This document shows, piece by piece, positions 1-64,000 of a stretch of 64,000 nucleotides of DNA (positions within the stretch are counted from its first letter, which is position 1; each line of letters starts with the position of its first letter). The stretch lies in assembly GCA_019248485.1 (NCBI GenBank), contig JAEHGL010000001.1, positions 11,446 to 75,445 on the forward strand, read 5' to 3'. The notes below the pieces were generated by a model. The model was not told the origin of the DNA and ran no database searches. It saw nothing but the letters and a program-made list of their open reading frames with translations. Made by a program: the position numbers and the translations under genes. Source of the stretch: Candidatus Komeilibacteria bacterium S5_K13. Lineage in GTDB: Bacteria > Patescibacteriota > Patescibacteriia > UBA1558 > S5-K13.

Positions 1-442
1 TAAGCTCATTGGAAATATTTTCCATGGTAAAAGAAAAAAATGTTCCCGGAATTTTTGCATATTTCTCCGGATCTAAATCAAACGTTGCTTTATTAACGTT
101 TGTTTGTCCATTAAATTCTCCTCTCGCTGCACCAGGCATATAAACCTTCAAAACCTTACCAGCGGAGGGATTCTCTATTATTTCTCCTATCTTTTCTTCT
201 GACATATCAAACATTTTTCTTAAAAACCCCCTCCAATCATCCTTTGTAATGTGCTCGTGTTCATAAAAATCCTCTTTTTTCATATCCACTTTAAATACAA
301 CCCCATTATGACCACTTCCAATTTCACTAGCTTCTTGAATAAGATGATCCAAAATAATTTTCATCATTTCTGCACTTCTTTCTTTTTCTTCATCACCCAC
401 CTGGGATTCTGAATCTTTATTATTATCTTTATATCTTTCCAT
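1..442 (-). CDS. Partial CDS (5' part only; continues beyond the window start). Hypothetical protein with a Gly-rich loop GSGHNGVVFKV followed by K, which looks kinase-like.
   Basis: Open frame on the minus strand starting with ATG at 440-442. There is no stop before the window edge. The GxGxxGxV-K motif resembles the P-loop of protein kinases or phosphotransferases. Confidence 0.35.
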   Translation of the reverse strand, partial: MERYKDNNKDSESQVGDEEKERSAEMMKIILDHLIQEASEIGSGHNGVVFKVDMKKEDFYEHEHITKDDWRGFLRKMFDMSEEKIGEIIENPSAGKVLKVYMPGAARGEFNGQTNVNKATFDLDPEKYAKIPGTFFSFTMENISNEL

Positions 443-448
443 AAAAAT

Positions 449-1555
449 TTATTTTAATTTATTAAAAACCTTAATCGTTTCTTCTGCTGTTTTTTTCCAA
501 TTATACTGCTGAGAAATTGAATAATTCGCGTTAATTATTTCATTTCTTAAATCATCATTACTTAAAATTGTATCTATTTTTATTGCAATACTTCTTGGGT
601 CGTTCTGACAAAAACAATACTCATGAACTCCTAATTCTTTAAATACTTCAAGATTTGACAACAGCATCGGTATTTTACAAAACATTGATTCAATAATTGT
701 TATTCCAAAACCCTCAAAATGACTAAAATTTAGATAAATTTTGGCATTTTTTAACAAACAAATCTTTTCATCCTCTCTAAGCCATCCAAGAATTTTTATA
801 TCTCTCCTGTATGGAGATTTTTTTATCTCTGCATCTATAATATTATATCCATAGCCCCCTTTTCCAATCAATAAAAGCTTTAAATTTGATTGATAATTGC
901 TTCTAAAATAATTATAGGCGTGAATAATAATTTCAACATTTTTCTTTGTCTCGAGCCTTCCTATAAATACAACATAATTGTTATCCATAATTCCATATTT
1001 TTTCAAAATATTTTCTTTGAACTCATTAGAATATTCTTTTTGATATTTATTAAAATCTATACCTAAATGTGTCACAAATATTTTTTTATCATCTATATCA
1101 TATTTACTAAGTATATCTTTCTTTGTAAAAAATGATGGCGTTATTATTGCATTTGCTTTTTTCAATGTCCCAGCTCCATATCTTAAAGAAATAAGCTGTT
1201 TTTTAGAATAATATTCTTTATAATATTCATAACCCAAATCATGCCATGTAACAACTTTTTTGCATGAACAAATTGGTAAATAATGAGAAGGCGAAAAAAA
1301 TAAATCCAGGTTATATTTTCTAATAGAAAGACTAAGTTTTAGTATTGTCCAAAAATATCTAAATTTCCATGATAAAGCAATGTTTTTTACATTAGGAAAA
1401 TTTAAAAACCCAGCATCTAATTTTTCCTTAGAAAACAAAAAATATTGATTATCCCTATCAATATTTAAAATATTCTTAATTAAATAATATGAGTACCACT
1501 CTGTACCTGTTTTTTGTTTTAAATTTAGTCTTGATGCATCAATTCCAATTCGCAT
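449..1555 (-). CDS. Glycosyltransferase family 1 (GT4-type).
   Basis: C-terminal region EGFGITIIESMFCKIPML...SNLEVFKELG is typical of GT-B group-1 glycosyltransferases. Confidence 0.7.
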   Translation of the reverse strand: MRIGIDASRLNLKQKTGTEWYSYYLIKNILNIDRDNQYFLFSKEKLDAGFLNFPNVKNIALSWKFRYFWTILKLSLSIRKYNLDLFFSPSHYLPICSCKKVVTWHDLGYEYYKEYYSKKQLISLRYGAGTLKKANAIITPSFFTKKDILSKYDIDDKKIFVTHLGIDFNKYQKEYSNEFKENILKKYGIMDNNYVVFIGRLETKKNVEIIIHAYNYFRSNYQSNLKLLLIGKGGYGYNIIDAEIKKSPYRRDIKILGWLREDEKICLLKNAKIYLNFSHFEGFGITIIESMFCKIPMLLSNLEVFKELGVHEYCFCQNDPRSIAIKIDTILSNDDLRNEIINANYSISQQYNWKKTAEETIKVFNKLK

Positions 1556-1638
1556 GGACTAGCTTTTAGTTATTAGAATTTAATATTTAGTTAAATCATA
1601 GTGACTAAATCTTAAATTCTAAACTCTAAACTCTATTT

Positions 1639-2652
1639 TTATCTTGTCGAAAGTATACTTCTCTTATATGAATCTAAATTTTCTAAAGCAATGCCAGTTC
1701 CCTTGGCAACACAAAGATATGGTTTGTCAGCTACATAACAAGGAACTCCCGTTGTTTGAGTGAATAATTTGTCTATATTTCTAAGCTGAGAAGTACCACC
1801 CGACAAAATCATACCCTTTTCCATGACGTCAGCGGACAATTCTGGTGGAGTATTATACAAAACTGATTTAATAGCTGAAATAATTCCATATAATTCGTTT
1901 TGAAGAGCTTCGGTAATATCATCTGAAGTAATCTTTAAAATTCTTGGAAGACCAGAAATAATATCACGCCCCTTTATTTCAGTGCTCATTTTATCTTTCT
2001 CATCCAAAAATAATGCAGAGCCTATTTTGATTTTTATTGTCTCAGAACTTGACTCACCTATTGCAAGACCATATTTTTTCTTAATATGTTCCATTATTGC
2101 AGCATCAAATCTTGTTCCACCGATCCTTACTGAATTACTTGTTACTATTCCGCCAAGAGAAATAACGGCTATTTCTGTTGTTCCTCCACCAAGCTCTACT
2201 ATCATGTGTCCTGAAGCAGATCCTATTGGAATTTCGGCTCCTATTGCAGCTGCAAGAGGTTGTTTGATGATATAAGCAGCTTTTGCACCTGAGGCAAGCG
2301 TAGCGCCAATAACAGCACGTCTCTCAGTGGATGTAATCCCAGCTGGAACCGAGATCATAACTTCTGGCCTAAACAATTTAACACCAGACAAGGCTTTATT
2401 TATAAAATATCTAAGCATACTTTCTGTAGTTCTATAGTCTGCTATAACACCATCTTTTAAAGGGCGGTGTGCAATAATAGAATCAGGAGTACGTCCAATC
2501 ATTTCCTTTGCTTCATTACCAACAGCAAGCACTTTTTTATCAATCAAAGAAATAGCAACAACCGAAGGCTCATTTATAATAATCCCTTTTTTTGGCACAT
2601 AAACAAGCGTTGTTGTTGTGCCCAAATCTATTCCTATTTTTTTTCTAAACAT
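1639..2652 (-). CDS. mreB: Rod shape-determining protein MreB (actin-like ATPase).
   Basis: N-terminal IGIDLGTTTTLVYV phosphate-1 motif, with DxGGGTT and actin-fold motifs along the length. Confidence 0.85.
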   Translation of the reverse strand: MFRKKIGIDLGTTTTLVYVPKKGIIINEPSVVAISLIDKKVLAVGNEAKEMIGRTPDSIIAHRPLKDGVIADYRTTESMLRYFINKALSGVKLFRPEVMISVPAGITSTERRAVIGATLASGAKAAYIIKQPLAAAIGAEIPIGSASGHMIVELGGGTTEIAVISLGGIVTSNSVRIGGTRFDAAIMEHIKKKYGLAIGESSSETIKIKIGSALFLDEKDKMSTEIKGRDIISGLPRILKITSDDITEALQNELYGIISAIKSVLYNTPPELSADVMEKGMILSGGTSQLRNIDKLFTQTTGVPCYVADKPYLCVAKGTGIALENLDSYKRSILSTR

Positions 2653-3116
2653 TATTTTATTTCTAAAATTTTACACTTTACAAATCCCTTTGGAGTATTG
2701 ACGTCAAAACCTTCTCCGACTCTTTTATTAATAATAGCCTCGCCAAGTGGAGAAATATAAGAAATAAGTCCATTTATAGCATCACTCTCTGTTGCCCCCA
2801 CAAGTTCAATTTCTTGTTCTTTATTATCAAGAAGTATTTTAACTCTATTTCCAATATTTACAACGTCTTTTTTAGAATCTTTAAAATTTATAACAATTGC
2901 TTTCTTAATCAAATCTTCTAGCTCCATAATTCTTCCCTCTATAAAGCCCTGTTCTTCTCTAGCGTCGTGATATGCTGCATTTTCAGAGAGGTCTCCATAC
3001 TCTCTTGCTATTTCTATTCTTTTAATCACATCTGGCCTTTTTGTATTCTTCAAAAGATCAAGCTCTTCTTTTAACTTGCGTAAACCCTCTTCTGTAAGGT
3101 AATTTTGATTTTCCAT
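2652..3116 (-). CDS. greA: Transcription elongation factor GreA.
   Basis: TEEGLRKLKEELDLL...REYGDLSENAAYHDAREEQ is the GreA N-terminal coiled coil, followed by the FKBP-like C-domain. Confidence 0.85.
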   Translation of the reverse strand: MENQNYLTEEGLRKLKEELDLLKNTKRPDVIKRIEIAREYGDLSENAAYHDAREEQGFIEGRIMELEDLIKKAIVINFKDSKKDVVNIGNRVKILLDNKEQEIELVGATESDAINGLISYISPLGEAIINKRVGEGFDVNTPKGFVKCKILEIK

Positions 3117-3219
3117 GTCTATAATTTTATTTGTCTATTGTTAAAAAGAAAAAACAGATAGCTCTTAGCTCTCTTTTTTTATTTTATAATTAGCTTAAAA
3201 TAGGATATTATTAGCTTTC

Positions 3220-5160
3220 CTATTCGCTAAACCTATCTTTAAAATACCACAATAAAATATCCTTGGCAAGTGGCACCGCTATAGCGCTACCCTCTCCACC
3301 ACCATCTATTAAAACAGTTAAAACAATGTTGGGATCCTTATATGGGGCGTATCCAGTAAACCAGGCATGCGTTTTACTATTATTTGCAAATTGAGCTGTT
3401 CCTGTTTTTCCAACCGCCTCTATTGGCAAAGATGACAATCCACGAGAACTTCCATCTGTCACAGACATTCTCATACCCTCTTGAATTAATTTAATATTCT
3501 TTTCTGAAATAAAGCCAGATCCTTTTATCATAATTGGTCTTTTAATAAACTTATCACCAACACCTATTTTGTCTACCACCCTTGGCTCATATAATATTCC
3601 TTCGCTTGCTATAACAGACGTCATCATAGCTATTTGAAGCGGAGTCGCTAATACATCTCCCTGTCCAATGCTTACATGATATGTATCCCCTATATACCAA
3701 GGTTCACCTGTTAATTCTTTTTTCCATTCTTCTGTTGGTAAAAATCCATTCGCCTCCCCAGGCAAATCAATACCCGTCTTTGAGTCAAAACCAAATTTCT
3801 TTGCGTAAAAATTTATTTTTTCCAACCCTAGGCCATAAAAATCACCATACCCACCCCCTATATTATAAAAATAAGTATTAACAGACTCTGCTATTGCTTT
3901 TTTCACATCCGTAGATCCATGACCACCAGCTTTCCAATCTGGGAAAAACCATGCCCCGATATTGATTCCACCCGTACTTAAAAAGGAGGTATTTGCGTCA
4001 GCAATGCCAGATTCAAGTCCTGCGCTGGCCATCATTATTTTGAAAGTAGATCCTGGAGGATATTCTCCAGATATTGCCCTAAAAAACATTGGCTGATCTG
4101 GATCATTTATAAGCGAATCATACTTTTCTTGACTAAGATTTGCTGAAAAAATATTATTATCATATGCTGGCAAAGACACAATAGCCAAAACAGCACCATT
4201 CCTTGGATCAATTGCAACAACAGACGCCTTTGTTAAATTGTGCTTCTTTAAAAGATCTAATAATAAATCTGTTATCTTTATCTGCAATGGCCCATCTATA
4301 GACAAAATTAAATTTTCTCCGTCTATTGGCTTTTCAACTGCCAAAATCTTTTTCTCCCTGCCTAGGGAATCTATCTCTATCTTTGACTTTCCAAAATGTC
4401 CCCTCAATTCTTTCTCATAAACATACTCTAAGCCACTTTTTCCTATTTTATCATCTAAATAATAACCCTCTTTAGATAAATTCGCATAATCTTTTTCTGA
4501 AATTTTTCCTAAATATCCAAAAACGTGCGAAAAATATCCTAATAAATTATACTCTCTTTTAATACCAGTTGTAACTGATATGCCCTTCAAAGTCTTAGAT
4601 AAAGACATTAATTTCATAGCCTCTTCATATTCCAAAGACTCCTTAACTATTCTCGGTTGATAATTTTCCAAAATATTTTTTGAAACATAATCCAATAAAT
4701 TAACTCTTTGACCAATAATTGTTTTATTTAAGGCCTCTTGCGTTTCAAATAATTCCTGCTCATCCTTTGGCAGGTCGGCGGGAATAATTCTAAGAGAAAA
4801 ATTTGCTACATTTTTGAGAAGAGGGTTCATTAGCGAATCATATATCATTCCTCTTTTTGGATCTATTCTCTCTATCCTCATTCTATTGCCCTCAGCAAGC
4901 GATCTATAATAATCTCCTTTTATAATTTGTAAGTAAAAAGCTCTACAAAAAATTAAACTCCACAAAATAATCAAAAAAGACACAAAAACCAAAAATCTTT
5001 TTGTGTTCATTATAACACCCAAATTCCTACCATCTCCAAATGTATTAAAATAATTACCTTCTTCTCTATGGGCAGTATAATCTTTCACATTTAAATCGGC
5101 TTCGTTTGTGGGTTTAACAATAAAATCTGTTACTTCAAAAAAATTCATATTAATTACCAA
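3220..5160 (-). CDS. mrdA: Penicillin-binding protein 2 (peptidoglycan D,D-transpeptidase, MrdA-like).
   Basis: N-terminal TM segment, SXXK active site (GSTFK) and KTGTA motif. It is located in the mreBCD cluster. Confidence 0.8.
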   Translation of the reverse strand: MVINMNFFEVTDFIVKPTNEADLNVKDYTAHREEGNYFNTFGDGRNLGVIMNTKRFLVFVSFLIILWSLIFCRAFYLQIIKGDYYRSLAEGNRMRIERIDPKRGMIYDSLMNPLLKNVANFSLRIIPADLPKDEQELFETQEALNKTIIGQRVNLLDYVSKNILENYQPRIVKESLEYEEAMKLMSLSKTLKGISVTTGIKREYNLLGYFSHVFGYLGKISEKDYANLSKEGYYLDDKIGKSGLEYVYEKELRGHFGKSKIEIDSLGREKKILAVEKPIDGENLILSIDGPLQIKITDLLLDLLKKHNLTKASVVAIDPRNGAVLAIVSLPAYDNNIFSANLSQEKYDSLINDPDQPMFFRAISGEYPPGSTFKIMMASAGLESGIADANTSFLSTGGINIGAWFFPDWKAGGHGSTDVKKAIAESVNTYFYNIGGGYGDFYGLGLEKINFYAKKFGFDSKTGIDLPGEANGFLPTEEWKKELTGEPWYIGDTYHVSIGQGDVLATPLQIAMMTSVIASEGILYEPRVVDKIGVGDKFIKRPIMIKGSGFISEKNIKLIQEGMRMSVTDGSSRGLSSLPIEAVGKTGTAQFANNSKTHAWFTGYAPYKDPNIVLTVLIDGGGEGSAIAVPLAKDILLWYFKDRFSE

Positions 5161-5659
5161 TTATTATAAATCTGTTTCTTGTATTTTTTGAAAATATATT
5201 TGCCAATAAATACAAAAACGCTGAGAATAAAAAAGTCATAATGAATTCTCTAAAAAAATCTTGGGATATAATACCGATACTAGGCGTATATACAAGAGAA
5301 GCATCTGATGCAAATAAAAATACTAAAAAATAAAAAATCAAATTAAATAAAACAATTCCTAAACAAACCAAAATAAAATAAGTAAAAAATCTATCCCCCG
5401 ATAAAAAATTTATAGATATATATCGCATTATCAAAAAAGTAATGAAAAACGCAAAAAAATAAGCACCAAAAAAAAGGGAAAAAATATCCATAAGCAAGCT
5501 CGCACAAAACAAAAAAATAATTGATTTCTCAAAATCTAAAAAAAACATTATAAATAAAGCGATACTAAAAACAAAATTTATTCTGATGTCATGTATTAAA
5601 TGAACTTGAACAAACGCCACAATGATAGCTGGAATGATAAAAAAAAATATATATTTCAT
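5150..5659 (-). CDS. mreD: Polytopic membrane protein, probable MreD.
   Basis: 169-aa multi-TM protein positioned between mreC and pbp2, as in canonical mreBCD-mrdA operons. Confidence 0.45.
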   Translation of the reverse strand: MKYIFFFIIPAIIVAFVQVHLIHDIRINFVFSIALFIMFFLDFEKSIIFLFCASLLMDIFSLFFGAYFFAFFITFLIMRYISINFLSGDRFFTYFILVCLGIVLFNLIFYFLVFLFASDASLVYTPSIGIISQDFFREFIMTFLFSAFLYLLANIFSKNTRNRFIIIGN

Positions 5660-5660
5660 T

Positions 5661-6458
5661 TTAATTTTTGATTATGCTTACAAAATCAAGCATAGAATAA
5701 TCAACGGGAGAATATATTATAGCGCGCTTAAAAAAATCCCCTTCTTTAAAAATTAATTCCTTTATCTGACCGACAACCAATCCGCTTGACACCTTTTCAT
5801 TGGAACCGCTTGTAACTATAATATCTCCTTGCTTTACATTTGAATCTATAGGAATATAATCCATTTGCAAACTATAATCCAGATCTCCTTTTACTATTCC
5901 GCTAATTTTATCCTCTCCTTCAATAAATACGGTGAGTACACTATTTTTATCTGATAATAAAACTACTTCTGATGAATCATGCTCAATTTTTGCAATAACT
6001 CCAACTATTATTCCTTTTCCATATATAACTGGCATTTTAAGATCAATACCATCATTACTTCCTTTGTCTATTTTAATAACACTATCACTTCCCATATAAA
6101 AACCAGATATTACCCTTGCTGTAACAAGCGAATCTTTTGATATCGCCTTATAAGCTAATTGCTCTTTTAAATTTAAATTTTCTTGTTCTAATTGTTTTGT
6201 ATAAGATAAATTGATAAGATTTTTTGATATTTCATCTTTCAAAAATTGACTTTCTGACCTAATATCAGAATAATGGAAAACTGAATAAAAATAACTGTCT
6301 ATCCCCCTACTTGTATTATAAACAAATCTGCTTATAGGTTTAGTAATATTTACAACAAAATTCTCCACAGGAGAAATAATTTTTGAAAAGTGAAGTGTTG
6401 TTAAAATAATCATTACAATAAAAAACCAAATAATTCTTTTCTTGTTTGAAGATTGCAT
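5661..6458 (-). CDS. mreC: Rod shape-determining protein MreC.
   Basis: N-terminal TM segment, coiled-coil (LKEQL...) and a C-terminal beta-rich domain. It lies directly downstream of an mreB paralog. Confidence 0.6.
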   Translation of the reverse strand: MQSSNKKRIIWFFIVMIILTTLHFSKIISPVENFVVNITKPISRFVYNTSRGIDSYFYSVFHYSDIRSESQFLKDEISKNLINLSYTKQLEQENLNLKEQLAYKAISKDSLVTARVISGFYMGSDSVIKIDKGSNDGIDLKMPVIYGKGIIVGVIAKIEHDSSEVVLLSDKNSVLTVFIEGEDKISGIVKGDLDYSLQMDYIPIDSNVKQGDIIVTSGSNEKVSSGLVVGQIKELIFKEGDFFKRAIIYSPVDYSMLDFVSIIKN

Positions 6459-6475
6459 ATAATTTTAATAAACTA

Positions 6476-7534
6476 TTATTTTTTATAAGAATTTTCAAAT
6501 GTAGGGGGAAGTAATACTTCTTTCAAACTATCGAAGTCCTCCACTACTATTCCTACACCTCTTATAACCGTTGTAAGAGAGTCATCAGCTATAATAACTG
6601 GGATTTGAGTAGCTTCATATATCATTTTATCTAAACCCAAAATATTTGCACCTCCACCCGACAAAACCATTCCTCTTTGATATAAATCTGAAACAAGTTC
6701 TGGTGGTGTATTTTCAACCACATCTTTTATTGCGCTAATAATAATATCTATTGATTTTTTTATTGCCTCTCTTACTTCCTCGCTTTTTAAAACTATTTCT
6801 TTTGGAAGTCCTGTCAAAAGGTTCCTTCCTCTTATTTTCATTTTTTGCGTCTTACTTTCTATTTGAAGCACATTTGCTATTTTTATTTTTACATTTTCTG
6901 CAGTTTTTTCACCCAAGAAAAGATTATATTTTTCTCTAACATAATCAATAATATCATTGTCTAATTTTTCTCCTGCTATCTTAAGAGATTTAGAGGCAAC
7001 TATTCCTCCCAAAGAAATTACTGCTATTTCTGTTTTTCCACCACCAAGCTCTACTATCATATTTCCATTTGCTTCTTGAATTGGCAATCTCACTCCTATT
7101 GCAGAGGCCATTGGTTGTTCGATAAGATAAACCTCTTTTGCGCCAGCAGAAAGTGCAACATCTTCAACCGCTTTTCTTTCAACTTCTGTAATATCAAGTG
7201 GAACGCCTATTATAATCCTTGGACGAAAAAACATAGAAAAAGATTCTTTGTGAATCTTGTCTATAAAATATTTCATCATCTTCTCTGTAATTTCAAAATC
7301 TGATATAACCCCATGTCTTAGTGGTTTGATGGCTAAAATATGTGGCGGGGTTTTTCCAAGCATTCTCCTTGCATCATCTCCAACTGAAAGAATTTGATCT
7401 ATTCTTGTATTAATAGCAACAACAGATGGCTCATTTACTATGATACCTTTTCCACTAACATAAAAAAGCGTGTTTGAAGTTCCTAGGTCAACACCAATGT
7501 CTTTTGACATTTTTGTAAAAAAGTTCTTTAACAT
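6476..7534 (-). CDS. mreB: Second MreB/Mbl paralog.
   Basis: IGVDLGTSNTLFYV and actin-fold motifs. It is a paralog of the gene at 1639-2652. Confidence 0.85.
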   Translation of the reverse strand: MLKNFFTKMSKDIGVDLGTSNTLFYVSGKGIIVNEPSVVAINTRIDQILSVGDDARRMLGKTPPHILAIKPLRHGVISDFEITEKMMKYFIDKIHKESFSMFFRPRIIIGVPLDITEVERKAVEDVALSAGAKEVYLIEQPMASAIGVRLPIQEANGNMIVELGGGKTEIAVISLGGIVASKSLKIAGEKLDNDIIDYVREKYNLFLGEKTAENVKIKIANVLQIESKTQKMKIRGRNLLTGLPKEIVLKSEEVREAIKKSIDIIISAIKDVVENTPPELVSDLYQRGMVLSGGGANILGLDKMIYEATQIPVIIADDSLTTVIRGVGIVVEDFDSLKEVLLPPTFENSYKK

Positions 7535-7587
7535 AATTGTCTAATAAATTTTATATATCTTAACAGAATTTCAGATTTTGTAAAACA

Positions 7588-7890
7588 TTATTTTGCAACA
7601 TGTTTTGATAAAAATGAAATTATCCTCTTTGCCTCGTCTTTTATCATTGCATCATCATATTCACCACTATGAGCAGTATGCCCCTTATAAGAGGCCTTTT
7701 TTTGATCAATGTGGATGCTAAATTCAATCACATTTTTATTATTTTTTATATAGAGATGCCATCTTGGATAAAACTCTCTAGAAATGCTTCTAATATAACT
7801 ATCTCCATATTTTGGGTGTAGTCTATATCCGCACTCTTGTAATATTGTATTCAAATTTTCATTAAAATTTGCTTTTATCTTAAAATCCAT
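7588..7890 (-). CDS. Hypothetical 100-aa protein.
   Basis: ORF only. No recognisable motif. Confidence 0.3.
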   Translation of the reverse strand: MDFKIKANFNENLNTILQECGYRLHPKYGDSYIRSISREFYPRWHLYIKNNKNVIEFSIHIDQKKASYKGHTAHSGEYDDAMIKDEAKRIISFLSKHVAK

Positions 7891-7891
7891 A

Positions 7892-8998
7892 TTAAAATAT
7901 GTTTTTAATATTATTTATGATTTTTCCCCCATATCTCGTAAAATCTTTATAAGTTACCAAAACAATCAAAAACATCAAAAGACTAAATCCAATATTATGA
8001 ATAATTGCTTCTAATTTTTGATTATTTTTTTTGCGTCTTATTTTCTCAATTACCAAAAACATTATTCTTCCACCATCAAGAGCTGGGAATGGTAGTATAT
8101 TAATAACAGCTAAATTTATTGATAATATAGCCATAAACTGCAAAATATATTGCCAACCCATAGAAACGGCTCGACCCGTAAAAACGGCGACTCCAATTGG
8201 ACCAGAAACATCTTCTGCGCCATGACCCTGAAACAAACCAATTACTAAATTGTATAAAGCTTCAAATATAGCTATCGTAAGATTTACAGTGGCACGAAAT
8301 CCATAAATTGGCGCCATATACCAAGGATAAGAGACGATTCCTGTGTCTGACAGAGAAACACCTATAATCTTCTTATTCAAAGAGCTGTCTATTTGTTCTG
8401 GCTTAAGAGTTAGTATCTTCTGGGTATTGCTGTTATCTACTAATATCTTGATTTCCGTATCTTGATTATTCTCAATATAATTTGTAAGATCTACGGATCC
8501 ACTAAAAGTTTTATCATCAAGAGAAACTATATAATCTCCCAATTTAATACCTGATTTTTCAGCTGGAGAATTTGGATACACACTTATTACTTGAATCTTT
8601 TGGTCTCTCACTTTTGCATGATTATAATTTCCACTAAGTGATGTTGGAATTCCAATACCAAATCCAATACTTATTAAAACAAATGCTAAAATAAAATTCA
8701 TAAATACTCCCGCAAAAAGAATTATGACTCTTTTCCATATTGGTGCGTTTATAAAGCTATCACTATCTACTTCATTATCTCCTGACTCGCCTTTTATTTT
8801 TACAAAACCACCTATTGGAATAAGGTTTAAAGAATACAAAACTCCATTTTTCTTGATGCCAAAAATCTTAGGGGGAAATCCAAATCCAAATTCTTCAACT
8901 CCTACTCCCAGTTTTCTTGCACTATAAAAATGACCTAGTTCATGAACAAAAACCAAAATTCCCAAAACTATAAAAAAAATTATTATTGTTAATATCAT
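7892..8998 (-). CDS. rseP: Site-2 protease RseP (zinc metalloprotease with PDZ domain).
   Basis: HELGH motif near the N-terminus, multiple TM segments, an internal PDZ-like segment and an LDGG motif. Confidence 0.75.
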   Translation of the reverse strand: MILTIIIFFIVLGILVFVHELGHFYSARKLGVGVEEFGFGFPPKIFGIKKNGVLYSLNLIPIGGFVKIKGESGDNEVDSDSFINAPIWKRVIILFAGVFMNFILAFVLISIGFGIGIPTSLSGNYNHAKVRDQKIQVISVYPNSPAEKSGIKLGDYIVSLDDKTFSGSVDLTNYIENNQDTEIKILVDNSNTQKILTLKPEQIDSSLNKKIIGVSLSDTGIVSYPWYMAPIYGFRATVNLTIAIFEALYNLVIGLFQGHGAEDVSGPIGVAVFTGRAVSMGWQYILQFMAILSINLAVINILPFPALDGGRIMFLVIEKIRRKKNNQKLEAIIHNIGFSLLMFLIVLVTYKDFTRYGGKIINNIKNIF

Positions 8999-9039
8999 AT
9001 TAAATAAATTTCAAATTACAAACAACAAATTACAAAACG

Positions 9040-9125
9040 CCTCCTTCATTTGGACATTTCTCGCCTCGCTGAAGCTACCTGCCTCGACTTGTGTCTATGG
9101 CAAGGCGGGTGGCGAAGCGGGGAAA
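9040..9125 (+). repeat. GC-rich repeat element, copy 1 (~60-85 nt). Core sequence is ...TCGCCTCGCTGAAGCTACCTGCCTCGACTTGTGTCTATGGCAAGGCGGGTGGCGAAGCGGGG.
   Basis: The same sequence recurs at 38335-38415 and 61175-61292 in the same orientation. A diverged partial copy lies inside the CDS at 40003-40044. It is GC-rich in an AT-rich genome and contains internal inverted repeats. Confidence 0.8.
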
Positions 9126-9143
9126 TTTGTCATTTGATATTAA

Positions 9144-9698
9144 TTAGACCGTCATTATCTCTTTTTCTTTTTTATCTGTCATTTCTTCTATGATCTGATT
9201 CTTCTCTTTTGTCATATCATCAATTTTTTTAAATAAGTCAAATTTGTCATCTTCTCCGATTTCTTTATTTAGTTCTCTTTGCTCTGTATCTTTTCTTGCC
9301 TTATCTCTAATTTGTCTTATAGAAACACGCGAATCTTCTCTTTTGTCATGTAAAATTTTTACAAGCGCCTTTCTTTTGTCCTCTGTAGGAGCTTGAACCT
9401 GCACTCTTACAACATTATCTGAAACAGAAATACTCATATCTAAATTAGCCTTAGAAAGCCCTCTTTCAATGTCTTTTAGAATTGATTTGTCCCATGGCTC
9501 TACTACAAGCATTGTTGGCTCTGGCACTGAAATAGATGCAAGTTGTTTAATTGGAGTCTTTGTTCCATATGACTCTACTAAAACATCTTCAATCATTGCG
9601 GGAATTGCTTTTCCAGCCCTAATTTTGTCTATTTCTTCTTTGTAATGATCTATAGCCTTATCATATTCTTGTTTAAAAACGTCTATCATTTGTGACAT
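9144..9698 (-). CDS. frr: Ribosome recycling factor, with an acidic C-terminal extension.
   Basis: IDVFKQEYDKAIDHYKEEIDKIRAGKA...IERGLSKANL is the Frr signature. Confidence 0.85.
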   Translation of the reverse strand: MSQMIDVFKQEYDKAIDHYKEEIDKIRAGKAIPAMIEDVLVESYGTKTPIKQLASISVPEPTMLVVEPWDKSILKDIERGLSKANLDMSISVSDNVVRVQVQAPTEDKRKALVKILHDKREDSRVSIRQIRDKARKDTEQRELNKEIGEDDKFDLFKKIDDMTKEKNQIIEEMTDKKEKEIMTV

Positions 9699-9744
9699 GT
9701 TATTATTGTCCCGCTCTAGAGCGTAGATTTTAATTAATTATATT

Positions 9745-10821
9745 TTATTTTTTTATTTCTCTAAGTCCCGTAAATATATTACTTCCACTATCTTTATCAA
9801 TTAGAATACTGTATATTAGATTTTGACTTGGAAACTTAACACTTATCCATTCTTTTCCCCCATCTATACTTCTATAAAAAGCATTCAATGTAGAATAATA
9901 AATTTCTTGTGAATTATTTGGATTAATTGCTAATCCATAAATATCGACTGCGTTTGATTTTGATAAAAGCTTTAAAGCGCGCCAAGAATTACCACCATTA
10001 TCAGAAATAAACAATCCGTATTGACTTGCATATATAATTGAATCTTCCTTTGACGAATCAAGTGTCATAGCCCTAAAAGATTTTACACCCCTTGGCATAA
10101 CTTCGACATCTTTTTCAACTTCTTTTATTGATTCTGTTATGTCTCTCCAATTTCCTCCATTATCATCTGATTTATATATGCCATTACTCTTTAATCCAAT
10201 ATATATCTTCTTAGAATCTTTTGGATTTATCAAAACTTGATTTACAGAAGAATCAAAACTCTTTAATACGCTCCATTGATATCCCCCATCACTACTTCTA
10301 AGTAATCTTCCGTCACTTATTCCGATGTAAACCATCTGCGTATTAAATGGATCTATGTCTATTGTTTTCAAACTTTTTCCAGACTCAGTGTATGTGTCCT
10401 TCCATTTCCTTGCACAATCAGTGCTTTTGTACAAAACATTACTAACAAGTGCGTAAATAGTGCAAGAATCTTTTGGATCTATTGCAACATCATTTATAAC
10501 ACCCTTTGAAATTAATGTTCTTTGCCATGAGTCCCCCTTGTCTAAAGAATAAAACAATCCGTGCTCTAGCGTTCCTGCATAAATAGTTTTTGAATCGTTC
10601 GGATCTAATTTTAAAAATGTAATCTGAGAACTGTTAAAAAAGGCTCTTGTCTCACCTATATTCAAAAGCTCTGTTTTAGATACCCATTTTGAACCTTTGT
10701 CATAACTTACAAATATTCCTAGTGGCTGACTCTTTTTCATAGATAGATTAAGACTACAAGCTGAAAGCGTGATTCCCAAAGATAGAATCAAAAATACATT
10801 TATAATTTTCCTATAATTCAT
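9745..10821 (-). CDS. Lipoprotein with BNR/Asp-box (SxDxGxxW) repeats. Sortilin/Ycf48-like beta-propeller.
   Basis: Lipobox LSAC. There are seven or more S-x-D-x-G-x-x-W repeats (SYDKGSKW, SLDKGDSW, SSDGGYQW, SDDNGGNW, SDNGGNSW, SIDGGKEW). Confidence 0.6.
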   Translation of the reverse strand: MNYRKIINVFLILSLGITLSACSLNLSMKKSQPLGIFVSYDKGSKWVSKTELLNIGETRAFFNSSQITFLKLDPNDSKTIYAGTLEHGLFYSLDKGDSWQRTLISKGVINDVAIDPKDSCTIYALVSNVLYKSTDCARKWKDTYTESGKSLKTIDIDPFNTQMVYIGISDGRLLRSSDGGYQWSVLKSFDSSVNQVLINPKDSKKIYIGLKSNGIYKSDDNGGNWRDITESIKEVEKDVEVMPRGVKSFRAMTLDSSKEDSIIYASQYGLFISDNGGNSWRALKLLSKSNAVDIYGLAINPNNSQEIYYSTLNAFYRSIDGGKEWISVKFPSQNLIYSILIDKDSGSNIFTGLREIKK

Positions 10822-10850
10822 ATTTTTTTGCCCCGCCCTGGGCGGGATGT

Positions 10851-11861
10851 TTATATTATTAAAATATTTTCCAAAATAATCCTAGGATTTACATTTTGAA
10901 AAATCATTTTTTTAGCACTTAAAATATTTTTATAAAAATTAATAAGCTCTTCATAACTAAACTTTCTTGAAACTTTTGAAATAGACCCCTTTAGAAACTC
11001 GTGTATTAATTCAATTTCTGGATCTAGTTTAAAAACAATTAAATCCCTTGCAATTTTTAGATAATTATCTAACAAATTTTCAAAATATACATATTGATTG
11101 TCTTTGCTGCCGTTTTTTTTGATAATACTTTCAACCCAAAAAAATTTTTCATTAAGCGAGTTATCCATTATTTCAAGCATTTGGGAAAGATTAGTTTTTT
11201 GAATATTCCAACCTTCTTGATCTTTAAAATAATGAAGCGCTATCCCTGGGGATCCTCCTGCAAATTTGGATAGTTCTTTGGAAATATCGCCACCCGCACC
11301 AAGAGATTTCAAATTTTCATAAATTTCATCATCCGATACATTATTGAAAATAATATTTTGACTGCGCGATCTAATAGTTGGCAAAATATTTTCTATTTTC
11401 TCAGCTATTAAAATTATCATAGAGCTCTTACTTGGTTCTTCAATTGTTTTTAGTAGCGCATTGGCAGATTCTTTATTTAATGAGTCGGCATTGTTGATGA
11501 GTCCGATTTTGTATTTTGATCTCATTGGTGTTCTAGACATTCTATTTTGAAAATCTCTTACTTGTTCTATTGAAATATTTTTCTTTCCCTCTTCTCTATC
11601 GACATATATATAATCTGGATGAGAAAGCTTTGATATTTCAATACAATCATTACAATGATTACATGGAATAGAATTTCTGTCCGAACAAAAAATAGATTTC
11701 ACAAAAAGATCGGCCATTGTCTTCTTGCCAATATCACGAGGTCCGGTAAATAAATATGTATGTAAAAAGTCTTGTTTTTCTATGAGCCTTTCCAGATATT
11801 TGACTATGTTTTGATGTCCTAAAATAGGCCAATTCATATTTTGACTAATATCATTTTCCAT
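10851..11861 (-). CDS. holB: DNA polymerase III delta-prime subunit-like AAA+ protein (HolB; a short DnaX is the alternative).
   Basis: GPRDIGKKT P-loop-like segment, a Cys4 zinc module (CNHCNDC) and an SRS/sensor region. Confidence 0.55.
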   Translation of the reverse strand: MENDISQNMNWPILGHQNIVKYLERLIEKQDFLHTYLFTGPRDIGKKTMADLFVKSIFCSDRNSIPCNHCNDCIEISKLSHPDYIYVDREEGKKNISIEQVRDFQNRMSRTPMRSKYKIGLINNADSLNKESANALLKTIEEPSKSSMIILIAEKIENILPTIRSRSQNIIFNNVSDDEIYENLKSLGAGGDISKELSKFAGGSPGIALHYFKDQEGWNIQKTNLSQMLEIMDNSLNEKFFWVESIIKKNGSKDNQYVYFENLLDNYLKIARDLIVFKLDPEIELIHEFLKGSISKVSRKFSYEELINFYKNILSAKKMIFQNVNPRIILENILII

Positions 11862-11899
11862 ATTTTTAAGAATAGCAAATTTTCGACTAAATTACTACC

Positions 11900-13380
11900 C
11901 TGACATCACCTCAGAGGTGCATCACCTCAGAGGTGTTTAGCTGTGGATAACTACTATTGACAATAACTCTATGACATGCTATGTTACTTTATTGTACATT
12001 AACAATTCACTTCAAATTAACAGCAAGAAAAATGTAGAAGACTCTTTAAGAGGAGCTAATCTTTGGCGCCTTGAAAATAAACAAATTGCCATTTTAGCCA
12101 CTCTTCTACAGCTTTCTTGCTGTTAAAAAGGCTCCCTCTGTCAGAGATATTAGTTGACTAAGGAGCCATGATAAAGATGCCGCTTCCCTTAATTCTTTAT
12201 CCGAAATCAACAGAATTCAATTATTAAATAGGTGTTGATTGGTAGATAGAGGATGTTTCCCAACAATGGAGGTAACATGAGTATTCGGGGACAGCCCTAG
12301 ATTCCAAAATAAAAACAATCCCCCGAGACTTGGGGGAAATTCCGAATAGAAAAATTTTTTTGACAAAAGACATCCCTTGCTCCATTCTCCCCTAAAAGCA
12401 CATTACTACACATTAGAGGGATTTTACGGAAGCATGGGTAATATCTTTTGTCACCCGTCTTGTGGTCTTCGCGTCTGTTCAATGCTCTCGAGTTTTTAGC
12501 AAAGATCATTAGACACCCCTGGTGCCCCCATACGCACAGTAAGCGCACTCCCAACAATTGTTGGGAGTGAAAAAAGCGCTACGATATGTGCTGCTGGTTC
12601 TTTGAACCTGCCCTATAGCACTCAGAAATAGCGATGGGGGCTCACCAGAAAAACACCAAAGGCAACCTAGCAATTTTCCGGCTAATCCATGGTAACTCCG
12701 TTTTTTTTAGCGGTAATATCCATAGACAAAACCGGCCTAGGATGCCCGAGTGTGCGGACCAAAAGACTGTTAAGGGTTTACCTAAGGGCGCCCTTTCGCA
12801 CCTAGCTTGGTGCGAGCACAGTTTTGGCCACACGCGGCGACCCATGTCCCTGGCGCCTTCGCTCAATTGCTCATCGGGCTAAAACCTCCGATAAGAGCTA
12901 GAGAATCGTATTGCGAAGGCGCCTAATTCAATCAGTTCACATTGGTCCTTTATTGGATCAAACGGACCAAGGCCTAAAAAGCCCCGGCCTGTGCCAGCAG
13001 AAAGCTGACCAAGGCTCTCAAGTCCGAACCCAATGTGAACTCAAACCCCATTCTCTTTGGGGCTTGAATCGATAAGCGTAAAACAAATTACGCAAGTTGT
13101 TTACAAGCCCCCTTGAGATTTCAAGAAACAACCCCCGCAGTCTAATTGACTAGAGGGGTTAATGAAAGAAACATAAGTTTCTGAGAACCTCACGCCGAGG
13201 AATAATGCCTCTAGATAGAGTGTTCTCAGGGAAGACCGTCCAGAAGTCCTTCTGGACTCTAAACGACAACAAGCTTGACTGTAACCGAAAGGTACAGCCC
13301 GCCACGTCGTTAGACTCCTTAGGACTTCTGGAAAATTTTAACTAAGACCCGTAATACACTGTGGTCTTTTTTATTTGTCA
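11900..13380. ncRNA. Large GC-rich (~50% GC), hairpin-dense noncoding locus. Candidate structured RNA(s) of unknown family; strand unresolved.
   Basis: No credible ORF (the three track ORFs overlap each other on both strands). There are many perfect hairpins, for example CACTCCCAACAATTGTTGGGAGTG, GGCGCCTTCGC...GCGAAGGCGCC, and a long-range pair GTTCACATTGG/CCAATGTGAAC. A + strand promoter-like site sits at about 11957-11985 and a terminator at 13345-13377. Confidence 0.4.
13345..13377 (+). terminator. Hairpin AGACC-N13-GGTCT followed by a T-run.
   Basis: Stem-loop plus TTTTTTATTT at the 3' edge of the GC-rich locus. Confidence 0.45.
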
Positions 13381-13424
13381 GAAACCGACCCTGAGGGTCG
13401 ACCTAAAAATCTGCTCTTGACGAT

Positions 13425-13455
13425 TATATTTATATGTGATAAAATGCTACATTAA
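13425..13455 (+). promoter_or_regulatory. Sigma70-like promoter (TTGACG -17- TAAAAT) upstream of the beta-barrel gene.
   Basis: TTGACGATTATATTTATATGTGATAAAATG, followed by a strong SD AGGGAGG 6 nt before the ATG at 13481. Confidence 0.5.
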
Positions 13456-13480
13456 ATAAAATCAATAAAGGGAGGATATC

Positions 13481-14452
13481 ATGAAAAAAATGATATTTAT
13501 CATCATGTCAGTCTGCCTATTCGCAGGTTTAGTGGCACAAACAACACCCACCACCTCACCCACATTTTATGGGAAACTAATGATGGGAACATGGTACAAT
13601 ACTGGAAATAGTACTTTTTCTGAGCAGATGTATTCCAACTCTCGTCTTGGTATCAGATGGAATAATGGACATTCTTATGACTTCATAGGGGAGATGGGAA
13701 TGAGTCCCAACGGTATTGTGTTAAGAAAACTGACATGCGTCATGAATATCTGGAATGGTTGCGATCTCAAAATTGGGAATGATTGGTTTAGTGGACTTGA
13801 TCAATGCACTAATGGAGCAACTGGCCCCACTTATACATCTGATAGCCCTACAGAATCTGGTCCTGCAGTAATTGCCAGAACACCACAGATAACATTGATA
13901 CACAATGATTTGTATCTTAGTTTTCTACCGGGTATAACGGTTAATCCAACCGGAACAGAGACAACAAAAAGCATTCCCAGACTGGCTGTCTCAAAAAAGG
14001 TTAAAATCTTAGACGTAAATTTTACTCCTGCATTATCCTATGGACATTACTGGGATAAACAAAATTCTTATAATGCCTGGGTGGTCTGTATCACAGCTAA
14101 AAGTAAAATTTTTGATTACGACATTACTACACAAGGATTTATAGCCAATAATTTTGGCGATTTGGGTGGATTAAGTATTGCTCAATCTAACGCAACTGCT
14201 ATTAATCAAAATATTCAATCAGGTGGTGCTTTTGCACAAATTAGATATCAAAACTTTTATGTAGGTGCTGGATATACCAAAAATAAAACAATGGAAACAG
14301 ACGCCGGTACCACGTTTTTCCAATATAACAAAACCATGTGGAAAAATGGAAACATTACATTAACACTAACTCCTGAAATGGGATTGTTCTTTGGAGATAA
14401 TGTCTCCAAAAACACTTTATATTTCGGAAGTAAGTGGACAGCCCAATTCTAA
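13481..14452 (+). CDS. Secreted protein resembling an outer-membrane beta-barrel/porin (C-terminal Phe, alternating hydrophobic strands). GC content is higher than its neighbours.
   Basis: Signal peptide MKKMIFIIMSVCLFAGLVAQ. C-terminus ...YFGSKWTAQF. Strong SD. ~40% GC. Confidence 0.5.
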   Translation: MKKMIFIIMSVCLFAGLVAQTTPTTSPTFYGKLMMGTWYNTGNSTFSEQMYSNSRLGIRWNNGHSYDFIGEMGMSPNGIVLRKLTCVMNIWNGCDLKIGNDWFSGLDQCTNGATGPTYTSDSPTESGPAVIARTPQITLIHNDLYLSFLPGITVNPTGTETTKSIPRLAVSKKVKILDVNFTPALSYGHYWDKQNSYNAWVVCITAKSKIFDYDITTQGFIANNFGDLGGLSIAQSNATAINQNIQSGGAFAQIRYQNFYVGAGYTKNKTMETDAGTTFFQYNKTMWKNGNITLTLTPEMGLFFGDNVSKNTLYFGSKWTAQF

Positions 14453-14475
14453 TCAAGCTGTTAATAAAACATAAA

Positions 14476-14500
14476 ACGGGCTCCATGAGTCCGTTTTTTT
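14476..14500. terminator. Bidirectional intrinsic terminator between the 13481 gene (+) and rnhA (-).
   Basis: AACGGGCTCCATGAGTCCGTTTTTTT, with an A-run on the other side. Confidence 0.55.
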
Positions 14501-14518
14501 CTTATCTCAAAATTAATG

Positions 14519-14917
14519 TCAGATATTGTCCAATGCCTCATTCACAAGCGCATCAGCTTCTTGATTTTTTTCACGTGGTACATGGTGAAAACTAATTTTT
14601 TTAAAACCAATAGCGATATTCCAAATTTGTACAAAAATTATTGCTAATCCCTTATCTTTTACCTTATATTCTCTTTTCATTTGCTTTACAACAAGCTCAC
14701 TATCTAAATAACATTCTACTATTTCTGCATTATGTTTTTTTGCAATCTCTAGTGCTTTAAGAAGTGCACGATATTCTGCTTGATTATTAGTAGTTTTTCC
14801 AATACATTCTTTAAAAAAGTCAATTTTGTTTTTATTTTCATCATAAAGAACACCACCTATTGCAGCAGGGCCCGGATTGCCACGAGAACCACCATCTGTA
14901 AAAGTTATTATTTTCAT
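14519..14917 (-). CDS. rnhA: Ribonuclease HI.
   Basis: FTDGGSRGNPGPAAIGGV...AEYRALLKALE...HVPREKNQEADALVNEAL is the RNase H fold with the DEDD catalytic pattern. Confidence 0.75.
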   Translation of the reverse strand: MKIITFTDGGSRGNPGPAAIGGVLYDENKNKIDFFKECIGKTTNNQAEYRALLKALEIAKKHNAEIVECYLDSELVVKQMKREYKVKDKGLAIIFVQIWNIAIGFKKISFHHVPREKNQEADALVNEALDNI

Positions 14918-15044
14918 AATATTAGAAATAACAAATTACAAATTACAATCATCAGATAAATTCCAATAAACAATATCAAATGACCATTTGAATATTGGAA
15001 TTTGTATATTATCTGTTATTTGGAATTTGAATATTACAATTTAA

Positions 15045-16763
15045 TTATTCAATCTTCTTAAAATCTAATAGATATATTTCCAAACTTCTATTTCCATTCC
15101 ACTCATTTACGCCAAGTTCTACTACTATATCAATTTTATCATTATTTTTTATATCAACAAAATTTTTGCTCATAGAAAATCCAACTACTTTTTTTACTGT
15201 TCCAAACTGATCCACCTGAAGACGTAAGTGATTATCCTCTTTTCCCATAAAACTAATATCATTTATTTTACAATCTTTTATCAGGAACTTTGGTCTGCTA
15301 TTTTCCATCCCAAATGGCTCAAACTTTTCCAAATAATCCCACAGATCCCAATCAATATCTGATAAGTTTATCTCACAATCAAGTGTTGTGCTAGGAGACA
15401 ATTCCAAATCTTTTAACCTTTTTCTAACATCAATTTCGATCAAATTTCGTACCTCTTCAAAATTTTCTTCTTTTACGGATAATCCAGCTGCTGATTTATG
15501 CCCTCCAAAACGCTCTAACTTATCTGCAACCTTGGTTATTACTTCCATAAGATCTATTTCATCAATTCCGCGAACAGATCCTGTCCACAATTTTCCATCA
15601 TGTCCAAAAACAAAACTTGGTCTATAATATTCTTGAGACAATTTTCCAGCAACAAGCCCCACTACTCCAAGATTCCAACTTTTATCATATACCCAAATTA
15701 ACTTCGTATCTTTGTCTACGCAATCAAGCTGACTTTTTGCTTGTGATAAAATTTTATTTGTAATATCTTGTCTTTTTCTATTGTTTAAGTTTAGCTCATT
15801 TGCAATTTCAATGGCTCTTTCTAGATTTTTGGTTCTAACAAGCTCAAATGAAGTATTTGCATGATCTATACGGCCAGCAGAGTTAATACGAGGCCCTATT
15901 TGAAATCCTATTGTAGTGCTATTTATTTTTTCTACATTTGTTCCCGATATTTCATATAACTTTTCAAGTCCAAGTCTTCTTGTTTTTTTCATCACCATAA
16001 GTCCATACTTAACAAGTGTTCTGTTTTCCCCAACAAGAGGCACCATATCAGCAACAGTTCCTATGGCAACTAAATCCAATAACCATTTTTCTGCGATTTC
16101 CTTGTCTTTGTCTGATAAATGACATTTTTCACTTTGCAAAATTCCTACAGCAAACTTATATGCAATACCTACTCCTGCTAAAATATGAAATGGATATTTT
16201 GTCTCTCTCTTTAGCCCTGCATGAATAATTGCATAAGCATTTGGTAGTGTTTCAGGCTCCTTATGATGATCGGTAATAATAACATCAATATTATTCTTAT
16301 TAAACAACTCTACTTCTTCTATATTTGTAATAGCGCAATCGCATGTAATTATCAAATTAAATTTTCTATCTATAATCTCTTGGACAGAGCTCATATTAAG
16401 TCCATAGCCCTCCTTTTCTCTCTGAGGAATATAAACACCTGCTCTTATTCCAATGCTTTCTAATACCTCTACTAGAAGTGCAGAGCTAGTTACACCATCA
16501 GCGTCATAATCACCATAGACAAGCACCTCTTCTTTATTTTCAAGTGCTTTATATACACGCTCCACTGCTTTTTTCATATCAATCAGCAAATATGGATCGT
16601 GGGTATCGTCAATATAATCAGCATTAAAAAACTCATCTATAGCAACTTGAGTATCTATTTTTCTATTTTGGAGCAGCTGCAAAACTATAGGATTCAAATT
16701 TGGAAACCCCTTAATAAATTCTTCACTAATTTTTGGCAAAACATGCCATTTCTTTTTCATCAT
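15045..16763 (-). CDS. recJ: Single-stranded-DNA-specific exonuclease RecJ.
   Basis: DHH motifs (VYGDYDADGVTS, ITDHH) and the DHHA1 C-terminal domain (GGHKSAAG). Confidence 0.85.
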   Translation of the reverse strand: MMKKKWHVLPKISEEFIKGFPNLNPIVLQLLQNRKIDTQVAIDEFFNADYIDDTHDPYLLIDMKKAVERVYKALENKEEVLVYGDYDADGVTSSALLVEVLESIGIRAGVYIPQREKEGYGLNMSSVQEIIDRKFNLIITCDCAITNIEEVELFNKNNIDVIITDHHKEPETLPNAYAIIHAGLKRETKYPFHILAGVGIAYKFAVGILQSEKCHLSDKDKEIAEKWLLDLVAIGTVADMVPLVGENRTLVKYGLMVMKKTRRLGLEKLYEISGTNVEKINSTTIGFQIGPRINSAGRIDHANTSFELVRTKNLERAIEIANELNLNNRKRQDITNKILSQAKSQLDCVDKDTKLIWVYDKSWNLGVVGLVAGKLSQEYYRPSFVFGHDGKLWTGSVRGIDEIDLMEVITKVADKLERFGGHKSAAGLSVKEENFEEVRNLIEIDVRKRLKDLELSPSTTLDCEINLSDIDWDLWDYLEKFEPFGMENSRPKFLIKDCKINDISFMGKEDNHLRLQVDQFGTVKKVVGFSMSKNFVDIKNNDKIDIVVELGVNEWNGNRSLEIYLLDFKKIE

Positions 16764-16790
16764 ATAAAGATTATAGTTGAAATATTGAAA

Positions 16791-16818
16791 TTAGGCAAAA
16801 TAAAAACGGGCAACCCGT
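16791..16818 (-). terminator. Intrinsic terminator after the ferredoxin gene.
   Basis: On the minus strand, ACGGGTTGCCCGT is followed by TTTTTATTTT. Confidence 0.55.
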
Positions 16819-16852
16819 CTCTATATAAAAACTAAACCCTAAATGCTAAATA

Positions 16853-17077
16853 CTAACCCCCTATTTTAATAGCACCATCTGGACAAATTCGCTCACAAGC
16901 TTTGCATTGAATACATAAATCAATATTACATTCTACAGTATCATTACCATATACCCCTCTATTATTGTCTTTTAGGGCAAGGCATTTTTTAGGACATATC
17001 TCTACACAAAGGCTACAGCCCTTGCAGTATTTGAAGTTGTTTATAAATATTTTATTTTCTTTTTGTGTTTTGTACAT
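16853..17077 (-). CDS. 2x[4Fe-4S] ferredoxin.
   Basis: Two CxxCxxCxxxCP motifs (CKGCSLCVEICP and CIQCKACERICP). Confidence 0.75.
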   Translation of the reverse strand: MYKTQKENKIFINNFKYCKGCSLCVEICPKKCLALKDNNRGVYGNDTVECNIDLCIQCKACERICPDGAIKIGG

Positions 17078-17080
17078 TGG

Positions 17081-17186
17081 GTTGGGTGGTTAGAAGGTTT
17101 CAGCCAGAGGCTGATCCGCCTTTGGCGGAAGATGGTTAGAGGGTTAGGTGGTTAGTAATCTATTCTAACCCTACTAACCTCACTAA
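17081..17186. repeat. GGTTAG/CTAACC hairpin element. The left arm is rich in GGTTAG, the right arm in CTAACC(C/T)TACTAACC.
   Basis: GGTTAGAGGGTTAGGTGGTTAG...TTCTAACCCTACTAACCTCACTAATC. Related copies lie at 30311-30378 and 30797-30866. Confidence 0.7.
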
Positions 17187-17195
17187 TCTACTGAC

Positions 17196-18017
17196 CTAAT
17201 ATTTAACTTGTATCATTGAACCATCTTTATCAAGACGTATTCGCGCTGTAAGTTTTAATGGAAATAATTCTACGACAACGCCTTCTCCGTCTTTTGTTTT
17301 TACTTTATCTCCAATTTGAGGAAGTTTTAATATTAATTCTTGATAATTTTTTTCTTCATAAGCCAAACAGCACTTAAGTCTTCCGCACATTCCTGATAAC
17401 TTGTCTAAACCTCGATGAGCAATTTGCTGATCTCTTGCAAAGCCGGTATTAATACTTTCTAATCTTTTTAAAAATCTCTTGCAACAAAGCACTTGCCCGC
17501 AATCACCAATATCTCCACACAATTTTGCTTCATCTCTTACACCAAGTTGATATAGTCTGATTTTTTTCTTATATTTTTTGGACAGTTCTTTTACAAGTTC
17601 ACGAAAATCAACGCGACCATCAGCAATAAAAGAAAAAACCATAACACCTTCGTCATACGCAATATGAATGTCTGATAATTTCATATCAATATCATACTTT
17701 TTGACGATTTTTCTAGATTCTCTTAATATTTTTTTGTTATTGAGATTGTTCTTTTTTACAATATCAATATCTTCATCTGTTGCAACTCTTATAACTTTTT
17801 CTATTTTTTTCTGATCAAAATCTTCTGGAATATTATCAATTATTTCTATTACTTCTCCAATATCCTCACCAATTGATATGTCAAAAATATATTTACTTCC
17901 TTTTTTAAGTTGTAAATCATTATCCTTTGCCTCATCAAACAAAAAATATCTCTCTTCATCCCAACTTATAAATTTTATTATCGCTGTTTTTAACCCGTTA
18001 GATGTGTTGTTATCCAT
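17196..18017 (-). CDS. ricT: PSP1 C-terminal domain protein (RicT/YaaT family).
   Basis: CGDIGDCGQVLCCKRF...GMCGRLKCCLAYE is the conserved Cys-rich PSP1 core. Confidence 0.7.
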   Translation of the reverse strand: MDNNTSNGLKTAIIKFISWDEERYFLFDEAKDNDLQLKKGSKYIFDISIGEDIGEVIEIIDNIPEDFDQKKIEKVIRVATDEDIDIVKKNNLNNKKILRESRKIVKKYDIDMKLSDIHIAYDEGVMVFSFIADGRVDFRELVKELSKKYKKKIRLYQLGVRDEAKLCGDIGDCGQVLCCKRFLKRLESINTGFARDQQIAHRGLDKLSGMCGRLKCCLAYEEKNYQELILKLPQIGDKVKTKDGEGVVVELFPLKLTARIRLDKDGSMIQVKY

Positions 18018-18127
18018 ATAATTGATTCTAGTTTAAATATTACGCCCATTTTGAGACCAGCTAATAAAACGAGATCTCTCGGGTTTCAATCCATTAGACA
18101 TATTATCTAACGGGTTTTCATAATTTG

Positions 18128-18829
18128 TTAAGAGACTATAGTGCCAATTTCTTCTCCGTTTACTGCTTTTAATAAATTTCCCGCTTCATTCTTAAAGACT
18201 CTTATTGTCATATGATTTTCCATTGCAAGAGCAAATGCTGTAAGATCCATAATCTTTAGCTTCTTTTCTAGTGTCTCAGTATAAGATAGTGAATCATATT
18301 TTATAGCATCGTCAAACTTGTTTGGGTCTTTATCATATATTCCGTCAACTTGAGTTGTCTTTAGAACTGCATCTACCTTCATTTCTACTGCTTTTAAAAT
18401 TGCTGCTGTATCAGTTGTAAAAAATGGATTTCCTGTTCCACCGCAAAAAACTAATACTTCTCCATTTTCCCAATATGTTTGAGCTTTTTTATTGGAATAT
18501 TTTTCTACAACACCCTCCATAGAAACACTTGAAAGAGCCCTTACTTTCATACCATTTTGTTTAAAAACGGCTTCAAGACACAATCCATTTAATATAGTAG
18601 CTAGCATGCCCATTGTATCTGATTCAACACGACCAATTTCATTATTTTCTACCATTCTAGCTCTAAAAATATTTCCGCCCCCAACAACGATTCCAATTTT
18701 TGTTCCAAGTTCATATACATCTTTGATTTCTTTTGCAATTTTATCTACTTTTTTAAAATCAAAAATAAACTCGTCATTAGATAGAGTTTCTCCTGATAAC
18801 TTAATAAGTATTTTTTCTAATTTTTTCAT
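18128..18829 (-). CDS. pyrH: UMP kinase.
   Basis: LIKLSGE...GIVVGGGNIFRA...FCGGTGNPFFTTDTAA motifs. Confidence 0.85.
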   Translation of the reverse strand: MKKLEKILIKLSGETLSNDEFIFDFKKVDKIAKEIKDVYELGTKIGIVVGGGNIFRARMVENNEIGRVESDTMGMLATILNGLCLEAVFKQNGMKVRALSSVSMEGVVEKYSNKKAQTYWENGEVLVFCGGTGNPFFTTDTAAILKAVEMKVDAVLKTTQVDGIYDKDPNKFDDAIKYDSLSYTETLEKKLKIMDLTAFALAMENHMTIRVFKNEAGNLLKAVNGEEIGTIVS

Positions 18830-18872
18830 AAACTTAAATCATAGTTAATTGTAAACTATAATTTAGTATATA

Positions 18873-19655
18873 TTATAAGCTGTATCTTGTAAATTTTTCT
18901 ATTTCTACGCCTTCGCCAGCATTTTTTAACAGTTGTTCTATAGAAATCTTGTCATCCTTAATAAATACTTGCTTAATAAGACAATTCTCTTTGTAAAATT
19001 TTTCTACCTTTCCGTTTAATATATTTTCTATCATATTTTCTGGCTTACCTTCTACTTTCAATTGTTCTCTATAAATTTCTTTTTCTTTTTCAAGAATTTC
19101 AGCTGGAACATCTCCTGGGACAAAATACTGTGGGCTCATAGCAGTAATATGCATTGCGATTTCTTTTGCCAATTCTTTGCTTCCATTCTTTAGGCAAACT
19201 ACGGCTGCAATTTTTCTATTTGAGTGAATATAATAGTCTTGGGTATCACATTCAATAATATCACACTTTCCAAGCTGTAAATTTTCTCCAATTTTTACAA
19301 TAAGTTCATTCTTTATTTTGTCTGTTGCCCAAGTTTCAAACTCTTCTACAGAATTCATTTCTAATAATTTATCTGAAAATTCCTTTCCTGATGCAATAAA
19401 TCCATCGTTTCTTGCAACAAAATCTGTTTCGCAATTTAGAGAAACTACAGCGATTTTGTTATCTTTTTCTGAAATAGAAATAATACCCTCTTTTGCTGTT
19501 CTTGAAGATTTTTTGTCAGCCATTTTCTGACCTCTTTTTCTAAGCAATTCTACCGCCTCATCTAAATTACCATTTGCTTCTTGTAAAGCATTTTGGCAAT
19601 CCATTACACCGGCACCAGTCATATCTCTTAATTGTTTTATTTGTGATAAATCCAT
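18873..19655 (-). CDS. tsf: Elongation factor Ts.
   Basis: IKQLRDMTGAGVMDCQNAL UBA-like N-terminus plus the dimerisation domain. Confidence 0.85.
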   Translation of the reverse strand: MDLSQIKQLRDMTGAGVMDCQNALQEANGNLDEAVELLRKRGQKMADKKSSRTAKEGIISISEKDNKIAVVSLNCETDFVARNDGFIASGKEFSDKLLEMNSVEEFETWATDKIKNELIVKIGENLQLGKCDIIECDTQDYYIHSNRKIAAVVCLKNGSKELAKEIAMHITAMSPQYFVPGDVPAEILEKEKEIYREQLKVEGKPENMIENILNGKVEKFYKENCLIKQVFIKDDKISIEQLLKNAGEGVEIEKFTRYSL

Positions 19656-19792
19656 GTTTGTTTTTGTTAAAAATTATTTAAGTATAAAATTCTATAAAGC
19701 TTCTTCCGTGGGTGAAAAAAATTATTTAAGCTTAAAGTCAAAAAACATAAAGCATTTATAACTCTACAACTCTGTATTTTTTGACTAAGTTT

Positions 19793-20473
19793 CTATTTCT
19801 TTCCTTCTAATACAGCCTCACTTATTACAGAAGAAATTAATTTAAGTGTGTTTACAGAGTCATCATTTGCTGGAATAGGAAAGTCTACTAACTCTGGATT
19901 TACGTTTGTATCAGTAATAGCAATTATAGGGATTTTTTTCTTTCTTGCCTCTTCAATTGCTGTTTTGTCATCTTTTATATCAACTACAAAAATAGCTCCT
20001 GGAAGCTTGTCCATTTCTCTAATTCCTTCTACCATTTCTTTAAGCTTGATGATTTCTCTATCAATAATAAGCTTTTCTTTTTTTGTATTTTTATCATAAA
20101 CACCAGCTACTTTTTCCTCTTCTAGGGTTGTAAGTTTTTTTGGTAGTTTGTAGATATTATTGAAGTTTGTAAATGTTCCACCAAGCCAACGAGAAATTAC
20201 ATAAGGCATAGAACACTTTTCTGCAGCCTCTTTAACTATAGATTTTGCCTGTCTTTTTGTTCCAATAAACAAAATTTTGTTTCCATTTCCTACAGTCTTT
20301 TTTACAAAATTAACTGCAGATTCTAGACAAACGATTGTTTCTTCTAGATTAATAAGATGTGCGCCATCCTTAACACCAAAAATATATTTTTCCATTTTTG
20401 GATATCTTTTTGATTTTTTGTGTCCAAAATGTGCTCCACTCTTCAAAAGGTCTAATATTGATACTGTTTTCAT
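19793..20473 (-). CDS. rpsB: 30S ribosomal protein S2.
   Basis: LLKSGAHFGHKKSKRYPKM...WLGGTFTNF. Confidence 0.9.
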   Translation of the reverse strand: MKTVSILDLLKSGAHFGHKKSKRYPKMEKYIFGVKDGAHLINLEETIVCLESAVNFVKKTVGNGNKILFIGTKRQAKSIVKEAAEKCSMPYVISRWLGGTFTNFNNIYKLPKKLTTLEEEKVAGVYDKNTKKEKLIIDREIIKLKEMVEGIREMDKLPGAIFVVDIKDDKTAIEEARKKKIPIIAITDTNVNPELVDFPIPANDDSVNTLKLISSVISEAVLEGKK

Positions 20474-20683
20474 ATTTTACTCTTAAAATTAAATAAATAA
20501 ATAAACACTAATAAGGTCTAAATATATGCCTTAAAGTGTTTAAATATTATCATAATCACCAAAAAAAAGCAATGGCTGGGCTTCCACCTCCGGAGTGATA
20601 AATACCAAACTCGGTAAAATCTACTTAAATATACTCTTTTTAACTATTTCCACCTCCGGGGTGTAACAATGGTAAAAGTCTTG

Positions 20684-20712
20684 CCTTTTATTAAGTATTG
20701 TGCTAATATTTT
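20684..20712 (+). promoter_or_regulatory. Promoter-like TTGCCT -17- TGcTAATAT upstream of rpmE.
   Basis: Sequence spacing. About 25 nt to the ATG at 20739. Confidence 0.35.
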
Positions 20713-20738
20713 ACTCAGTTATTAATAAAATCATACAA

Positions 20739-21020
20739 ATGAAAAAAGAAATACATCCAAAATACTATAAAACAAAGGTTACTTGTACATGTGGCAATTC
20801 TTTTGAAATTGGCTCTACAGTAGAAGAACTATACATAGAACTATGTTCAAAATGTCATCCATTTTACACTGGTAAACAAAAACTTATCGATGATAGTGGC
20901 GTTATTAATAGATATCACAATAGATTAAAGAAAAATGAAGACGCATCAAAAACAAGAATTGGTAAAAAAGTAAAAAAAGCTACTGTAAAAGCAAAAAAGG
21001 TAAAAAAAGAGGAAAAATAA
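20739..21020 (+). CDS. rpmE: 50S ribosomal protein L31, with a Lys-rich C-terminal tail. The track ORF starts at a GTG at 20700; ATG at 20739 is preferred.
   Basis: MKKEIHPKYY...CTCGNSFEIGST...CSKCHPFYTGKQK. Confidence 0.85.
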   Translation: MKKEIHPKYYKTKVTCTCGNSFEIGSTVEELYIELCSKCHPFYTGKQKLIDDSGVINRYHNRLKKNEDASKTRIGKKVKKATVKAKKVKKEEK

Positions 21021-21036
21021 CATAAGAATATAAAAA

Positions 21037-21068
21037 AACACCCTAAAATTCTTTTTGGTGTTTTTTTA
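21037..21068 (+). terminator. Intrinsic terminator after rpmE.
   Basis: AACACC...GGTGTT stem plus TTTTTTT. Confidence 0.6.
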
Positions 21069-21089
21069 TTTAATAGACAAATTTCAAAT

Positions 21090-21165
21090 AACACCTGCCT
21101 GCTCATTCGAGTCTGAGCTTGAAAGCTCAGCTCTCAGAGTCGAAGACCGGAAGGCAGGAATATCA
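21090..21165 (+). promoter_or_regulatory. GC-rich structured element upstream of prfA (nested hairpins with a GAAA loop).
   Basis: ACCTGCCTGC...TTCGAGTCTGAGCTTGAAAGCTCAGCTCTCAGAGTCGAA...GGCAGG. Nested inverted repeats. Confidence 0.4.
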
Positions 21166-21227
21166 AAGAAATTCCAAGTCTCAATAACCGAAAATTTGAA
21201 ATTGGATCTTGATTATTATCTAGTAAT

Positions 21228-21256
21228 TGATTATTGATCATTGATTATTTATAATA
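21228..21256 (+). promoter_or_regulatory. TTGATT -16- TATAAT promoter that places the TSS at or near the prfA ATG, so the mRNA is leaderless.
   Basis: Three ATTGATTATT direct repeats span the -35/-10 region. TATAAT lies at 21250-21255. Confidence 0.4.
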
Positions 21257-21261
21257 AATAT

Positions 21262-22317
21262 ATGATTCTAGAAAACAAAATAATTGAACTAAAATCTAAG
21301 TCAGAAGAGTTAGAAGAGAAAATGAAAGATCCTCTTATTTTTAATGATAGCCAAAAACTAAAACCACTTTCAAAAGAATACTCTGAGGTCAATAAAATAC
21401 TTGAAAATATTTCAATACTTGAATCACTAGAAAAACAACTTAGAGAATGTGAAGAAGCGCTCAAATCTCAAGATCTAGAATTAATAGAAATGGCAAACAT
21501 AGAAAAATTAGAGCTTGATATAAAAATCAAATCTCTTACGCTTGAAATAGAAGAAATGATAAATCCATCTTCTCCATATGACAAAAAAAGCGCAATTCTA
21601 GAAATTCGTGCTGGAACGGGTGGAGATGAGTCAGCTCTATTTGCAGGAGACTTATTCAAGATGTACTCAAGATACTGCGAAACAAGGGGGTGGAAAATTG
21701 GAATAATTAGCGAAAATAGAACCGAACTAAACGGATTTAAAGAAATAATATTTGAAGTAAATGGCGATAATGTTTTTGGAATACTAAAATATGAAAGCGG
21801 AACACATCGCGTGCAAAGGGTTCCTGAAACAGAAAAAGCAGGAAGAATTCATACCTCTGCAGCAACTGTCGCTGTAATGCCTGAAGCAGAAGATCTGGAC
21901 GTAAAAATTGAAGAAAAAGATTTGCGCATTGATACATTTTGTTCAAGCGGTGCTGGTGGTCAATCAGTAAATACGACTTACTCAGCGGTTCGTATTACTC
22001 ATATTCCATCAGGACTTATTGTTTCGTGCCAAGATGAAAGATCTCAAGGACAAAACAGAGAAAAAGCAATGCAAATCTTGAAATCTCGTATCCTTGCAAT
22101 GGAAGAAGAAAAAAGACAAGCAATTCTTGATAAAGATAGAAAAAACCAAGTAGGAAGTGGTGATAGATCTGAAAAAATAAGAACCTATAACTATCCTCAA
22201 AACAGAGTCACGGATCATAGAATAAATCTTACTTCACATAATTTAGAAGGATTTCTAAATGGTGATATTGAAGAATTCTTGATTAAACTAAAAGAATACT
22301 ATAGAAATGAAAATTAA
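21262..22317 (+). CDS. prfA: Peptide chain release factor 1.
   Basis: GGQ motif ([11 protein letters not shown]), PxT-type region and RF-1 domain order. ATG at 21262 (the track start at 21241 is a TTG). Confidence 0.85.
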
Positions 22318-23134
22318 AGACGCCCTACTTACGGGATTTCAATTCTTGAAAGAGCATAATATTGATTCATATTTCTTGGATACTGAATTAATTCTTTGTT
22401 TTACTATAAAAAAGAAAAAGGAATGGGTCTTGTCAAACTCTGACTTTGAGCTGTCTGTAAATCAAGTTAAAAGATTTAAAAAACTAATTCTAAAAAGATC
22501 CAAAAATTACCCAATAGCCTACATTACAGGATATAAATATTTTTTTGGACTTAAGCTTAAAGTAAATAAGCACGTTCTTATTCCAAGACCTGAAACTGAA
22601 TTATTAGTAGAATCGACCCTCAAGGTCGCCGACCCTCAGGGTCAAATTTTAGACATTGGAACAGGATCTGGAGCTATTGCGGTATCTTTGGCTAAAAATT
22701 TAGAAAACGCCAAAATAATAGCAAGTGATAACTCCTCTTTTGCTCTAAGTATGGCAAGGAAAAATGCAAGGACTTATAAGTTAAATAAAAAAATAAAGTT
22801 TGTAAAAAGCGATTTACTAGAAAAATTCAAAAACCTTAAAATTAACATTATTATCGCAAACTTACCTTATGTAAAAAATGATTGGGATCATGCATCTATC
22901 AAACATGAACCTCATAGCGCACTATATTCTGGGAAATCTGGACTTGTTCATTATTTTAAGCTATTAAAACAAATAAAAAAATACAATATAAATCCTAAAT
23001 ATCTAATTATAGAAATTAGCCCTGAGCAAGTTGAAATTATTTCAAAAAAAACGAAAGAATTGTTTGTAAATGCAAATATTGAAATAAAAAAAGATCTTGC
23101 AGGCTTAGATAGGGTCATAATAATAAAGTTTTAA
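22307..23134 (+). CDS. prmC: Release-factor glutamine N5-methyltransferase PrmC/HemK.
   Basis: [14 protein letters not shown] motif and NLPY catalytic motif. Overlaps the prfA stop. Confidence 0.8.
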
Positions 23135-23150
23135 TAATATAGCTAAAAAA

Positions 23151-23178
23151 ATCTTCACAAATTTTGTGAGGATTTTTT
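23151..23178. terminator. Bidirectional terminator between prmC (+) and tmk (-).
   Basis: 9-bp stem ATCTTCACA/TGTGAGGAT with T-runs on both sides. Confidence 0.6.
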
Positions 23179-23196
23179 GTTTCGTTGTTTATAAAT

Positions 23197-23889
23197 TTAA
23201 GATATTTTCTTTTCAACCTCTTTAATAATGAGATCTGATATAGTTTCTCTAGATAAAATAGCCCCGTCTTCAACACAATTTATTGTAATCCATTCGCTAC
23301 CCTGTGATAATTGTTTATATACTTTATAAGATAGTTCCAAAAACTCCTTATTATTTTCATGAAGATCTCTTTTAGATCCACCAACATAATCCCTATTCCC
23401 CTTTTGATCTACCAAAAACTGCCCAATTACTGGCGGAACGTCTAATAAAAGATATAAGTCGGCCCTTGGTATTCCAAAAATATTGTATTCCAGATCTTCC
23501 AACCAATCAAAAAATTCTTGACGTTCTTTATAATCCTTTATCTTAGCACCTTGATAGCCGGCATTAGAAGATACATATCTATTTGATATAACAATTTTAC
23601 CAGAATTTATTGCCTCAATCATTTTACCCTTAACAGCAAAACGATCTACTGCATAAAAAGCAGATGCAGCACGAGGTCCAACATCATCAATCCCACCAAA
23701 ACGACCATTAAGATAATCTTCTACCATTGTACAAGATCTCTCTCCATATCTTGGAAAATCAAAAATTTCCACCCCAAATCCTCGATCTTCTAAGTTTTTT
23801 TTCAAAAGGTCTTGTTGAGTTTTTTTGCCACCACCATCGGTACCTTCAATTACAATAAAAATTCCTTTTTTCATTTTGCTTTCCTTCAT
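23197..23889 (-). CDS. tmk: Thymidylate kinase.
   Basis: GIFIVIEGTDGGGKKTQ P-loop plus DRY-like and lid regions. Confidence 0.8.
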   Translation of the reverse strand: MKESKMKKGIFIVIEGTDGGGKKTQQDLLKKNLEDRGFGVEIFDFPRYGERSCTMVEDYLNGRFGGIDDVGPRAASAFYAVDRFAVKGKMIEAINSGKIVISNRYVSSNAGYQGAKIKDYKERQEFFDWLEDLEYNIFGIPRADLYLLLDVPPVIGQFLVDQKGNRDYVGGSKRDLHENNKEFLELSYKVYKQLSQGSEWITINCVEDGAILSRETISDLIIKEVEKKIS

Positions 23890-23901
23890 TTATTTTAATA
23901 T

Positions 23902-24096
23902 TTATTCTTTATCTTCTTTATTGTCTATATTCTCTTCATTTTTAATATCTTGCGCGCTAGCCCAAATATCAGAAAACTCAAAAGATGTAGCATCATTTGT
24001 CTTTAGACTTTCATAAAAAAGGTCTAATCTCTTTCTCTGCTCTTCTGTAATACTATCCTCTCTTTTTATTGTTTTTGGTGTTTGATCTGAGTCCAT
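23902..24096 (-). CDS. Small acidic hypothetical protein (64 aa).
   Basis: ORF only. Confidence 0.3.
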   Translation of the reverse strand: MDSDQTPKTIKREDSITEEQRKRLDLFYESLKTNDATSFEFSDIWASAQDIKNEENIDNKEDKE

Positions 24097-24104
24097 ATAT
24101 TATA

Positions 24105-24356
24105 TTATTTAATTAATATTCCATCTTCTATTCGTTGTCTAAATTCTGCCTTAATAACTTCTATTTCTTCTGGTGTTTTACCCTTTATTCTATTTTGCCA
24201 CTCATCCCATGCCCTTTTAGAATCTGGATTAGTTGGAATATCTTGCTCATCAAAAGGTTTTCCAAGGTTATCTAAAAATTTAAGAGTTTCTTTATCTAAT
24301 TCTTCATCTAATTCTTTTTTTTGAGAAACATTGTTTAATCCGTTTTCAATGCTCAT
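24105..24356 (-). CDS. Small hypothetical protein (83 aa).
   Basis: ORF only. Confidence 0.3.
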   Translation of the reverse strand: MSIENGLNNVSQKKELDEELDKETLKFLDNLGKPFDEQDIPTNPDSKRAWDEWQNRIKGKTPEEIEVIKAEFRQRIEDGILIK

Positions 24357-24416
24357 ACTTTTAATTTTTATTATTAATTAAACTATTAACTATTATACTA
24401 TTAAACAATTATCATA

Positions 24417-25715
24417 TTAGTCAATTTTTTCTGTTATATCCTGCGTTCCTCTTCTTATATCCCAATTATCACGACTCATGTCTGATTGCAATTTAAGCTC
24501 TGGGAATATTTTCATAATCTCATTGCTCATTTTGTGCGCAATTTTTCTAAGTGTTGGATGAACCGTTGTGCCAGATCTAAGCTCTATTACATAACATGCC
24601 CCTGGAAGACCATAGGACACGCGACAGGCAACATTAAATCCAAGAGATATATAATATTGTCTTTCATCCTCGCTTATCTCTAGTTTATTTATACGATTTA
24701 TTTGAGTTTTTATCAAGTCCTCTGCCTGAACTTTCAAATCTTCTGGTAATTGTGACAAATACCAATCATTAAAACCATGATTTATTGTAAGAAGTGGCAT
24801 TCGACAAACTCCATTTCTATGTCTTTGCAAGTCTCTAAAAGACCCAAAATCAAGTAAAAAATCAAATCTTACTATGCCTAGCTCTGCTAAAAATTGTGGA
24901 AATCCTGTTTTACTAGACCTCTTATCAAACAAGTCTTTATATTTTATGAGCTCATCATGTTTTATATCAGTATAAAATGAAAAATTATTTTCTATTTTTT
25001 CCCCATTATAATAACCGTATTCTTTCATTAAATATTCTCTATAGTTTTCTTGATTTTCAAATAATTCATTACTAAAACTATGTGAATATTTTTCTTTTAG
25101 ATTATTCCAAATGCCATCTGAAATTTCTCTAACCTCTTTAAGTGGCCAGTGGCGCATTAGAGAAAGCTTATCAGATGCTTGACGTAAATTGCTATGCCAT
25201 GAAAGCTGAGTTGTAATTCCTGCAGGCAAAAATCCCCTCATTATATCAAAGCACCTTGCGTTAACTGCTTTTTGATAAATTATTTCATCCTCGTTTTCTT
25301 TTTTTGGATAAAGCCCTCTAATATACTCTTTTAATCTTTCTTGACTTCCAATATAAAAATCCATCCAGCTTTTCAAAATTACTTTTGACTCTTCACTTTC
25401 AAGTGGATCTATAATTTCCTGTTTAGACATATCAATATAACGAGTGCTTGTTTCTTGACCACTGTAAAGTGGCCAGTCTTGAATAGCTTTGTCAGCCAAT
25501 ATACTAAGTTTCTCTATAAAAATAGTTGTGCTTCCACAATCAGCAATGCTTGAATGACCATAGCCAAGATAAAAAGTCTCCATAAACTTTCCTGATCCAG
25601 ATTTTCTTACTTTTTCAACATGATCTACAACGCTACTTGCACTTCTTGAATAAAGCGCTTGAAGCATTGCGTTGTCTTCTGGATTAAACTCATCAAAAAC
25701 AAATATTTTGGCCAT
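24417..25715 (-). CDS. thyX: Flavin-dependent thymidylate synthase ThyX, tandem (pseudo-dimeric) form.
   Basis: The N-terminal LQALYSRSASS resembles the ThyX N-terminal helix. The first half lacks RHR (WPLYSGQETSTRY sits in its place). The second half keeps the RHR motif (FRDLQRHRNG). Located in a dTMP-pathway cluster. Confidence 0.6.
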   Translation of the reverse strand: MAKIFVFDEFNPEDNAMLQALYSRSASSVVDHVEKVRKSGSGKFMETFYLGYGHSSIADCGSTTIFIEKLSILADKAIQDWPLYSGQETSTRYIDMSKQEIIDPLESEESKVILKSWMDFYIGSQERLKEYIRGLYPKKENEDEIIYQKAVNARCFDIMRGFLPAGITTQLSWHSNLRQASDKLSLMRHWPLKEVREISDGIWNNLKEKYSHSFSNELFENQENYREYLMKEYGYYNGEKIENNFSFYTDIKHDELIKYKDLFDKRSSKTGFPQFLAELGIVRFDFLLDFGSFRDLQRHRNGVCRMPLLTINHGFNDWYLSQLPEDLKVQAEDLIKTQINRINKLEISEDERQYYISLGFNVACRVSYGLPGACYVIELRSGTTVHPTLRKIAHKMSNEIMKIFPELKLQSDMSRDNWDIRRGTQDITEKID

Positions 25716-25779
25716 ACGTTTAGTTGTTAGTATTTAGATTTTAGTATTTAGCTAATTACTGAAAACTGAAAGCTGACAG

Positions 25780-26211
25780 CTAACTGCCTGTGCTTCCCCA
25801 TTTTCCTAATCCCCTATCTGTCTCGTTTAAATTTTCAACTTCTATAAGCTCAGCCTGTATAATCGGCTGTATTAAAATCTGAGCTATTTTATTTCCTTTT
25901 TTTATTTCACAAGCATATTCCCCTAAGTTGATAATACAAACCATATATTCTCCTCTATAATTTGAATCAATTACTCCTCCCAAAACCTTCAGACCATACT
26001 TAGAAGAAAGTCCACTTTTATCCCAAATTAAAGCGCAATAACCATTTGGTATCTCTGTCGCAAAACCAAGTGGAAAAACATGCCTCTCGCCAGAATTTAT
26101 TACAACATCATCCAAAGAAAATACATCCATTCCAGCATCTCCATTCAAAGCATACGATGGTAAAATGACATCTTCTCTAAGTTTTTTAATTTTTATACTC
26201 ACGTTGCTCAT
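25780..26211 (-). CDS. dut: dUTP diphosphatase.
   Basis: LNGDAGMDVF plus GLSSKYG and RGxxGxGS-type C-terminal motifs. Confidence 0.85.
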   Translation of the reverse strand: MSNVSIKIKKLREDVILPSYALNGDAGMDVFSLDDVVINSGERHVFPLGFATEIPNGYCALIWDKSGLSSKYGLKVLGGVIDSNYRGEYMVCIINLGEYACEIKKGNKIAQILIQPIIQAELIEVENLNETDRGLGKWGSTGS

Positions 26212-26790
26212 TTATTTAAAAATTTTATTATATATCTTTTCCAAGCCATCTCTTAACTCTTTAACGTTTGTTTCATTTACTAGCGTATAATCGGCCATCG
26301 CTATTGGTCCTGCTTTTGCAATGTTTTCAATTTCAGCATAATCACGACTTTTTGCCTCAAGTGGCGAGAAAGAACGATATTTCATTTGAGGATCTGACTC
26401 ATACCTACTTACTCTATCATCTAATCTCTTGTATCTTGTCTCAGGGCTCGCATAGACAGCTATAATTATTAGATTATCACCATATTTTTCTTTTAATATC
26501 TTATATTCATCCCAGCTATAAAGTCCATCTCCAATAACATTTCCAAACTCTAGTAATTCATCAAATTTTGGAATATTTAGAATTGCAAAAGCGCCTTGTC
26601 CATGAATTTTTCTAAATTCTTCACGAATTGGCCTTTCGTTTTCTTCTTTTGGTTCAAGTCCACGACGAGCTACTTCATCAAGTGTGATTTGACCAAAACG
26701 AACATAAGAAAAACCTTTGGATACAAAAAAATCCGACACTTCACTTTTGCCAGATCCGCACATTCCTACAATGCATATCAATTTATTCAT
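26212..26790 (-). CDS. P-loop nucleoside/nucleotide kinase (putative dNMP kinase).
   Basis: Walker A CIVGMCGSGKSE. Shares a YASPETRYKRLDDRV motif with its neighbour paralog. Confidence 0.5.
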   Translation of the reverse strand: MNKLICIVGMCGSGKSEVSDFFVSKGFSYVRFGQITLDEVARRGLEPKEENERPIREEFRKIHGQGAFAILNIPKFDELLEFGNVIGDGLYSWDEYKILKEKYGDNLIIIAVYASPETRYKRLDDRVSRYESDPQMKYRSFSPLEAKSRDYAEIENIAKAGPIAMADYTLVNETNVKELRDGLEKIYNKIFK

Positions 26791-26824
26791 AAGCTTATTT
26801 TAATTTAAATTCTTGTAATATTTC

Positions 26825-27388
26825 TTAATCCAATTCTCTTATTTTCTCTTGAATATACCTTTCTATTTTCTCTATTAGTTCTTCCGGTGTTCCATTATTA
26901 TCTATTTTTATGTCAGCTTGTTCTGATACTTCTTGTAATTGAATTTCACATTCATTTTCTTGAGACTTTTGAAATTCTTCATAAGAAATCTTGTCTTCAC
27001 CTATATTCTCAACTCTATCTAAAAGCCTTTTATATCTTAATTCAGGATCTGCATAAATATGAACTAAATAAAAATTAGGCAGTTTTTTCAAATATTCAAT
27101 ATCTTCTTTAAGTCTTATTCCATCTACTACGACAACTTCTCCTGCATCTTTAGATACATCCCCTGCTATAACCTTTGCGAGAGCATCTTGGCCAAATTTT
27201 TCTCTAATCAAAGTCGAGATGTCTTGCAAATTTTCTCTTGTTTTATCTATTTCTAATCTATTTAAAAGATCTCTCAAAATATCAGAAAATCTATGAGATT
27301 TTGCTCCATATTTATCCTCAATATATTTTACTGCAGTTCCCTTGCCAGATGCAATCTCTCCTACAAAACCAAAAATAATTTTGCCCAT
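26825..27388 (-). CDS. P-loop nucleoside/nucleotide kinase, paralog of the previous gene.
   Basis: Walker A GFVGEIASGKGT and YADPELRYKRLLDRV motif. Confidence 0.5.
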   Translation of the reverse strand: MGKIIFGFVGEIASGKGTAVKYIEDKYGAKSHRFSDILRDLLNRLEIDKTRENLQDISTLIREKFGQDALAKVIAGDVSKDAGEVVVVDGIRLKEDIEYLKKLPNFYLVHIYADPELRYKRLLDRVENIGEDKISYEEFQKSQENECEIQLQEVSEQADIKIDNNGTPEELIEKIERYIQEKIRELD

Positions 27389-27403
27389 TTCTTTAATATT
27401 TAC

Positions 27404-27964
27404 TTAATCAAACTTTGGAATATTATCTCCCCAAATTTCCTCTAAATATTTTTTACCATTTATATTATGGCAATCTATATCTGGTCTAGATAACAATAGT
27501 CTTGTAATTGCTTCATTGGTAACAGAATTTGTCATAGAATTCTCATTGTGATCAGTCTTGCTTTCAACAACAAAATTTTTATAAATAATATGCTTTATAC
27601 CGGATTGAATTATGTGTTTTAAACAATTCTCACAAGGAGCATAAAGGCTATACAAAATACAATCCTCTAGATCTCTCCTAGAAAAAAGGATGGCATTCAT
27701 TTCAGCATGAATAATTAAATGATACTTTATTGGACGTTCATATGACATAATAGATTCATCACAATTACCAACAAAACCATTATAACCAAAAGATATAGGC
27801 CTATGTTTACTATCCACTATAACAGCACCTGTTTTTGTTGAAGGATCTTTTGATCTTTTTGCCACTTCTTCTGTAATATTTATAAAATATTCATCCCAAG
27901 TTGGTCTATCGTATTTTTTTTCTTCCATATGTTTAATTTTTAAGCTATGAATACACATAGCCAA
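27404..27964 (-). CDS. dCMP deaminase (ComEB-like).
   Basis: HAEMNAI...YAPCENC zinc-binding CDA motifs. Confidence 0.8.
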   Translation of the reverse strand: MAMCIHSLKIKHMEEKKYDRPTWDEYFINITEEVAKRSKDPSTKTGAVIVDSKHRPISFGYNGFVGNCDESIMSYERPIKYHLIIHAEMNAILFSRRDLEDCILYSLYAPCENCLKHIIQSGIKHIIYKNFVVESKTDHNENSMTNSVTNEAITRLLLSRPDIDCHNINGKKYLEEIWGDNIPKFD

Positions 27965-28051
27965 TTAATTAATAGCTTTAACAATTTTATCAATAATTTG
28001 GAACAATGGCAAACAAAAAAGGAGTTATATCAATAACTCCCATTAATTATT

Positions 28052-28318
28052 CTAATAACCATTGTGAAAGCATTTATCAAAAATCATTTTATATGTATAT
28101 AAAGTCTGATTTTCGTCTCCAGCTTTCAACAGAAAATAAACATCACTTGCGGAGTTGTAAAAACACTCCGGAAACTCCCTAAAAAGCACATCTACCAAAT
28201 CTTCATAACATATTTGGTCAAATGAACTAATAACAGCGCATTTATGAACCAACTTTTGAAACTCTGGGTTAACATCTTGTAATTTAACCAATTCCTTGAT
28301 CTGAAATTGATTTAACAT
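28052..28318 (-). CDS. Small Cys-containing hypothetical protein, paralog A.
   Basis: Shares KCAV...EYPDCF...YFLL.G...Q.LYTY with the ORF at 28427-28711. Strong GGAGGA SD 5 nt upstream of the ATG. Confidence 0.4.
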   Translation of the reverse strand: MLNQFQIKELVKLQDVNPEFQKLVHKCAVISSFDQICYEDLVDVLFREFPECFYNSASDVYFLLKAGDENQTLYTYKMIFDKCFHNGY

Positions 28319-28426
28319 TATTATCCTCCATTTTTTAATATATCAAACGGAATATAGCAGGATTTTAAAAAAATGTCAAAAACAAAAAGGCCATTGTTTC
28401 TATGGCCTATAAATGATGTGGTTTTG

Positions 28427-28711
28427 CTATGCGGTTTTTTTGTCGCAAAGCTCTATCAATGTAAAATAGGTGTAAAGTTTTTGTGTATCTGCGCCCACTC
28501 TTAAAAGAAAATAGGCTTCTCGAAGACCCTTGCAAAAACAGTCTGGATATTCTTGTGACAGCACATAAGCAAGGTCGTGCCCGCTTATATCTTCAACACT
28601 ATCCAACACGGCACACTTGGTAACTGTCATGCCTCTGAAACAGCTATCATCAGCAATTTCCAATGTAATCTTGTCTTTGATCTTTTGATACGTAAGCATT
28701 GTATCCTCCAT
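28427..28711 (-). CDS. Small Cys-containing hypothetical protein, paralog B. The likely true start is the internal Met (MLTYQ...).
   Basis: Paralog of 28052-28318. Same conserved upstream block CTGCTATATTC-GTTT...AAAAAATGGAGGATA. Confidence 0.4.
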   Translation of the reverse strand: MEDTMLTYQKIKDKITLEIADDSCFRGMTVTKCAVLDSVEDISGHDLAYVLSQEYPDCFCKGLREAYFLLRVGADTQKLYTYFTLIELCDKKTA

Positions 28712-28773
28712 TTTTTTATTTTATTAAACAGAATATAGCAGACTTTATACTAATGGTCAAGTCCAAAAACAAA

Positions 28774-28802
28774 GGGGCCTGACCCCAAAAGGGTCAGGCC
28801 CC
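28774..28802 (-). terminator. Perfect 12-bp GC hairpin (GGGGCCTGACCC/GGGTCAGGCCCC), followed on the minus strand by a U-run. This is the orphaned rplA terminator.
   Basis: Hairpin plus TTTGTTTTTGG on the minus strand. Lies just downstream of the duplicated rplA 3'-end copy. Confidence 0.55.
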
Positions 28803-28817
28803 AAACATTTGAAATAT

Positions 28818-28850
28818 GTTATACACTAACCTTAAGTCCAGGTCCCATAA
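28818..28850 (-). repeat. Copy of the last 9 codons of rplA (would encode MGPGLKVSV-stop), with synonymous differences. Direct repeat with 29552-29583.
   Basis: ATACACTAACCTTAAGTCCAGGTCCCAT versus TTACACACTAACTTTAAGTCCAGGTCCCAT at the real rplA end. Confidence 0.75.
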
Positions 28851-28958
28851 TAAGTTATCCACAATTAACACTTGACATAATATTATATATATACTATTAT
28901 AATATATTCTCAATAGAGAATTTAGTAAATAAAATAATATTCTTTTCTGGAGGAAGAA

Positions 28959-29483
28959 ATGAAAACATTAGTTTTTATCATTGTCATTACCATTATTATG
29001 TTATCCACCGGCTGCAGTGAAAGAGAAGTCTTTTTCAACCTTTTTGGCTATATCGATGATTCATTCAATTGCTCAGGTATATTTATTAGTGCCTCAAAAG
29101 GATACTATGAAGCTTTTGGAGAAAATCCGACTTATGGTTGGGTCATAAATCATGCAGAACATGACTCATTAATCATAAAAACAGAATCATATCTATCTTT
29201 TGCTCGCAGATACAAAGAGGATTCATCAAAAGTATATTACCTTATTGTTAAAAGGGGCAAAGAAAAATGGAACGTACCAATAAATCCTGAGACAAGTCAG
29301 GTATTAGACCTAAATGCTTTTATAACAAAGAATTCAGATGTTGGGGTTACAAAACTACGTAATAGAATTAGATTTTACCTTGACAATAAGTCAAACATCC
29401 AATACATTTTGGACACAATAAATAAGTGTCCAGAAATAAAACAGACAAATATGGCAATCCCATGGAAACCTGGATTGCATTAA
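28959..29483 (+). CDS. Lipoprotein, hypothetical (174 aa).
   Basis: Signal peptide plus lipobox LSTGC. Strong SD GGAGGA. Own terminator. Confidence 0.55.
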   Translation: MKTLVFIIVITIIMLSTGCSEREVFFNLFGYIDDSFNCSGIFISASKGYYEAFGENPTYGWVINHAEHDSLIIKTESYLSFARRYKEDSSKVYYLIVKRGKEKWNVPINPETSQVLDLNAFITKNSDVGVTKLRNRIRFYLDNKSNIQYILDTINKCPEIKQTNMAIPWKPGLH

Positions 29484-29492
29484 TATCAAATT

Positions 29493-29530
29493 CAAAAAGC
29501 ACCTGCGTGTAATGCGCAGGTGCTTTTCTT
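29493..29530. terminator. Bidirectional intrinsic terminator (9-bp stem GCACCTGCG/CGCAGGTGC) serving both the lipoprotein gene (+) and rplA (-).
   Basis: AAAAAGCACCTGCGTGTAATGCGCAGGTGCTTTTCTTT. Confidence 0.8.
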
Positions 29531-29551
29531 TATAATAAGTATAAACAAATA

Positions 29552-30229
29552 TTACACACTAACTTTAAGTCCAGGTCCCATTGTTGAAGATATTGCGATA
29601 GTTCTTATATAAGTTCCTTTATATCCTGCTGGCTTTGCTTTTTTTACAGAATCAACAAATGTATTTATATTTTCTATAATTTTAGCTTCATCAAAACTAA
29701 CTTTTCCAACTGATAAATGAACATTTGCACTATCATCGTTCTTGAAGGTCTCTTTTCCTTTTTTAATTTCTTCAATCATTTTCTTTACGTCAGGAGAAAT
29801 TGTTCCACTTTTTGGATTTGGCATAAGACCTTTTTGACCAAGTATTTTTGCAATAACAGCGAGCTTTGGCATAATTTCAGGTGTTGCTACAGCTACATCA
29901 AAATCACATTTACCTGTTTTTTTGATCTCTGCCATAAACTCTTCGTCACCTATTATATCAGCTCCCGCTTCTTTTGCTTCTTTGGTATGAGTTGTAAAAG
30001 CGGCCACTCTTTTTGTCTTTCCATTTCCGTGTGGAAGAACAACTGTAGATCTTACAATTTGATCACCTTTTTTTGGATCAATTCCTAGAGCAACGTGCAC
30101 CTCTACAGAAGAATCAAATTTTACACTTGATGTTTCCTTCAAGATTTTTACAGCCTCTTCAAGAGAATAAACTTTTTTACTATCAACTTTTTCTCTTACT
30201 GCTTTCATTCTTTTTGACAATTTTGCCAT
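29552..30229 (-). CDS. rplA: 50S ribosomal protein L1.
   Basis: MAKLSKRMKAVREKVD...VALGIDPKKGDQ...GTYIRTIAISSTMGPGLKV. Confidence 0.9.
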   Translation of the reverse strand: MAKLSKRMKAVREKVDSKKVYSLEEAVKILKETSSVKFDSSVEVHVALGIDPKKGDQIVRSTVVLPHGNGKTKRVAAFTTHTKEAKEAGADIIGDEEFMAEIKKTGKCDFDVAVATPEIMPKLAVIAKILGQKGLMPNPKSGTISPDVKKMIEEIKKGKETFKNDDSANVHLSVGKVSFDEAKIIENINTFVDSVKKAKPAGYKGTYIRTIAISSTMGPGLKVSV

Positions 30230-30310
30230 ATAATTTTTTACCCCGCTCTTGCGTGGGTCCTTTCTTTTGAGGTATTAGCCCATTTTTATAAAACGGTCCC
30301 TCATTAATAT

Positions 30311-30378
30311 TTAGTGGATTAGTTGATTAGATAATTAGAAATATATATCCCTAACCCTACTAACCTTACTAATCTAAA
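30311..30378. repeat. GGTTAG/CTAACC hairpin element, copy B.
   Basis: TTAGTGGATTAGTTGATTAG...CCCTAACCCTACTAACCTTACTAATC. Confidence 0.7.
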
Positions 30379-30788
30379 CTCTCGTTGTGTTTTTCTTTTT
30401 GTATAATTCTCCAATGTATAAAATATACTGGAAAACCTACTAATATCATAGCAATGGCAGTCGCTGCCTCTCTTTGTCTATTTGATGTAACTGGATTTTG
30501 ATTTTTATTATTTTCCTGCCAATTTTTGTAATCAGCTAACCACATTGTCATACTTTCCTTATCAGCTTCTGTAAATTGATCACATGTTTTAAGTGCTTCA
30601 ATTTGATTTACAGATTTTGCTAAATATAATTCACTTGGAGCGCCGTTATAGTTCATGTCAGCTTTTGTGAAGACAAATGCTTTTAGCCCAGTATTTACAA
30701 TAGTGACCGATCCTATAATAAAAACTATAAGACCAATTGCTGTCATAAGATACAAATACACAATTCTAACCCAAGGGATTTTAGACAT
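30369..30788 (-). CDS. Hypothetical 2-TM membrane protein (139 aa), inserted between rplK and rplA.
   Basis: ORF with two hydrophobic segments. Bracketed by two copies of the GGTTAG element. Confidence 0.4.
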   Translation of the reverse strand: MSKIPWVRIVYLYLMTAIGLIVFIIGSVTIVNTGLKAFVFTKADMNYNGAPSELYLAKSVNQIEALKTCDQFTEADKESMTMWLADYKNWQENNKNQNPVTSNRQREAATAIAMILVGFPVYFIHWRIIQKEKHNESLD

Positions 30789-30796
30789 AAATTTTG

Positions 30797-30866
30797 TTGG
30801 TTAGGTGGTTAGTTGATTAGATGGTTAGCGACTTATTCTAACCTTACTAACCCTACTAATCCACTA
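30797..30866. repeat. GGTTAG/CTAACC hairpin element, copy C.
   Basis: GGTTAGGTGGTTAGTTGATTAGATGGTTAG...TTCTAACCTTACTAACCCTACTAATCC. Confidence 0.7.
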
Positions 30867-30872
30867 AAATTA

Positions 30873-31295
30873 TTACTCAACTTTTACACCCATTTGTCTT
30901 GCAGTGCCTTCTATGATTTTTGCTGCTGCTTCAACGTCATAAGCGTTTAAATCTTCCATCTTTTTGGTAGCTATTTCTCTACATTGATCTTTTGTAAGCG
31001 TTCCGACTTTTGTTGTAAGTGCATTTGAAGATCCTTTTGCAATTCCTGCGGCCTTTTTAATAAGTTCAGATGCCGGAGGAGTTTTTAAAACAAAAGAAAA
31101 TGACATGTCTTGATAAACTGTTATTACAACTGGAGTAAGTTCACCCATTTTATCTTGTGTTGCTTCATTAAATTTTGTACAAAACTCTTGAATATTTACA
31201 CCATGTTGACCAAGTGCAGGACCTACTGGTGGAGCTGGATTTGCCTTACCGCCCATAATTTGCAATTTCAGAGTTGTCTTTATTTTTTTTGCCAT
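30873..31295 (-). CDS. rplK: 50S ribosomal protein L11.
   Basis: [27 protein letters not shown]. Confidence 0.9.
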
Positions 31296-31431
31296 ATAAT
31301 TATTAGAATTTAGTATTTAGAATTTAGTTTTTAGAGGAACTAATAAACCACACAATTATCAATATTTAAATTCATAATACTTACCTAAGAAGCCTACACC
31401 ACCAAAGCGGGAGTAGATAAGTAAAAAATTA

Positions 31432-31977
31432 TTATCCTTTTTTGATTTGTAAAAAATCTAATTCAACAGGAGTTTCTCTTCCAAACATTGAAACAAGAAC
31501 CTTGATTTTACCATGATTTTGATCAATACTTGAGACCTTGCCTTCAAAATCCTTGAAAGGGCCGTCTATTATCTTCACGGTATCACCCTTTAAAACGTCA
31601 ATCTTGTATTCTGGTTCTTCAACGCCCATTCTTTTTTGCAATGACTTAATTTCTTCCTCTGTCATAGGGGTAGGAATAGTGCCCGTTCCAATAAATCCAG
31701 TTACGTTTGGCGTATTTCTTACAACATACCAAGAATCGTCATTTACTATCATATTTACTAATACGTATCCAGGAAAAATCTTTTCTCTTACTGTCTTTCT
31801 TTTTCCATTTTTAATCTTAATTTTTGTTTCAGTTGGTATCAAAACTTCCAAAATTTTATCTTGCATATTCATTGATTCTATTCTTTGCTCTAAATTTCTC
31901 TTTACATTTTCTTCGTATCCAGAATAAGTATGCAACACATACCACTTTAAACCCAAATTTTCATTTTGCTTTGGCAT
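31432..31977 (-). CDS. nusG: Transcription antiterminator NusG.
   Basis: WYVLHTYSGYEENV NGN domain plus KOW (GDTVKIIDGPFKDFEG). Confidence 0.85.
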   Translation of the reverse strand: MPKQNENLGLKWYVLHTYSGYEENVKRNLEQRIESMNMQDKILEVLIPTETKIKIKNGKRKTVREKIFPGYVLVNMIVNDDSWYVVRNTPNVTGFIGTGTIPTPMTEEEIKSLQKRMGVEEPEYKIDVLKGDTVKIIDGPFKDFEGKVSSIDQNHGKIKVLVSMFGRETPVELDFLQIKKG

Positions 31978-31995
31978 TGTATTTTATTTATTTTT

Positions 31996-32187
31996 TTATC
32001 TATATAAAACAAATCTTTCTAAAAGTTTTGTTAACCCATAATCTATAATACCTAAGAAAATTGCAACAAAAAAACTCAAAAAAATTACTTGCGATGTTTT
32101 CTTAATTGTTTCTTTTTTTGTGGGCCAAATTACCTTCTTTAATTCAGCGATTGAGTCTATAAAATATTGCTTTATTTTATTTGTCAT
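31996..32187 (-). CDS. secE: Preprotein translocase SecE, short form. The track ORF extends to 32250, but a consensus promoter lies inside that extension.
   Basis: MTNKIKQYFIDSIAELKKVIWPTKKE plus a single TM segment. Canonical secE-nusG-rplK-rplA order. Confidence 0.65.
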   Translation of the reverse strand: MTNKIKQYFIDSIAELKKVIWPTKKETIKKTSQVIFLSFFVAIFLGIIDYGLTKLLERFVLYR

Positions 32188-32239
32188 AAAGTTATTTAAT
32201 AATAAAAACACTATAGTCCGCAAACTATAACTTATAGAT

Positions 32240-32269
32240 ATTATATACAATCATAGAAAAGTTGTCAAC
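32240..32269 (-). promoter_or_regulatory. Consensus sigma70 promoter (TTGACA -18- TATAAT) for the secE-nusG-rplK-rplA operon.
   Basis: Minus strand reads GGGTTGACAACTTTTCTATGATTGTATATAATATC. Confidence 0.6.
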
Positions 32270-32379
32270 CCAACCCGCCTCACCCATATAAAGCTAATAC
32301 AAAAAACACAATTTTCATGAAAACTGTGTTTTTTAGTATAAAAATAATGCTTAATACAACATTTATATGAATAAGACGA

Positions 32380-34656
32380 TTATAACTCTAATCTATTTAC
32401 TTCTTTCCAATTGACTTCATCATATATAATCATTGTGCTATCACTTAAAACATATAGATAATTATTTATATACAAAGCTCGATTTATAGAATTCTCCGAT
32501 ATTGCTTTTTTTAGAATTAGCTCATTATCTTCATAACCAAACACATATGACCCATTTCCACCAGGTAAGAAAAAAACTTCATTATCCTTATCAAGCAAAA
32601 ATGCGTGATGATTATTCTCTAGCTCAGTCCAATATTCATTTAACATATATGTATCAATTTCTTTAGGGTTTGTAGGATCAGAGACATCAAATATAGAAAT
32701 CTTTACATTTTGATCTTCTTTTCCTATGCCGAGGATAATATCGTCGGAAATAGGATGTAAATAAGATGAATATCCAGGAATTTTTAGCTCTCCTTTTAAA
32801 CTAATATTCTTAGGGTCTGTTAGATCAATAACATAAAAGGGGTCTACTTGCTTAAATGTAACCACGTATCCTCTATCTCCCAAAAATCTTACTGAATAAA
32901 TTTTTTCACCCCTGCCCAAATTCATTACAGAAGACATCTTGTTTAATTCAGCATCCAAAACATAAACATCGTTAGCGCTTTTTGGATTAATATTGCCAAA
33001 ATAATACCAAGAATTTTGACCTATTGTTGTAGCAACTCTTAAATTACTATTATATTCGTCCATTGAAAATTGATTTAAAAGTTTTCCTGATACAGACCCT
33101 CCTGCAATAATTTGCAAATCTTTCAAAGAAATTTTCATTATTCCAGTTTTTTCAAGAGATCTCATTTCTAATTCATAATAACTGGAAATTCTATTCGTAA
33201 GTTCACTTTCAATTCTAAGTCGTTCATCATTATCTAAGCTTGCATAATAGTTTGAAATAATTTTTGATAATTCTATTGATTTTGCTTCATAGCTTATATC
33301 ATAAGAAATCAATTTTTCAACCTTAGAAGATATTGTTTCTGGAAATAAGTCTGTAGCTCTTTTATTTAAAAAATTATAAAAAAATTTGATATTATCAATA
33401 GTATAAAAATAAGAAATATACAAAGCATCTTGAGACATATATATATTTGAAGACTCATTAGATCCGACAAAAGATGTTTTGTTTAATACATTTCCAGAAC
33501 TAATATCTATTTTTAATGCCGTAAAAATAGAATCTACTTTAAGTGGTATTTCTGGATGATAAATATCGCTACACATTACTTCAAAAGACGTAGAGTTTAT
33601 ACTGAAAGGTTTGATGGGGCAAGGATTTATATTATTTATATAATTTGACACTACAAGATAAATTTTATCTCCATACATTCTAGAATCCTTTATATAAGTA
33701 TTGTCTTCTAGCTTTATTTTCCATTTTTCTTCTGGATTCTTTGGATCACTAATGTCATATCCAAAAACTTCATTACCCGAAAAAACTACCAACACATTTT
33801 CATTTACAAACATTTCTCCAGACTTTTTTATTTTTGATAAAATTTCCACATCATCTACTGGAAGCGCATTTATGATTTTGATACTGGCATCATCTTGATA
33901 GGGTGGCATTATCATTTTATCCATCATAATCCCAGGTTCTGATCTGTATATATTGCGCTGACTTGATGATAAATAAATATTTTTTCCATCTGTTTTTATA
34001 ATATCTGGCTCATCAATATTCAACACTTGCGTATTTGTTTGTGATACTCTTGCAGCATCTAATGCAATACTTTCATTAATTACTTGATGGGTTGTCTGTG
34101 TGTCTGGAGCTTCTCCAGATATAGAGCCCTCCACCACGTCTGCTGTCAAAATTTCTTTAGAGGTTGCCCTTGAATCAATGGCGTTCAAAAATTGTCCATA
34201 TTGTCCTTGCGGTGATTTTGCTAAATAACCTTTAAATTCTTCTACAGACAAGAATTGCTTAATCTGATTTATATCAAATTCTTTGTTTGATTTAACCTCG
34301 CTATTACTACTACGATTAGCTACATCTTGCTGATTTCTTGTAACCCAAGCATATCCACCTATTACAAACAAGAGGATAATCAACCACGCAAAAATACTAT
34401 TTATTTTACGATTATTCTTTGGCTTTAAAATAGTATCAGCTTTTGGTATTTCTATAATTTCTTCTAATTTAGGAGCTGTAATAATTGGATCACCTTGAGC
34501 TGGGATAGGAACAACCTTTTTTATTTTTCTGTTTAATTTTTGTTTTGTAGGAATAGATTGTTTTGTAACTATTTTTTTTACTACCTTTTTTTGAATTGGT
34601 TTTTTTATTTTAATCTCTTTCTCTATCGGTTTTTGTATTATTTTTTTTGTTGGCAT
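32380..34656 (-). CDS. Secreted or membrane-anchored protein with a Lys-rich N-terminus, one TM segment and a C-terminal beta-propeller domain (COG4880-like).
   Basis: KKxIxKP repeats, a TM segment at ~95-115, and a long beta-rich C-terminal region ending in VDPFYVIDLTDPKN-type blades. Confidence 0.5.
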   Translation of the reverse strand: MPTKKIIQKPIEKEIKIKKPIQKKVVKKIVTKQSIPTKQKLNRKIKKVVPIPAQGDPIITAPKLEEIIEIPKADTILKPKNNRKINSIFAWLIILLFVIGGYAWVTRNQQDVANRSSNSEVKSNKEFDINQIKQFLSVEEFKGYLAKSPQGQYGQFLNAIDSRATSKEILTADVVEGSISGEAPDTQTTHQVINESIALDAARVSQTNTQVLNIDEPDIIKTDGKNIYLSSSQRNIYRSEPGIMMDKMIMPPYQDDASIKIINALPVDDVEILSKIKKSGEMFVNENVLVVFSGNEVFGYDISDPKNPEEKWKIKLEDNTYIKDSRMYGDKIYLVVSNYINNINPCPIKPFSINSTSFEVMCSDIYHPEIPLKVDSIFTALKIDISSGNVLNKTSFVGSNESSNIYMSQDALYISYFYTIDNIKFFYNFLNKRATDLFPETISSKVEKLISYDISYEAKSIELSKIISNYYASLDNDERLRIESELTNRISSYYELEMRSLEKTGIMKISLKDLQIIAGGSVSGKLLNQFSMDEYNSNLRVATTIGQNSWYYFGNINPKSANDVYVLDAELNKMSSVMNLGRGEKIYSVRFLGDRGYVVTFKQVDPFYVIDLTDPKNISLKGELKIPGYSSYLHPISDDIILGIGKEDQNVKISIFDVSDPTNPKEIDTYMLNEYWTELENNHHAFLLDKDNEVFFLPGGNGSYVFGYEDNELILKKAISENSINRALYINNYLYVLSDSTMIIYDEVNWKEVNRLEL

Positions 34657-34767
34657 ATTTTTTTGTTTTATAAAATAAAAAAATTATTTTATTTTCTTTT
34701 TATATAAAAAATTATAGCACAAAAATAGCAAATTGATAATTTATTGTAACAAACTTATTAAAAATAA

Positions 34768-35265
34768 TTAAGAAAAAATATTATTAATGATTTTTCCTAT
34801 AAAATAAGAAAGTGTTATTACCAAAACTGTCATACCCAAATGTTCAAATATAGTATTTTTTATATTTACATTATTTTTCTTTGCCATAAAATAACTAAAA
34901 AATCCCAAAATAAGAACTCCGATAATAGCGCTTATTATCAAGGCATTAAATAAACTTGGTGTTAATAAAATTGGAATAACAAATATAATCGCAAACAAGA
35001 ATTTTGATAAGAATGTAAATAAAGTTGACCACCAAATCTCCTTAGTTTCTTTTCCTCCTGCAAATTCAGTAGATATATGAATTCCTAGAGCATCGGAAAG
35101 CGCATCTGCAATTGCGATTGTAATAATAGAGCCTATTACAGCTAATTTACTATTTGTGCTTGTTGCAACGCCAACCATAAGACCAAGCGTTGTAATAACA
35201 CCCGAACTAAGACCGTAACTAAAGCCAATTTTTAAAGATTTAAGCATTCTATTTTTTTGCGTCAC
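34768..35265 (-). CDS. VIT1/CCC1-family (DUF125) membrane protein, putative Fe/Mn transporter.
   Basis: GLSSGVITTLGLMVGVA and IAIADALSDALGIH motifs. Five TM helices. Confidence 0.55.
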   Translation of the reverse strand: MTQKNRMLKSLKIGFSYGLSSGVITTLGLMVGVATSTNSKLAVIGSIITIAIADALSDALGIHISTEFAGGKETKEIWWSTLFTFLSKFLFAIIFVIPILLTPSLFNALIISAIIGVLILGFFSYFMAKKNNVNIKNTIFEHLGMTVLVITLSYFIGKIINNIFS

Positions 35266-35271
35266 AATGCT

Positions 35272-37797
35272 TTATGAGGCAGTGCGAGCTGTTAAATTAT
35301 TTTTTTTATCTATATATTTATAATAAGCAATTTTTACAAATTCAGATGATACAAACTCAAGAATAACAACTCCCAAAATAATCATAAGATGATTAAAGCT
35401 GGGGCTAATAAATTTAAACAAAGAATGGCCAAGTCTTGTAAATGGTATTAATACTGTTAAAAAAGTTGCTACTAAAGAAAGGATAATCATTGAAAATGCG
35501 GGGAACTTTGCTTTTAAAAATAAACCCCTAGATCTTATTGAGAATATAAAAACTATCTCTGTTAGTATGCTGGATATAAACCAATTGGTTTGTAAAACTT
35601 GTGCAGGATAATGAAAGAAAAACGCAAATACAATAAAGTCTGATAAAGAGCTTACAATACCCAAAACCGTACAAAAAAGCATCATTTCTCTAATATCGTA
35701 AAACCTTGGCTTTTTGACCTCGCTAGAGTCTACTGAATCATTTGCAATGGCTATCATTGGAAAGTCTGACAATAAATTCAGTAACAATATTTGAATTGGC
35801 AACATTGGTAAATATTTTATAAACAATGATGCTATAGCAACTGAGTAAAAATTTCCAAAATTTGAAGCAAGGGTAGTTTTAATATACTTTGTTGTATTTG
35901 CAAAAATTTCTCTTCCCTCTTTTATTCCATCTACAATAACCTTCAAATTCTTTTTCAACAAAACAATGTCTGCATTTTCTCTAGATATATCTGATGCGCT
36001 TTGCACCACTATAGAAACACCAGCAAGCTTTAGTGCTGGAGCATCATTTATGCCTTCGCCCAAAAATCCAACTTGATATTTTGACTGCAAAAGTTCAATA
36101 ATATGAAATTTTTGCTCTGGAGAAATTCTACAAAAAACAGAGTATTTGTCTATCGCCTCTAATTGTCCTTTTTGATCTAGCTCATCAAACTCTTCTCCGG
36201 AAATTACATCTTCTGGATTTTTCAAAAGACCCACTTTCTTACCAACAGCACCAGACACTTCACGACTATCTCCTGTAATAATTTTTATCTTAACACCAAG
36301 CTCTTCAGCCTGTTTTACGGCAGAAACCGTAGTTGACTTTATTGGATCTACAAAAGATATTACCCCCAAAAACTCTAAATTCTTTTCATAATATTTAATA
36401 TCTTGTTTTTTTGAGAAAACAACCTTTTTCTTTGCTATTGCCAAAACTCTGTGACCCAAAATGCCCTCTGCTTTAATCCAATTATTAATATTAGTTACTT
36501 CTTGTTTACTAATTTTGCATATTTGAAATATTACTTCAGGTGCGCCACGAGAAATAAGTTCATATTTTCCACTACTAGAAACTAACACGCTATTTATTTT
36601 TCTTTTTGGATCAAATGGACATTCAGATATCCTTTTGTATTTATCATAATCACTTTCATTTTTCTTATCCATCTCGCTCCATAATGCTATGTCAAAAGGC
36701 TCTATTTTATCCTTAGAAATAGATGTTGTTCCAAGATTAGAGTATAAAATTAAATTATTATTTTGTGGATTATAATAATTTGCTACAGTAAGCTCATTTT
36801 CAGTAAGAGTTCCTGTTTTGTCAGAGCATAGAACTTGTATACCTCCCAAATCTTCTATTGCGGAAAGTCTTCTTACTACAACTTTTTTTCTTGCCAATTG
36901 AAGAGCCCCCTTTGAAAGAGAAAATGTCATAACAACGGGAAGTGCCTCTGGAATTACGCTAACAGCAAGCGCTATAGAAAAAATAATAAGCTCAACAATA
37001 TTCGCCTCCCTACCTTTAATCAAAATATTAGCCACCAACATTGCAACAAGAGTTATTGAAACAAGCTTTAGTATAAAAGAACTAAACCTAGCAATCCCCT
37101 TTTCAAAATTACTAACTCTTTTCGTTTCAACTGCTAAACTTGTAATATCTCCCATTCTAGTCTTTTTACCAGTAAATAAAACAAGTGCCTTTGCACTACC
37201 AGAAACAATAGAAGTACTAGAAAAAGCCATATTTGAAAACTCCTCATTAATCTCTACACCTTTTTTAACAGAAATAGACTCACCCGTTAATACAGACTCG
37301 TTAAGACCAAGATCATAAGTTTCTAAAAATCTCACATCTGCGGGCACTTTATCTCCTGTCACAAGTTTTATGATATCGCCAGGAACAAGATCTCGTGATT
37401 TTACAAGCTCTTCTTTGCCATCTCTTATAGCTTTTACCAGCGATGCGGAATATTTTTTGAGAAGCTCTAATGTTTTTTCTGATTTGTATTCTTGAGAAAA
37501 TCCCAAAATAGCATTTATAAATATAAAAATCAGAATCATTATTCCGTCTGTCATTTCTTTTAAAACAAAAGCTAATATAGCTGCTCCAAGAAGTAAATAA
37601 ATAAAAGGCGATTTAAATTGCCTTAATAATATATGATACCATCTACTCTTTTTTAAGATAATCTCATTTGGTCCATAGTTTACAAGTCTTTGAGTTGCGT
37701 CCTTTTGACCCAATCCATTTTGTAAATTTGTTTTAAATTCTTTTATTAAAATTTCTGAATCTAATTTTGAAATTCTAGAAAAGTCAACTCTATCCAT
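35272..37797 (-). CDS. P-type cation-transporting ATPase (P2/P3 type, Mg2+/Ca2+-like).
   Basis: CSDKTGTLT phosphorylation site, PEALP TM4 motif, TGDSREV and GEGINDAPALK motifs. Ten TM helices. Confidence 0.85.
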   Translation of the reverse strand: MDRVDFSRISKLDSEILIKEFKTNLQNGLGQKDATQRLVNYGPNEIILKKSRWYHILLRQFKSPFIYLLLGAAILAFVLKEMTDGIMILIFIFINAILGFSQEYKSEKTLELLKKYSASLVKAIRDGKEELVKSRDLVPGDIIKLVTGDKVPADVRFLETYDLGLNESVLTGESISVKKGVEINEEFSNMAFSSTSIVSGSAKALVLFTGKKTRMGDITSLAVETKRVSNFEKGIARFSSFILKLVSITLVAMLVANILIKGREANIVELIIFSIALAVSVIPEALPVVMTFSLSKGALQLARKKVVVRRLSAIEDLGGIQVLCSDKTGTLTENELTVANYYNPQNNNLILYSNLGTTSISKDKIEPFDIALWSEMDKKNESDYDKYKRISECPFDPKRKINSVLVSSSGKYELISRGAPEVIFQICKISKQEVTNINNWIKAEGILGHRVLAIAKKKVVFSKKQDIKYYEKNLEFLGVISFVDPIKSTTVSAVKQAEELGVKIKIITGDSREVSGAVGKKVGLLKNPEDVISGEEFDELDQKGQLEAIDKYSVFCRISPEQKFHIIELLQSKYQVGFLGEGINDAPALKLAGVSIVVQSASDISRENADIVLLKKNLKVIVDGIKEGREIFANTTKYIKTTLASNFGNFYSVAIASLFIKYLPMLPIQILLLNLLSDFPMIAIANDSVDSSEVKKPRFYDIREMMLFCTVLGIVSSLSDFIVFAFFFHYPAQVLQTNWFISSILTEIVFIFSIRSRGLFLKAKFPAFSMIILSLVATFLTVLIPFTRLGHSLFKFISPSFNHLMIILGVVILEFVSSEFVKIAYYKYIDKKNNLTARTAS

Positions 37798-37843
37798 AAT
37801 TATAAAAATTATTTATTACCATCTAATTATACTAAAAAATATA

Positions 37844-38323
37844 TTAAAAATTCAATTTCCAGATAAAGAAATTCAATACAGATGCAAAACTTACCCATAA
37901 TATATATGGGATTAAAATAAGTGACGCAATTCTTGAAATTTTATAAAACCCAATAATGGTTGCAAATATAGAAATCCACAAAATCATTATTTCAAAGAAT
38001 GCAAACATTGGAGATTCTAATCCAAAAAATAGTATTGACCAAAGAATATTTAAAATAAGCTGTATAGCAAATATTATTATTACTTCTTTTTTATAAGCCC
38101 TATCTTTGAATTTACTTGTCCAAATAATATAAAGAGAGATTCCCATTAAAATAAATAGAATTGTCCATACCGGCCCAAAAAGATAATTTGGTGGATTAAA
38201 AGATGGCTTTGTAACGCCTTGATACCATGTAGCTATTTTAGGAGTTGTAAAAAAAGACCCCAAAAATCCAGCAAACTGACAAATTAAGATAGAGATAATT
38301 AGCTTTAGTGTTTTAGATTTCAT
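37844..38323 (-). CDS. tspO: TspO/MBR family tryptophan-rich sensory protein.
   Basis: WYQGVTKPSFNPPNYLFGPVWTILFILMG signature. Confidence 0.75.
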   Translation of the reverse strand: MKSKTLKLIISILICQFAGFLGSFFTTPKIATWYQGVTKPSFNPPNYLFGPVWTILFILMGISLYIIWTSKFKDRAYKKEVIIIFAIQLILNILWSILFFGLESPMFAFFEIMILWISIFATIIGFYKISRIASLILIPYILWVSFASVLNFFIWKLNF

Positions 38324-38334
38324 ATTTTCTTTGT

Positions 38335-38415
38335 CCGGTTGCTCGCCTCGCTATCGCTACCTGCCTCGACTTGCGTCTATGGCAAGGCGGGTGGCGAAGC
38401 GGGACTAACCGGATA
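38335..38415 (+). repeat. GC-rich repeat element, copy 2.
   Basis: CCGGTTGCTCGCCTCGCTATCGCTACCTGCCTCGACTTGCGTCTATGGCAAGGCGGGTGGCGAAGCGGG. Confidence 0.8.
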
Positions 38416-38419
38416 TTAA

Positions 38420-39739
38420 TTACTTAACAAAAATTAATCCCAAGAAACTGACCCCTACTATTATTAGAGCTGATACAAAAAATCTAAGTGCAAATTTACG
38501 ACTTCCCTGAGCATAAGAAAAAATACTCTTGCTAAATAAATTTGTAGCGTTCACAAGCAAAAATACAAAAGTTGCAAATTGAAACGTAATGTCACGACCC
38601 GCCATTTCGGCAAGAGAAACAAGTATTGCGTCTAATCCTGTAAAAGAAGCTATTATAGAACTTATTACAAAACCAGCCTTACCAAACAATACCAAGCAAA
38701 TCTTTGTTACTATTTTTACAATTATTAAAATTCCTGCAAACTTGAGCGCTGGCATAAGTGCAAATATTTTACCCTCTGTCTCTTCGACTTCCTTTTGCTT
38801 TTTCTCTTTTTCTTTTTTACGCAAAAATATAGTAGCTATAATAGCGGCGGAAATTATCATTATTGAAATACTTGGCAAAATAGATACAAGCCAAGCTGCA
38901 TTAAGTGGACCGACTAATAAAAAGATTTGAAAAAAACTAGCTAGGTTTGATAAAATAGCAGCACCAAGCAAATAATTAACAGTCGATGACTTTTTACTTC
39001 TTTGAGCTAAAGACTGAGTTGTTGATGTTGAAGAAACAAAACCCCCTACAAAACTTGTAAGACTAAAACTACTTTTATTACCAATAAGTCTTCCAAGTAG
39101 ATATCCAAAAAGATCTATTCCTGTAATCAAAACTACAACCATCCATATTTTTCTTGGATTGATTAATTCAATTACAGCAAATTTTCCAAGATCAACATTT
39201 AGACTTGCAAATATTTGAGCTAAAAACGGAATGTCCATTAGCTTGTATCCTACGTTTGGCAGAAAAGGCAAAACAATTAAAGCTATAATTGCATAACTTA
39301 TAAAAGACTGTAATTCTTTTTTTGAAACACTCTGGGTAATTTTTTGAGTTGTTGCTTTTACAGACAAAATCAAAATTACTACCACAAACAAAGCTATGAT
39401 TAAATAAAGCGGTAAAATATTAAGTGTTATAAGTAGACCCATTAAAAATGTAAATAAAATAGCCAACTCACTTGTCAGCCCCAAGTCTTTTGTAATAATA
39501 GAGCTTATTAAATAAGAAGAAATGAGTAAAACAAAAAAAGCGCTTGATATAAGAAGTGCAAACATCGGCAATTGACTAGAATAAAGTATTCCAGCAACAG
39601 ATCCAAGAAGACCTATCATTGAATATGTTCTTAGCCCACCAGCAGACCCCAAATCCTGATTACTATTTTCACGCTCTAATCCTATAGCAGCACCTAATAA
39701 AAGTGAAAGTAGTAACTTCCCCACCAAAGTCTCAAACAT
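38420..39739 (-). CDS. MgtC/SapB-family membrane protein with a DUF4010-like C-terminal extension.
   Basis: LLLSLLLGAAIGLERE...AGGLRTYSMIGLLGS is the MgtC N-terminal signature. About ten TM helices. Confidence 0.65.
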   Translation of the reverse strand: MFETLVGKLLLSLLLGAAIGLERENSNQDLGSAGGLRTYSMIGLLGSVAGILYSSQLPMFALLISSAFFVLLISSYLISSIITKDLGLTSELAILFTFLMGLLITLNILPLYLIIALFVVVILILSVKATTQKITQSVSKKELQSFISYAIIALIVLPFLPNVGYKLMDIPFLAQIFASLNVDLGKFAVIELINPRKIWMVVVLITGIDLFGYLLGRLIGNKSSFSLTSFVGGFVSSTSTTQSLAQRSKKSSTVNYLLGAAILSNLASFFQIFLLVGPLNAAWLVSILPSISIMIISAAIIATIFLRKKEKEKKQKEVEETEGKIFALMPALKFAGILIIVKIVTKICLVLFGKAGFVISSIIASFTGLDAILVSLAEMAGRDITFQFATFVFLLVNATNLFSKSIFSYAQGSRKFALRFFVSALIIVGVSFLGLIFVK

Positions 39740-39841
39740 AAATTATTTTTAATAATTATATGAATTAATTATAACAGATTAGAAAACATTATAAAATAAA
39801 AAATACCCTGTAGGATGAATATTTATTTTTTTAAAAAAACG

Positions 39842-40642
39842 CTATCTTAACTCGTACAAAATAATTCCTGCACTTATTGCAACATTAAGAGATTCTATTT
39901 TATCAATGCTTAGAGAGATCATTCCATCTGATTTATCTAATATGGCCTGACCTATACCATTTGCTTCATTTCCAAAAACAATACAATATTTTTTGCTCGC
40001 CTTGGCGTAGCTGGAGCTCCGCTTCGGCGAAGCCATGTCTTTTAGTTTTTCTGGTAGTACCCCACCCGTCATAACGGTAGAATAAATTTTCATTTCTTTT
40101 TTTATTTTTTGAAATATTTCTAGGTCCTTGTCAAAAGAAATATTTAGCTTAAAAATAGAATCTTTACTGGCATTTATTACTTTTGGATTATAAATATCTA
40201 CACAGGTATCATCTACAACGATGTTATAAAACCCAAACGCAAGAGAGGTCCTAAGTATTGTTCCCATATTTCCAGGATCATTTATTCCATTTAGATAAAT
40301 AATATTACTTTTAAAATCAATATCTCTATTTATCTTATCATATATAGCATAAATTCCTGAAGAGGTTGTGAGACAAGAAATATAGTCATTTACCCCTTGA
40401 TTTATAATATGAAAATTTTCTACTTTTGATAAAATAAAATTAGCATCTTCACCATTTTTGTCTAATAAATCCCCTCTTATAAATAATTCCTTTGGCAAAA
40501 TACCAAACTCAATCGCGTCATGAATAGTCGTCAAACTCTCAACAAAAAAGAGATCATCTTCACTCCTCGTCTTTTTATCTTGAAGTTTCTTTAGATATTT
40601 TATTTTTTCATTATTTGTGCTTCTAATAATTTCTTGTTCCAT
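39842..40642 (-). CDS. SpoU/TrmH-class RNA 2'-O-methyltransferase, carrying an in-frame GC-rich insert (..MASPKRSSSYAKASKK..).
   Basis: IVFGNEANGI and LNVAISAGIILYE SPOUT motifs. Nucleotides 40003-40044 match the GC-rich repeat family in reverse orientation. Confidence 0.7.
   Translation of the reverse strand: MEQEIIRSTNNEKIKYLKKLQDKKTRSEDDLFFVESLTTIHDAIEFGILPKELFIRGDLLDKNGEDANFILSKVENFHIINQGVNDYISCLTTSSGIYAIYDKINRDIDFKSNIIYLNGINDPGNMGTILRTSLAFGFYNIVVDDTCVDIYNPKVINASKDSIFKLNISFDKDLEIFQKIKKEMKIYSTVMTGGVLPEKLKDMASPKRSSSYAKASKKYCIVFGNEANGIGQAILDKSDGMISLSIDKIESLNVAISAGIILYELR
40003..40044 (-). repeat. Diverged partial copy of the GC-rich repeat, embedded in frame within the SpoU methyltransferase CDS.
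   Basis: The reverse complement GGCTTCGCCGAAGCGGAGCTCCAGCTACGCCAAGGCGAGCAAA aligns with the right part of copy 3 (GGCGAAGCGGGCCTACGGCTACGCCGAGGC...). Confidence 0.5.
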
Positions 40643-40646
40643 GTGA

Positions 40647-40931
40647 TTACCTTATATTTAAGTTCTGTGTATTTATGAAAGTGCCATATGAAGCACTTTG
40701 TAAATTTGAATTGGCACCTTGAAAACCACTGCCACTAATTTTTGTATCCTGAACTCCAGAAGATGCATTTTGAATTTTCGAAGAACCAAAAGAATTAATG
40801 CCCAATCTAATAATACCTCCAGAAATATGAGATTCTTGTTCTTTTTCTTGGTTTCTAAAGATAGCCACTATAAAACTAACTATTACTATAGCTGTTATTG
40901 TAAGCGAAATATACGATTTATTTATTTTCAT
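40647..40931 (-). CDS. Small membrane-anchored hypothetical protein (94 aa).
   Basis: N-terminal TM segment plus a Ser/Gly/Asn-rich tail. Confidence 0.3.
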   Translation of the reverse strand: MKINKSYISLTITAIVIVSFIVAIFRNQEKEQESHISGGIIRLGINSFGSSKIQNASSGVQDTKISGSGFQGANSNLQSASYGTFINTQNLNIR

Positions 40932-40975
40932 GACCGTGATTTCATTCTGTCATAAATAGAATTAAAAGTAAAATG

Positions 40976-41719
40976 CTATTTATTCAAAGTTTTAACTATT
41001 TTAAAATCAAAAATATCTTGTTTGATACCTAATTTTCTTGCTAATTTTCTTGCATTTTTCTCTCCTCCAACATAGCTAAATAATTTTTTTAGATTTCTAG
41101 GATAACGCCATTTTTCTATAGTACCTAAATTCTTTAAAAGCAAGTCCACTTCTTCTTTTGTGGGTTGCTTAAATCCTAAATGCATAAATCTAAGACAAGC
41201 AAACAAATTTGCTGGATGACTTATATTTTCTACTTTTATTTTTTTATTTTTTAGATCATTTAATGATCCTGGTAAAGATATAAGTTTTTCAAACCAATTT
41301 TCTTTAAAAATATCTTTCAACGATATCATTGAACCATTGATAGTAAAATTACAAACACATTTAGGAGTCTTTTCTTCTGATAAACAAATATCTAAATACA
41401 AATAGTCTCTAAAAATATCTTCTGGCCTAGAAACTTTTTTTATTTTCAAAACAACAGATTTTTTTCGTCTTATTTTTCCATATGTAAAACCCTTATCTCT
41501 AAGATTTTTTACAAACAATCTAAGATCCCCTCCCAATAATACATCAAAATCTCTTTGGGGTAGTATTTTCTTAAAATATTTATAATATATCGCGTTTCTT
41601 ATAGCACCACCCACTAAATAAACTTTTGTATTCTTGGGAATACAAGAAACAACAATCTGAAATATTTCATTATTTTTTTCGTTATGCAGAAACAATGGCA
41701 ATTTTTTGTTGATTTTCAT
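40976..41719 (-). CDS. Nucleotidyltransferase of the CCA-adding/poly(A) polymerase family (head domain only).
   Basis: VYLVGGAIRNAIY...RDFDVLLGGDL matches the GGxVRD...DxD pol-beta head. Confidence 0.5.
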   Translation of the reverse strand: MKINKKLPLFLHNEKNNEIFQIVVSCIPKNTKVYLVGGAIRNAIYYKYFKKILPQRDFDVLLGGDLRLFVKNLRDKGFTYGKIRRKKSVVLKIKKVSRPEDIFRDYLYLDICLSEEKTPKCVCNFTINGSMISLKDIFKENWFEKLISLPGSLNDLKNKKIKVENISHPANLFACLRFMHLGFKQPTKEEVDLLLKNLGTIEKWRYPRNLKKLFSYVGGEKNARKLARKLGIKQDIFDFKIVKTLNK

Positions 41720-41788
41720 ATTCTTATTCTATCAAAATTACTACAAAAATGAAATCTACTGCATCTTATGTTAATAAACGAAAATAAA

Positions 41789-41822
41789 TCGCCTATTAAT
41801 ATAAGCGATTTATTAGAGTGCA
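41789..41822 (-). terminator. Hairpin AAATCGC-N12-GCGATTT after the large surface-protein gene.
   Basis: 7-bp stem followed by a U-rich tract on the minus strand. Confidence 0.35.
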
Positions 41823-41848
41823 AATAACTATTCGTTTTCTAAATCAGA

Positions 41849-44800
41849 CTATCTAAATATTTTTCCCAAAAACCCCTTCCAACTCTTTATAAAACTATTT
41901 ATAGTTTTTAATGCCCTACTTTCTTTATTGTTTTGATTATTTATCTTCGTATTGTTTACAACAACATATGGTCCATTTGAGCTTGCTGGAGACTTTTTAA
42001 TGACAACTTCTATATCTTTTGTATTCTTTTTGATATCATCAAGATTTTTTTCTATTTTTTCCTTAGCCTCTAATTTAATAGGCTCATTATTTTTTGTTTC
42101 CGAAATAACGTTTTTTATTTCTTTAATATTGGAGTCTATTTTACCAACGATTTTCTTTACTTCTTTAGTCTTTGAAGACATAGGAGCTTGTTGAATCGTA
42201 GAATTCGTAATAGATTTTTCAATCAAATTCTTTGAACTCTCAATCTTGGCTACGCTATCTGTAATATTGGCCTTAATTTCTTTTGTCAAATTGATGTTTT
42301 GATTCAAAGTAGTGGTTGATGATGAAATAGAAGGCTTTGCTATTATAGTCGCTTTTGCAGTACTAACGTCTCTTGATATATTATTAATACTTTGTTTTAT
42401 TTCTTGAATAACCATAGGGCTAATATTTTCTTTTGCAAATAAAATAGTTTTTGATATTGGATCTGAAGAAACTCCATATTTTGTATAAAACTTCACATAT
42501 AAAGTTTTTTCACCATAACCCTCAGATAATTTGATTTGTCTTGTCTCTGAATATGCATCTAAAGAAGCATTTTTGAACTCTTTATCTTCTGAAATAGCGA
42601 CTTTATTTACATCTGAACTTACAAAAAACTGCAAAGTCACTATATTAGAATATGTTATTTTTTCATTTTTATTTATAATAAAGTTAAGTCCGCCATCTGG
42701 ATTTTCTTTTGTTGATTTTGGACTTTGTGGAGCTAAAGATGCCTCTGGTGGCAATCCCCCACCACCAGAAATAGACGACTTAATAACTTCAACTGTTCTT
42801 TCTGCCATTGACGTTCTTCCAAAAGAATCTGTGACAGCATATCTTATCGTATATGTACCTGGCCTAGTAACGTCAACCGAACCAGATGTTACAATAGAAT
42901 TTGTGATATCCTGATTGTTATTATCCGTCGCCGTTACACCAGCATCTTGATACAATGAATTTTGTTCAATACTCACAGAATTTTCTCCCAAAACTGTGAT
43001 TATAGGAGGTGTCTTATCTGACCAAGAAAAACTAGCAAAAGATGGCGCACGATAAGCACCAATAAAACCAAACGCTCCACCCACATATAAATTATTATCA
43101 TTCATACTTAGTGAATTTACTTCTCCATCTGGATTAACAACAAATGCATCATCTACGTCGCCACTTTCTGTACTTATATCAATCTTAGCTAATCTTGAAA
43201 TATTTTTATCTCCTATTTTAGAAAACGCGCCACCAATATATAAATTATCTCTATGGATCATCAATGTTTTTAATGATGCATTTGGAAAAATTGAAAAATC
43301 TTTTATTAGTTCTCCTGTTTGATTATCAATTTTTGCTAAATAAGGAGATGCACTTCCATTTACTTCAAGAAAATCTCCACCAATATATATTGCATCATTA
43401 TCAACACTTATTACATTTACAATTCCTTTGACATTTGCCGTGAAGCCGTCTACGAGAGCACCTGTATTCAAATCTACAAATGCGAGATTATTAGTAAAAT
43501 TTCCTCCAACATATAATCCATTTTCAGATATTGCCATTGAATAAACAGGACCATTCAAACCCGCTTCAGATGACAAATTCTTTTTTCCTGTTTTATTATC
43601 TACAAATAATAAATTTGATTCAAATTCTCCACCTATGTATAAATTCCCAGCATTAGATAACAATGCATTAACAGTTCCATTCAAGTCAACTGCAAAGAAT
43701 TCATCAACACTGTTTGTTGCAATATCTATTTTTGCTAAATTAACAACTGGCGAATTAAATTTTCCACCAATATACAAGTTATTATCATCCAAAACCATTG
43801 TATTGACAGCTCCATCTACACCAAAATTAAAATCTCTATCTACCACTCCAGTTGTTGCATCTATTCTTGCTAAATTAGAAATATTTTCTCCACAAATACG
43901 ATCAAAATCTCCACTTAAAAAAATATCCCCACCATCCAAAAGAGTAATTGTGCTAACGCTGTCATTTGGATTAGGATAAAATACATCCTCTACCACATCA
44001 TAATCTACATTGATTTTTATAATATGCTGTGAAGCATTTGGAAGATCAAAATCTCCAACAGCATATAAATAATTTCCACGAATTAATATTTTATTAACAC
44101 TTCCAGTTAAATCATGATCAAAATTTAAATCAATGGAAAAGGTATCCATATCAATTTTTGCTAAACCACTTATATTATTTTTAAGACTGAAATCTCCACC
44201 AAAATACATATCTTGTCCATATATAACCACATCATTAATCACATTAATTCCAGTAGTATCTACGATAAATTTTTCATCAATTTTCCCATCCTCAATCACA
44301 AACCTTCCTAATTTAGAGACATTAGAGCTCCCGACACTCAGAAAATCTCCCACAAAATATATATAAGATTTATCCTTAACAAGACCACGTATAACACCCT
44401 TTCTTATATCAATATTAAATGTTTCATCAAAAACCATATCACTTAAACTCATTTTTCCGATACCTTTTATAGGAGCACCATTTACAGAACTAAACCCACC
44501 CCCTATATATAAAATTAAAGCCTCTGAATCAATAAGTAAAGAAAAAACTGGGCCATTAATATCAAATCCAAAATCAGAATTTACAAGATATTTATCAATG
44601 TTTATTGTAGCTAAATTTAATGCTGAAAATCCATTTATAGAATTAAAATCTCCTCCAACATATAATTGATTATTATAAGAATACAAAGCGTAGACAACTC
44701 CATTTACATCAAAAGAAAAGTTTGTATCCAGTGTATAATCAGCATTTATATGAGCTAGTCCCGCCTTGGCATATCCATTTATAGAAGTAAAATCCCCTCC

Positions 44801-45130
44801 TATATAAAGCCCCCCTTCTCCGTCTGAAATAGCGGTGTAAACAGATCCTGTTATATCCAAACCAGCATTTATTAAAGTACCGGTTTCTGCGTTTATTACA
44901 GCAGCTCCTCCAGCATAAGGCCCCACGTAACTAAAATCTCCACCAATGTATATCTTGTCATTTTTTGAATCCGTAACTATAGAATTAATTACTCCATCCG
45001 TTGTATAAAGATTTACATTTGGGACATTAGAAATTTCTATTGTAGCAGCAGATACATAAATAATAATAAATAATAAAAACACCAAAGGCGAAAAAATTAA
45101 GAATTTTTCAAAAATCTTTTTAATCTGCAT
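41849..45130 (-). CDS. Large secreted repeat protein (1093 aa). About 20 delta-60-type beta-propeller repeats, an Ig-like domain and a Lys-rich coiled-coil tail.
   Basis: Recurring LYIGGDF-SINGxxxxxLA(K/R)ID motif every ~45-50 aa, a C-terminal DUF5011-like Ig domain (PPIITVLGENSVSIE...) and a K-rich tail. Confidence 0.6.
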   Translation of the reverse strand: MQIKKIFEKFLIFSPLVFLLFIIIYVSAATIEISNVPNVNLYTTDGVINSIVTDSKNDKIYIGGDFSYVGPYAGGAAVINAETGTLINAGLDITGSVYTAISDGEGGLYIGGDFTSINGYAKAGLAHINADYTLDTNFSFDVNGVVYALYSYNNQLYVGGDFNSINGFSALNLATINIDKYLVNSDFGFDINGPVFSLLIDSEALILYIGGGFSSVNGAPIKGIGKMSLSDMVFDETFNIDIRKGVIRGLVKDKSYIYFVGDFLSVGSSNVSKLGRFVIEDGKIDEKFIVDTTGINVINDVVIYGQDMYFGGDFSLKNNISGLAKIDMDTFSIDLNFDHDLTGSVNKILIRGNYLYAVGDFDLPNASQHIIKINVDYDVVEDVFYPNPNDSVSTITLLDGGDIFLSGDFDRICGENISNLARIDATTGVVDRDFNFGVDGAVNTMVLDDNNLYIGGKFNSPVVNLAKIDIATNSVDEFFAVDLNGTVNALLSNAGNLYIGGEFESNLLFVDNKTGKKNLSSEAGLNGPVYSMAISENGLYVGGNFTNNLAFVDLNTGALVDGFTANVKGIVNVISVDNDAIYIGGDFLEVNGSASPYLAKIDNQTGELIKDFSIFPNASLKTLMIHRDNLYIGGAFSKIGDKNISRLAKIDISTESGDVDDAFVVNPDGEVNSLSMNDNNLYVGGAFGFIGAYRAPSFASFSWSDKTPPIITVLGENSVSIEQNSLYQDAGVTATDNNNQDITNSIVTSGSVDVTRPGTYTIRYAVTDSFGRTSMAERTVEVIKSSISGGGGLPPEASLAPQSPKSTKENPDGGLNFIINKNEKITYSNIVTLQFFVSSDVNKVAISEDKEFKNASLDAYSETRQIKLSEGYGEKTLYVKFYTKYGVSSDPISKTILFAKENISPMVIQEIKQSINNISRDVSTAKATIIAKPSISSSTTTLNQNINLTKEIKANITDSVAKIESSKNLIEKSITNSTIQQAPMSSKTKEVKKIVGKIDSNIKEIKNVISETKNNEPIKLEAKEKIEKNLDDIKKNTKDIEVVIKKSPASSNGPYVVVNNTKINNQNNKESRALKTINSFIKSWKGFLGKIFR

Positions 45131-45372
45131 AAATTTTTATATTAATACTTAAGCTATATTATTATAACATATTTCGTCTATAAATACTCATAAAAACAAA
45201 AAAACATCACTTCTAAGCAATGTCTTTTCTAATCAGTGTTCGAGATTCATAGTCATATTTAATATATCAGCTTCTCGACTTCATCCCGCAACAATTATAA
45301 ATTATATAGAGGCGGGATTATCCGATTAAGCAATTATTCTATTATACTATTAACCTATAACCTATTATTCTG

Positions 45373-46734
45373 TTATCTCCTTCTTCCATAACTTCTTCCA
45401 CCGCCTCTAAATACTTTTCTTTTGCCATAACTTGGCTTGTATTCAATATCATCAATAGTTTCTACGAACTTCGTCATCTTAAGACTTTTGTTTATAAGTT
45501 TTTCAATGATCTTGATTTGCCTTTGTTCTCCTGGGGTTGCAAGTGTTATTGCTTTTCCTGATTTTCCAGCACGACCAGTTCTTCCAATTCTATGAACATA
45601 ATCTTCACAATTGTCTGGTAAATTATAATTTACTACAAGTTCAATTCCTTTTACGTCTAACCCACGAGATGCAACGTCTGTTGCGACAAGAATTCTTTCT
45701 CTTTTGCTTTTGAAAGCAAGTAATGCGCTACGACGACGACTTAGAGACAAATTTGAATGAATTTCTATAGCTTTAAATCCTGCTGCACGAAGTTTGAGGG
45801 TAAGTGTGCCTGCGCCATGCTTTGTTCTTACAAAAATCAAAACTGATCCATCATATTCTTTTAAAATTTTTTCTAAATGAGTAAACCTATCTTCATTCTT
45901 TATCATAAAAATTTCTTGATCTACGTCTGTTGCTGTTGTTCCAGGACGAGCCACTTCAATACTTACTGGAAGTTTCATGTGCTTGGTAGCAATTTTTACA
46001 ATTGTATCGGGCATAGTTGCTGAAAAAAGCAATGTCTGACGCTCTGCTGGCACCTGTCTAAGAATCTCTTGAATCTGCGGAGCAAATCCCATATCAAGCA
46101 TCATATCTGCTTCGTCCAATACCAATGTATTTACTTGTGTAATTTTAAAAGTTCTTCGTTCTAAATGATCAATAAGACGCCCAGGAGTTGCCACTACCAC
46201 ATTTGGATTTTTACGAAGCGCATAAAGCTGACGATCTATTGCCTCACCTCCGATAAGAATTGCCGTCTTTAGTCCCATTGAACTCCCTAACTTACTAATA
46301 CTTTCCTCTACTTGTTGAGCAAGCTCACGAGTTGGAGCAATAACAAGGCCTACGCCCCCCGTTTCTAAAATGCGCTCAAGCATTGGAATGCCATATGCAA
46401 ATGTTTTTCCAGTTCCAGTTTGTGCAACACCTATTACATCTTTACCTTGTAAGGCGATAGGAATGGTTTTTTGTTGAATTGGAGTTGGTATTACAAGGTT
46501 AAGTCTTTTTAGGACGTTTAAGATTTCATTACAAATTCCAAGTTCTGAAAATTTCAAAACTTCTTCCGTAAGTGTTTCTGGAATTTTATCTTCAACTATC
46601 TCTTTTTCTTCTTTGATAGTTTCTTTTTTTTGCATTTCTCTTGGCTTAAAAGCCCTTTGATAGCCTGATTTTGTATTTTTTTTATTGTACATATTTATGT
46701 TTAAAAATAAGTGACCCGGTTTTCGAAAGGCCAC
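45373..46734 (-). CDS. DEAD-box ATP-dependent RNA helicase.
   Basis: Q-motif, AQTGTGKT, DEAD, SAT and HRIGRTGRAG motifs. The N-terminus is possibly shorter than the track ORF. Confidence 0.85.
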   Translation of the reverse strand: MAFRKPGHLFLNINMYNKKNTKSGYQRAFKPREMQKKETIKEEKEIVEDKIPETLTEEVLKFSELGICNEILNVLKRLNLVIPTPIQQKTIPIALQGKDVIGVAQTGTGKTFAYGIPMLERILETGGVGLVIAPTRELAQQVEESISKLGSSMGLKTAILIGGEAIDRQLYALRKNPNVVVATPGRLIDHLERRTFKITQVNTLVLDEADMMLDMGFAPQIQEILRQVPAERQTLLFSATMPDTIVKIATKHMKLPVSIEVARPGTTATDVDQEIFMIKNEDRFTHLEKILKEYDGSVLIFVRTKHGAGTLTLKLRAAGFKAIEIHSNLSLSRRRSALLAFKSKRERILVATDVASRGLDVKGIELVVNYNLPDNCEDYVHRIGRTGRAGKSGKAITLATPGEQRQIKIIEKLINKSLKMTKFVETIDDIEYKPSYGKRKVFRGGGRSYGRRR

Positions 46735-46835
46735 TTCAATGACTATACGAACTCTGGAATCTTTTGTTAAGTTAAATCAATGCTTAATCATAACATGGAT
46801 TTATAAATAAGTCAAATATAATAATTGACAACACA

Positions 46836-46866
46836 AAAATTATGTGATATTCTTGAGAACACTTTA
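46836..46866 (+). promoter_or_regulatory. TTGACA plus an extended -10 (TGTGATATT) promoter for typA.
   Basis: TTGACAACACAAAAATTATGTGATATTC lies 25 nt upstream of the ATG. Confidence 0.5.
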
Positions 46867-46889
46867 ATACACTCAAAAATTACAATATC

Positions 46890-48686
46890 ATGGAAATAAG
46901 AAATATAGCCATTATTGCTCATGTTGACCATGGCAAAACTACCATTACAGACGCTCTAATGAAGCAAACTGGTATGTCTACTGGTGAGACAAGTATGGAC
47001 AGCAATGACTTAGAGAAAGAAAGGGGTATTACAATATACTCAAAAAATACTTCGATTTACTACAAAGACACAAAAATAAATATTGTTGACACTCCTGGTC
47101 ATGCTGACTTTGGCTCTGAAGTAGAGAGAGTTCTTCGCTCCATAGACTCTGTTGTTCTTGTTGTCGATGCACAAGAGGGGCCAATGCCTCAGACAAAATT
47201 CGTATTAAAAAAATCACTAGACTTAGGACTAAAACCCATTGTTGTAATAAACAAAATTGACAAACCAGCAGCAAGTCCGAGCGATGTTAAAGAAATGGTA
47301 TATGAATTATTTCTAGATCTTGGCGCTGATGATGATCAGCTAGATTTTACTGCGATTTATGCTATAGCGCGCGACGGTGTTGCAAAAAAACATTTACACG
47401 AAGAAGCGCGAGATTTTTCTCCACTTTTAGATATCATCTTAGAAAAAGTTCCTGTCGCTTCCAGTCCTGAGCTTACAAACAAAGAGCTTCTTGTTCAACC
47501 ATTTAATCTAGGCTATGATAATTTCCTAGGACGCTTAGCAATATGTCGTATATATGAAGGAACAATAAATCAAGCCCAAACACTAGTTATCAAAAACTCA
47601 GAAGGAATTGCAAGGCGTGGAAAAATTACAAAATTATTTACCTTTGAAGGACTTATAAAAAAAGAAATTGAAAATGCTTCGGCGGGAGATATTGTAATGA
47701 TCGCAGGGCTTCCTGATATCTACATAGGCGAGACAATTTGTGAAAATGAAAATCAAAAATCGCTTCCAGCGATAAGTATTGATGAGCCTACAATTTGTCT
47801 AAACTTTTTAATAAACAATTCTCCGTTTGCAGGACGTGAAGGAAAATTTGTTACAAACAGACAACTCAAAGAAAGACTTGAAAAAGAATTAGAAATAAAC
47901 GTCGGGCTAAAAATTGATTTCTCATCCACTGAATCTTACAAAGTATTTGGCCGTGGTGAAATGCACATTGCGATTCTTTTAGAAAATTTAAGAAGGGAGG
48001 GCTACGAGCTTCAAGTTTCTCAACCCCATGTAATCATCAAAGAGATTGATGGTGAAAAACACGAACCATACGAAGAAGTTATTATTAATGTACCTCAAGA
48101 AATGAGCGGGGTTATTATCCAAAAGCTTTCAAAACGTCGTGGAACAATGATAGAAATGGAGCCAGAGCATGGAAATCTTAGAATGGTTTTTGAAGTTCCT
48201 ACTCGTGGACTTCTGGGCTACAAAAATGAGTTTGTTGTTGATACAAGGGGTGAGGGAATACTATATTCACGCGTAACGGGTTTTAAGCCATATGCTGGAA
48301 AAATAGACAAGACAGAGCTAGGATCAATGATTTCAATGGCAACTGGAAAAGCGCTTGGATTTTCACTTTATAATATACAGGAGCGTGGGACTCTTTATAT
48401 CAAGGCAAATACAGAAGTTTATGAAGGAATGGTTGTTGGAAATGTTGCAAAGGGAAATGATATGGTTGTAAATGTTATAAAAGGAAAACAGCTTACAAAT
48501 ATGAGATCTTCAAACGCTGATGAAGCAATAAAACTTACTACTCCTCTTGAGATAACTCTAGAGCGTGGAATGAGCATAATGAATGATGATGAATATCTTG
48601 AAATTACACCTCACAATATTAGGCTTAGAAAACAATATCTTACTGAAATTGAACGTACTAGATTTGGAAGAAAAAAAGAAAAATAA
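46890..48686 (+). CDS. typA: Translational GTPase TypA/BipA.
   Basis: IRNIAIIAHVDHGKTT G1, DTPGHADF G3 and NKIDK G4 motifs, plus the BipA C-terminal domain. Confidence 0.9.
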   Translation: MEIRNIAIIAHVDHGKTTITDALMKQTGMSTGETSMDSNDLEKERGITIYSKNTSIYYKDTKINIVDTPGHADFGSEVERVLRSIDSVVLVVDAQEGPMPQTKFVLKKSLDLGLKPIVVINKIDKPAASPSDVKEMVYELFLDLGADDDQLDFTAIYAIARDGVAKKHLHEEARDFSPLLDIILEKVPVASSPELTNKELLVQPFNLGYDNFLGRLAICRIYEGTINQAQTLVIKNSEGIARRGKITKLFTFEGLIKKEIENASAGDIVMIAGLPDIYIGETICENENQKSLPAISIDEPTICLNFLINNSPFAGREGKFVTNRQLKERLEKELEINVGLKIDFSSTESYKVFGRGEMHIAILLENLRREGYELQVSQPHVIIKEIDGEKHEPYEEVIINVPQEMSGVIIQKLSKRRGTMIEMEPEHGNLRMVFEVPTRGLLGYKNEFVVDTRGEGILYSRVTGFKPYAGKIDKTELGSMISMATGKALGFSLYNIQERGTLYIKANTEVYEGMVVGNVAKGNDMVVNVIKGKQLTNMRSSNADEAIKLTTPLEITLERGMSIMNDDEYLEITPHNIRLRKQYLTEIERTRFGRKKEK

Positions 48687-49269
48687 ATATAGAGTTAAAT
48701 CAACAAGACTAAGTTACTGGGATTATTCTAATCCTGGTTTTTATTTTGTCACAATATGTACTAAAGATAGAAAAAATATGTTTGGTGAAGTTAAAGATGA
48801 AAAGATGATTTTAAATAGATTAGGATATATTGTAAAACATTGTTGGCGTGATTTAACAAATCATTATAAAAATTGTAATTTAGATTCGTTCATTGTAATG
48901 CCGAATCATTTACATGGAATTATTAAAATAAAAAATTTCAATTCTAATGAACCCGTAGAGATGGGTTTACAACCTAGTGTAGCGATTCGCATCGCACCCG
49001 TAGAGATGATTCATGAATCATCTCTACGCGAATCGCCAAACAATAATTACAAAATAGAAAGGCGTAAAATGTTGTTATCAAAAATTGTCGGTAGATTTAA
49101 AATGCAATCATCTAAAAAAATAAATCTAGTAAATCGTGCAATACATTTTCATTGGCAACTAGGATTTTATGATCACATAATACGTATAGAATTTGATTTA
49201 TGGAAATCTAGAAAATACATAATAGATAATCCAGCAAATTGGAAAAAAGATAATAATTATAGAAAATAA
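48583..49269 (+). mobile_element. REP-associated tyrosine transposase (RAYT, IS200-like Y1 HuH). The N-terminal 27 codons overlap typA and are probably not translated; the likely start is the TTG at 48664.
   Basis: YWDYSNPGFYFVTICTKDRKNMFGEV..., HuH motif MPNHLHGII, and C-terminal WQLGFYDHIIRIEFDLWKSRKYIIDNP. An internal GC-rich palindrome TAGAGATGATTCATGAATCATCTCTA lies between the HuH and Tyr regions. Confidence 0.7.
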
Positions 49270-49329
49270 AAAAACACCCCGAAAAACTGGATTTGATTAT
49301 TTAACCTATTCTTCCTACATATAAACTGA

Positions 49330-50502
49330 TTACTCTGAAAACCTCTTCGCTGTATTTATCAAAACCGCATTGATTTCTCCTCCAATTAATCTAATGTCAA
49401 GAATTCGTTTTAATGCATTTAATTGCTTTGGCATTATTGATTGACCACATAATTTCTGCACTCTATCAGCGACCTTATCTAAATCGTCAAAAGATATAAC
49501 CATACTTTCAAGACCTACTTTTTTCAAAATCTCCGCGCAACCCATCTGATCACTTACCAAAACTGGTATGCCTAAACATACTGCCTCCATTGGGACATTT
49601 CCAAATGTTTCAAATTTTGATGGACAAATTATTAAACCCTGAGAAATATAAAACTCCTTCAAGCCCTCAGAAGTCATTTCTGGAAAAACCTCTATTGTTT
49701 TTGGAAGTTTTTTGATACTTGCGTTTGGATTGGTTATAAAAGATGCGCTATGTCGCCATCCACGTTTTAATAATTTTTTATGAAGCTCAAAGAACAAATC
49801 AAAATTTTTGATATCTGTATAGCGACCTACCGCTGCAATTCTACGCTCTAGGGAATAATTTACTGCACAAGGATCTATGAAAACTCTTGAAACAGAATTT
49901 GGTATAACATAACCGTTCTTTATTTTACCCACAACAACCTCTTTCTCAACAACATCCCTACACAATTGAGATGGAAAAATAACCTGATTTGCTCTAGATA
50001 AAACAGACTTCTCCATTTGACGAAAAATCTTTTTTGGACCTTCTTTGAAATATTCTATCTCTCTAGATAATACTCCGGCATATCGAAGTACAATTGGAAT
50101 TTTTTCTTGACGAGCCGCTATTGATATAAGCCATGGCAAATAATAAGTGCCACTTAATAACATAACATCTGGTTTTGTTTCTTTTAAAATACTTCTAATG
50201 ATTTTTATTGATTTACTATATACGCTCTCAACATCTTTAATGTTCTTAGCCTTTTTTATTACAACTTCTATCGGTAAATCATGAATATTTATTATATGAT
50301 GATCAAAAATTTCGGGCGAAAAATGACGAAACAAGGCAGAGCCTCTCATGTGAACTTTTCGATTTAATTCTATACCTAAAAATTCATAGTCTAATTCATA
50401 TAAATATTTTATAAGATTAATATTAGAGGCCGTAATGCCACCAACGTTTTCTCTAGTAAGATTTATAGCTACTTTTAACATAATGTTTTTGTTATTTATC
50501 AA
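49330..50502 (-). CDS. Glycosyltransferase family 1.
   Basis: FETFGNVPMEAVCLGIPVLVSD C-terminal GT-B motif. Confidence 0.7.
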   Translation of the reverse strand: MINNKNIMLKVAINLTRENVGGITASNINLIKYLYELDYEFLGIELNRKVHMRGSALFRHFSPEIFDHHIINIHDLPIEVVIKKAKNIKDVESVYSKSIKIIRSILKETKPDVMLLSGTYYLPWLISIAARQEKIPIVLRYAGVLSREIEYFKEGPKKIFRQMEKSVLSRANQVIFPSQLCRDVVEKEVVVGKIKNGYVIPNSVSRVFIDPCAVNYSLERRIAAVGRYTDIKNFDLFFELHKKLLKRGWRHSASFITNPNASIKKLPKTIEVFPEMTSEGLKEFYISQGLIICPSKFETFGNVPMEAVCLGIPVLVSDQMGCAEILKKVGLESMVISFDDLDKVADRVQKLCGQSIMPKQLNALKRILDIRLIGGEINAVLINTAKRFSE

Positions 50503-50634
50503 TTTATGTTTGACAAAATATGATAAATATCATGTTCTTTGTCTACTCAGTCATTCTCTCACACTTATCTCAATAATCAAAATAAAAAAACCATCTTTAT
50601 TAAAGATGATTACAATTTAAAAAAATTATTACTA

Positions 50635-51936
50635 CTAATCTTCTATGCTTGCTTGTTTTTTGTGAACTTTTGGCTTCATTTCTCCTTTTGCAGCCTTTGA
50701 GAGAACCAACAACTTTTTTTCATATTCATGAACTTGTGGATCAAGTTTATAGGCCATATCATTTATTCCAAGCAAATATAATCCATCTAAGCTTGTAAGA
50801 CGAGACAGTGCGACATAGCCCATTCCATAGCCAAAAGATTTGCTCAAATCTATCTCTGCGGACTCAAGTGTCATACCCTGGCTTTTATGAACTGTAATAG
50901 CCCACGCCAAACGAAGTGGAACTTGATTTATTTTTGCCAAAATCCTATCTTCAGCATCTATAGTCCAAGAATCTGGCAAAACCTGTATATCATCTCCCGA
51001 ATTAAGTCTTACAATGGGAAAATTATTTTCATCAAAACCAACCACAATTCCCATACTACCATTTACGTATACTACTTTATCATCTTTGAATTTATTTTTT
51101 ACAAACATTACTACAGCTCCTTTCTTAAGAATCAAATCCTCTGGTGCCAAACAATTTTTCATTAGAGAATCTACTAATTTTCTCTCACCATCCCCTGTCA
51201 TACGATAACTATATTCAGGCTCTCTAATTTTTTGAAGCTCACAACTATTTATTAGATCAACGTCAACATTATGAGTAAAAAGTCTCACTGGTCTAATTTT
51301 ATGAATAATTTTTTGATTCATTCTACCCCTTAACAAACTTATTATCTCTTCGCTTACTATGTCCTCCCTAAAACTTTTTAAAATAGCAATCATATTCTTA
51401 TCATTTTGACGATGCTGTTCATCAAGATAACAAACTCGTAAATCCATTTCCTTCCACACGCTAGACTTGTATACAAAATCTGCTTCTTTGTTTAAAGGGG
51501 ATATTGGCGGAAGCTGAAAAAAATCTCCAGACATTACTATTTGCATTCCCCCAAACGGTAAAAAATTTTTCTTGAAAGACTGACAAACACGATCAATCAT
51601 GTCTAGTCTATATGAGTGAAGCATTGAAATTTCATCTATTATCAAGACATCTGTTTTTGCAAACTGCTTCTTAAGATAACTCTTTTTGGTAAGTGCCTTA
51701 ATATCTTGAGAAGAAATCTGATCTTTTATGCCAATTCCTGCCCATGAGTGAATAGTGCGACCCCCAATATGAGTTGCTGCAATGCCTGTAGAGGCTGTAA
51801 TTGCAACACCTATTTTTCTTCTTTTTAAATGATCTACATATTGATTTAACAAGTATGTTTTACCACTTCCAGCGGGACCAGTAAGAAGAACGTTGTGTCC
51901 TAATTTTAATATATTTAATGCGTCTTTTTGTTTCAT
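50635..51936 (-). CDS. Pif1/RecD-family 5'-3' DNA helicase.
   Basis: LLTGPAGSGKTYLL Walker A, ITASTGIAA, DEISM and QSQG motifs. Confidence 0.75.
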   Translation of the reverse strand: MKQKDALNILKLGHNVLLTGPAGSGKTYLLNQYVDHLKRRKIGVAITASTGIAATHIGGRTIHSWAGIGIKDQISSQDIKALTKKSYLKKQFAKTDVLIIDEISMLHSYRLDMIDRVCQSFKKNFLPFGGMQIVMSGDFFQLPPISPLNKEADFVYKSSVWKEMDLRVCYLDEQHRQNDKNMIAILKSFREDIVSEEIISLLRGRMNQKIIHKIRPVRLFTHNVDVDLINSCELQKIREPEYSYRMTGDGERKLVDSLMKNCLAPEDLILKKGAVVMFVKNKFKDDKVVYVNGSMGIVVGFDENNFPIVRLNSGDDIQVLPDSWTIDAEDRILAKINQVPLRLAWAITVHKSQGMTLESAEIDLSKSFGYGMGYVALSRLTSLDGLYLLGINDMAYKLDPQVHEYEKKLLVLSKAAKGEMKPKVHKKQASIED

Positions 51937-52031
51937 ACACTAATATTACAGGAAATGTAATACTATTTGAAGGGGTAAAGCACAAAATAAAAAACCCTGA
52001 TTTGACTCAGGGATTTTTAGATATATAGTAA

Positions 52032-52742
52032 TTAATATTTTGTAAAATACTTAATCTTTGCTTTTTCCTTTAAATCATCTATCTTAGCTTGAATTTCTGT
52101 ATTAACCTTTTGACTACTTAATTGACTTCTAATTTGCTCATTAGTAGCTGCCTCCTCTCCTTTTGGAACTACGGTATTACTATCTTTAATATATTTTGCA
52201 ACCTCCTCATCAGTTACATTCACTCTATCTCCTACCAACTTCTCGACCTGTTTTTGTAGTTTGATTTGTTTTTCCAAGTCAGCCCTTGTCATACCCTGTT
52301 GCTCTAATAAATCATCTATTTTAGCACCCTGTGCAGTAACAGATGCTTCTATTTTTTTTATTTCAGCGGACACATCTTCTTTACTTATAACAATTTTCTG
52401 CGCCCTAACCTCATTTTCTATAAGTTTCTCTGTAATAATAGAATCAAGTAGCGCTGTTCCATATTGCTTTTCAAGCTTTTGAGTTATAGAAGCACGACTA
52501 ATTAAACGACCATCAACAGAAGCCACCACAAAAGTGCTTCTAAGTGCAAAAAACAAAATTACTAAGGCTATTATTATTAATGCAATAATAATAAACTTTT
52601 TGTTATTTTTGATTAATTTTTTAAAGACAGCCATTTTTGCTTCTTTTGCAATTGCTGACTCTTCTTTTTTTTCTTCTTGTTGAACATCTTCTGTATTTAC
52701 AAATTCTTGCTCAACTATGGTTTCATTTTTTTCTTCTTCCAT
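52032..52742 (-). CDS. Membrane-anchored SurA/PpiD N-terminal-domain chaperone-like protein (no PPIase domain).
   Basis: Acidic N-terminus, one TM segment, then a SurA_N-like helical region (RLISRASITQKLEKQYG...). Confidence 0.45.
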   Translation of the reverse strand: MEEEKNETIVEQEFVNTEDVQQEEKKEESAIAKEAKMAVFKKLIKNNKKFIIIALIIIALVILFFALRSTFVVASVDGRLISRASITQKLEKQYGTALLDSIITEKLIENEVRAQKIVISKEDVSAEIKKIEASVTAQGAKIDDLLEQQGMTRADLEKQIKLQKQVEKLVGDRVNVTDEEVAKYIKDSNTVVPKGEEAATNEQIRSQLSSQKVNTEIQAKIDDLKEKAKIKYFTKY

Positions 52743-52919
52743 AAAATTGTGTTTTATTTATAAGAACTCTAATACCATATAATAATCTCATATATTTAGC
52801 CAAAAATCAACATAGCTAATTAAAATATACCTGCTTCGTAGCATAGCTATTCAAATGGTGTTATACTGAAATTAGAAGAAACGATTTATATTTAAGATTG
52901 AATAACCCAAGTTAATTTT

Positions 52920-53069
52920 ATGTTAACTACAATCGCGATAATTTTAATCATTCTTTGGCTTTTGGGACTACTAACATCCTACACTCTTGGAGGATTTGTC
53001 CACATTCTTCTTGTTGTAGCAGTTATTATGATTCTGGTAAGACTTATTAGAGGACAAAAAGTATTATAA
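52920..53069 (+). CDS. lmo0937-family small membrane protein (49 aa). It is below the track cutoff.
   Basis: MLTTIAIILIILWLLGLLTSYTLGGFVHILLVVAVIMILVRLIRGQKVL matches the LLG...GG.IH.LLVVA signature. Confidence 0.5.
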   Translation: MLTTIAIILIILWLLGLLTSYTLGGFVHILLVVAVIMILVRLIRGQKVL

Positions 53070-53200
53070 AGCTTTTTTTCCTTGTCTAATTAAAAATTTA
53101 TACACCTTTGCAAAAAAACAAATCTTATATTTTTAGTTTAAATATAAATGAAAAAATAGTTCCCGAAGAACTATTCTCTTATATAGTTTTAATCAATAAT

Positions 53201-54211
53201 TTAAGGACACCTAGCAAATTCGCAATTTTCTCCTGCACGAGAGACATACGAACCATCTGGACATAATTTTGCCTCTAAGGTACATGCAATAGCGCTAGAT
53301 CCAGTTGCAAATACAATAGGAATTTCAAGCGCATCATCGTTTTTGGGCAGTCCTGATGGATTGTCTTTTTTTAGAATTAAGGCTCCTCTATTACTATATA
53401 CATTTTTATCTAATATAAAATTAAGGGTTGCTTCAAATGGAACAAATTCATTTGTCATCCAATCACTCTTTGCATTTGCAATCCCTTGAGATATTATTCT
53501 ACCATCCCAATCAACCAGAAATACCGGAAAACTTGCTTCAAAGAACCGAGATCCTCTTGCACTTCCCTTAATGCTTAGCGGGCTAATAATAATCTGATTT
53601 GGCAGTGGATTTTCAAGCTTAATAAGATTTATTTTCTCTAATACGTTACCAACATCTTCTACAAAATTTTTATCGCCATATTTGCATTGTCTTGGATATG
53701 ATTCCATTACTGGACTTCCTGTAGAAACACAATCTTCAAAATTATTTACAGCTTTTGACCAAACAATATTTGTAATTTCTGGAATTTGCAACAAATTCAC
53801 CTCTACTTGAGGCTTGCAATAACACATAACTATTGATACTCCTGCCCACCCATCAAATTCTGGAATATAAACAGTTCCATCTTTTTCTGTAATATCAAGC
53901 TGATTCATAACGCTATTGCACGCTCCTGTTGTTGCTACATTTATTGTTTCTTTTATTATGTCTAGCTTTGTTGGATTCATTTCTCTAGTGCTAATTGACT
54001 TTGAAATAATGATTGTTTTTTGATATCCCACACTATCCATATTTTCACCATTACAATACTTTGTAGTATCTTCACTAGACATAAGATAATTAATTGTATT
54101 TATAGGGACAATAACTTCTTCCGTGGTTGATTGATTCAAGGTTTCATAAATCCCAAATACAGTTATTAGTGAAATAACTATAAATAATGATATGTATATT
54201 TTTTTACTCAT
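53201..54211 (-). CDS. Secreted protein, possibly with GerMN/Gmad2-like Ig domains and a Cys-rich C-terminus.
   Basis: Signal/TM N-terminus. SD AAGGAG upstream. GC content higher than the genome average. Confidence 0.35.
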   Translation of the reverse strand: MSKKIYISLFIVISLITVFGIYETLNQSTTEEVIVPINTINYLMSSEDTTKYCNGENMDSVGYQKTIIISKSISTREMNPTKLDIIKETINVATTGACNSVMNQLDITEKDGTVYIPEFDGWAGVSIVMCYCKPQVEVNLLQIPEITNIVWSKAVNNFEDCVSTGSPVMESYPRQCKYGDKNFVEDVGNVLEKINLIKLENPLPNQIIISPLSIKGSARGSRFFEASFPVFLVDWDGRIISQGIANAKSDWMTNEFVPFEATLNFILDKNVYSNRGALILKKDNPSGLPKNDDALEIPIVFATGSSAIACTLEAKLCPDGSYVSRAGENCEFARCP

Positions 54212-54316
54212 ACATTAATCTTACTCCTTTTAAAGAAATAAAGCACCTAATACATGTTGACAAACTCACATATGAATGGTAATCTGTCATATTAATAAAA
54301 ATCCATGGAGGATAAA

Positions 54317-55165
54317 ATGAAACAAGAGCAATTAGTCGGCCGATTACCCCTTACAAATAGTGGGGAATTACAAACTTTCTTCTTTGGCGTTGGATCTGCT
54401 AGTGCGATCAAACATTTCCAAAACAACTTTGTTATAATCAAGGGAAATCAACATATATCTGTTGACCTTGGAAACAAATCTCAGCTTGCCCTTGAACATA
54501 TAGCTGGGCTCAAGATGACAGATATTGAATTCTTTTTACCCACCCATTCACATGCTGATCATGTGGGTGGAATTGAAACCTTTGCTTTGGATAGTAGATA
54601 CGTAGGCATTCCTCGTTTAGGAAAGGAAAAACCAAGCGTCATTATCACAGAGGAATATCAAAGAATTCTTTGGGATGATACCTTGCGTGGAGGAATTTGT
54701 TTCAATGAAAGAGAAGAAGAAAATAAAAGGAATCTCTGCTTTGGAGATTATTTCAATGTTATTAGGCCGATTTGGAAACAAAAACAACCCAGAGAAATTT
54801 GGGAGCTTGATTTAGGTGGAATACACTTGGAAATTTTCCGGACCAAGCACGTTCCAGACAGTGCTGAAACCTGGGAAACATCCTTTGTTAGCTATGGCCT
54901 ATTTGTTGACGGGCATGTATTTATTTCCTGCGACACCAGGTTCGACATTGATCTGATAAACATGTATGCGAGTAGATCTTCAGTCATGTTTCACGATGTT
55001 CAATTCTTCAATGGTGGTGTACACGCATCCCTTGATGAATTGAGAACTCTTCCAGCGGAAATCAAGGCAAAAATGTACCTTATGCACTATGGCGACAACT
55101 GGGAGACTCAAGATATCACCGGATTTGCCGGACTGGCTCAACAAGGCGTTATTTATACGCCCTAA
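54317..55165 (+). CDS. MBL-fold metallo-hydrolase.
   Basis: LPTHSHADHVGG (HxHxDH) motif. SD GGAGGA. The track start at 54305 is in frame, but the ATG at 54317 has better SD spacing. Confidence 0.75.
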   Translation: MKQEQLVGRLPLTNSGELQTFFFGVGSASAIKHFQNNFVIIKGNQHISVDLGNKSQLALEHIAGLKMTDIEFFLPTHSHADHVGGIETFALDSRYVGIPRLGKEKPSVIITEEYQRILWDDTLRGGICFNEREEENKRNLCFGDYFNVIRPIWKQKQPREIWELDLGGIHLEIFRTKHVPDSAETWETSFVSYGLFVDGHVFISCDTRFDIDLINMYASRSSVMFHDVQFFNGGVHASLDELRTLPAEIKAKMYLMHYGDNWETQDITGFAGLAQQGVIYTP

Positions 55166-55182
55166 ACCAGACCAAAAACAAT

Positions 55183-55219
55183 AATCCTCGTCACAAAAAT
55201 GTAGCGAGGATTTTTTATT
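55183..55219 (+). terminator. Intrinsic terminator after the MBL gene.
   Basis: AATCCTCG...CGAGGATT stem plus TTTTTTATTT. Confidence 0.55.
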
Positions 55220-55338
55220 TAAAATATACTTAAAAATAAAAAACAAACGAATCAATTAAATCAATTAACATGAAAATAATAATTTAGTCTCGTCTTATCA
55301 GGTCTAATCACGCAATACAATTAAAATCATTATATTCA

Positions 55339-56253
55339 TTAAAATAAATATTGAATAATAAGTCCCGTAACTACACTAACCACAAATAACAAGCCGATCA
55401 CCTTAAAAATATCTTTTTTATTTTTGTCTTCTCGAAACAAAACCAAAATTCCCAAGCCACCACTAGCACACAATCCAGAGATTATAGAACCATAAGAGAT
55501 TACGCCATTAATATATAATTGCGTTATAACAACCGATGCAGCGCAATTAGGAATTAATCCTATTAGAGCAGCTATAAATGGTTGCCAAAAGCTATTGACC
55601 AAAAATAAATTAGCAAAATTTTCTTCACCAATATAAAAAATACTAAAATTTATAAACAAAGTTGCTATCAATATAAATATAAAAATTTTAAACGTATGAA
55701 TTAGTGGATGAAAAAATATTTCTTTGTAACTAAATTTTTTAGCTGATGCATTAATACAATGCCCACAACAAGCTATTTTTTCAACAATAGACTCATGATG
55801 ATGACTGCTATCGTCATTTCCTTTATTATAAATATCAATATGGGCTAATATTTTTTTATTAGATTTTTTAAAAATCAAATCGACAGCATATCCCGCTACT
55901 AGAGCTATGAAAATTTTTGTTAAAATAATTGGCAATATCAGACTAGTTTTATCTGGATAAGACAAAATAACTGGAATTGCCTCATCAGAAGTTGATAATA
56001 AAACCGCTAAAAAAGTGCCTATGGTTACTAATTTCTGGGTATATAAAGCTGCTGTCACTACTGAAAAACCACACTGCGGAAAACTTCCAACCAAAGCTCC
56101 TAATGCTGGACCAGCATAGCCCGCTTTTTGAATTTTTTCTTTTATTAGATTGCCAAATTTATATTCAATTATTTCGATGATTATATAAACAAACAATAAA
56201 AAGGGGATCATTTTTATTGTATCAATAAGGGCGTCTAAAAATATTTCTTGCAT
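55339..56253 (-). CDS. Polytopic permease with a His/Cys-rich loop (DDSSHHHESIVEKIACCGHC), putative metal transporter (ArsP_2/DUF2899-like).
   Basis: About ten TM helices, a GPALGALVGSFPQCGFS motif and an HHH/CCGHC cluster. Confidence 0.4.
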   Translation of the reverse strand: MQEIFLDALIDTIKMIPFLLFVYIIIEIIEYKFGNLIKEKIQKAGYAGPALGALVGSFPQCGFSVVTAALYTQKLVTIGTFLAVLLSTSDEAIPVILSYPDKTSLILPIILTKIFIALVAGYAVDLIFKKSNKKILAHIDIYNKGNDDSSHHHESIVEKIACCGHCINASAKKFSYKEIFFHPLIHTFKIFIFILIATLFINFSIFYIGEENFANLFLVNSFWQPFIAALIGLIPNCAASVVITQLYINGVISYGSIISGLCASGGLGILVLFREDKNKKDIFKVIGLLFVVSVVTGLIIQYLF

Positions 56254-56466
56254 AAATATTATTCTCTAAAAATAAAAATTATACATTTATTTTCGCATAA
56301 TTTATACAAAAAGACAATAATAAAAAACATTACTCCTTCGGCAATGTTCTTTGGTAGTTCCATATAGTTCGGGACGTTAGAACTATTATCCAACAACAAA
56401 ATGAATATATTCATATTCCTAGTTTAAAATATAGCTGATTTATAACTTATCCTACTACCCTACTCA

Positions 56467-57669
56467 CTATTGTTTTCTTAGTTTTTCTTTACTTATAAAA
56501 TTTACTGCCAAAAAAGTGGCGATAGGAACAGCTAAAATAATTCCAATACTACCAGTCAAAGCTCTAACTATTTCTGTAGCCATCATTTCATTATCTATGA
56601 CCTGATTAAATGTCAAAAATGGCTCTTGTTTAACACTAAATAAAATTAAAAGTGGTAAAGATGCTCCAGCATAAGCCAAAAACAAAGTATTTATCATTGA
56701 GCTTAGATGCGAGACTCCAACGCGCATAGCTTGTTTATAAATTTGATTTTTTGACAATTCTGAATTTGATATTTTTAATTCTTTGACTAGAGCTACTTGA
56801 GAAATTATCACATCGTCTAATACGCCTAATGCACCAATAATAATACCCGCCAATAATAGACCCTTAATATTTATATTTCCTCCAGCAAGTCCAACTAAAT
56901 AAGTTGCCTCTTCGCTAGCAAAACCCGTCAATTTTGTTATTGATGAAAACCAAATAGATAATAATCCAGTAATTATTAAAGAAATTAGAATAGAAAAAAT
57001 AGAAATTGTTGATGTTCTTTTAAGCCCCTCTGTAATATAAACACCAAAAACTAAAATAAATAATGAGCCAACTATTGTAATAAAGAGTGGGTCTGCTCCA
57101 GATAATATTTTTGGAATAATAAATTTTAAAATAACTAAAAATGTTAACAATAACACAACTAAAGCTCGAGCACCTTTAAATCTACCTATAATTACCACAG
57201 TCAAAATAAATAATAAAACTAGCCAATATATACTACTAGTTCTAGAAAACCCTATAACATAAAAACTCTCACCACCGCTCGGTTCAACGCTATAATGAAC
57301 CAAAACCTTATCTCCAACCTTATATTCACTAGCAGATGAAACGTCATATTCTGTTCCATTAAAAAATACCTCCTTATTTCTCCAACCATCTTCAAGTCCT
57401 ATAAGTTTTAATTTTTGTTGAATTGAAATTGAACCATCATCACGTAGTATGCTGTTATTTTCAATTACCTCTACAACTCTAGCTTTAAAAATTTCTTCTA
57501 CACTATTAATTTGTAAATCTATTTCTTGAGGCGCAGCTTCTTCTGACACAATTTCTTCGTTAAGATTGTTGGAATTTTCTTCTTGTGCATTTGCAAAATT
57601 TACAGTTTGAAATAAACCAAATAAAGTAATTGGGAATAAAATAAAAAATAATAATAATTTAATTTTCAT
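56467..57669 (-). CDS. YibE/F-family membrane protein.
   Basis: Signal peptide, extracellular N-domain, then eight TM helices with GVLDDVIISQVA-type motifs. Confidence 0.45.
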   Translation of the reverse strand: MKIKLLLFFILFPITLFGLFQTVNFANAQEENSNNLNEEIVSEEAAPQEIDLQINSVEEIFKARVVEVIENNSILRDDGSISIQQKLKLIGLEDGWRNKEVFFNGTEYDVSSASEYKVGDKVLVHYSVEPSGGESFYVIGFSRTSSIYWLVLLFILTVVIIGRFKGARALVVLLLTFLVILKFIIPKILSGADPLFITIVGSLFILVFGVYITEGLKRTSTISIFSILISLIITGLLSIWFSSITKLTGFASEEATYLVGLAGGNINIKGLLLAGIIIGALGVLDDVIISQVALVKELKISNSELSKNQIYKQAMRVGVSHLSSMINTLFLAYAGASLPLLILFSVKQEPFLTFNQVIDNEMMATEIVRALTGSIGIILAVPIATFLAVNFISKEKLRKQ

Positions 57670-57683
57670 AATACAAATCGGCT

Positions 57684-57959
57684 CTAATTAATTATTTTAA
57701 TTGCCTTTCCGTTTATTAACGCATCTGCTATTTTTTTATAAGCTGAATAAAGTATTCTCTGATATGTGCTTGTTGATGTATGCATTTTTTTTGCAGCCTC
57801 TTGTTGCTCCAAGTCATTTGCATGACGCAAACGATAAGCCTCTATTTCCTCTATAGTAAGCTCGACAGTCTCAAGATTCCTCATAGGAATTCCTTGGGGT
57901 TTAAAATAGGTAACATTTGGATTAAACTCTATTTTTCTACAAAGTCTTGGTCTTGGCAT
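57684..57959 (-). CDS. DUF134 (UPF0251) putative DNA-binding protein.
   Basis: MPRPRLCRKI...YFKPQGIP...EIEAYRL signature. Confidence 0.65.
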   Translation of the reverse strand: MPRPRLCRKIEFNPNVTYFKPQGIPMRNLETVELTIEEIEAYRLRHANDLEQQEAAKKMHTSTSTYQRILYSAYKKIADALINGKAIKIIN

Positions 57960-58114
57960 ATTATTTTATTTGCAATAATACTTAATGTATCTTTGGCTTT
58001 TATTATATTATTAAATTCAAATATTGAAAAGTCATAATAAATCTGATATTCTTTTTATAAAGAAGGTGCTTCGGCTCTCCGTCTTTAATGAAGAGCCGTT
58101 TCCAGTGCCTTCTT

Positions 58115-58348
58115 TTATTTTTGGTCTTTTAGAGCTTCTTTTTCTGATTTTATGATTTCTAATTGTTCTAAAAGCATTTTCTCTTCATTTTCTAATGCTT
58201 GTAATTCGTTTTTGGGAGAAATAAATCTTCTAAATCCAAACCCATTTCTACAACCATAACCCATTCCATTCCCATTTCCGCAACGACCCATTCCACGACC
58301 AGTCATTGGACCTTCACCCATTGGGCCTGTTCCATTTTTATTTGGCAT
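58115..58348 (-). CDS. DUF5320-family small protein.
   Basis: Gly/Met-rich NGTGPMGEGPMTGRGMGRCGNGNGMGYG plus a C-terminal coiled coil. Adjacent to DUF134. Confidence 0.6.
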   Translation of the reverse strand: MPNKNGTGPMGEGPMTGRGMGRCGNGNGMGYGCRNGFGFRRFISPKNELQALENEEKMLLEQLEIIKSEKEALKDQK

Positions 58349-58508
58349 ATATTTGTCCTTTCTTTAATTTTTTATATTTTGGCAATTCGATCTTTATATA
58401 TTACCTATTATGAGTATACGCCCATAACTATTAAATGTCAAATCATAATCATTTGACTTTTATAACACTTATATTCATAATAAATAAATAATCGATTAAT
58501 ATAACCAT

Positions 58509-58937
58509 ATGAAAAAAGGAATCATTGTACATACCATCGTTTTTAATTCAAATAAAGAAATCTTATTAATAAAAAGATCTAGTGCCGAAACTACTTTACC
58601 TGGATACTGGGATATTCCTGGCGGGACACTTGAAGACGGCGAAGATCCAACAAATGGTGCAATTAGAGAAACACTGGAAGAAACTGGCATAAAAATAGAT
58701 AGGCCGAGTTTGTTTTTCTATACATCAAATATAGATACTCAAAAAAATAAACAATTTATTCTTATGATATTTATAACCCAAACCTTTAACTCACAAGTTA
58801 TATTAAACAAAGATGATCATGAAGATTATAAATGGATAGATATAAATGATCCACTTCAACTTAGTGTAGTTTTCTATATTAAAGATTGTTTTAAACTATT
58901 GAGGTCTAAAAAACATAAGTTATTAAAATTTATATAA
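58509..58937 (+). CDS. NUDIX hydrolase.
   Basis: Nudix box GGTLEDGEDPTNGAIRETLEETGI. Confidence 0.75.
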   Translation: MKKGIIVHTIVFNSNKEILLIKRSSAETTLPGYWDIPGGTLEDGEDPTNGAIRETLEETGIKIDRPSLFFYTSNIDTQKNKQFILMIFITQTFNSQVILNKDDHEDYKWIDINDPLQLSVVFYIKDCFKLLRSKKHKLLKFI

Positions 58938-58946
58938 TCGCTTAAA

Positions 58947-58995
58947 CGTTTTTTAAAACAAAAAGACGTCTTGATATAAAACGTCTCTTATGCTC
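58947..58995. repeat. 49-bp direct repeat A (Bro-N gene 3' end plus terminator hairpin AGACGT...ACGTCT). Its mate lies at 61120-61168, with one mismatch.
   Basis: AAAACAAAAAGACGTCTTGATATAAAACGTCTCTTATGCTCTAATATGT. Confidence 0.8.
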
Positions 58996-59866
58996 TAATA
59001 TGTGATTCATTACTATTTTGAAAAACCTTTTTTAACTTTTTTTGCTTTGATAATCTTTTAAAATTGTTTTTACTCACTATCGGCTTACCAGTTTTTTGTT
59101 CCAATTCTAAACGAGCATTTTTCGCAACATGTCCACCTTTTTTTGCGGGAATTTTATTATCTTCTACTCCTTTTGTTTCCATTGTTTCTGCAATTTGGCG
59201 TGTAGAAAGTTCTGCTAAAGCTGTAAAAACTAGCTCGGCATCTGTCATGTGATCTCGTAAATTTTCTTGACGCAAATCTTTTAAGCTCTTGTGTTCTTTT
59301 ATTGTAAGATCACTCCATTCTTTATGAATAATATTTGTCAAAATAGCATACTCCTCTTTTTTTCTTACTTCATTATCCTTCCAATAATCAGTCAATTTAT
59401 TGCGAATTTCTTGTCCCATCATTCTCTGTTGTATCCATTTTTTATCTCGTCCCATTTTCTGCCAATATTCACAACTTCTATCTAAAGCTCTTTCTGGATC
59501 ATTCATTTCTTGCACTCTTTCATAACCAACTTTTGCTAACCATAATTTAATAGGTTCAGCCTTTTTGCTTGGAATAGATTGAATAAGGCGCAAAATTGTT
59601 TCTACGTCAGCAACATCTGTTTTATAAAATTTACCATCTGCGGACAAAAGTTTCAGTTTGTCACATTTTGTGACAGACTCATTTCCCTCTCTTTTTAAAC
59701 GATTTTTAAGAGTTGCCCAATAACTTTGTGCTTTTTTGAAATCTATTTGCTCAATTAAAATAGCAACGATATCAATTACTGAAAAATACCATGTCTCAGT
59801 CTTTTCATCATAATATCGACGAATTTTGTGAGTTTTAAAAATAGCAATGTTTTTATTTTTTTTCAT
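58988..59866 (-). CDS. Bro-N domain protein with a DinD-like (DNA-damage-inducible protein D) C-terminal region.
   Basis: The N-terminal IAIFKTHKIRRYYDEKTETWYFSVIDIVAIL resembles Bro-N. The C-terminal FTALAELSTRQIAE...KKGGHVAKNARLELEQKTGKPIVS is DinD-like. Confidence 0.55.
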   Translation of the reverse strand: MKKNKNIAIFKTHKIRRYYDEKTETWYFSVIDIVAILIEQIDFKKAQSYWATLKNRLKREGNESVTKCDKLKLLSADGKFYKTDVADVETILRLIQSIPSKKAEPIKLWLAKVGYERVQEMNDPERALDRSCEYWQKMGRDKKWIQQRMMGQEIRNKLTDYWKDNEVRKKEEYAILTNIIHKEWSDLTIKEHKSLKDLRQENLRDHMTDAELVFTALAELSTRQIAETMETKGVEDNKIPAKKGGHVAKNARLELEQKTGKPIVSKNNFKRLSKQKKLKKVFQNSNESHIRA

Positions 59867-59949
59867 ATATTCTCTGTCCCTTTGAATAACCGGACAGTAA
59901 TTATATTATAACTTAATCTTGCCATAATTCATTCTAGAAATCAATTGAA

Positions 59950-60537
59950 TTAATTTTCATTCTCTTTGCTCCAAAAATCTACGTCTTCCCCATCTTCATG
60001 AATACTATCAAAAAAATCTGCTGGCATGTCTTTATATTTACTCTTTAAAATTATTGCCTCAGCCTCGCTTATCCATAATTTCTCATATTCAACCTTACCC
60101 TCTAATCGCTCTAATCTATTTTTAACTAAAACATAATAATCTTCACTAAAATTATATTTCCATTCTTCTAATTTCTTTGGATCTTTTATATTATTCATAA
60201 TTCTATTATGTAATTCTCTATCTAAATCTAATTCTTCCAACGCTGTTGCTGCAGCATTAATCTTGATCATTTTTTGATATAATTGATCTTCTCTTATTCT
60301 AAACATTTTAGCCAAACGAAAATCTTTTTCTTCATTTTCACTATCAGCAGAATAATAAAAAAATTCTGCTTCTTCAAGTGCTAGTTTAGCAAAATCTTGT
60401 AATTCTTTATCTTTGCTAGTTTTAATAAAGTTTTTTATTTGTTGAATAGATTGCTTCGTCCCCTCATGAGCCCAACCAATAAGTTAAGCCTTATCATCTG
60501 ATTCTCCCATGTTTTTTAAAAATTGTTTTTTTGTCAT
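59950..60537 (-). pseudogene. Hypothetical gene with an in-frame TAA (at 60484-60486) separating a 17-codon N-terminal piece from a 179-codon continuation. Probable nonsense-disrupted gene.
   Basis: Minus frame reads MTKKQFLKNMGESDDKA-stop-LIGWAHEGTKQSIQQIKNFIKTSKDKELQDFAKLALEEAEFFYYSADSENEEKDFRLAKMFRIRED... The track ORF starts at a TTG at 60315. Confidence 0.4.
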
Positions 60538-60584
60538 ATTATTTTTTAATAATTAAATTACACCATTTAAAAATATCGTTATTT

Positions 60585-60914
60585 TTAATTATCAAAAATA
60601 GCAACATCTCCCTTATCATATTCTCCGATTTCAAAACCATCATATTTAAAATTATCTCCGTTTTGATAAAAAAATAAGGATACTTGTTGATTAAGCACCA
60701 AAATAAAACCTCGCTCATTGATACTAGTAGAAAAAATATCAATTTTCTCAGATGTAGAAAAAATTTTATGTAATTTATGAAAATCTATACTTGTCTTTGT
60801 TTCTTTTGTCGTAAACTTAAATATAGATTGTGGCCAAAGTTTAAACAATACTTTTTGCCATAAAGATAATTTCAAAGCTTCTAGACCATTTTCTTTTAAA
60901 AATTCTTTGTTCAT
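60585..60914 (-). CDS. Hypothetical protein (109 aa).
   Basis: ORF only. Confidence 0.3.
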   Translation of the reverse strand: MNKEFLKENGLEALKLSLWQKVLFKLWPQSIFKFTTKETKTSIDFHKLHKIFSTSEKIDIFSTSINERGFILVLNQQVSLFFYQNGDNFKYDGFEIGEYDKGDVAIFDN

Positions 60915-61119
60915 AAAATTTCAATATATTTATTAAATAAAAAACGCTCCATAAATTCGCTTTTTCTAAATTGTGACCCAATTAATACCTAAGTCTTAAC
61001 AAAACATTATAATAAGGTATAAAAATATTCAATAATGATATGCACCTATATTAAGCCGTCTAATTTATTAGAAATACATACTAAAAATTACTCTGCAATT
61101 AAATTATCTTATTACAATC

Positions 61120-61168
61120 AAAACAAAAAGACGTCTTGAAATAAAACGTCTCTTATGCTCTAATATGT
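61120..61168. repeat. 49-bp direct repeat B (orphan copy of the Bro-N gene end and terminator).
   Basis: AAAACAAAAAGACGTCTTGAAATAAAACGTCTCTTATGCTCTAATATGT. Confidence 0.8.
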
Positions 61169-61174
61169 TATTTT

Positions 61175-61292
61175 CGACGCAACCCCGTCTTCGCTCGCCT
61201 CGCATTCGCTACCTGCCTCGACTTGTGTCTATGGCAAGGCGGGTGGCGAAGCGGGCCTACGGCTACGCCGAGGCAGGTCGGTTGCTCGAAAC
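61175..61292 (+). repeat. GC-rich repeat element, copy 3 (the longest). It has an additional right arm containing CGAGGCAGGT, which is complementary to ACCTGCCTCG.
   Basis: ...CGCCTCGCATTCGCTACCTGCCTCGACTTGTGTCTATGGCAAGGCGGGTGGCGAAGCGGGCCTACGGCTACGCCGAGGCAGGTCGGTTGCTCG. Confidence 0.8.
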
Positions 61293-61638
61293 ATGTACTA
61301 AGTTGGCTCCCTAAATCGGACCCTAATCTGTTAAGTACCAAACCATAAACATTGATTATTTTATAAATAGTGTTATTATATTTATATATTCTAAAAATAT
61401 GATTTCAAACAGATTTCAAACAACGAACAAGTCTTGGTGGACTACCCATAATATTGGGTAGACGCTCTTTTGTTTAAAATATTTTCATAAAACTACTCAA
61501 TATTATTCCAAAGTATTGGGTAGTTTTTTATTTACAAAAAAATAAGTTTATGCACTATTATTTTCATAACAAATCAACAGAGCCTTGGCGATGCAATAAT
61601 TACGTATCTTATTTTATTAATATTTAAAATTAAATTAT

Positions 61639-62841
61639 ATGAAAAATTCATTAAAACAATCCCCTAATCAATTTGGTTATTTCGGTAAATATGGTGGACA
61701 AATTATTCCACCAACATTAATACCAATATTCGATGATATAGCTAAGGCATACAAAATTGCTCAAGCTGATCCTGATTTCCAAACAGAATATCAAAATCTA
61801 TTAAAAAATTATGTTGGTAGACCATCACCGTTATATTACGCCAAAAACTTATCAGAGAAATTAGGTGAAGCAAAAATATATTTAAAACGTGAAGATTTAA
61901 ATCACACCGGCGCACATAAGATAAATCATACTCTTGGTGAAGCATTACTTGCTAAGAGAATGGGCAAGACTAAACTACTAGCAGAAACTGGTGCAGGACA
62001 ACATGGCGTAGCACTAGCTACAGCAACTGCACTTGTAGGAATAGAATGTGAAATTCACATGGGTGAAATTGATGTCTTAAAACAACATCCAAATGTTATT
62101 CGCATGCAACTACTGGGTGCAAAAGTTGTAACTGTAAAATCGGGCGGACGCTCACTAAAAGATGCTGTCGATAGCGCCTTTGATGCTTTTGTAAAAGATC
62201 CAAAAAATATATTCTTTGGTATTGGCTCAATAGTTGGGCCACATCCATTTCCTATGATGGTTAGAGATTTTCAATCTATTATTGGCAAAGAAGCGAAAGT
62301 TCAAATTTTAGAACAAGAAGGCAGATTACCGGATTATTTAATTGCCTGTGTTGGTGGTGGTTCAAATGCGATTGGCTTATTCCATGAATTCTTAGATGAT
62401 GAGAGCGTAAAAATGATAGGAGTTGAACCCAGTGGAAGAAGTTTCAATCATGGAGACAATGCAGCGACTCTAACACTAGGTAAACCTGGAAATATTCATG
62501 GAATGTTTACTTATTTACTACAAGATGATAACGGAGAACCGTTACCAGTTCACTCTATTGCTTCAGGATTAGATTATCCAGGAGTTGGACCAATTCATTC
62601 TGATTTAAAAGATTCAGGAAGAGTAACATATGAATCAATAAATGATGTAGAAGCGCTAGATGCTTTCCAAACTCTAACTAAATTAGAAGGTATTATTCCC
62701 GCACTAGAAAGTTCGCACGCATTAGCACATGCATTTAAAATTGCACCTAGTATGAGTTCTGACAAAATCATTATTATTAACTTATCTGGTAGAGGTGATA
62801 AAGACATTGATTATGTTGCAGAAAAGTTAGGTTATAAGTAA
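61639..62841 (+). CDS. trpB: Tryptophan synthase beta chain (standalone; no trpA in the window).
   Basis: [35 protein letters not shown] (PLP Lys), GAGQHGVA and GGGSNAIG motifs. Confidence 0.9.
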
Positions 62842-62887
62842 AATACTTAAAATCAAAATTTTATTTTATTAATTTATTTATAAAATA

Positions 62888-62921
62888 AAAACCCCATAAT
62901 TATATCTGGGGCTTGGTTTTG
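62888..62921. terminator. Bidirectional terminator between trpB (+) and tRNA-Cys (-).
   Basis: AAACCCCATAATTATATCTGGGGCTTGGTTTT. Confidence 0.5.
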
Positions 62922-62945
62922 ATTTCAGACATCTTTTTTAAAAGA

Positions 62946-63019
62946 TGGAGGTCACGATCGGAATCGAACCGACGATGAGAGTTTTGCAGACTCCTGCCTT
63001 ACCACTTGGCTACGTGACC
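62946..63019 (-). tRNA. tRNA-Cys (anticodon GCA). CCA is encoded and the discriminator is U73.
   Basis: Manual fold. Acceptor stem GGTCACG/CGTGACC (7 bp), U8A9, D-loop with GG, anticodon stem GGAGT/ACTCT, loop CTGCAAA, T-arm GTCGG-TTCGATT-CCGAT, and 3' TCCA. Confidence 0.8.
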
Positions 63020-63156
63020 CCTAAGGAATTAATCCATATCTTATCTTGTGGATATCTTTACATATATTGTTATAAAAGTCAATAACAATAAACTTTTAAA
63101 AAATTTATATTTTTTATGTTAATTTTTCTATATAAAATTTTTAATTTATTAATGTT

Positions 63157-64000
63157 TTATTCTATGTTATATAAATCAGTGCTCAAATATTTCTCTCCTC
63201 TATCTGGGGATATAATTACTATGTTGCCACTTTTTATTTTTTTACTTATTTTTTTTGCCGCATATAATCCAGCACCAGAACTCATACCAAGCAACAATCC
63301 TTCTGTTTTCGCTATTTCTCTAACGGATTGTTTAATTAATTTATCTTCCAACTGAATTTTAACATCAAAAGCAGATTCATCATATATTTTCGGCACAATA
63401 CTCTCTTTCATATTTTTTAATCCTTGGATTTTATGTCCAAGAATTGGTTCTATGGCTATAATTTGTATATCTTTATTGTATTCTTTAAGTTTCTTTGATA
63501 TCCCAACTATAGTACCAGAGGTACCCAAGCCAGCTATAAAATGAGTTATTTGTGGCATGTCTTTTATAATTTCTTCAGCAGTCTTTTTATAGTGTATTTC
63601 TGGATTAGCAGGATTTTCAAATTGATTTGGCATCCAATATTTGTGAGGATTTTGTTCTATTATTTTTTTTGCTTTTAAAATGGCGCCATCTGTACCCTCC
63701 TCTTGATTTGTTAATATGATTTTTGCACCCAAGGCTTTCAAGATTTTTTTTCTTTCTTTTGTAACACCCCTGGACATTGTTAAAATAATTTTATATCCTT
63801 TTTGTGCTGCCACCATTGCCAAACCTATTCCAGTGTTTCCAGATGTGGGCTCAAATATGATTTTTTCTTTTGTAAGTTCACCGGATTTTTCAGCTGTCTC
63901 TATCATATTTAGAGCTATTCTATCCTTTACAGACCCTCCTGGATTTTGACCCTCTAATTTGATATAAATATTAACATTTGGATTTTCTGCATTTTTTATT
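63157..64000 (-). CDS. cysK: Cysteine synthase (CysK/CysM-like PLP enzyme). Partial: the N-terminus runs past the window end.
   Basis: TSGNTGIGLAMVAA and GTGGT(I) motifs. The upstream in-frame sequence reads LEGQNPGGSVKDRIA (PLP Lys). Confidence 0.8.
   Translation of the reverse strand, partial: IKNAENPNVNIYIKLEGQNPGGSVKDRIALNMIETAEKSGELTKEKIIFEPTSGNTGIGLAMVAAQKGYKIILTMSRGVTKERKKILKALGAKIILTNQEEGTDGAILKAKKIIEQNPHKYWMPNQFENPANPEIHYKKTAEEIIKDMPQITHFIAGLGTSGTIVGISKKLKEYNKDIQIIAIEPILGHKIQGLKNMKESIVPKIYDESAFDVKIQLEDKLIKQSVREIAKTEGLLLGMSSGAGLYAAKKISKKIKSGNIVIISPDRGEKYLSTDLYNIE

Follow-up and report, generated by a model that had tools for sequence, protein, structure and literature searches.

A + strand unit in the gap between rnhA and holB, at positions 11957-13377 of the window (the whole stretch of DNA analysed, 64 kb), is probably an independent gene for a highly structured, largely non-coding RNA of about 1.35 kb, which would constitute a new family with a modular body. 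An undescribed large structured non-coding RNA was one of the three readings offered by the original prediction. The follow-up supports this one: the locus is a hairpin-dense, non-coding + strand unit outside the known families. The region 11940-13377 is predicted to form a single transcription unit without a credible long ORF. The unit has its own predicted promoter and terminator, and both are supported by conservation. The coordinates of the features are collected in Table 1.

The contrast in GC content that first drew attention to the locus is real, at about 45-51% versus about 31% in the flanks. In 300-nt windows, GC is 0.45-0.51 over 12350-13250; just upstream (11300-12049) it is about 0.30-0.33, and in the wider flanks it ranges over 0.21-0.41. 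The locus is the sole long GC-rich, gene-free island within the 64-kb window. Its neighbors are holB, rnhA and recJ. Downstream of it in the window lies a 323-aa orphan ORF for which no homologue at all was found, and which therefore could not be used for synteny.

Table 1. Positions of predicted elements of the rnhA-holB unit (window coordinates).
Feature	Position	Strand	Remarks
DnaA-box-like 9-mer TGTGGATAA	11942-11950	+	6 nt upstream of the -35 hexamer
Sigma-70-type promoter	11957-11985	+	-35 TTGACA 11957-11962, 17-nt spacer, extended -10 TGCTATGTT 11977-11985
Small inverted repeat ATTGTACATTAACAAT	11991-12006	+	predicted small hairpin at the predicted 5' end
H1 hairpin	12017-12126	+	110 nt, near-perfect basal duplex of 23-25 bp; folding and covariation
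Hairpin GGCUCC...GGAGCC	12130-12167	+	sequesters the SD of mini-ORF 1; z = -3.0
Mini-ORF 1, MIKMPLPLILYPKSTEFNY-stop	12168-12227	+	SD-to-start spacing 2 nt
Mini-ORF 2, MSIRGQP-stop	12277-12300	+	SD GGAGG 12268-12272
GC-rich body	12350-13340	+	about ten largely independent hairpin domains; folding, comparison with L003
Body domain stems, first half	12361-12453, 12519-12648, 12682-12739, 12754-12845, 12852-12923	+
Body domain stems, second half	12934-13041, 13052-13118, 13138-13168, 13181-13229, 13239-13332	+
Stem GCCCCCAT/ATGGGGGC	12524-12531/12634-12641	+
Perfect hairpin stem	12546-12557/12558-12569	+	12 nt, 100% complementary; inside domain 12519-12648
Stem	12852-12862/12913-12923	+	11 nt, 100% complementary
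Stem	12934-12945/13030-13041	+	12 nt, 100% complementary
Island CTTGAGAwwTCAAGrAACAACCC	13111-13134	+	only body segment alignable to the divergent L016
Stem CTGAGAAC/GTTCTCAG	13181-13188/13222-13229	+
Intrinsic terminator	13345-13377	+	stem AAGACC/GGUCUU, 12-nt loop, then UUUUUUAUUU

Signals, folding and constraint in the predicted transcript

In a promoter scan the predicted promoter matched 10 of the 12 consensus positions and carried an upstream TG in addition, with a predicted transcription start at about 11992. TTGACA, a 16-17-nt spacer and TGnTATnnT were kept in all ten recovered loci. The spacer is 17 nt in the group to which the window belongs and 16 nt in a second group, and positions 4 and 5 of the -10 element are free to differ among the ten. 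The TTGACA/TATGTT site of the original prediction is upheld. The 9-mer upstream of it, which we take to be a candidate DnaA box as judged by the E. coli consensus, is identical in the window and in L003, L004, L016, L002 and L006, while in L018, L020, L022, L024 and L027 it is inverted (TTATCCACA) at an unchanged position. A second box-N8-TTGACA promoter is present in the window at 28854-28900. The small inverted repeat at the predicted 5' end is almost unchanged in the window, L003, L004 and L016 and may represent either an operator or a stem at the 5' end.

The terminator hairpin is weak when taken alone (-7.4 kcal/mol, z = -1.0), and a consensus terminator scanner missed it because its loop is 12 nt long. 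Nevertheless, its stem and U-run are retained in L003 and L016 with a different loop sequence, and this retention sustains the terminator that had been proposed. It faces rnhA or, in the window, the orphan ORF; there is no protein gene downstream to regulate.

Conservation with L003 sets in with the box and promoter and does not extend past the terminator. Over 1367 aligned nt the unit is 86% identical to L003, compared with 63% identity at 276 four-fold degenerate sites of holB, recJ and rnhA, and 57-77% in the spacers immediately outside the unit. As judged from these alignments, the unit evolves far more slowly than neutral sites and is under purifying selection without a coding signal.

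H1 is a long hairpin in the 5' part of the unit. Its basal stem (12017-12041/12102-12126) comprises 25 nt that are 92% complementary, and the hairpin has an MFE of -43 kcal/mol (z = -7.3). Across the window, L003, L004 and L016 it shows four covarying pairs and no non-canonical pairs, pairs being lost in the alignment only where the L004 contig ends. The G-U pairs of H1 make sense on the + strand only, and its core AUGyAGAAGA/UCUUC..UACA is also retained in the second group of loci. Promoter and H1 together are 81% identical between lineages, whereas the body cannot be aligned. The hairpin that follows H1 shows a single compensatory change in L003, from G-C to A-U.

The dense perfect stems and long-range complementary pairs pointed out originally do exist, and folding of the locus goes beyond chance. 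Between 12000 and 13400, MFE z scores against dinucleotide shuffles are -2.9 to -7.4 in almost every 200-nt window, the exceptions being three windows (12100-12399, 12600-12799) at -1.2 to -1.9. Flanking coding DNA gave z scores of about -1.6 to +2.6, save for an isolated hairpin at 14300-14499. The loci of six relatives ranged from -1 to -8.

Comparison with L003 showed 44 broken pairs in the predicted + strand fold, against 64 ± 4.6 in a substitution-shuffle null (P < 0.0005), and a substitution rate of 0.107 at paired sites versus 0.150 at unpaired sites. Neither pair preservation nor slower paired sites were seen clearly for the - strand fold. L003 indels sit in loops, as with a 13-nt insertion in the loop of the 13076-13093 hairpin. 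For the window body, the evidence for constraint is good and that for a specific fold modest, because L003 is the single alignable relative, single-sided stem substitutions retain pairing in about 35% of cases (near the neutral expectation), and compensatory double changes number 6 against 3.1 expected (P = 0.09, again with one alignable relative). Wobble-creating changes in strict Watson-Crick helices were equal on the two strands (12 versus 12) and hence uninformative for strand assignment. In the second group, the 3' domain shows ten compensatory pairs over three sequences. The covariation that a structured RNA should display was therefore found in H1 and in the second group's 3' domain, with a modest signal in the window body. 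The one body segment shared with L016, the island listed in Table 1, is 87.5% identical to L016 506-529 over 24 nt (E = 0.005 in a small search space).

Small open reading frames at the 5' edge

Two SD-preceded mini-ORFs had been placed at the 5' edge of the locus, and both are present. In L003, mini-ORF 1 has its start changed from ATG to GTG and its stop from TAA to TGA, and its sole indel, of 6 nt, is in frame. Its translation is uncertain owing to the short SD spacing and to the position of its 3' half inside the covarying stem 12192-12254. Mini-ORF 2 reads MNIRGQP-stop in L003; three codons have changed, two of them synonymously. A 110-nt insertion in L003 bears a second GGAGGTATCATGA module.

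Canonical SD-N4-ATG modules are found as well in L018, L020, L022, L024, L025 and L027, and GGAG-N4-10-ATG modules exceed shuffles in six of eight members. The SGF-X-stop core differs among L018, L020 and L022 at third codon positions only. The 32-37-aa ORF of L018, L024 and L025 has 3-nt indels that leave the frame intact, and its changes at the N-terminal end are mostly synonymous; the start codon of an MD-stop ORF alternates between ATG and TTG. These patterns suggest that most members probably have genuine mini-ORFs and that the transcript is probably a dual-function RNA.

The excess of SD-ATG modules, the start and stop codons that swap but persist, the variation confined to third positions and the preserved frame would also be expected if the transcript were mainly an mRNA for micro-proteins or leader peptides, its GC-rich kilobase being a stabilising structured 3' UTR or having a secondary role. 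This is unlikely, although it is the strongest of the alternatives. L016 possesses the promoter, H1, a GC-rich body and the terminator, yet a search of this locus for an SD-ATG mini-ORF found none; the peptides are therefore not the universal function. They differ between subgroups, and those of the window group are not homologous to those of the second group. The approximately 1 kb of the body (12350-13340) folds strongly and is 86% conserved although no SD-preceded ORF in it is conserved. The SD spacing of mini-ORF 1 and its overlap with a covarying stem also count against an mRNA. A structured, largely non-coding RNA that probably also encodes small peptides is thus preferred.

Turnover of the body and rejected identities

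Searching related genomes for homologous loci, as the original prediction had proposed, recovered the locus in at least six further lineages, in every case between rnhA and holB. Common to the family are a TTATCCACA box beside a TTGACA-17-TGnTATnnT promoter, H1, a GC-rich hairpin chain of 0.8-1.3 kb and a terminator. L016 was located in JGI metagenomes by a search with a 23-nt H1 pattern; the same pattern had no match in viral contigs, and six 24-nt patterns (translated invariant RNA blocks) matched neither viral contigs nor JGI metagenomes. Phage and plasmid collections showed no DNA similarity to the locus. The family is confined to an uncultivated small-genome clade for which Patescibacteria (CPR) are the closest relatives with a name. 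The more distant relatives L011 and L007 lack the locus, and in L002, L006, L017 and L019 it seems disrupted or replaced; it is therefore dispensable. In L002, L017 and L019 the box is followed by an alternative sequence, TTTAGGCACATACATTTGTCGGTTT; neither the window nor viral contigs contain a copy of it.

The body is a mosaic in which modules are common to members and their order differs. In L024 and L025 the holB protein is identical and the flanks are 98-99% identical, while the middle parts, 676 nt versus 491 nt, cannot be aligned. What else lies in the rnhA-holB gap is variable too: the window has the orphan ORF, L007 has a 182-aa membrane ORF, and L020, L024 and L025 have a second small transcription unit.

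Such turnover, together with a body that is unalignable between lineages beside a well-conserved promoter and H1, the variable gap and the frequent contig ends at the locus, could mean that the genuine small RNA gene comprises no more than the promoter and H1, the body being a functionless accumulation of foreign or selfish GC-rich hairpin DNA. This explanation is improbable. The body shares the 86% identity to L003, against the neutral 63%, with its predicted paired sites more conserved, and the second group's 3' domain shows covariation. No second copy of any locus module exists in the 64-kb window, nor did a scan of 326 kb of related sequence, which covered a fraction of each genome and had the loci themselves masked, turn up module copies; a dispersed repeat, MITE or IS remnant was rejected for the same lack of further copies. 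Degraded foreign DNA, raised originally as the alternative, fares no better given the conservation, the lack of relatives among phages, plasmids and viral contigs, and the lack of coding-type conservation. Protein remnants were sought and none recovered.

A known RNA in strongly diverged or fragmentary form (RNase P, tmRNA, SRP, group I or II intron, rRNA fragment, OLE/GOLLD/ROOL), or several in tandem, is a very improbable identity for the locus, even though RNAs of these kinds typically stand out by high GC where the genome is AT-rich. The Rfam/Infernal scan proposed for RNase P, tmRNA, SRP and group II models was run, and no Rfam 15 family matched the window, L003, L018, L020 or L022 at the gathering score. 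At E ≤ 10, the window (11700-13600), L016 and L020 gave only unrelated low scores (trpB motif, plant miRNAs, CRISPR repeat). RNase P RNA, whose models rest on CR-I to CR-V and the P4 pseudoknot, was thereby rejected at both thresholds, likewise in L016 and L020, and the resemblances to its CR-II/III and P4 elements noted by eye have no covariance model score behind them. ARAGORN found neither a tRNA nor a tmRNA gene in 11500-13800, and Rfam gave no match to tmRNA, which combines a tRNA-like domain with a tag reading frame. SRP RNA and 6S RNA had no Rfam match, and the long hairpin H1 scores with neither. Group I and group II introns, which Rfam models recognise by the catalytic core (P3-P9 in group I, domain V in group II), had no match at E ≤ 10, with no reverse transcriptase or maturase nearby. 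Tandem housekeeping RNAs or an ORF-less intron, both suggested earlier, can be set aside on these results; moreover, housekeeping RNAs are not swapped between strains that are 98-99% identical. Covariance models of OLE, GOLLD, ROOL, HEARO and raiA matched neither the window nor the relatives scanned.

Other candidates were also rejected. A loop k-mer census of eight members found generic A-rich loops and no recurrent motif that might mark a binding site, and a CsrB/RsmZ-like sponge, with its repeated short loop motif, was discarded. Integron attC sites have the core consensus RYYYAAC...GTTRRRY and usually an intI gene nearby; the stems, read directly, do not fit it, and there is no integrase among the neighbors. 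An oriC or an R-loop primer, prompted by the DnaA box, rnhA and holB, was rejected because there is no GC-skew switch, the box is single and the RNA strand is C-rich, not G-rich.

The absence of a credible ORF was upheld by a six-frame stop map and by a Pfam search with nine ORF translations from the locus, which gave no match. Decay of a protein-coding gene, or use of another genetic code, is likewise a very improbable explanation. All three kinds of stop codon are frequent in all six frames (stop-codon map, alternative genetic codes), so a single stop reassignment cannot open a frame. The longest pseudo-frame has 74% amino-acid identity to L003 versus 86% DNA identity and therefore behaves as non-coding DNA; no coding-type conservation was found across the GC-rich region in comparison with L003. 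An 86-aa ORF had no homologue among 5.8 billion proteins. A 74-aa ORF had a single match among 1.84 billion representative proteins (E = 7e-4), which was rejected as chance since it is a 144-aa, internally repetitive protein with neighbors lacking called domains. L016 carries a 188-codon - strand ORF, and a - strand frame of the locus has only 15 stops in 1460 nt, a low count explained by the skew of the + strand (A>T, C>G).

Proposed mechanism and relation to known systems

Through the box, DnaA or some comparable factor may control transcription, and the H1 basal duplex of 20-25 bp may serve as a processing or protein-binding handle, an RNase III type of substrate. The stable body, with GC-rich stems and A-rich loops, would work in trans, binding protein as a scaffold or decoy. 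Its partner would be under diversifying pressure, which is proposed as the cause of module turnover. No antisense target of the predicted RNA was found within the 64-kb window. The SD-preceded 5' mini-ORFs would be translated in most members. They end in Pro-stop in the window and in Ser-Gly-Phe-X-stop elsewhere. Pro-stop stalling contexts are known from E. coli, and by analogy with them the endings suggest ribosome loading or stalling that might protect or gate the downstream RNA.

A more speculative reading, to which we give a small chance, is that the locus is an RNA-level variable-cargo system. Box, promoter and H1 would drive a strain-exchanged, cassette-like payload of structured RNA modules, serving as decoys, antitoxins or guides against phages or competitors of episymbiotic bacteria, and the activity of this payload would be tied to the translation state through the stalling mini-ORFs. 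If true, the locus would represent a hypervariable RNA locus of a new, non-CRISPR kind.

To our knowledge, large structured bacterial RNAs without known function are rare. OLE, GOLLD, ROOL and raiA each opened new biology as a new class. The candidate RNA described here is longer than these and comes from a poorly understood, uncultivated lineage with reduced genomes. It has an unusual combination of features: the promoter and 5' hairpin are deeply conserved, the strongly folded body is selected between close species yet replaced as a whole between strains, and tiny ORFs show coding-like conservation. If confirmed, it would provide a searchable locus (rnhA-holB, invariant promoter and H1 signature) for studying modular RNA evolution and roles in CPR-like bacteria.

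Among known systems, leader-peptide elements such as TnaC (Pro-stop) and the Erm and Cat leaders share the very short, SD-preceded ORFs with a conserved C-terminal end (here RGQP-stop and SGF-X-stop), and the sequestering of one SD in a covarying hairpin. Unlike them, the unit has no downstream protein gene to regulate, and its transcript is predicted to end at a terminator. RNAIII/hld, SgrS/SgrT and SR1/SR1P similarly join a structured RNA to a small ORF, here putative, near one end. Those dual-function RNAs are 200-500 nt long, base-pair with known targets and are conserved over their full length, whereas the present unit has no antisense target in the 64-kb window and its peptides vary between subgroups. 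CsrB and RsmZ resemble it in their strong promoter and terminator, in a chain of hairpins of fast-changing number and order, and in showing little sequence conservation beyond short elements. In contrast to them, it showed no repeated loop motif of the GGA kind, it contains SD-ATG mini-ORFs and it exceeds them three- to tenfold in length.

OLE, GOLLD and ROOL are, like the candidate, stand-alone genes of hundreds to more than 1000 nt with many hairpin domains, GC-rich stems, A-rich loops, a GC contrast in an AT-rich genome and a narrow phylogenetic range. The candidate differs from them in matching none of their Rfam models. These families keep a core fold across members, whereas here the 5' hairpin and a subgroup 3' domain are kept and the middle is a mosaic. 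GOLLD and ROOL are usually associated with prophages or tRNAs, whereas the rnhA-holB locus is chromosomal and syntenic.

Composition, folding and selection at the RNA locus

The RNA locus lies in a 1619-nt gap between holB and a 323-aa ORF and is the sole long gene-free GC-rich island within the 64 kb. Its GC content is 0.45–0.51 across 12350–13250, compared with about 0.30–0.33 in neighbouring upstream windows and 0.21–0.41 in the wider flanks. TAA, TAG and TGA are all abundant in the six reading frames, so that no recoding opens a frame, and a Pfam search of the region's ORFs gave no match. The best-frame pseudo-translation is 74% identical to that of L003, the only relative alignable over the body (the GC-rich hairpin chain). 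As this is below the DNA identity, the constraint is not on protein. Using dinucleotide shuffles, 200-nt windows over 12000–13400 gave folding z-scores of −2.9 to −7.4 in nearly all cases, with three at −1.2 to −1.9. Coding flanks scored about −1.6 to +2.6 save for one strong isolated hairpin between the ends of the 323-aa ORF and rnhA (z = −5.3 on the plus strand, −4.1 on the minus strand), probably a bidirectional terminator. The stems quoted in the original prediction were found in the sequence and agree with the GC content, stop codons, Pfam result and z-scores that a GC-rich, hairpin-dense noncoding locus is real.

L003 was recovered by a genome scan with holB (its own holB is 87% identical) and has the same intergenic region. 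The two RNA loci are 86% identical across 1367 aligned nt, against 63% at four-fold degenerate sites of holB, recJ and rnhA. Conservation sets in abruptly at the TGTGGATAA box and promoter and ends at the terminator hairpin, while the spacers directly outside the RNA unit are 57–77% identical. Mapped onto the plus-strand MFE structure of the window, the L003 substitutions disrupt 44 pairs versus 64 ± 4.6 in a substitution-shuffle null, and paired positions carry 0.107 substitutions per site versus 0.150 for unpaired ones. On the minus strand the paired and unpaired rates are equal and the pair-preservation effect is weak. Length differences in L003 are located in loops. Selection acts on the RNA locus, and the plus strand is the one predicted to be transcribed. 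Its identity relative to four-fold sites, the bounded conservation and the plus-strand pair preservation rule out a decaying foreign fragment, the alternative first proposed for this DNA.

Only modest support exists for any one fold of the body, to which a single relative aligns. Pairing was kept in about 35% of single-sided changes in predicted stems, six compensatory doubles were seen versus 3.1 expected, and the strict-helix wobble count did not separate the strands.

Coordinates of features in the window and in related contigs
Feature	Position (window unless stated)	Strand	Remark
holB	10851–11861	−	left border of gap
Tandem 16-mers	11904–11935		between holB start and box
Box and promoter	11942–11985	+	onset of conservation
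5' hairpin H1	12017–12126	+
Mini-ORF 1	12168–12227
Mini-ORF 2	12277–12300
Insertion in L003	~9480–9610 of L003, between window 12275 and 12276	−	second SD-ATG module (GGAGGTATCATGAATGCACGAGGAAGACCC...)
Domain apparently sharing a second-group module	12934–13041
Island shared with L016	13111–13134		24 nt
Promoter of 323-aa ORF	13417–13445
323-aa ORF	13481–14452	+	right border of gap
Isolated hairpin	14300–14499	both
Second promoter with box	28854–28900
174-aa lipoprotein-like ORF	28959–29483
tRNA	62949–63019		only Rfam 15 match at gathering thresholds
Box followed by TTTAGGCACATACATTTGTCGGTTT	L002 1–105; L017 1–28; L019 1–30
Second small unit	L020 ~1160–1370 of gap (RNA orientation)
127-aa ORF	L007 2898–3281; L011 7348–7731		upstream of recJ

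The 5' hairpin and the control region

H1 folds at −43 kcal/mol (z = −7.3) on a near-perfect duplex of 23–25 bp. Further copies were recovered from L003, from L004 (a partial locus whose holB is 60% identical) and from L016, a 1337-nt JGI contig retrieved by a 23-nt H1 pattern. Among these and the window, four pairs covary, none is non-canonical, and pairs are lost only at the L004 contig end. G–U pairs exist on the plus strand only. H1 is a genuine RNA element.

The TTGACA-17-TGcTATnnT promoter is retained in every relative found. It varies only at −10 positions 4 and 5, as expected of a working −10 element. At the sequence level, an independent plus-strand transcription unit is strongly supported. 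The box upstream of the −35 hexamer is inverted in a second group of loci, as TTATCCACA, 8 nt from TTGACA. A second promoter of the same architecture (GTTATCCACA, 8 nt, TTGACA, 17 nt, TACTATTAT) lies upstream of the lipoprotein-like ORF, which makes the 9-mer a probable marker of a small regulon.

The tandem 16-mers are exact copies of CATCACCTCAGAGGTG, each containing the palindrome CACCTCAGAGGTG. L006 has a similar pair and L020, at the equivalent site, a different one, AACCTGCGAGGTTG twice. These look like operators of a divergent holB/RNA control region.

In L002, L017 and L019 the box is followed by TTTAGGCACATACATTTGTCGGTTT(CTCTAATTG...) in place of the RNA promoter, and the contigs end soon after. 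This sequence is identical between lineages with holB 88% and 56% identical to that of the window, yet L017 and L018, sharing an identical holB protein, differ after the box. A mobile element that inserted precisely between box and −35 hexamer could account for it, the sequence being the element's end; so could a rearrangement. Six independent contigs (L002, L004, L006, L008, L017 and L019) end within about 110–220 nt of holB on its upstream side, in the RNA locus or at its border; strain-level heterogeneity or a local repeat would fit.

Relatives and the mosaic body

In L016 the box, promoter and H1 are 81% identical to those of the window; an L003-like terminator is also present, and rnhA comes next. 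Its GC-rich body of about 840 nt is unalignable to the window save for one short island. Contigs of holB homologues yielded the second group (L018; L020 and L021; L022 and L023; L024, L025 and L026; L027), in which rnhA, a gene-free island of 1.3–1.5 kb with 45–60% GC, and holB follow in this order, and folding z-scores are negative. Conservation covers the first 300 nt at the 5' side and a 3' domain with ten compensatory pairs over three sequences. A long H1-type hairpin with an invariant base has a core, AUGyAGAAGA/UCUUC..UACA, in common with the window.

The middle of these loci is a mosaic of 50–150-nt modules whose order varies by genome. L024 and L025 have an identical holB protein and are 98–99% identical in both flanks, and the middles of their RNA loci (676 nt vs 491 nt) are unalignable. 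Turnover of body modules between lineages and strains is strongly supported. One second-group module, with a GUUCACA/UGUGAA stem, seems to recur in the 12934–13041 domain of the window.

Two more distant relatives lack the RNA locus: rnhA and holB are separated by 38 nt in L011, and in L007 a 182-aa membrane ORF takes its place. Upstream of recJ both have a 23S_rRNA_IVP/bAvd-like gene of 127 aa, a position at which the window has none. The nearest named holB relatives are Patescibacteria/Parcubacteria (33–37% identity), and gene content and 31% GC are consistent with a CPR-like small genome.

Between the RNA terminator and rnhA, L020, L024 and L025 contain a second small transcription unit, comprising a promoter (TTGACAAAAT...TAATAT/TAACAT), about 150–190 nt of structured sequence followed by a strong terminator, and without an Rfam match. 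The 323-aa ORF has its own promoter, a signal-peptide-like N-terminus and an outer-membrane beta-barrel-like C-terminus (...WTAQF). Its sole match among 5.8 billion proteins was itself. L003 lacks it and has rnhA immediately after the RNA.

Mini-ORFs, alternative readings and possible function

The strongest rival explanation is an mRNA for micro-proteins with a long structured 3' UTR. Both mini-ORFs of the original prediction are present. In L003, mini-ORF 1 has GTG for ATG and TGA for TAA, its sole indel being 6 nt and in frame, while mini-ORF 2 reads MNIRGQP* instead of MSIRGQP* and has two synonymous codon substitutions. L003 also has an insertion of 110 nt that includes another GGAGGTATCATGA module and looks like a module duplication inside the RNA. 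Compared with shuffles, six of eight members show an excess of canonical GGAG-N4-10-ATG modules. Five lineages of the second group have a short ORF ending in Ser-Gly-Phe-X-stop, with SGF codons differing at third positions only; a 32–37-aa ORF holds its frame despite 3-nt indels, and a start-Asp-stop ORF maintains its start codon as ATG or TTG. These patterns argue for translation of at least some mini-ORFs. As L016 has no SD-ATG mini-ORF, the two groups have unlike peptides, and mini-ORF 1 has an SD spacing of 2 nt as well as an overlap with a covarying stem, the mini-ORFs are accessory rather than the common function.

Selection on the locus, covariation and the lack of dispersed module copies weaken the reading as a junk-accumulating hotspot behind a small H1 RNA; no copy was found in the rest of the window or across 326 kb of related DNA. 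Searches for relatives among phages, plasmids and viral contigs also found none. A decayed gene and a divergent known RNA are both essentially excluded.

At gathering thresholds, Rfam 15 returned nothing at the RNA locus; at E ≤ 10 only unrelated low scores appeared there, leaving the RNase P-like resemblances noted by eye unsupported. ARAGORN found neither tRNA nor tmRNA in the region, and the relatives recovered later likewise matched no known RNA family.

We favor an RNA unit with a conserved 5' hairpin and a folded, GC-rich body with A-rich loops under purifying selection, both strongly supported. Through the box beside the −35 hexamer, expression may be coupled to DnaA or a factor like it; the box is kept even when inverted and recurs at a second promoter. 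The long H1 duplex would provide a handle for processing or binding. The body might serve as a trans-acting scaffold or decoy for a partner subject to diversifying pressure, and ribosomes on the 5' mini-ORFs could gate or stabilize the RNA. Pro-stop, the ending of mini-ORF 2 in the window, is a poor termination context in E. coli. Neither a repeated motif in the RNA, nor an antisense target in the window, nor a partner protein was found, so the mechanism is offered as a hypothesis.

The locus fits no known RNA family. It resembles OLE, GOLLD and ROOL in belonging to the class of large orphan structured RNAs, but differs from them in its length, its mosaic, strain-variable body and its embedded mini-ORFs.

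Follow-up and report, generated by a model that had tools for sequence, protein, structure and literature searches.

A GC-rich palindromic module, probably inserted in frame, in a SPOUT RNA methyltransferase gene of an AT-rich Patescibacteria-like genome

A 42-nt GC-rich block in the gene of a SPOUT RNA 2'-O-methyltransferase is probably a GC-rich palindromic module of an intergenic repeat family that inserted in frame and is translated as a tolerated loop. The module would have entered the coding sequence of an rRNA 2'-O-methyltransferase in an AT-rich, Patescibacteria-like genome, where it could simply be translated, since 42 is divisible by three and only one of the six reading phases contains stops. 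The 14 added residues would form a disordered loop, leaving the knot and the catalytic motifs of the enzyme untouched. Positions of the features in the window, by which we mean the whole 64,000-nt stretch of DNA analysed, are collected in Table 1.

Table 1. Features of the window with their positions, strands and supporting observations
Feature	Position	Strand	Basis or remark
SpoU/TrmH-family (SPOUT) RNA 2'-O-methyltransferase gene	39842..40642	(-)	266 aa, from ORF
42-nt GC-rich in-frame insert, "E-type" module	39995..40036	(-)	gap in L001, GC profile, hairpin, pLDDT
Repeat copy 1, 62-nt core	9060..9121	(+)	between frr (RRF) and M50 peptidase genes; nhmmer
Repeat copy 2, 62-nt core CTCGCCTCGC...GCGAAGCGGG	38342..38403	(+)	repeat family D3, nhmmer E = 5e-22
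Host hairpin TCCGGTT...AACCGGA, MgtC-TspO spacer	38334..38413	(+)	copy 2 in its loop
Repeat copy 3, 62-nt core, intergenic	61194..61255	(+)	repeat search, nhmmer
Composite around copy 3	61172..61291	(+)	outer inverted repeat TTTCGACGCAACC ... GGTTGCTCGAAA encloses E-type module

The host gene and its GC-rich block

By its sequence and its predicted structure, the host protein qualifies as a member of the SPOUT (SpoU/TrmH) RNA 2'-O-methyltransferases, in agreement with the SpoU-class assignment made in an earlier reading of the letters and open reading frames (hereafter the sequence-only reading). Pfam families PF00588 (E = 6e-29) and PF22435 (E = 1e-8) were found in the protein, which also has an N-terminal MRM3-like substrate-binding domain and matches PDB 7qiu (YsgA) with E = 1e-20. 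Its AF2 model has a mean pLDDT of 88.8, with a confident SPOUT fold outside the insert; the best Foldseek matches were RlmR, YsgA and 5kzk (TM 0.77-0.80), and the nearest structural class is that of the RlmR/YsgA-type 23S rRNA 2'-O-methyltransferases (TM 0.79). The invariant residues N125, G127, I129, R131, G224, E226, G229, E250, S251 and N253 are conserved, and the catalytic motifs N-x-G-x-I-x-R, G-x-E-x-x-G and E-S-L-N-V are all intact.

In this gene of ~28% GC the block stands out with 67% GC. The GC content of a 40-nt sliding window reaches 65% at 40000-40039 and lies between 10 and 45% elsewhere in the gene, and the flanks of the block (10-30% GC) have nothing in common with it. Both this profile and the indel of exactly 42 nt, set by alignment with an insert-free orthologue, confirm that a GC-rich block lies in an AT-rich coding sequence. 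The interval of 40003-40044 first proposed for it overlaps the indel but is misplaced, the true position being 8 nt to the left, with a boundary ambiguity of 1-2 nt (TG, + strand). Around the block the ORF reads KLKDMASPKRSSSYAKASKKYCIVFGNE; the coding strand of the block is ATGGCTTCGCCGAAGCGGAGCTCCAGCTACGCCAAGGCGAGC, and it encodes residues 203-216, MASPKRSSSYAKAS, a Ser/Lys/Ala-rich segment of 14 aa. As the sequence-only reading had it, this segment lies between conserved SPOUT regions, namely motif 1 and motif 2, and the length of the indel and the intact catalytic motifs bear out that the block is in frame and the ORF undamaged. An intron, intein or translational bypass was ruled out for a segment that is in frame, stop-free and, at 42 nt, too short for other coding, and an assembly artefact was rejected because at least four independent assemblies contain the insert.

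The structure model also agrees with the loop position suggested earlier. The 14-residue insert is predicted to be a disordered loop: residues 205-215 have a pLDDT below 50, as low as nowhere else in the model, and the loop joins helix 197-204 to the β-strand leading into the GNE motif, at a place where the PDB homologues have a short loop. At the nucleotide level, the coding strand of the block folds into an imperfect hairpin (-11.5 kcal/mol, z = -2.65; 3 of 200 shuffles equal or better), and its ends, GCTCGCC and GGCGAAGC, pair much as those of the 62-nt cores do.

Kinship of the block with the intergenic repeats

The (+) strand of the block has GCTCGCCT as its first and GGCGAAGC as its last 8-mer. 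On both strands of the window together (128 kb) they were counted three and four times, respectively, always at an end of one of the three intergenic repeats or of the block itself. The terminal link to the intergenic copies is stronger than the match to copy 3 and had been overlooked before. The reverse-orientation match to copy 3 was itself reproduced: the coding strand of the block aligns without gaps to 61245-61277 (+) at 25 of 33 positions, the best unrelated match in the window reaching 19-21 of 33, and when the 62-nt core was removed from copy 3 a local alignment gave 23/28 (p ~0.001 against composition-matched shuffles). An nhmmer profile of the E-type module matches the SpoU inserts and 61255-61277. 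A 42-mer search with up to three mismatches found the block itself and no second full copy in the window; the family link of the block runs through its termini and the copy-3 module. Beside its only complete E-type copy the 64 kb contain a single relative, which is split (61182-61193 and 61256-61279) by the 62-nt core of copy 3; so low a number counts against the proposed reading.

These observations bear on the alternative that the block originated within the gene itself, through slippage, duplication or de novo expansion, its likeness to the repeats being a by-product of GC-rich palindromic composition. The common motifs are short and self-complementary (GCTCGCC / GGCGAAGC, GCTTCGCC), similarity to the 62-nt core alone is confined to short terminal motifs (local alignment p = 0.15), and the same motif vocabulary is present in unrelated high-GC sequences, all of which a local origin would accommodate. 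We nevertheless regard it as highly improbable, given that the flanks offer no local template, that the terminal 8-mers are confined to repeats and block, that the match to copy 3 exceeds both the background maximum and the shuffles, and that homologous modules are found at the same site in a different clade and at an intergenic site of the window.

A scan of the JGI metagenomes with the 19-mer GGCTTCGCCGAAGCGGAGC gave 115 matches, of which 113 were in loci of ~0.5-0.7 GC (rounded bins) and represent noise; the only AT-rich loci were L086, a tandem array, and L033, a metagenome contig with an intergenic hairpin that has 23 consecutive nt in common with the insert of a relative of the window (L004, see below). 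The scan returned the same 42-nt element at no further locus, which also counts against the proposed reading; the collection contained no orthologous SpoU locus. Rfam at gathering thresholds returned only a tRNA-Cys for the whole window, and with E up to 10 it gave only chance hairpin/microRNA-like matches to copy 2 in the region 38250-40100, so no known RNA family fits the repeats.

Nesting and probable movement of the 62-nt cores

The core ends (Table 1, copy 2) pair at 9 of 10 positions including one G-T wobble, 8 of 10 being Watson-Crick pairs. In copy 2 an outer stem surrounds an inner hairpin CTACCTGCCTCG...CAAGGCGGGTGG, and a separate imperfect inverted repeat, GACATTTC...GAAATTTGTC, brackets copy 1. 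Folding energies were -23.2 kcal/mol (z = -4.6) for copy 2 and -33 kcal/mol (z = -4.5) for copy 3. The inner hairpin also occurs in frame in a GatD amidotransferase gene (L010); this case was not counted as a proven insertion because the protein has only 5 aa more than S. aureus GatD.

We compared five syntenic loci: the window, L004, L127, L128 and L001. The core of copy 2 is present in the window and L004 and absent from the other three. At the orthologous MgtC-TspO site L127 and L128 have a bare hairpin, TCCGGTTAGTCAACCGGA, and the window and L004 have the same hairpin with the 62-nt core lodged between AGT and CAAC; by this alignment, the core evidently entered the loop of a hairpin that was already there. 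A 30-nt mini-hairpin is in turn nested within the core loop, in L004 only. The genome of L001 carries the same hairpin and core at another locus (L008), with 96% identity over 106 nt as against 85-89% genome-wide, and genomes 15-20% apart still have ~96% identity in the intergenic core. The 64 kb contain three 62-nt cores and one E-type copy, and another contig of a related MAG has two more cores.

None of four filled-versus-empty comparisons showed a target-site duplication of fixed length; what could be duplicated is at most 1-2 nt (SpoU insert, 1-2 nt ambiguity; copy 2 core and L004 mini-hairpin, 1 nt each, G; the L005 insert described below, none). TTG precedes the CTCGCC end in three filled-versus-empty events with a core-type end and in five of seven core copies. 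As a target rule for this end, "TTG^" fails at L005 (TTC), copy 1 (TTT) and copy 3 (TCG) and is a lead only. A Pfam scan of the ~50 ORFs of the window revealed no transposase, RAYT, Y1_Tnp or IS gene, a point against our reading in that no mobilising enzyme is tied to the elements there, and among the genes called in L001, L004, L127 and L128 there was no Y1_Tnp or other transposase family. Scans of viral sequences gave 0 matches for the 62-nt core and 12 for the mini-hairpin pattern, all in contigs of 54-73% GC, and hence no evidence for a phage vector.

Distribution of the insert among relatives

The SpoU insert is present in the window, L004, L127 and L128; L001 alone is empty, with a clean 42-nt gap in an otherwise intact gene. 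The window cluster members P0121, P0122 and P0123 (88-100% identity) all have it, and the closest outgroup to the window clade, P0004 (59-63% identity), is without it. In an alignment of 22 homologues and a scan of 120, the 14 aa were restricted to the window cluster and P0003, and ~115 of the 120 more distant homologues had no such insert, which is the lineage-specific pattern that the sequence-only reading expected of an orthologue alignment. L001 nests among carriers in every compared gene, its highest identity to a carrier being 90.5% for SpoU (window), 91.4% for MgtC (L127) and 93.0% for the ATPase gene (L127). We infer a single gain at the root of this genus-level clade, followed by a precise loss in L001; because the gene trees of the five relatives are a mosaic, the pattern may instead stem from recombination between alleles with and without the insert, and not from excision.

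Among the window, L127 and L128, 41-42 of the 42 insert nucleotides are the same, as compared with 19% variable sites in the rest of the gene and 39% at third codon positions (2/42 versus 19%, Fisher p ~0.01), and the insert peptide is identical among proteins that differ by 9-12% elsewhere. This excess of nucleotide conservation is unlike the prediction for a purely neutral loop. It would fit a repeat insertion that is now functional and under selection, for example as a basic Ser/Lys-rich loop aiding 23S rRNA binding or as a signal in the nucleic acid (e.g. a hairpin of the mRNA or a terminator in the antisense direction), and so would the independent fixation of a related module at the same loop in another clade and a terminator-like hairpin with a T-run on the antisense strand (40021-40033). 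We consider a selected function unlikely. The terminator scan was permissive (4 sites versus 1.2 expected), the AF2 model gives the segment no structure, the close relative L001 does without it, and the L004 copy differs by five substitutions, of which four are non-synonymous and which together break its stem. Moreover, recent spread or gene conversion explains the conservation equally well, the intergenic core being just as well preserved. We favour the reading that the insert is neutral or nearly so for the enzyme and that the modules are selfish DNA, mobile now or until recently.

Recurrence at the same site in a distant orthologue

A 33-nt insert of 76% GC was found in an orthologue of 48% identity (P0018, locus L005), by comparison with L129 and L130, which are its closest relatives (77-79% nt identity) and are both empty. 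Its site is within 1 nt of that of the window clade and its orientation is the same; it aligns over its full length with copy 3 minus the core (p ~0.0015), and the five nearest relatives of P0018 (70-75% identity) are all without the segment. On these comparisons, the distant orthologue evidently acquired a homologous module on its own, no more than 1 nt away from the site used in the window clade.

That two distant clades have a related segment at one position, and that the clean loss in L001 shows precise deletion to occur, might also suggest a segment ancestral to the protein family and deleted in most lineages. This we hold to be extremely improbable: ~115 of 120 homologue clusters are without it, including P0004 and the five nearest relatives of P0018, and it is not credible that 60-76% GC and ~80% nucleotide identity were kept in an unstructured loop of proteins only 48% identical, so that repeated re-insertion or conversion is needed. 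The insert of the window clade has an extra 10 nt, CGAAGCGGAG, missing in L005 and in copy 3 minus the core. We considered that these might be the footprint of an excised 62-nt core, at the same spot as the core in copy 3. L033, however, shows the long form elsewhere.

Comparison with known repeats and possible routes of movement

We rate the insert as a further case of a known element type, be it RPE-like, REP-like or GC-cluster-like. RPEs, the Rickettsia palindromic elements, are found in intergenic regions and in frame in housekeeping genes (Ogata et al. 2000, summarised in PMC10969869). As here, they reside in AT-rich reduced bacterial genomes and add an extra peptide that is tolerated at positions compatible with the fold. 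RPEs are ~100-150 bp long with a conserved peptide and occur in dozens per genome, whereas our block measures 42 nt (33 nt in the other clade), has one intragenic copy in 64 kb, is much GC-richer than its genome and comes from another phylum; nesting in hairpin loops is prominent here. The block has no sequence similarity to the RPE families, to which it does not belong, and the likeness is functional only. The GC clusters of yeast and other fungal mitochondria include polymorphic in-frame insertions in var1 (PMC8811140). They too are GC-rich palindromes of ~30-50 bp in a very AT-rich genome, mostly intergenic, with terminal motifs common to different clusters, combining or nesting into new ones, and suspected of spreading by gene conversion. 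Unlike our repeats they are organellar, and their AG/TAG terminal repeats are read as target duplications, in contrast to at most 1-2 nt here; no sequence relationship is to be expected.

With the REP/BIME-RAYT and IS200/IS605 systems the repeats have in common short imperfect palindromes, often just downstream of genes, the lack of target-site duplication, a possible precise loss and single-strand hairpins. GCGAAGC, which is present at the element end, forms a very stable ssDNA mini-hairpin. REPs (repetitive extragenic palindromes) are imperfect palindromes of 20-40 nt that can form a stem-loop, and the hairpin folds of the block and of copies 2 and 3 agree with this. They typically have a conserved 5' tetranucleotide and tens to hundreds of copies per genome, the copies counted here being those given above for the 64 kb and the related MAG, and IS200/IS605-type elements insert 3' of a fixed short target motif, for which the TTG lead is the nearest observation. 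REPs are by definition extragenic and our block is intragenic; furthermore, the window has no RAYT or TnpA, and neither its ORFs nor the loci L001, L004, L127 and L128 offered a flanking RAYT gene. What stands of the label "REP-like" given to the block by the sequence-only reading is therefore the kinship with GC-rich repeats, the label being otherwise a functional analogy only, as the window yielded neither a RAYT nor any other transposase. MITEs (e.g. Correia, ERIC, Nezha) are likewise small non-autonomous repeats with imperfect terminal inverted repeats, such as those at the core ends, and are occasionally intragenic and in frame (PMC10969869). Typically they span 100-400 bp, are flanked by clear target-site duplications and can be traced to a parent IS. 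We saw none of this here, and the 64-kb window contains no IS.

Two routes are among the most likely for such movement. One would employ a single-strand, hairpin-recognising enzyme of the HUH/Y1 type, as in REP/RAYT and IS200/IS605, a route that leaves no duplication and permits precise excision. The other would be hairpin-promoted template switching or gene conversion between copies, as proposed for the mitochondrial GC clusters. A bolder interpretation, which we put forward as doubtful, is that the 30-62-nt GC-rich hairpins are a family of site-selective "homing" micro-elements in Patescibacteria, with duplication-free insertion and precise excision. They would target hairpin loops already present and a small number of defined positions in coding sequence, they would stay nearly identical across species that differ by 15-20%, and their route of movement would involve single-strand hairpins, whether or not a dedicated HUH enzyme takes part. 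Homing of this kind would explain the landing at the same codon (within 1 nt) in orthologues only 48% identical, the exact restoration of the empty site in one lineage and the cores nested three to four deep.

Implications for Patescibacteria

The Patescibacteria (CPR) have small genomes, rich in AT, that are considered to hold little mobile DNA. In the literature that could be searched we found no paper on such repeats in CPR, which is absence of evidence and not proof of novelty. Our finding shows that tiny GC-rich palindromic repeats are present in CPR genomes and behave like RPEs or the GC clusters of mitochondria, in that they lie within the loops of hairpins, are present in one sister species and absent from another, and occasionally become translated loops of conserved enzymes. 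For annotation, this accounts for odd GC-rich "extra loops" rich in Ala/Ser/Pro/Arg/Lys and for spurious small ORFs in such MAGs. For the study of evolution, filled and empty alleles of one site, together with recurrence at the same site, provide a handle on the movement of such elements and on the origin of new protein segments.

Results

The 42-nt GC-rich block lies in frame in a gene for a protein with an N-terminal MRM3-like domain and a SpoU_methylase domain, whose nearest solved relatives are 23S rRNA A-loop 2'-O-methyltransferases (YsgA, 7qiu; RlmR, 9h1k; 5kzk) and in which all invariant SPOUT residues are present. GC content peaks at 65% (40-nt window) and is 10-45% in the rest of the gene. 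On the coding strand the block reads M-A-S-P-K-R-S-S-S-Y-A-K-A-S, residues 203-216. The sequence-only reading had placed it at 40003-40044, an interval that overlaps the true indel (see table) but runs 8 nt too far to the right. Searched against 5.8 billion proteins, the host protein gave 6,673 homologues, assigned by their sources to Falkowbacteria, Parcubacteria, Moranbacteria or Patescibacteria, so that the window most likely derives from a Patescibacteria/CPR organism; 22 were aligned and the best 120 scanned for inserts. Within this scope the 14-residue segment proved lineage-specific: it was confined to the window's own 90% cluster, including three of three members inspected (P0121, P0122 and P0123; 88-100% identity), and to the homologue P0003 (83% identity), while all others had the short form. 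The homologue P0002, 93% identical over shared residues, has a gap of exactly 14 residues. In the DNA this corresponds to a clean indel of 42 nt (AAAGAC/42 nt/AAAA), with a boundary ambiguous by 1-2 nt and no longer duplication. An assembly artefact was ruled out, as the insert occurs in several independent assemblies (the window, the syntenic loci L004, L127 and L128, and contigs of the protein P0001).

We compared five syntenic loci (the window, L001, L127, L128 and L004), which share 82-93% pairwise nucleotide identity and give mosaic gene trees. L001 carries the sole empty SpoU allele, yet in every gene compared it is nearest to an insert carrier (SpoU to the window, 90.5%; MgtC to L127, 91.4%; the ATPase gene to L127, 93.0%), and the insert is absent from outgroups of this genus-level group. 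Most simply, the insert was gained once when the group arose and lost once, exactly, in L001. Given the mosaic gene trees, recombination may instead have swapped a filled allele for an empty one in L001. Gene content also differs: in the intervals compared with L001, L004 and L127, an AstE/AspA-like gene lies between SpoU and MgtC in these three loci and not in the window or L128, and a DUF2207 gene present in the three is missing from the window. The mosaic trees suggest frequent recombination among these close relatives.

An AlphaFold2 model of the host protein built on the 22-sequence alignment (mean pLDDT 88.8, pTM 0.86) places the insert between helix 197-204 and strand 219-225, which leads into the G-N-E-A-N-G motif. 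Residues 205-215, within the insert, are the sole segment with pLDDT below 50, and PDB homologues align with a gap at this position; the anticipated loop location is thus confirmed at the prediction level. Five of the six reading phases of the block are open, and therefore, given its length of 42 nt, the gene would still work after any insertion into a permissive loop.

A repeat search found a 67-nt GC-rich repeat three times in the window, and a profile search exactly three full 62-nt cores, CTCGCCTCGC...GCGAAGCGGG. In each core one hairpin encloses another, the outer stem CTCGCCTCGC/GCGAAGCGGG lying around the inner hairpin CTACCTGCCTCG...CAAGGCGGGTGG. The terminal 8-mers of the core recur in the block in the same orientation; over both strands of the whole window GCTCGCCT occurs three times and GGCGAAGC four times, always at the ends of repeats or the block. 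Beyond these short terminal motifs the block does not resemble the core (p = 0.15). The reverse-orientation match to copy 3 reported earlier is real (25/33 positions against 19-21/33 for the next-best unrelated segment; local alignment p about 0.001). Dissection of copy 3 revealed an outer inverted repeat around a second module interrupted by the core. This E-type module (ACCCCGTCTTCGCCTACGGCTACGCCGAGGCAGG without the core) aligns over its full length with the insert of a distant SpoU orthologue at locus L005 (p about 0.0015), and also with the block, which is, judged by these alignments, an E-type copy. The proposed family link therefore holds, and is drawn more sharply through the common termini and the E-type module. 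None of these repeats matches an Rfam family. Separately, a 53-nt direct repeat with a small GACGTCTT...AAACGTC inverted repeat has its second copy directly upstream of copy 3.

Five of the best 120 homologues carry internal insertions (6 residues or more), at three sites. Four were checked at the DNA level and all four are GC-rich in host genes of 27-33% GC; in-frame capture of GC-rich palindromes thus recurs in these organisms. The insert of P0018 (locus L005; 33 nt, 76% GC) is absent from its five nearest relatives (70-75% identity); against loci L129 and L130 the insertion is clean, CA^[33 nt]^GAA, without duplication, in the same orientation as and at most 1 nt from the window-clade site (GAC^AAA). 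Recurrence at the same site suggests that insertion prefers this target, or that there is strong filtering for the one loop able to accommodate additional residues. In P0005 (locus L007) the interdomain linker contains a 69-nt insert, whose ends CCCGCCTTCGC...GCGAGGCGA resemble those of the core when reverse-complemented, a likeness that is not significant (p = 0.07). P0097 (locus L006) carries an in-frame 78-nt palindrome of a different repeat family, with perfect TIRs TCATTGCGAGC...GCTCCTCGCAATGA (-19.4 kcal/mol), encoding SLRAERSNPDEIATSLLDKLGAPRND. Two more small inserts were seen in P0097. At another locus, L010, the core's inner hairpin (CTACCTGCCTCGACTTGCGTC...GCAAGGCGGG) is in frame in a GatD-type glutamine amidotransferase ORF directly after an ICGGYQLLG motif; it encodes YLPRLASGKAGK. 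This segment, a putative insertion, has 5 aa more than the corresponding part of S. aureus GatD.

Several observations argue that the repeat family is mobile. The MgtC-TspO spacer holds a bare small hairpin (TCCGGTTAGTCAACCGGA) in L127 and L128. In the window and L004 the loop of this hairpin contains the 62-nt core (between AGT and CAAC), and L001 has no hairpin there at all. In the L004 orthologue of window copy 2, and there only among the relatives compared, the inner hairpin in turn holds in its loop a 30-nt mini-hairpin (CTCGCCTCGCTGAAGTTTTGGCGAAGCGGG) that consists of the core's outer stem alone. Scanning GTDB genomes with a core 20-mer yielded two copies (L008, L009), on another contig of the MAG with the empty SpoU site. 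One has the same host hairpin at an unrelated locus, showing a compensatory change from G-C to A-T; core plus hairpin are 96% identical over 106 nt, against 85-89% elsewhere between the two genomes. Each of the five cores seen is bracketed by its own, different outer inverted repeat, a pattern that fits insertion of cores into the loops of pre-existing hairpins. In none of four filled-versus-empty comparisons did a target duplication exceed 1-2 nt.

Similar motifs occur further afield. The AT-rich metagenome contig L086 has a ~500-nt tandem array of ~22-nt units with the same motif vocabulary (GGCTTCGCCRAAGCRGAGCAAA), and five IMG/VR contigs of one viral lineage (L132, L133, L134, L136, L141; 67-69% GC) carry CTCGCCTCGCTGAAGC[G/T]CCGGCGAAGCGGG, matching the L004 mini-hairpin at 26/30 positions; this likeness may reflect common origin or the convergence of simple palindromes.

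The window has 31.5% GC, negative GC skew throughout and most genes on the minus strand. Some 50 ORFs searched against Pfam gave housekeeping functions only (among them MreB/C, PBP2, GreA, RRF, EF-Ts, S2, L1, L11, L31, NusG, RF-1, PrmC, RecJ, ThyX, P-type ATPase, MgtC and TspO) and no transposase. In the ThyX-like ORF the Thy1 domain covers residues 19-209 only; the C-terminal half matches nothing in Pfam. A ~1.6-kb stretch of 40-58% GC (genome 31%), directly upstream of a dnaX-like gene, has no ORF of at least 90 aa and no Rfam match at E up to 1; both strands fold far better than shuffles (z = -10.7; MFE -399 kcal/mol minus, -360 kcal/mol plus), making it a candidate large structured RNA without known family. 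A second, AT-rich repeat family, all intergenic, consists of inverted repeats with TTAG/CTAA periodicity that may be terminator-like hairpins.

Positions of the elements and neighbouring features (window coordinates unless a locus is named)
Feature	Position	Strand	Detail
SpoU/TrmH-family ORF	39842..40642	-	266 aa
42-nt block	39995-40036	+	GCTCGCCTTGGCGTAGCTGGAGCTCCGCTTCGGCGAAGCCAT
67-nt repeat, three copies	9059, 38341, 61193	+	
Copy 3 segment matching block	61245-61277		opposite orientation
Copy 3 outer inverted repeat	61172-61184 / 61280-61291		
Copy 3 second module	61182-61193 + 61256-61279		
53-nt direct repeat	58955-59007, 61120-61172		AAAACAAAAAGACGTCTTGAWATAAAACGTCTCTTATGCTCTAATATGT, 96% identical
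Gene-content intervals	39740-39841, 41720-41848		
ThyX-like ORF	24417-25715	-	432 aa
GC-rich stretch	11862-13480		best studied 12450-13420
TTAG/CTAA repeats	1560-1635, 16826-16856, 17130-17192, 25720-25751		families D9, D11, D16, I15, I23
TTAG/CTAA repeats, further copies	30351-30376, 30803-30865, 31303-31334		
Mini-hairpin	L004 6964-6993		
P0097 locus	L006 98-976		
Inner hairpin in GatD-type ORF	L010 2627-2683		
GatD-type ORF	L010 2252..3010	-	
Tandem array	L086 ~380-900		

Discussion

The best reading of the GC-rich element is that it is selfish DNA or a passenger. Across the window, L127 and L128 the insert varies at 2/42 sites, compared with 19% in the rest of the gene (Fisher p about 0.01) and 39% at third positions, and the intergenic core keeps ~96% identity across genomes 15-20% divergent. 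Such conservation points to recent spread, to gene conversion between copies or to constraint acting on the nucleic acid. The encoded peptide may have a role, but L001 has a presumably functional allele that lacks it, and in L004 the copy is decaying, with five substitutions and a broken stem.

The element may be mobilised by a single-strand HUH/Y1 route, to which the absence of duplications, the dependence on hairpins, the exact loss and the GCGAAGC at the element end all point; as ssDNA, GCGAAGC folds into a mini-hairpin of exceptional stability. These four features fit equally well with movement by hairpin-promoted template switching or gene conversion, a mode put forward for mitochondrial GC clusters (PMC8811140). 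A search for a candidate mobilising enzyme found none in the 64 kb or in the flanks of the relatives' loci examined.

As nearest functional analogues, Rickettsia palindromic elements, with their in-frame insertions in many housekeeping genes (PMC10969869), and yeast mitochondrial GC clusters are equally close. The latter, short palindromes rich in GC within an AT-rich genome, have common terminal motifs, give rise to new clusters by recombination and are found in var1 as in-frame insertions that are polymorphic (PMC8811140). Membership of the REP, MITE or RPE families is unsupported: sizes and sequences differ, the searched sequence contains no RAYT or IS, and target-site duplications were not seen. 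Of the 'REP-like' label, the repeat insertion remains and the strict REP analogy gives way to RPEs and GC clusters. A literature search on palindromic, REP or MITE elements in CPR, Patescibacteria or Parcubacteria returned nothing relevant. With coordinates, family link and analogy so corrected, both the original observation and its interpretation stand. Most intriguing are three points: distant orthologues show recurrence at the same site, one lineage has lost the insert exactly, and the repeats nest in loops of hairpins.

What the first reader, a model, noticed from the sequence alone, without database searches (positions are those of the whole stretch)
48583..49269. Single RAYT (IS200-like HuH-Y1 transposase) gene directly downstream of typA, with an internal palindromic GC insert
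The protein has the Y1 HuH signature (YFVT..., PNHLHGII, WQLGFYDHII...YIIDNP) typical of REP-associated tyrosine transposases rather than a full IS200/IS605 element. There is no tnpB and no flanking hairpin ends. Between the HuH motif and the catalytic-Tyr helix there is a GC-rich stretch with two CCCGTAGAGATG repeats and a perfect 26-nt palindrome TAGAGATGATTCATGAATCATCTCTA, in frame. The annotated ATG start overlaps typA by 104 nt; a TTG at 48664 is more plausible. RAYTs have rarely been discussed for CPR genomes, and this gene may be linked to the GC-rich repeat family above.
Basis: partly seen in the sequence, partly recalled or inferred. Interest (0 to 1): 0.6.

Follow-up and report, generated by a model that had tools for sequence, protein, structure and literature searches.

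The report
RAYT gene carrying its own REP
This is a REP-associated tyrosine transposase (RAYT) gene of an already described subclass that carries copies of its own palindromic target repeat in frame inside the coding sequence; this copy has also lost its promoter and start codon to a small deletion, so it is an ordinary, partly decayed member of a known family.

Summary
ORF 48583-49269 encodes a HuH/Y1 protein. Its linker holds a perfect 30-nt palindrome (48999-49028), a 13-nt direct repeat, and outer complementary arms.

The insert is a hallmark of a known family. Quentin et al. 2018 (PMC6006769) described TnpA_REP subclass 2.4 (Bertels group 4), which has "double-foot" REPs (GTAG...CTAC) inserted in frame between the HuH and Tyr motifs. 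Of 78 homologues from many phyla, 47 carry such a hairpin there, often matching REPs that flank the gene.

Points specific to this locus:
- **Not single copy.** The same assembly holds two paralogues elsewhere.
- **5'-truncated.** A related genome keeps typA, a terminator, a promoter and the ATG. In the window a 132-nt microhomology deletion fused the gene to typA.
- **REP confined to the genes.** In 213 kb sampled from five related genomes, this REP occurs only inside RAYT genes.
- **Hairpin conservation.** The inner palindrome is more conserved than the rest of the gene. Five stem pairs show compensatory changes.
- **No link to the GC-rich repeats.** I found none.

Verdict: a new member of a known kind, of modest interest.

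The parts
46890..48686 (+). typA/bipA gene (context). Its conserved BipA_C domain ends at residue 585 (nt 48644). Its last codons and its stop (TAA, 48684-48686) lie at the deletion junction with the RAYT gene.
   Evidence: ORF list; Pfam domains; synteny and 3'-end comparison with L120 and L122.
48664..49269 (+). RAYT / TnpA_REP coding sequence, subclass 2.4-like. It is read here from the surrogate TTG at 48664 (201 aa). Alternative starts are TTG 48649, which is the database call of 206 aa, and ATG 48583, the longest ORF. The native ATG is missing.
   Evidence: Paralogue alignment A3 and orthologous locus L120 show that homology to intact copies begins only at about 48679.
48679..48690 (+). 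Deletion junction AAAAATAAATAT. The same microhomology occurs at the typA 3' end and at codons 8-11 of intact RAYT copies. 132 nt are missing here: the typA terminator hairpin, a TTGACA-17-TATAAT promoter, the ATG and MKNKALF.
   Evidence: Alignment A4 of the window against L120; ORFs of L120; paralogue upstream regions.
48907..48915 (+). HuH motif codons (H82-L-H84 in the 201-aa numbering; NHLH).
   Evidence: Translation. H82 and H84 are invariant in alignment A1.
48955..48974 (+). Truncated 5' half of a second REP variant (GTAGAGATGGGTTTACAACC). It is complete in relatives such as L084 (GAGATGGGTT-TACA-ACCCATCTC). Its foot forms the first copy of the ACCCGTAGAGATG direct repeat. It encodes VEMGLQP.
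48979..48990 (+). 5' arm of the outer stem (GTAGCGATTCGC). It pairs with 49029-49040 and looks like the left half of an older double-foot REP that was split by a 39-nt in-frame insertion.
   Evidence: Inverted repeat I3; DNA fold; covariation of this stem among six related genes.
49000..49027 (+). Inner double-foot REP GTAGAGATGATTCATGAATCATCTCTAC. The perfect palindrome is 30 nt if the flanking C and G at 48999 and 49028 are included. It is read in frame as VEMIHESSL.
   Evidence: The same 28-mer lies in 31 metagenome contigs, 28 of them outside RAYT-like ORFs. It is 26-28/28 identical among clade genes whose remaining CDS is 74-90% identical.
49029..49040 (+). 3' arm of the outer stem (CGAATCGCCAAA). 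Its foot is degenerate here (CCAA instead of CTAC).
49153..49185 (+). WQLGFYDHIIR segment. It is equivalent to the W94, Q95, E100, H101 and R104 residues of E. coli TnpA_REP that contact the GTAG guide. W, Q, D (in place of E), H and R are present.
   Evidence: Profile alignment to 4ER8; residue roles from PMC6006769 section 14.
49216..49233 (+). Catalytic Tyr motif YIIDNP (Y185 ... N189-P190), matching the class 2 signature Y---NP.
   Evidence: Translation; Y185 and N189 are invariant in A1; Table 1 of PMC6006769.

Best explanation
The gene is a REP-associated tyrosine transposase (RAYT, TnpA_REP). It fits the subclass that Quentin et al. 2018.4, which corresponds to Bertels group 4.

Shown here:
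- The protein has the HuH/Y1 fold, with H82 and H84, the Y185---N189-P motif, and the W-Q...D-H..R residues that read the GTAG guide in E. coli TnpA_REP.
- The loop between strand beta3 and helix alphaC is encoded by REP DNA. It contains a truncated REP variant followed by a complete 28-nt 'double-foot' REP (5' GTAG ... CTAC 3'). That REP is nested inside the two halves of an older REP-like palindrome, and all of it is in frame. The loop is predicted to be disordered.
- The same arrangement is common across many phyla. The internal palindrome covaries between lineages, and in some loci it is identical or nearly identical to REPs flanking the gene.
- The window copy is one of three paralogues in its genome. 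It is the positional orthologue of a copy that, in a related genome, has its own promoter and ATG downstream of the typA terminator. A 132-nt deletion between AAATAAA(A/T)AT microhomologies removed these elements in the window.

Inferred from the E. coli TnpA_REP and IS200/IS605 literature:
- The enzyme would bind the folded REP hairpin in single-stranded DNA and read GTAG.
- It would cleave and rejoin through a 5'-phosphotyrosine on Y185, with Mg2+ held by H82, H84 and N189.
- REPs land in the enzyme's own gene and persist only where they are tolerated. That means the disordered loop, a length that is a multiple of three, and one of the two frames in which GTAG does not create a TAG stop.
- If the window copy is expressed at all, it must rely on typA read-through transcription and a surrogate start such as TTG 48664 or 48649.
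For: Family assignment:
- NCBIfam REP_Tyr_transpos is the only NCBIfam hit, at 57 bits in two stretches split by the insert.
- The A1 profile hits only 4ER8 in the PDB, E = 2e-6.
- The AF2 model has core blocks averaging pLDDT 85-98, while residues 101-124 are below 50. Its top Foldseek hit is 4ER8.
- Many homologues are named 'REP element-mobilizing transposase RayT' by their sources.

Published description:
- PMC6006769 gives the subclass motifs NH[IFV]H, WQ and YIxNNP, a median length of 194 aa, and a variable beta3:alphaC insertion.
- It also describes 'double foot' REPs, and REPs inserted in frame within tnpAREP between HuH and Y.

Reproduced here:
- 47 of 78 homologous genes have a linker hairpin scoring at least 9.7. 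Codon-shuffled linkers average 3-6.
- 31 genes have strict GT[AG]G-footed palindromes. These sit in frame 0 (21 genes) or frame 1 (10 genes), and never in the TAG-stop frame.
- The same or nearly the same palindromes flank the gene in L040, L076, L031, L035, L050, L047 and others.
- The window's exact 28-mer is a dispersed repeat in 28 of 31 metagenome contigs.

Locus history:
- Paralogues P0002 and P0003 are in the same assembly.
- The intact-site comparison with L120 shows what was deleted.
- dN/dS between the paralogues is 0.22-0.5.
Against: - Pfam Y1_Tnp (21 bits against a cutoff of 23) and NCBIfam (57 against 80) are both below their curated cutoffs. The family assignment therefore rests on profile and fold evidence.
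- The HuH motif is NHLH and the Tyr motif is YIIDNP. These are one residue away from the published consensus NH[IFV]H and YIxNNP.
- The defining REPtron arrangement (REPs flanking the gene) is absent in the window and in all seven related loci examined.
- No extragenic copy of the REP was seen in 213 kb of related genomes, so there is no evidence that this enzyme currently mobilises anything.
- No expression or activity data exist, and the copy lacks its native start.
Confidence: 0.82

Rival explanations
1. The internal REP is a functional cis element kept by selection, not a tolerated passenger. It could be the enzyme's own recognition hairpin placed in its gene for autoregulation or self-processing, or a protected master copy of the REP.
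For: - Among six related genes from four genomes the inner 28-mer is 26-28/28 identical, while the rest of the CDS is 74-90% identical.
- The two paralogue states (ATG...CAT and ACG...CGT) differ by a compensatory pair.
- On the 23-pair bipartite hairpin, 99.3% of cells pair and 5 pairs changed on both sides. There are no one-sided or G-T states, and slid controls give 20-39% pairing.
- All 8 double-foot REPs in 213 kb of five related genomes lie inside RAYT genes.
- Orthologues keep the REP at syntenic loci next to ruvC and uvrC.
Against: - The encoded loop is disordered and varies greatly in length and copy number across the family.
- The frameshifted copy in L120 still has a perfect palindrome.
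- Perfect palindromes can be kept symmetric without selection, for example by arm-to-arm correction in hairpin or cruciform form or by re-insertion from a REP pool.
- The covariation rests on only six related sequences, and only part of each genome was sampled.
Confidence: 0.28
2. The window copy is a non-functional remnant. After losing its promoter, ATG and first seven codons it is no longer expressed, and the open frame simply has not yet decayed.
For: - The 132-nt deletion relative to L120 and to both paralogues removed the promoter, ATG and MKNKALF.
- There is no promoter-like site on the + strand between 48332 and 48908.
- I saw no obvious Shine-Dalgarno-like sequence before TTG 48649 or 48664 when reading the sequence. 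This was read by eye, not tested.
- A terminator-like hairpin followed by a T run at 48716-48748 lies just after the typA stop.
- The positional orthologue in L120 is itself split by a frameshift.
Against: - The ORF is intact for 201-228 codons and keeps every catalytic and GTAG-reading residue.
- The frame stays open back into typA, with ATG and TTG candidates that would allow translational coupling.
- dN/dS against the paralogues is below 1, although that mostly reflects history before the deletion.
Confidence: 0.4
3. It is an ordinary IS200/IS605 TnpA (subclass 1.1) that has lost its partner elements.
For: Weak Pfam Y1_Tnp match. IS200/IS605 transposases are the next-best structural matches after 4ER8.
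Against: - The Tyr motif is Y---NP, not Y---Q.
- There is no tnpB and there are no subterminal hairpins at the ends of paralogue homology.
- Length is about 200 aa rather than about 150 aa.
- The best sequence-profile and fold matches are to TnpA_REP.
- The paralogues are diverged (80-86% aa identity) rather than near-identical, which is the pattern reported for IS copies.
Confidence: 0.03
4. The RAYT mobilises the GC-rich 67-nt repeat family of the window (9059-9125, 38341-38407, 61193-61259).
For: Both are hairpin-forming, relatively GC-rich sequences in an AT-rich genome. The three GC-rich copies are intergenic, as REPs are.
Against: - The two sequences share no similarity, and the GC-rich hairpin has no GTAG at its foot.
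- Its fold is only marginally better than shuffles, z = -1.7 to -2.8.
- It is absent from all 85 loci held at that point, including the two paralogue loci of the same genome.
- The enzyme family's cognate REP type is evidently the GTAG...CTAC palindrome.
Confidence: 0.05
5. The palindrome acts at the RNA level, as a translational or mRNA-stability hairpin inside the coding sequence.
For: It is a very stable hairpin on either strand. REPs are known to affect mRNA stability and translation in E. coli (background cited in PMC3733652).
Against: All stem variation is Watson-Crick to Watson-Crick, with no G-U states. No T run follows the hairpin. Identical sequences occur as dispersed DNA repeats outside genes in other organisms.
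Confidence: 0.1

Closest known systems
TnpA_REP subclass 2.4 of the TnpA_Y1 family (Quentin, Siguier, Chandler & Fichant 2018, BMC Genomics 19:475), corresponding to RAYT group 4 of Bertels et al. 2017
   Same: - About 200 aa, with an NHxH HuH motif, WQ and a Y---NP Tyr motif.
- A variable-length insertion between beta3 and alphaC, made of in-frame REP DNA.
- A 'double-foot' REP with 5' GTAG and 3' CTAC.
- A patchy distribution over many phyla and low copy number.
   Different: - No REPs flank the gene, in the window or in seven related loci.
- No extragenic REP copies in the sampled 213 kb.
- HuH is NHLH and the Tyr motif is YIIDNP, each one residue off the consensus.
- The host is a low-GC, probably CPR-type genome that was not in the 2018 sampling.
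- This copy is 5'-truncated and fused to typA.
E. coli TnpA_REP (RAYT group 2 / subclass 2.2; PDB 4ER8)
   Same: - Same HuH/Y1 fold: it is the top Foldseek hit and the only profile hit in the PDB.
- The residues that read the GTAG guide (W, Q, E/D, H, R) are conserved.
- The cognate substrate is a GTAG-footed hairpin.
   Different: - Only about 16% sequence identity.
- The E. coli enzyme has DHLH and YIHYNP motifs and no REP inside its gene.
- Its REPs are imperfect, bulged hairpins with a single foot, present in hundreds of extragenic copies.
IS200/IS605 TnpA (subclass 1.1)
   Same: HuH/Y1 catalytic core and recognition of DNA hairpins in single-stranded DNA.
   Different: The IS enzymes have a Y---Q motif, are about 150 aa long, are flanked by subterminal hairpins, are often next to tnpB, and occur as multiple near-identical copies. 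None of these is seen here.
Intragenic GTAG REPs in unrelated genes (Di Nocera et al. 2013, BMC Genomics 14:522)
   Same: A REP lies entirely within an ORF, in frame, and adds a short peptide.
   Different: In that study the host genes are unrelated to the transposase and the insertion sites differ between genes. Here the host is the REP's own transposase gene and the site (the HuH-Tyr linker) recurs across the family.

Membership tests
RAYT / TnpA_REP (class 2 of TnpA_Y1) | HuH motif and catalytic Tyr in the context Y---NP | tested here: met
   NHLH at residues 81-84 and YIIDNP at 185-190. H82, H84, Y185 and N189 are invariant in the 30-sequence alignment A1. Class signature from PMC6006769.
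RAYT / TnpA_REP (class 2 of TnpA_Y1) | HuH/Y1 fold closest to TnpA_REP | tested here: met
   AF2 core blocks average pLDDT 85-98. The top Foldseek PDB hit is 4ER8, E = 3e-5, followed by IS200/IS605 TnpAs. The A1 profile hits only 4ER8, E = 2e-6.
RAYT / TnpA_REP (class 2 of TnpA_Y1) | Residues that read the GTAG guide (W94, Q95, E100, H101, R104 of E. coli) | tested here: met
   The WQLGFYDHIIR segment aligns with IWQPRFWEHAIR of 4ER8. W, Q, D (for E), H and R are present (roles).
RAYT / TnpA_REP (class 2 of TnpA_Y1) | Gene flanked by GTAG-footed REPs (REPtron arrangement) | tested here: not met
   No GTAG-footed palindrome lies outside the CDS in the 64-kb window or in related loci. Wider-family homologues do have them: 21 of 78 within 1 kb.
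RAYT / TnpA_REP (class 2 of TnpA_Y1) | Curated HMM thresholds (NCBIfam NF047646; Pfam PF01797) | tested here: not met
   57.2 bits against a cutoff of 80, and 21.2 bits against 23. Both matches are split or truncated by the REP-encoded insert.
RAYT / TnpA_REP (class 2 of TnpA_Y1) | ssDNA REP binding and cleavage activity | not testable with these tools
   Requires biochemistry.
TnpA_REP subclass 2.4 (Bertels group 4) | Key motifs NH[IFV]H / WQ / YIxNNP and a length of about 194 aa | tested here: inconclusive
   The window has NHLH / WQ / YIIDNP at 201-206 aa. The paralogues have NHFH. The A1 consensus is MPNHxHGI ... WQ ... YIxNNP. No phylogeny with the reference set was possible.
TnpA_REP subclass 2.4 (Bertels group 4) | Variable-length insertion between beta3 and alphaC | tested here: met
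   The linker from HuH to WQ is 44-105 aa among homologues and 79 aa here. In the model no secondary structure is assigned between strand 82-89 and helix 138-156.
TnpA_REP subclass 2.4 (Bertels group 4) | REP inserted in frame within the gene, of the 'double-foot' type (5' GT[AG]G ... C[TC]AC 3') | tested here: met
   GTAGAGATGATTCATGAATCATCTCTAC at 49000-49027, in frame. The published feature is quoted.
TnpA_REP subclass 2.4 (Bertels group 4) | 8-aa insertion at the end of helix alphaB | not tested
   This would need a structure-based alignment with the other subclasses.
IS200/IS605 TnpA (subclass 1.1) | Y---Q motif, about 150 aa, subterminal hairpins, frequent tnpB neighbour, near-identical multiple copies | tested here: not met
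   The motif is Y---NP and the length is about 200 aa. The neighbours are typA, a GT4 glycosyltransferase, and DEAD-box and PIF1 helicases. Paralogue homology ends at the stop codon with no hairpins. Paralogues are 80-86% identical at the protein level.

The most novel reading that the evidence does not exclude
In this low-GC, probably CPR, clade the double-foot REP has no extragenic population and survives only inside RAYT genes. There it is held as a perfect bipartite DNA hairpin by compensatory changes and is more conserved than the catalytic core. On this reading the in-gene REP is a selected cis element rather than a tolerated passenger. It could be the enzyme's own recognition site used for self-regulation or self-processing, or a sheltered master copy from which REPs can be re-seeded. 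That would change the published view that these insertions have little impact on the protein.
Probability: 0.25. Interest if true: 0.6.

Novelty: new member of a known kind. Interest (0 to 1): 0.3.

Why it matters
As filed, this is an annotation point. Genes like this one fall below the Pfam and NCBIfam cutoffs because REP DNA splits the domain, so they go unnamed in CPR assemblies. None of the three paralogues carried a name or a precomputed Pfam domain.

The locus also gives a clean example of a microhomology deletion that fuses a domesticated transposase gene to a housekeeping gene.

The more interesting question is whether an in-gene REP is functional. If it is, the RAYT gene would be the minimal self-contained REP-RAYT unit, and small genomes such as this one, apparently lacking extragenic REPs, would be a good place to test what RAYTs do for their hosts. 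That question has been open since 2010.

Tried and rejected
- Single-sequence phmmer against the PDB gave only chance hits. The profile search was needed.
- Rfam found only one tRNA at gathering thresholds in the whole window. It found nothing meaningful for the GC-rich repeat at E up to 1.
- The 12-mer and the 28-mer have no other convincing copy in the window.
- I considered that the GC-rich 67-nt repeats were the cognate REPs and rejected it.
- I considered an ordinary IS200/IS605 element and rejected it on motif, neighbours and ends.
- I considered that the peptide VEMIHESSL is conserved for protein reasons. I rejected this because distant homologues keep the palindrome while the peptide changes (VGAIHELPL, VETLHATSL, RDGACPVST and others) and because the region is predicted to be disordered.
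- I could not scan the rest of assembly GCA_019248045.1.
- The organism's taxonomy could not be confirmed. One close relative is labelled Patescibacteria and another is labelled Gammaproteobacteria in its record title.
Full report
**Observation**

- The 12-mer CCCGTAGAGATG occurs at 48952 and 48997.
- The 26-nt palindrome is the core of a perfect 30-nt palindrome at 48999-49028, bracketed by imperfect outer arms at 48977-48990 and 49028-49041.
- The 28-mer has no other copy in the window, and none appeared in 100 shuffles.
- The 101-nt stretch folds far better than shuffles, z = -7.
- It is GC-enriched only relative to a very AT-rich gene.
- The longest ORF overlaps typA (46890-48686) by 104 nt. 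In-frame TTGs lie at 48649 and 48664. The identical database protein P0001 (206 aa) uses 48649.

**What the protein is**

Pfam Y1_Tnp and NCBIfam REP_Tyr_transpos are the only family hits, and both fall below their curated cutoffs because the match is interrupted. Several other lines of evidence agree:
- A profile of 30 homologues hits only 4ER8, E. coli TnpA_REP bound to a REP hairpin, in the PDB.
- An AlphaFold model has a confident core and a disordered segment at about residues 95-135. Its best structural match is again 4ER8, followed by IS200/IS605 transposases.
- H82, H84, Y185 and N189 are invariant among homologues.
- The Tyr context is Y---NP, the class 2 (TnpA_REP) signature, not the Y---Q of IS200.
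- There is no tnpB. The neighbours are a DEAD-box helicase, typA, a GT4 glycosyltransferase and a PIF1 helicase.

**What the insert is**

In the protein alignment the HuH-Tyr linker is hypervariable, but its peptides (VEMIHESSL, VGAIHELPL, VETLHATSL, VETGHALSL, RDGACPVST and others) read like translated palindromes. I fetched 80 homologous loci from many phyla and tested this at the DNA level.
- 47 of 78 genes hold a hairpin scoring at least 9.7 in the linker. These are typically 28-30-nt perfect palindromes of the form GTAG[AG]G...C[CT]CTAC with lineage-specific centres. Codon-shuffled linkers average 3-6.
- By a stricter definition, 31 genes have a GT[AG]G-footed palindrome. Of these, 21 are read as GTA|G.. 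and 10 as xGT|AG.. None is in the frame that would create a TAG stop.
- In many loci the same or nearly the same palindrome also sits just upstream and/or downstream of the gene, for example in L040, L076, L031, L035, L050 and L047. This is the classical REP-RAYT arrangement with an extra copy inside the gene.
- The window's exact 28-mer (allowing the Y/R pair) occurs in 31 metagenome contigs. In 28 of them it lies outside any RAYT-like ORF. It is therefore a genuine dispersed REP in other organisms.

**This is already published**

Quentin, Siguier, Chandler and Fichant (2018; PMC6006769) define TnpA_Y1 subclass 2.4, which they equate with Bertels group 4.
- The motifs are NH[IFV]H, WQ and YIxNNP, the median length is 194 aa, and there is a variable beta3:alphaC insertion.
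- REPs in this subclass are either 'long' or 'double foot', meaning 5' GT[AG]G plus 3' C[TC]AC.
[quoted passage not shown] They interpret the region as a peripheral extension with little effect on activity.
- Bertels et al. (2017; PMC5581495) describe group 4 as scattered over 17 bacterial classes, with low-abundance associated 16-mers.
- Di Nocera et al. (2013; PMC3733652) describe GTAG REPs inside unrelated genes.

The window gene (NHLH, WQ, YIIDNP, 201-206 aa, internal double-foot REP) fits this description with one-residue deviations in two motifs.

**Anatomy of the window's linker**

Comparison with close relatives resolves three REP-derived pieces.
1. Positions 48955-48974 are the 5' half of a second REP variant. 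It is complete in L084, and its foot produces the first copy of the 'direct repeat'.
2. Positions 48979-48990 and 49029-49040 are the two arms of an older palindrome (GTAGCGATTCG|CGAATCGC...). This resembles the GTAGGGGCGATTCGCGAATCGCCCCTAC type seen in L035.
3. That older palindrome is split by a 39-nt in-frame insertion containing the perfect inner REP at 49000-49027.

**Genome context**

The window is contig JAEHHI010000005.1 of GCA_019248045.1.
- The same assembly carries two paralogues. P0002 (86% aa identity) lies next to ruvC-yebC, and P0003 (80%) lies upstream of dprA. 'Single RAYT' is therefore true only of the window.
- Orthologues sit at the same loci in other genomes. P0006 is at ruvC, and P0012, P0010 and P0005 are at uvrC. 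This is consistent with long vertical residence.
- dN/dS between the paralogues is 0.22-0.5.

**Why the start looks odd**

The paralogues share about 70 nt of promoter-like upstream sequence and begin MKNKALFKNKYR. Homology with the window starts only at about 48679.

A related genome (L120) has the same synteny of helicase, typA, RAYT and glycosyltransferase. There the typA stop is followed by a terminator hairpin, a TTGACA-17-TATAAT promoter and the ATG. In the window these 132 nt are missing. The junction falls in the 12-nt AAAAATAAATAT (48679-48690), which occurs, with one mismatch in L120, at both ends of the deleted segment. The simplest reading is therefore a microhomology-mediated deletion.

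The typA conserved domain ends at nt 48644 and is unaffected. No promoter-like site lies on the + strand between 48332 and 48908. Any expression must therefore come from typA read-through and a surrogate start, and TTG 48664 gives the N-terminal length closest to the intact copies.

The L120 orthologue carries a different central cassette and is split by a 1-nt frameshift. A third genome (L122) has no RAYT after typA.

**Beyond the published description**

- In 213 kb from five related genomes, all 8 double-foot REPs lie inside RAYT genes and none lies outside.
- Among six clade genes the inner 28-mer is 26-28/28 identical, while the rest of the CDS is 74-90% identical.
- The only inner-stem variation is a compensatory pair, and the 9-bp outer stem shows four more. 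On the 23-pair bipartite hairpin, 99.3% of cells pair. There are no one-sided or G-T states, and slid controls give 20-39% pairing.
- The 9-nt bulge between the two stems varies freely.
- This pattern is compatible with selection on a DNA hairpin. It is equally compatible with selection-free symmetrisation of palindromes or with re-insertion from a REP pool that I did not sample.
- The frameshifted L120 copy still has a perfect palindrome. This counts mildly against dependence on protein function.

**The GC-rich repeat family**

The three 67-nt copies (9059, 38341, 61193) are intergenic, lying between or next to ORFs on the minus strand.
- They share no sequence with the REP and have no GTAG at the foot of their hairpin.
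- They fold only marginally better than shuffles.
- They have no Rfam match.
- They are absent from the paralogue loci.

I found no link between them and the RAYT.

**Verdict**

The 'internal palindromic insert' is the known hallmark of TnpA_REP subclass 2.4, so this is a new, 5'-truncated member of a known kind. Interest is modest. The residual novelty lies in the possibility that the in-gene REP is a selected element in a clade that seems to lack extragenic REPs.

Noticed in passing
window 9059-9125, 38341-38407, 61193-61259 (and 58955-59007 / 61120-61172): A GC-rich 67-nt repeat family (88-94% identical) lies in short intergenic gaps, between or next to minus-strand ORFs. It folds as an imperfect hairpin, slightly better on the + strand, and has no Rfam match. 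A separate 53-nt repeat (96% identical) lies immediately upstream of the third copy, and occurs again at 58955 without an obvious GC-rich partner.
   Followed up: partly
window 48716-48748: A terminator-like hairpin followed by a T run (ACTGGGATTATTCTAATCCTGGT TTTTATTTTG) lies inside the RAYT 5' coding region, 30 nt after the typA stop. It is invariant in the three paralogues. It encodes the conserved WDYSNPGFYFV motif, so it may be a by-product of AT-biased codons, or it may be an attenuator.
   Followed up: partly
L120 5798-6460 (GCA_964640635.1, typA locus): The positional orthologue of the window's RAYT has similar 5' and 3' thirds but a different central cassette. That cassette covers the HuH region, a different REP read in the other frame, and a different alphaC, and it resembles P0015 of the same genome. 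This suggests cassette exchange between paralogues. The copy is also split by a 1-nt frameshift in an A run.
   Followed up: partly
L118 1750-1785 and L119 9917-9952: A 15-16-bp hairpin (TATATCC[TC]GTGAGAT...ATCTCAC[AG]GGATATA) lies about 50 nt upstream of the uvrC-locus RAYT orthologues. It shows one compensatory pair between the two genomes, has no GTAG foot, and is a possible operator or bidirectional terminator.
   Followed up: no
L088, L089, L097, L103, L107, L111, L113, L114 (metagenome contigs): Copies of the 28-nt REP, most of them outside RAYT ORFs, often sit at the exact centre of longer palindromes that are specific to each locus. 8 of 28 non-redundant copies extend by at least 5 bp and up to 17 bp, against about 0.1% expected by chance. 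Internal copies in L040, L045, L050 and L032 show the same. This suggests insertion into hairpin apices, or a larger mobile unit.
   Followed up: partly
window 12400-13400: This stretch has 45-54% GC in a 31% GC window. It includes a 24-nt perfect palindrome at 12546-12569. Its identity was not examined.
   Followed up: no
window 1559-1590, 17165-17190, 25720-25751, 30311-30376, 30793-30863, 31303-31334: Clusters of short TTAG-containing repeat units (for example TTAGTGGATTAGTTGATTAG) and their complement (CTAACCCTACTAACC) recur at several places.
   Followed up: no
window 28774-28802; L083 7956-7982: Isolated, very GC-rich perfect hairpins (GGGGCCTGACCCC-AAAAG-GGGTCAGGCCCC and GGGCCAGGACCC-TCT-GGGTCCTGGCCC) stand out in this AT-rich genome. 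They look like terminators.
   Followed up: no
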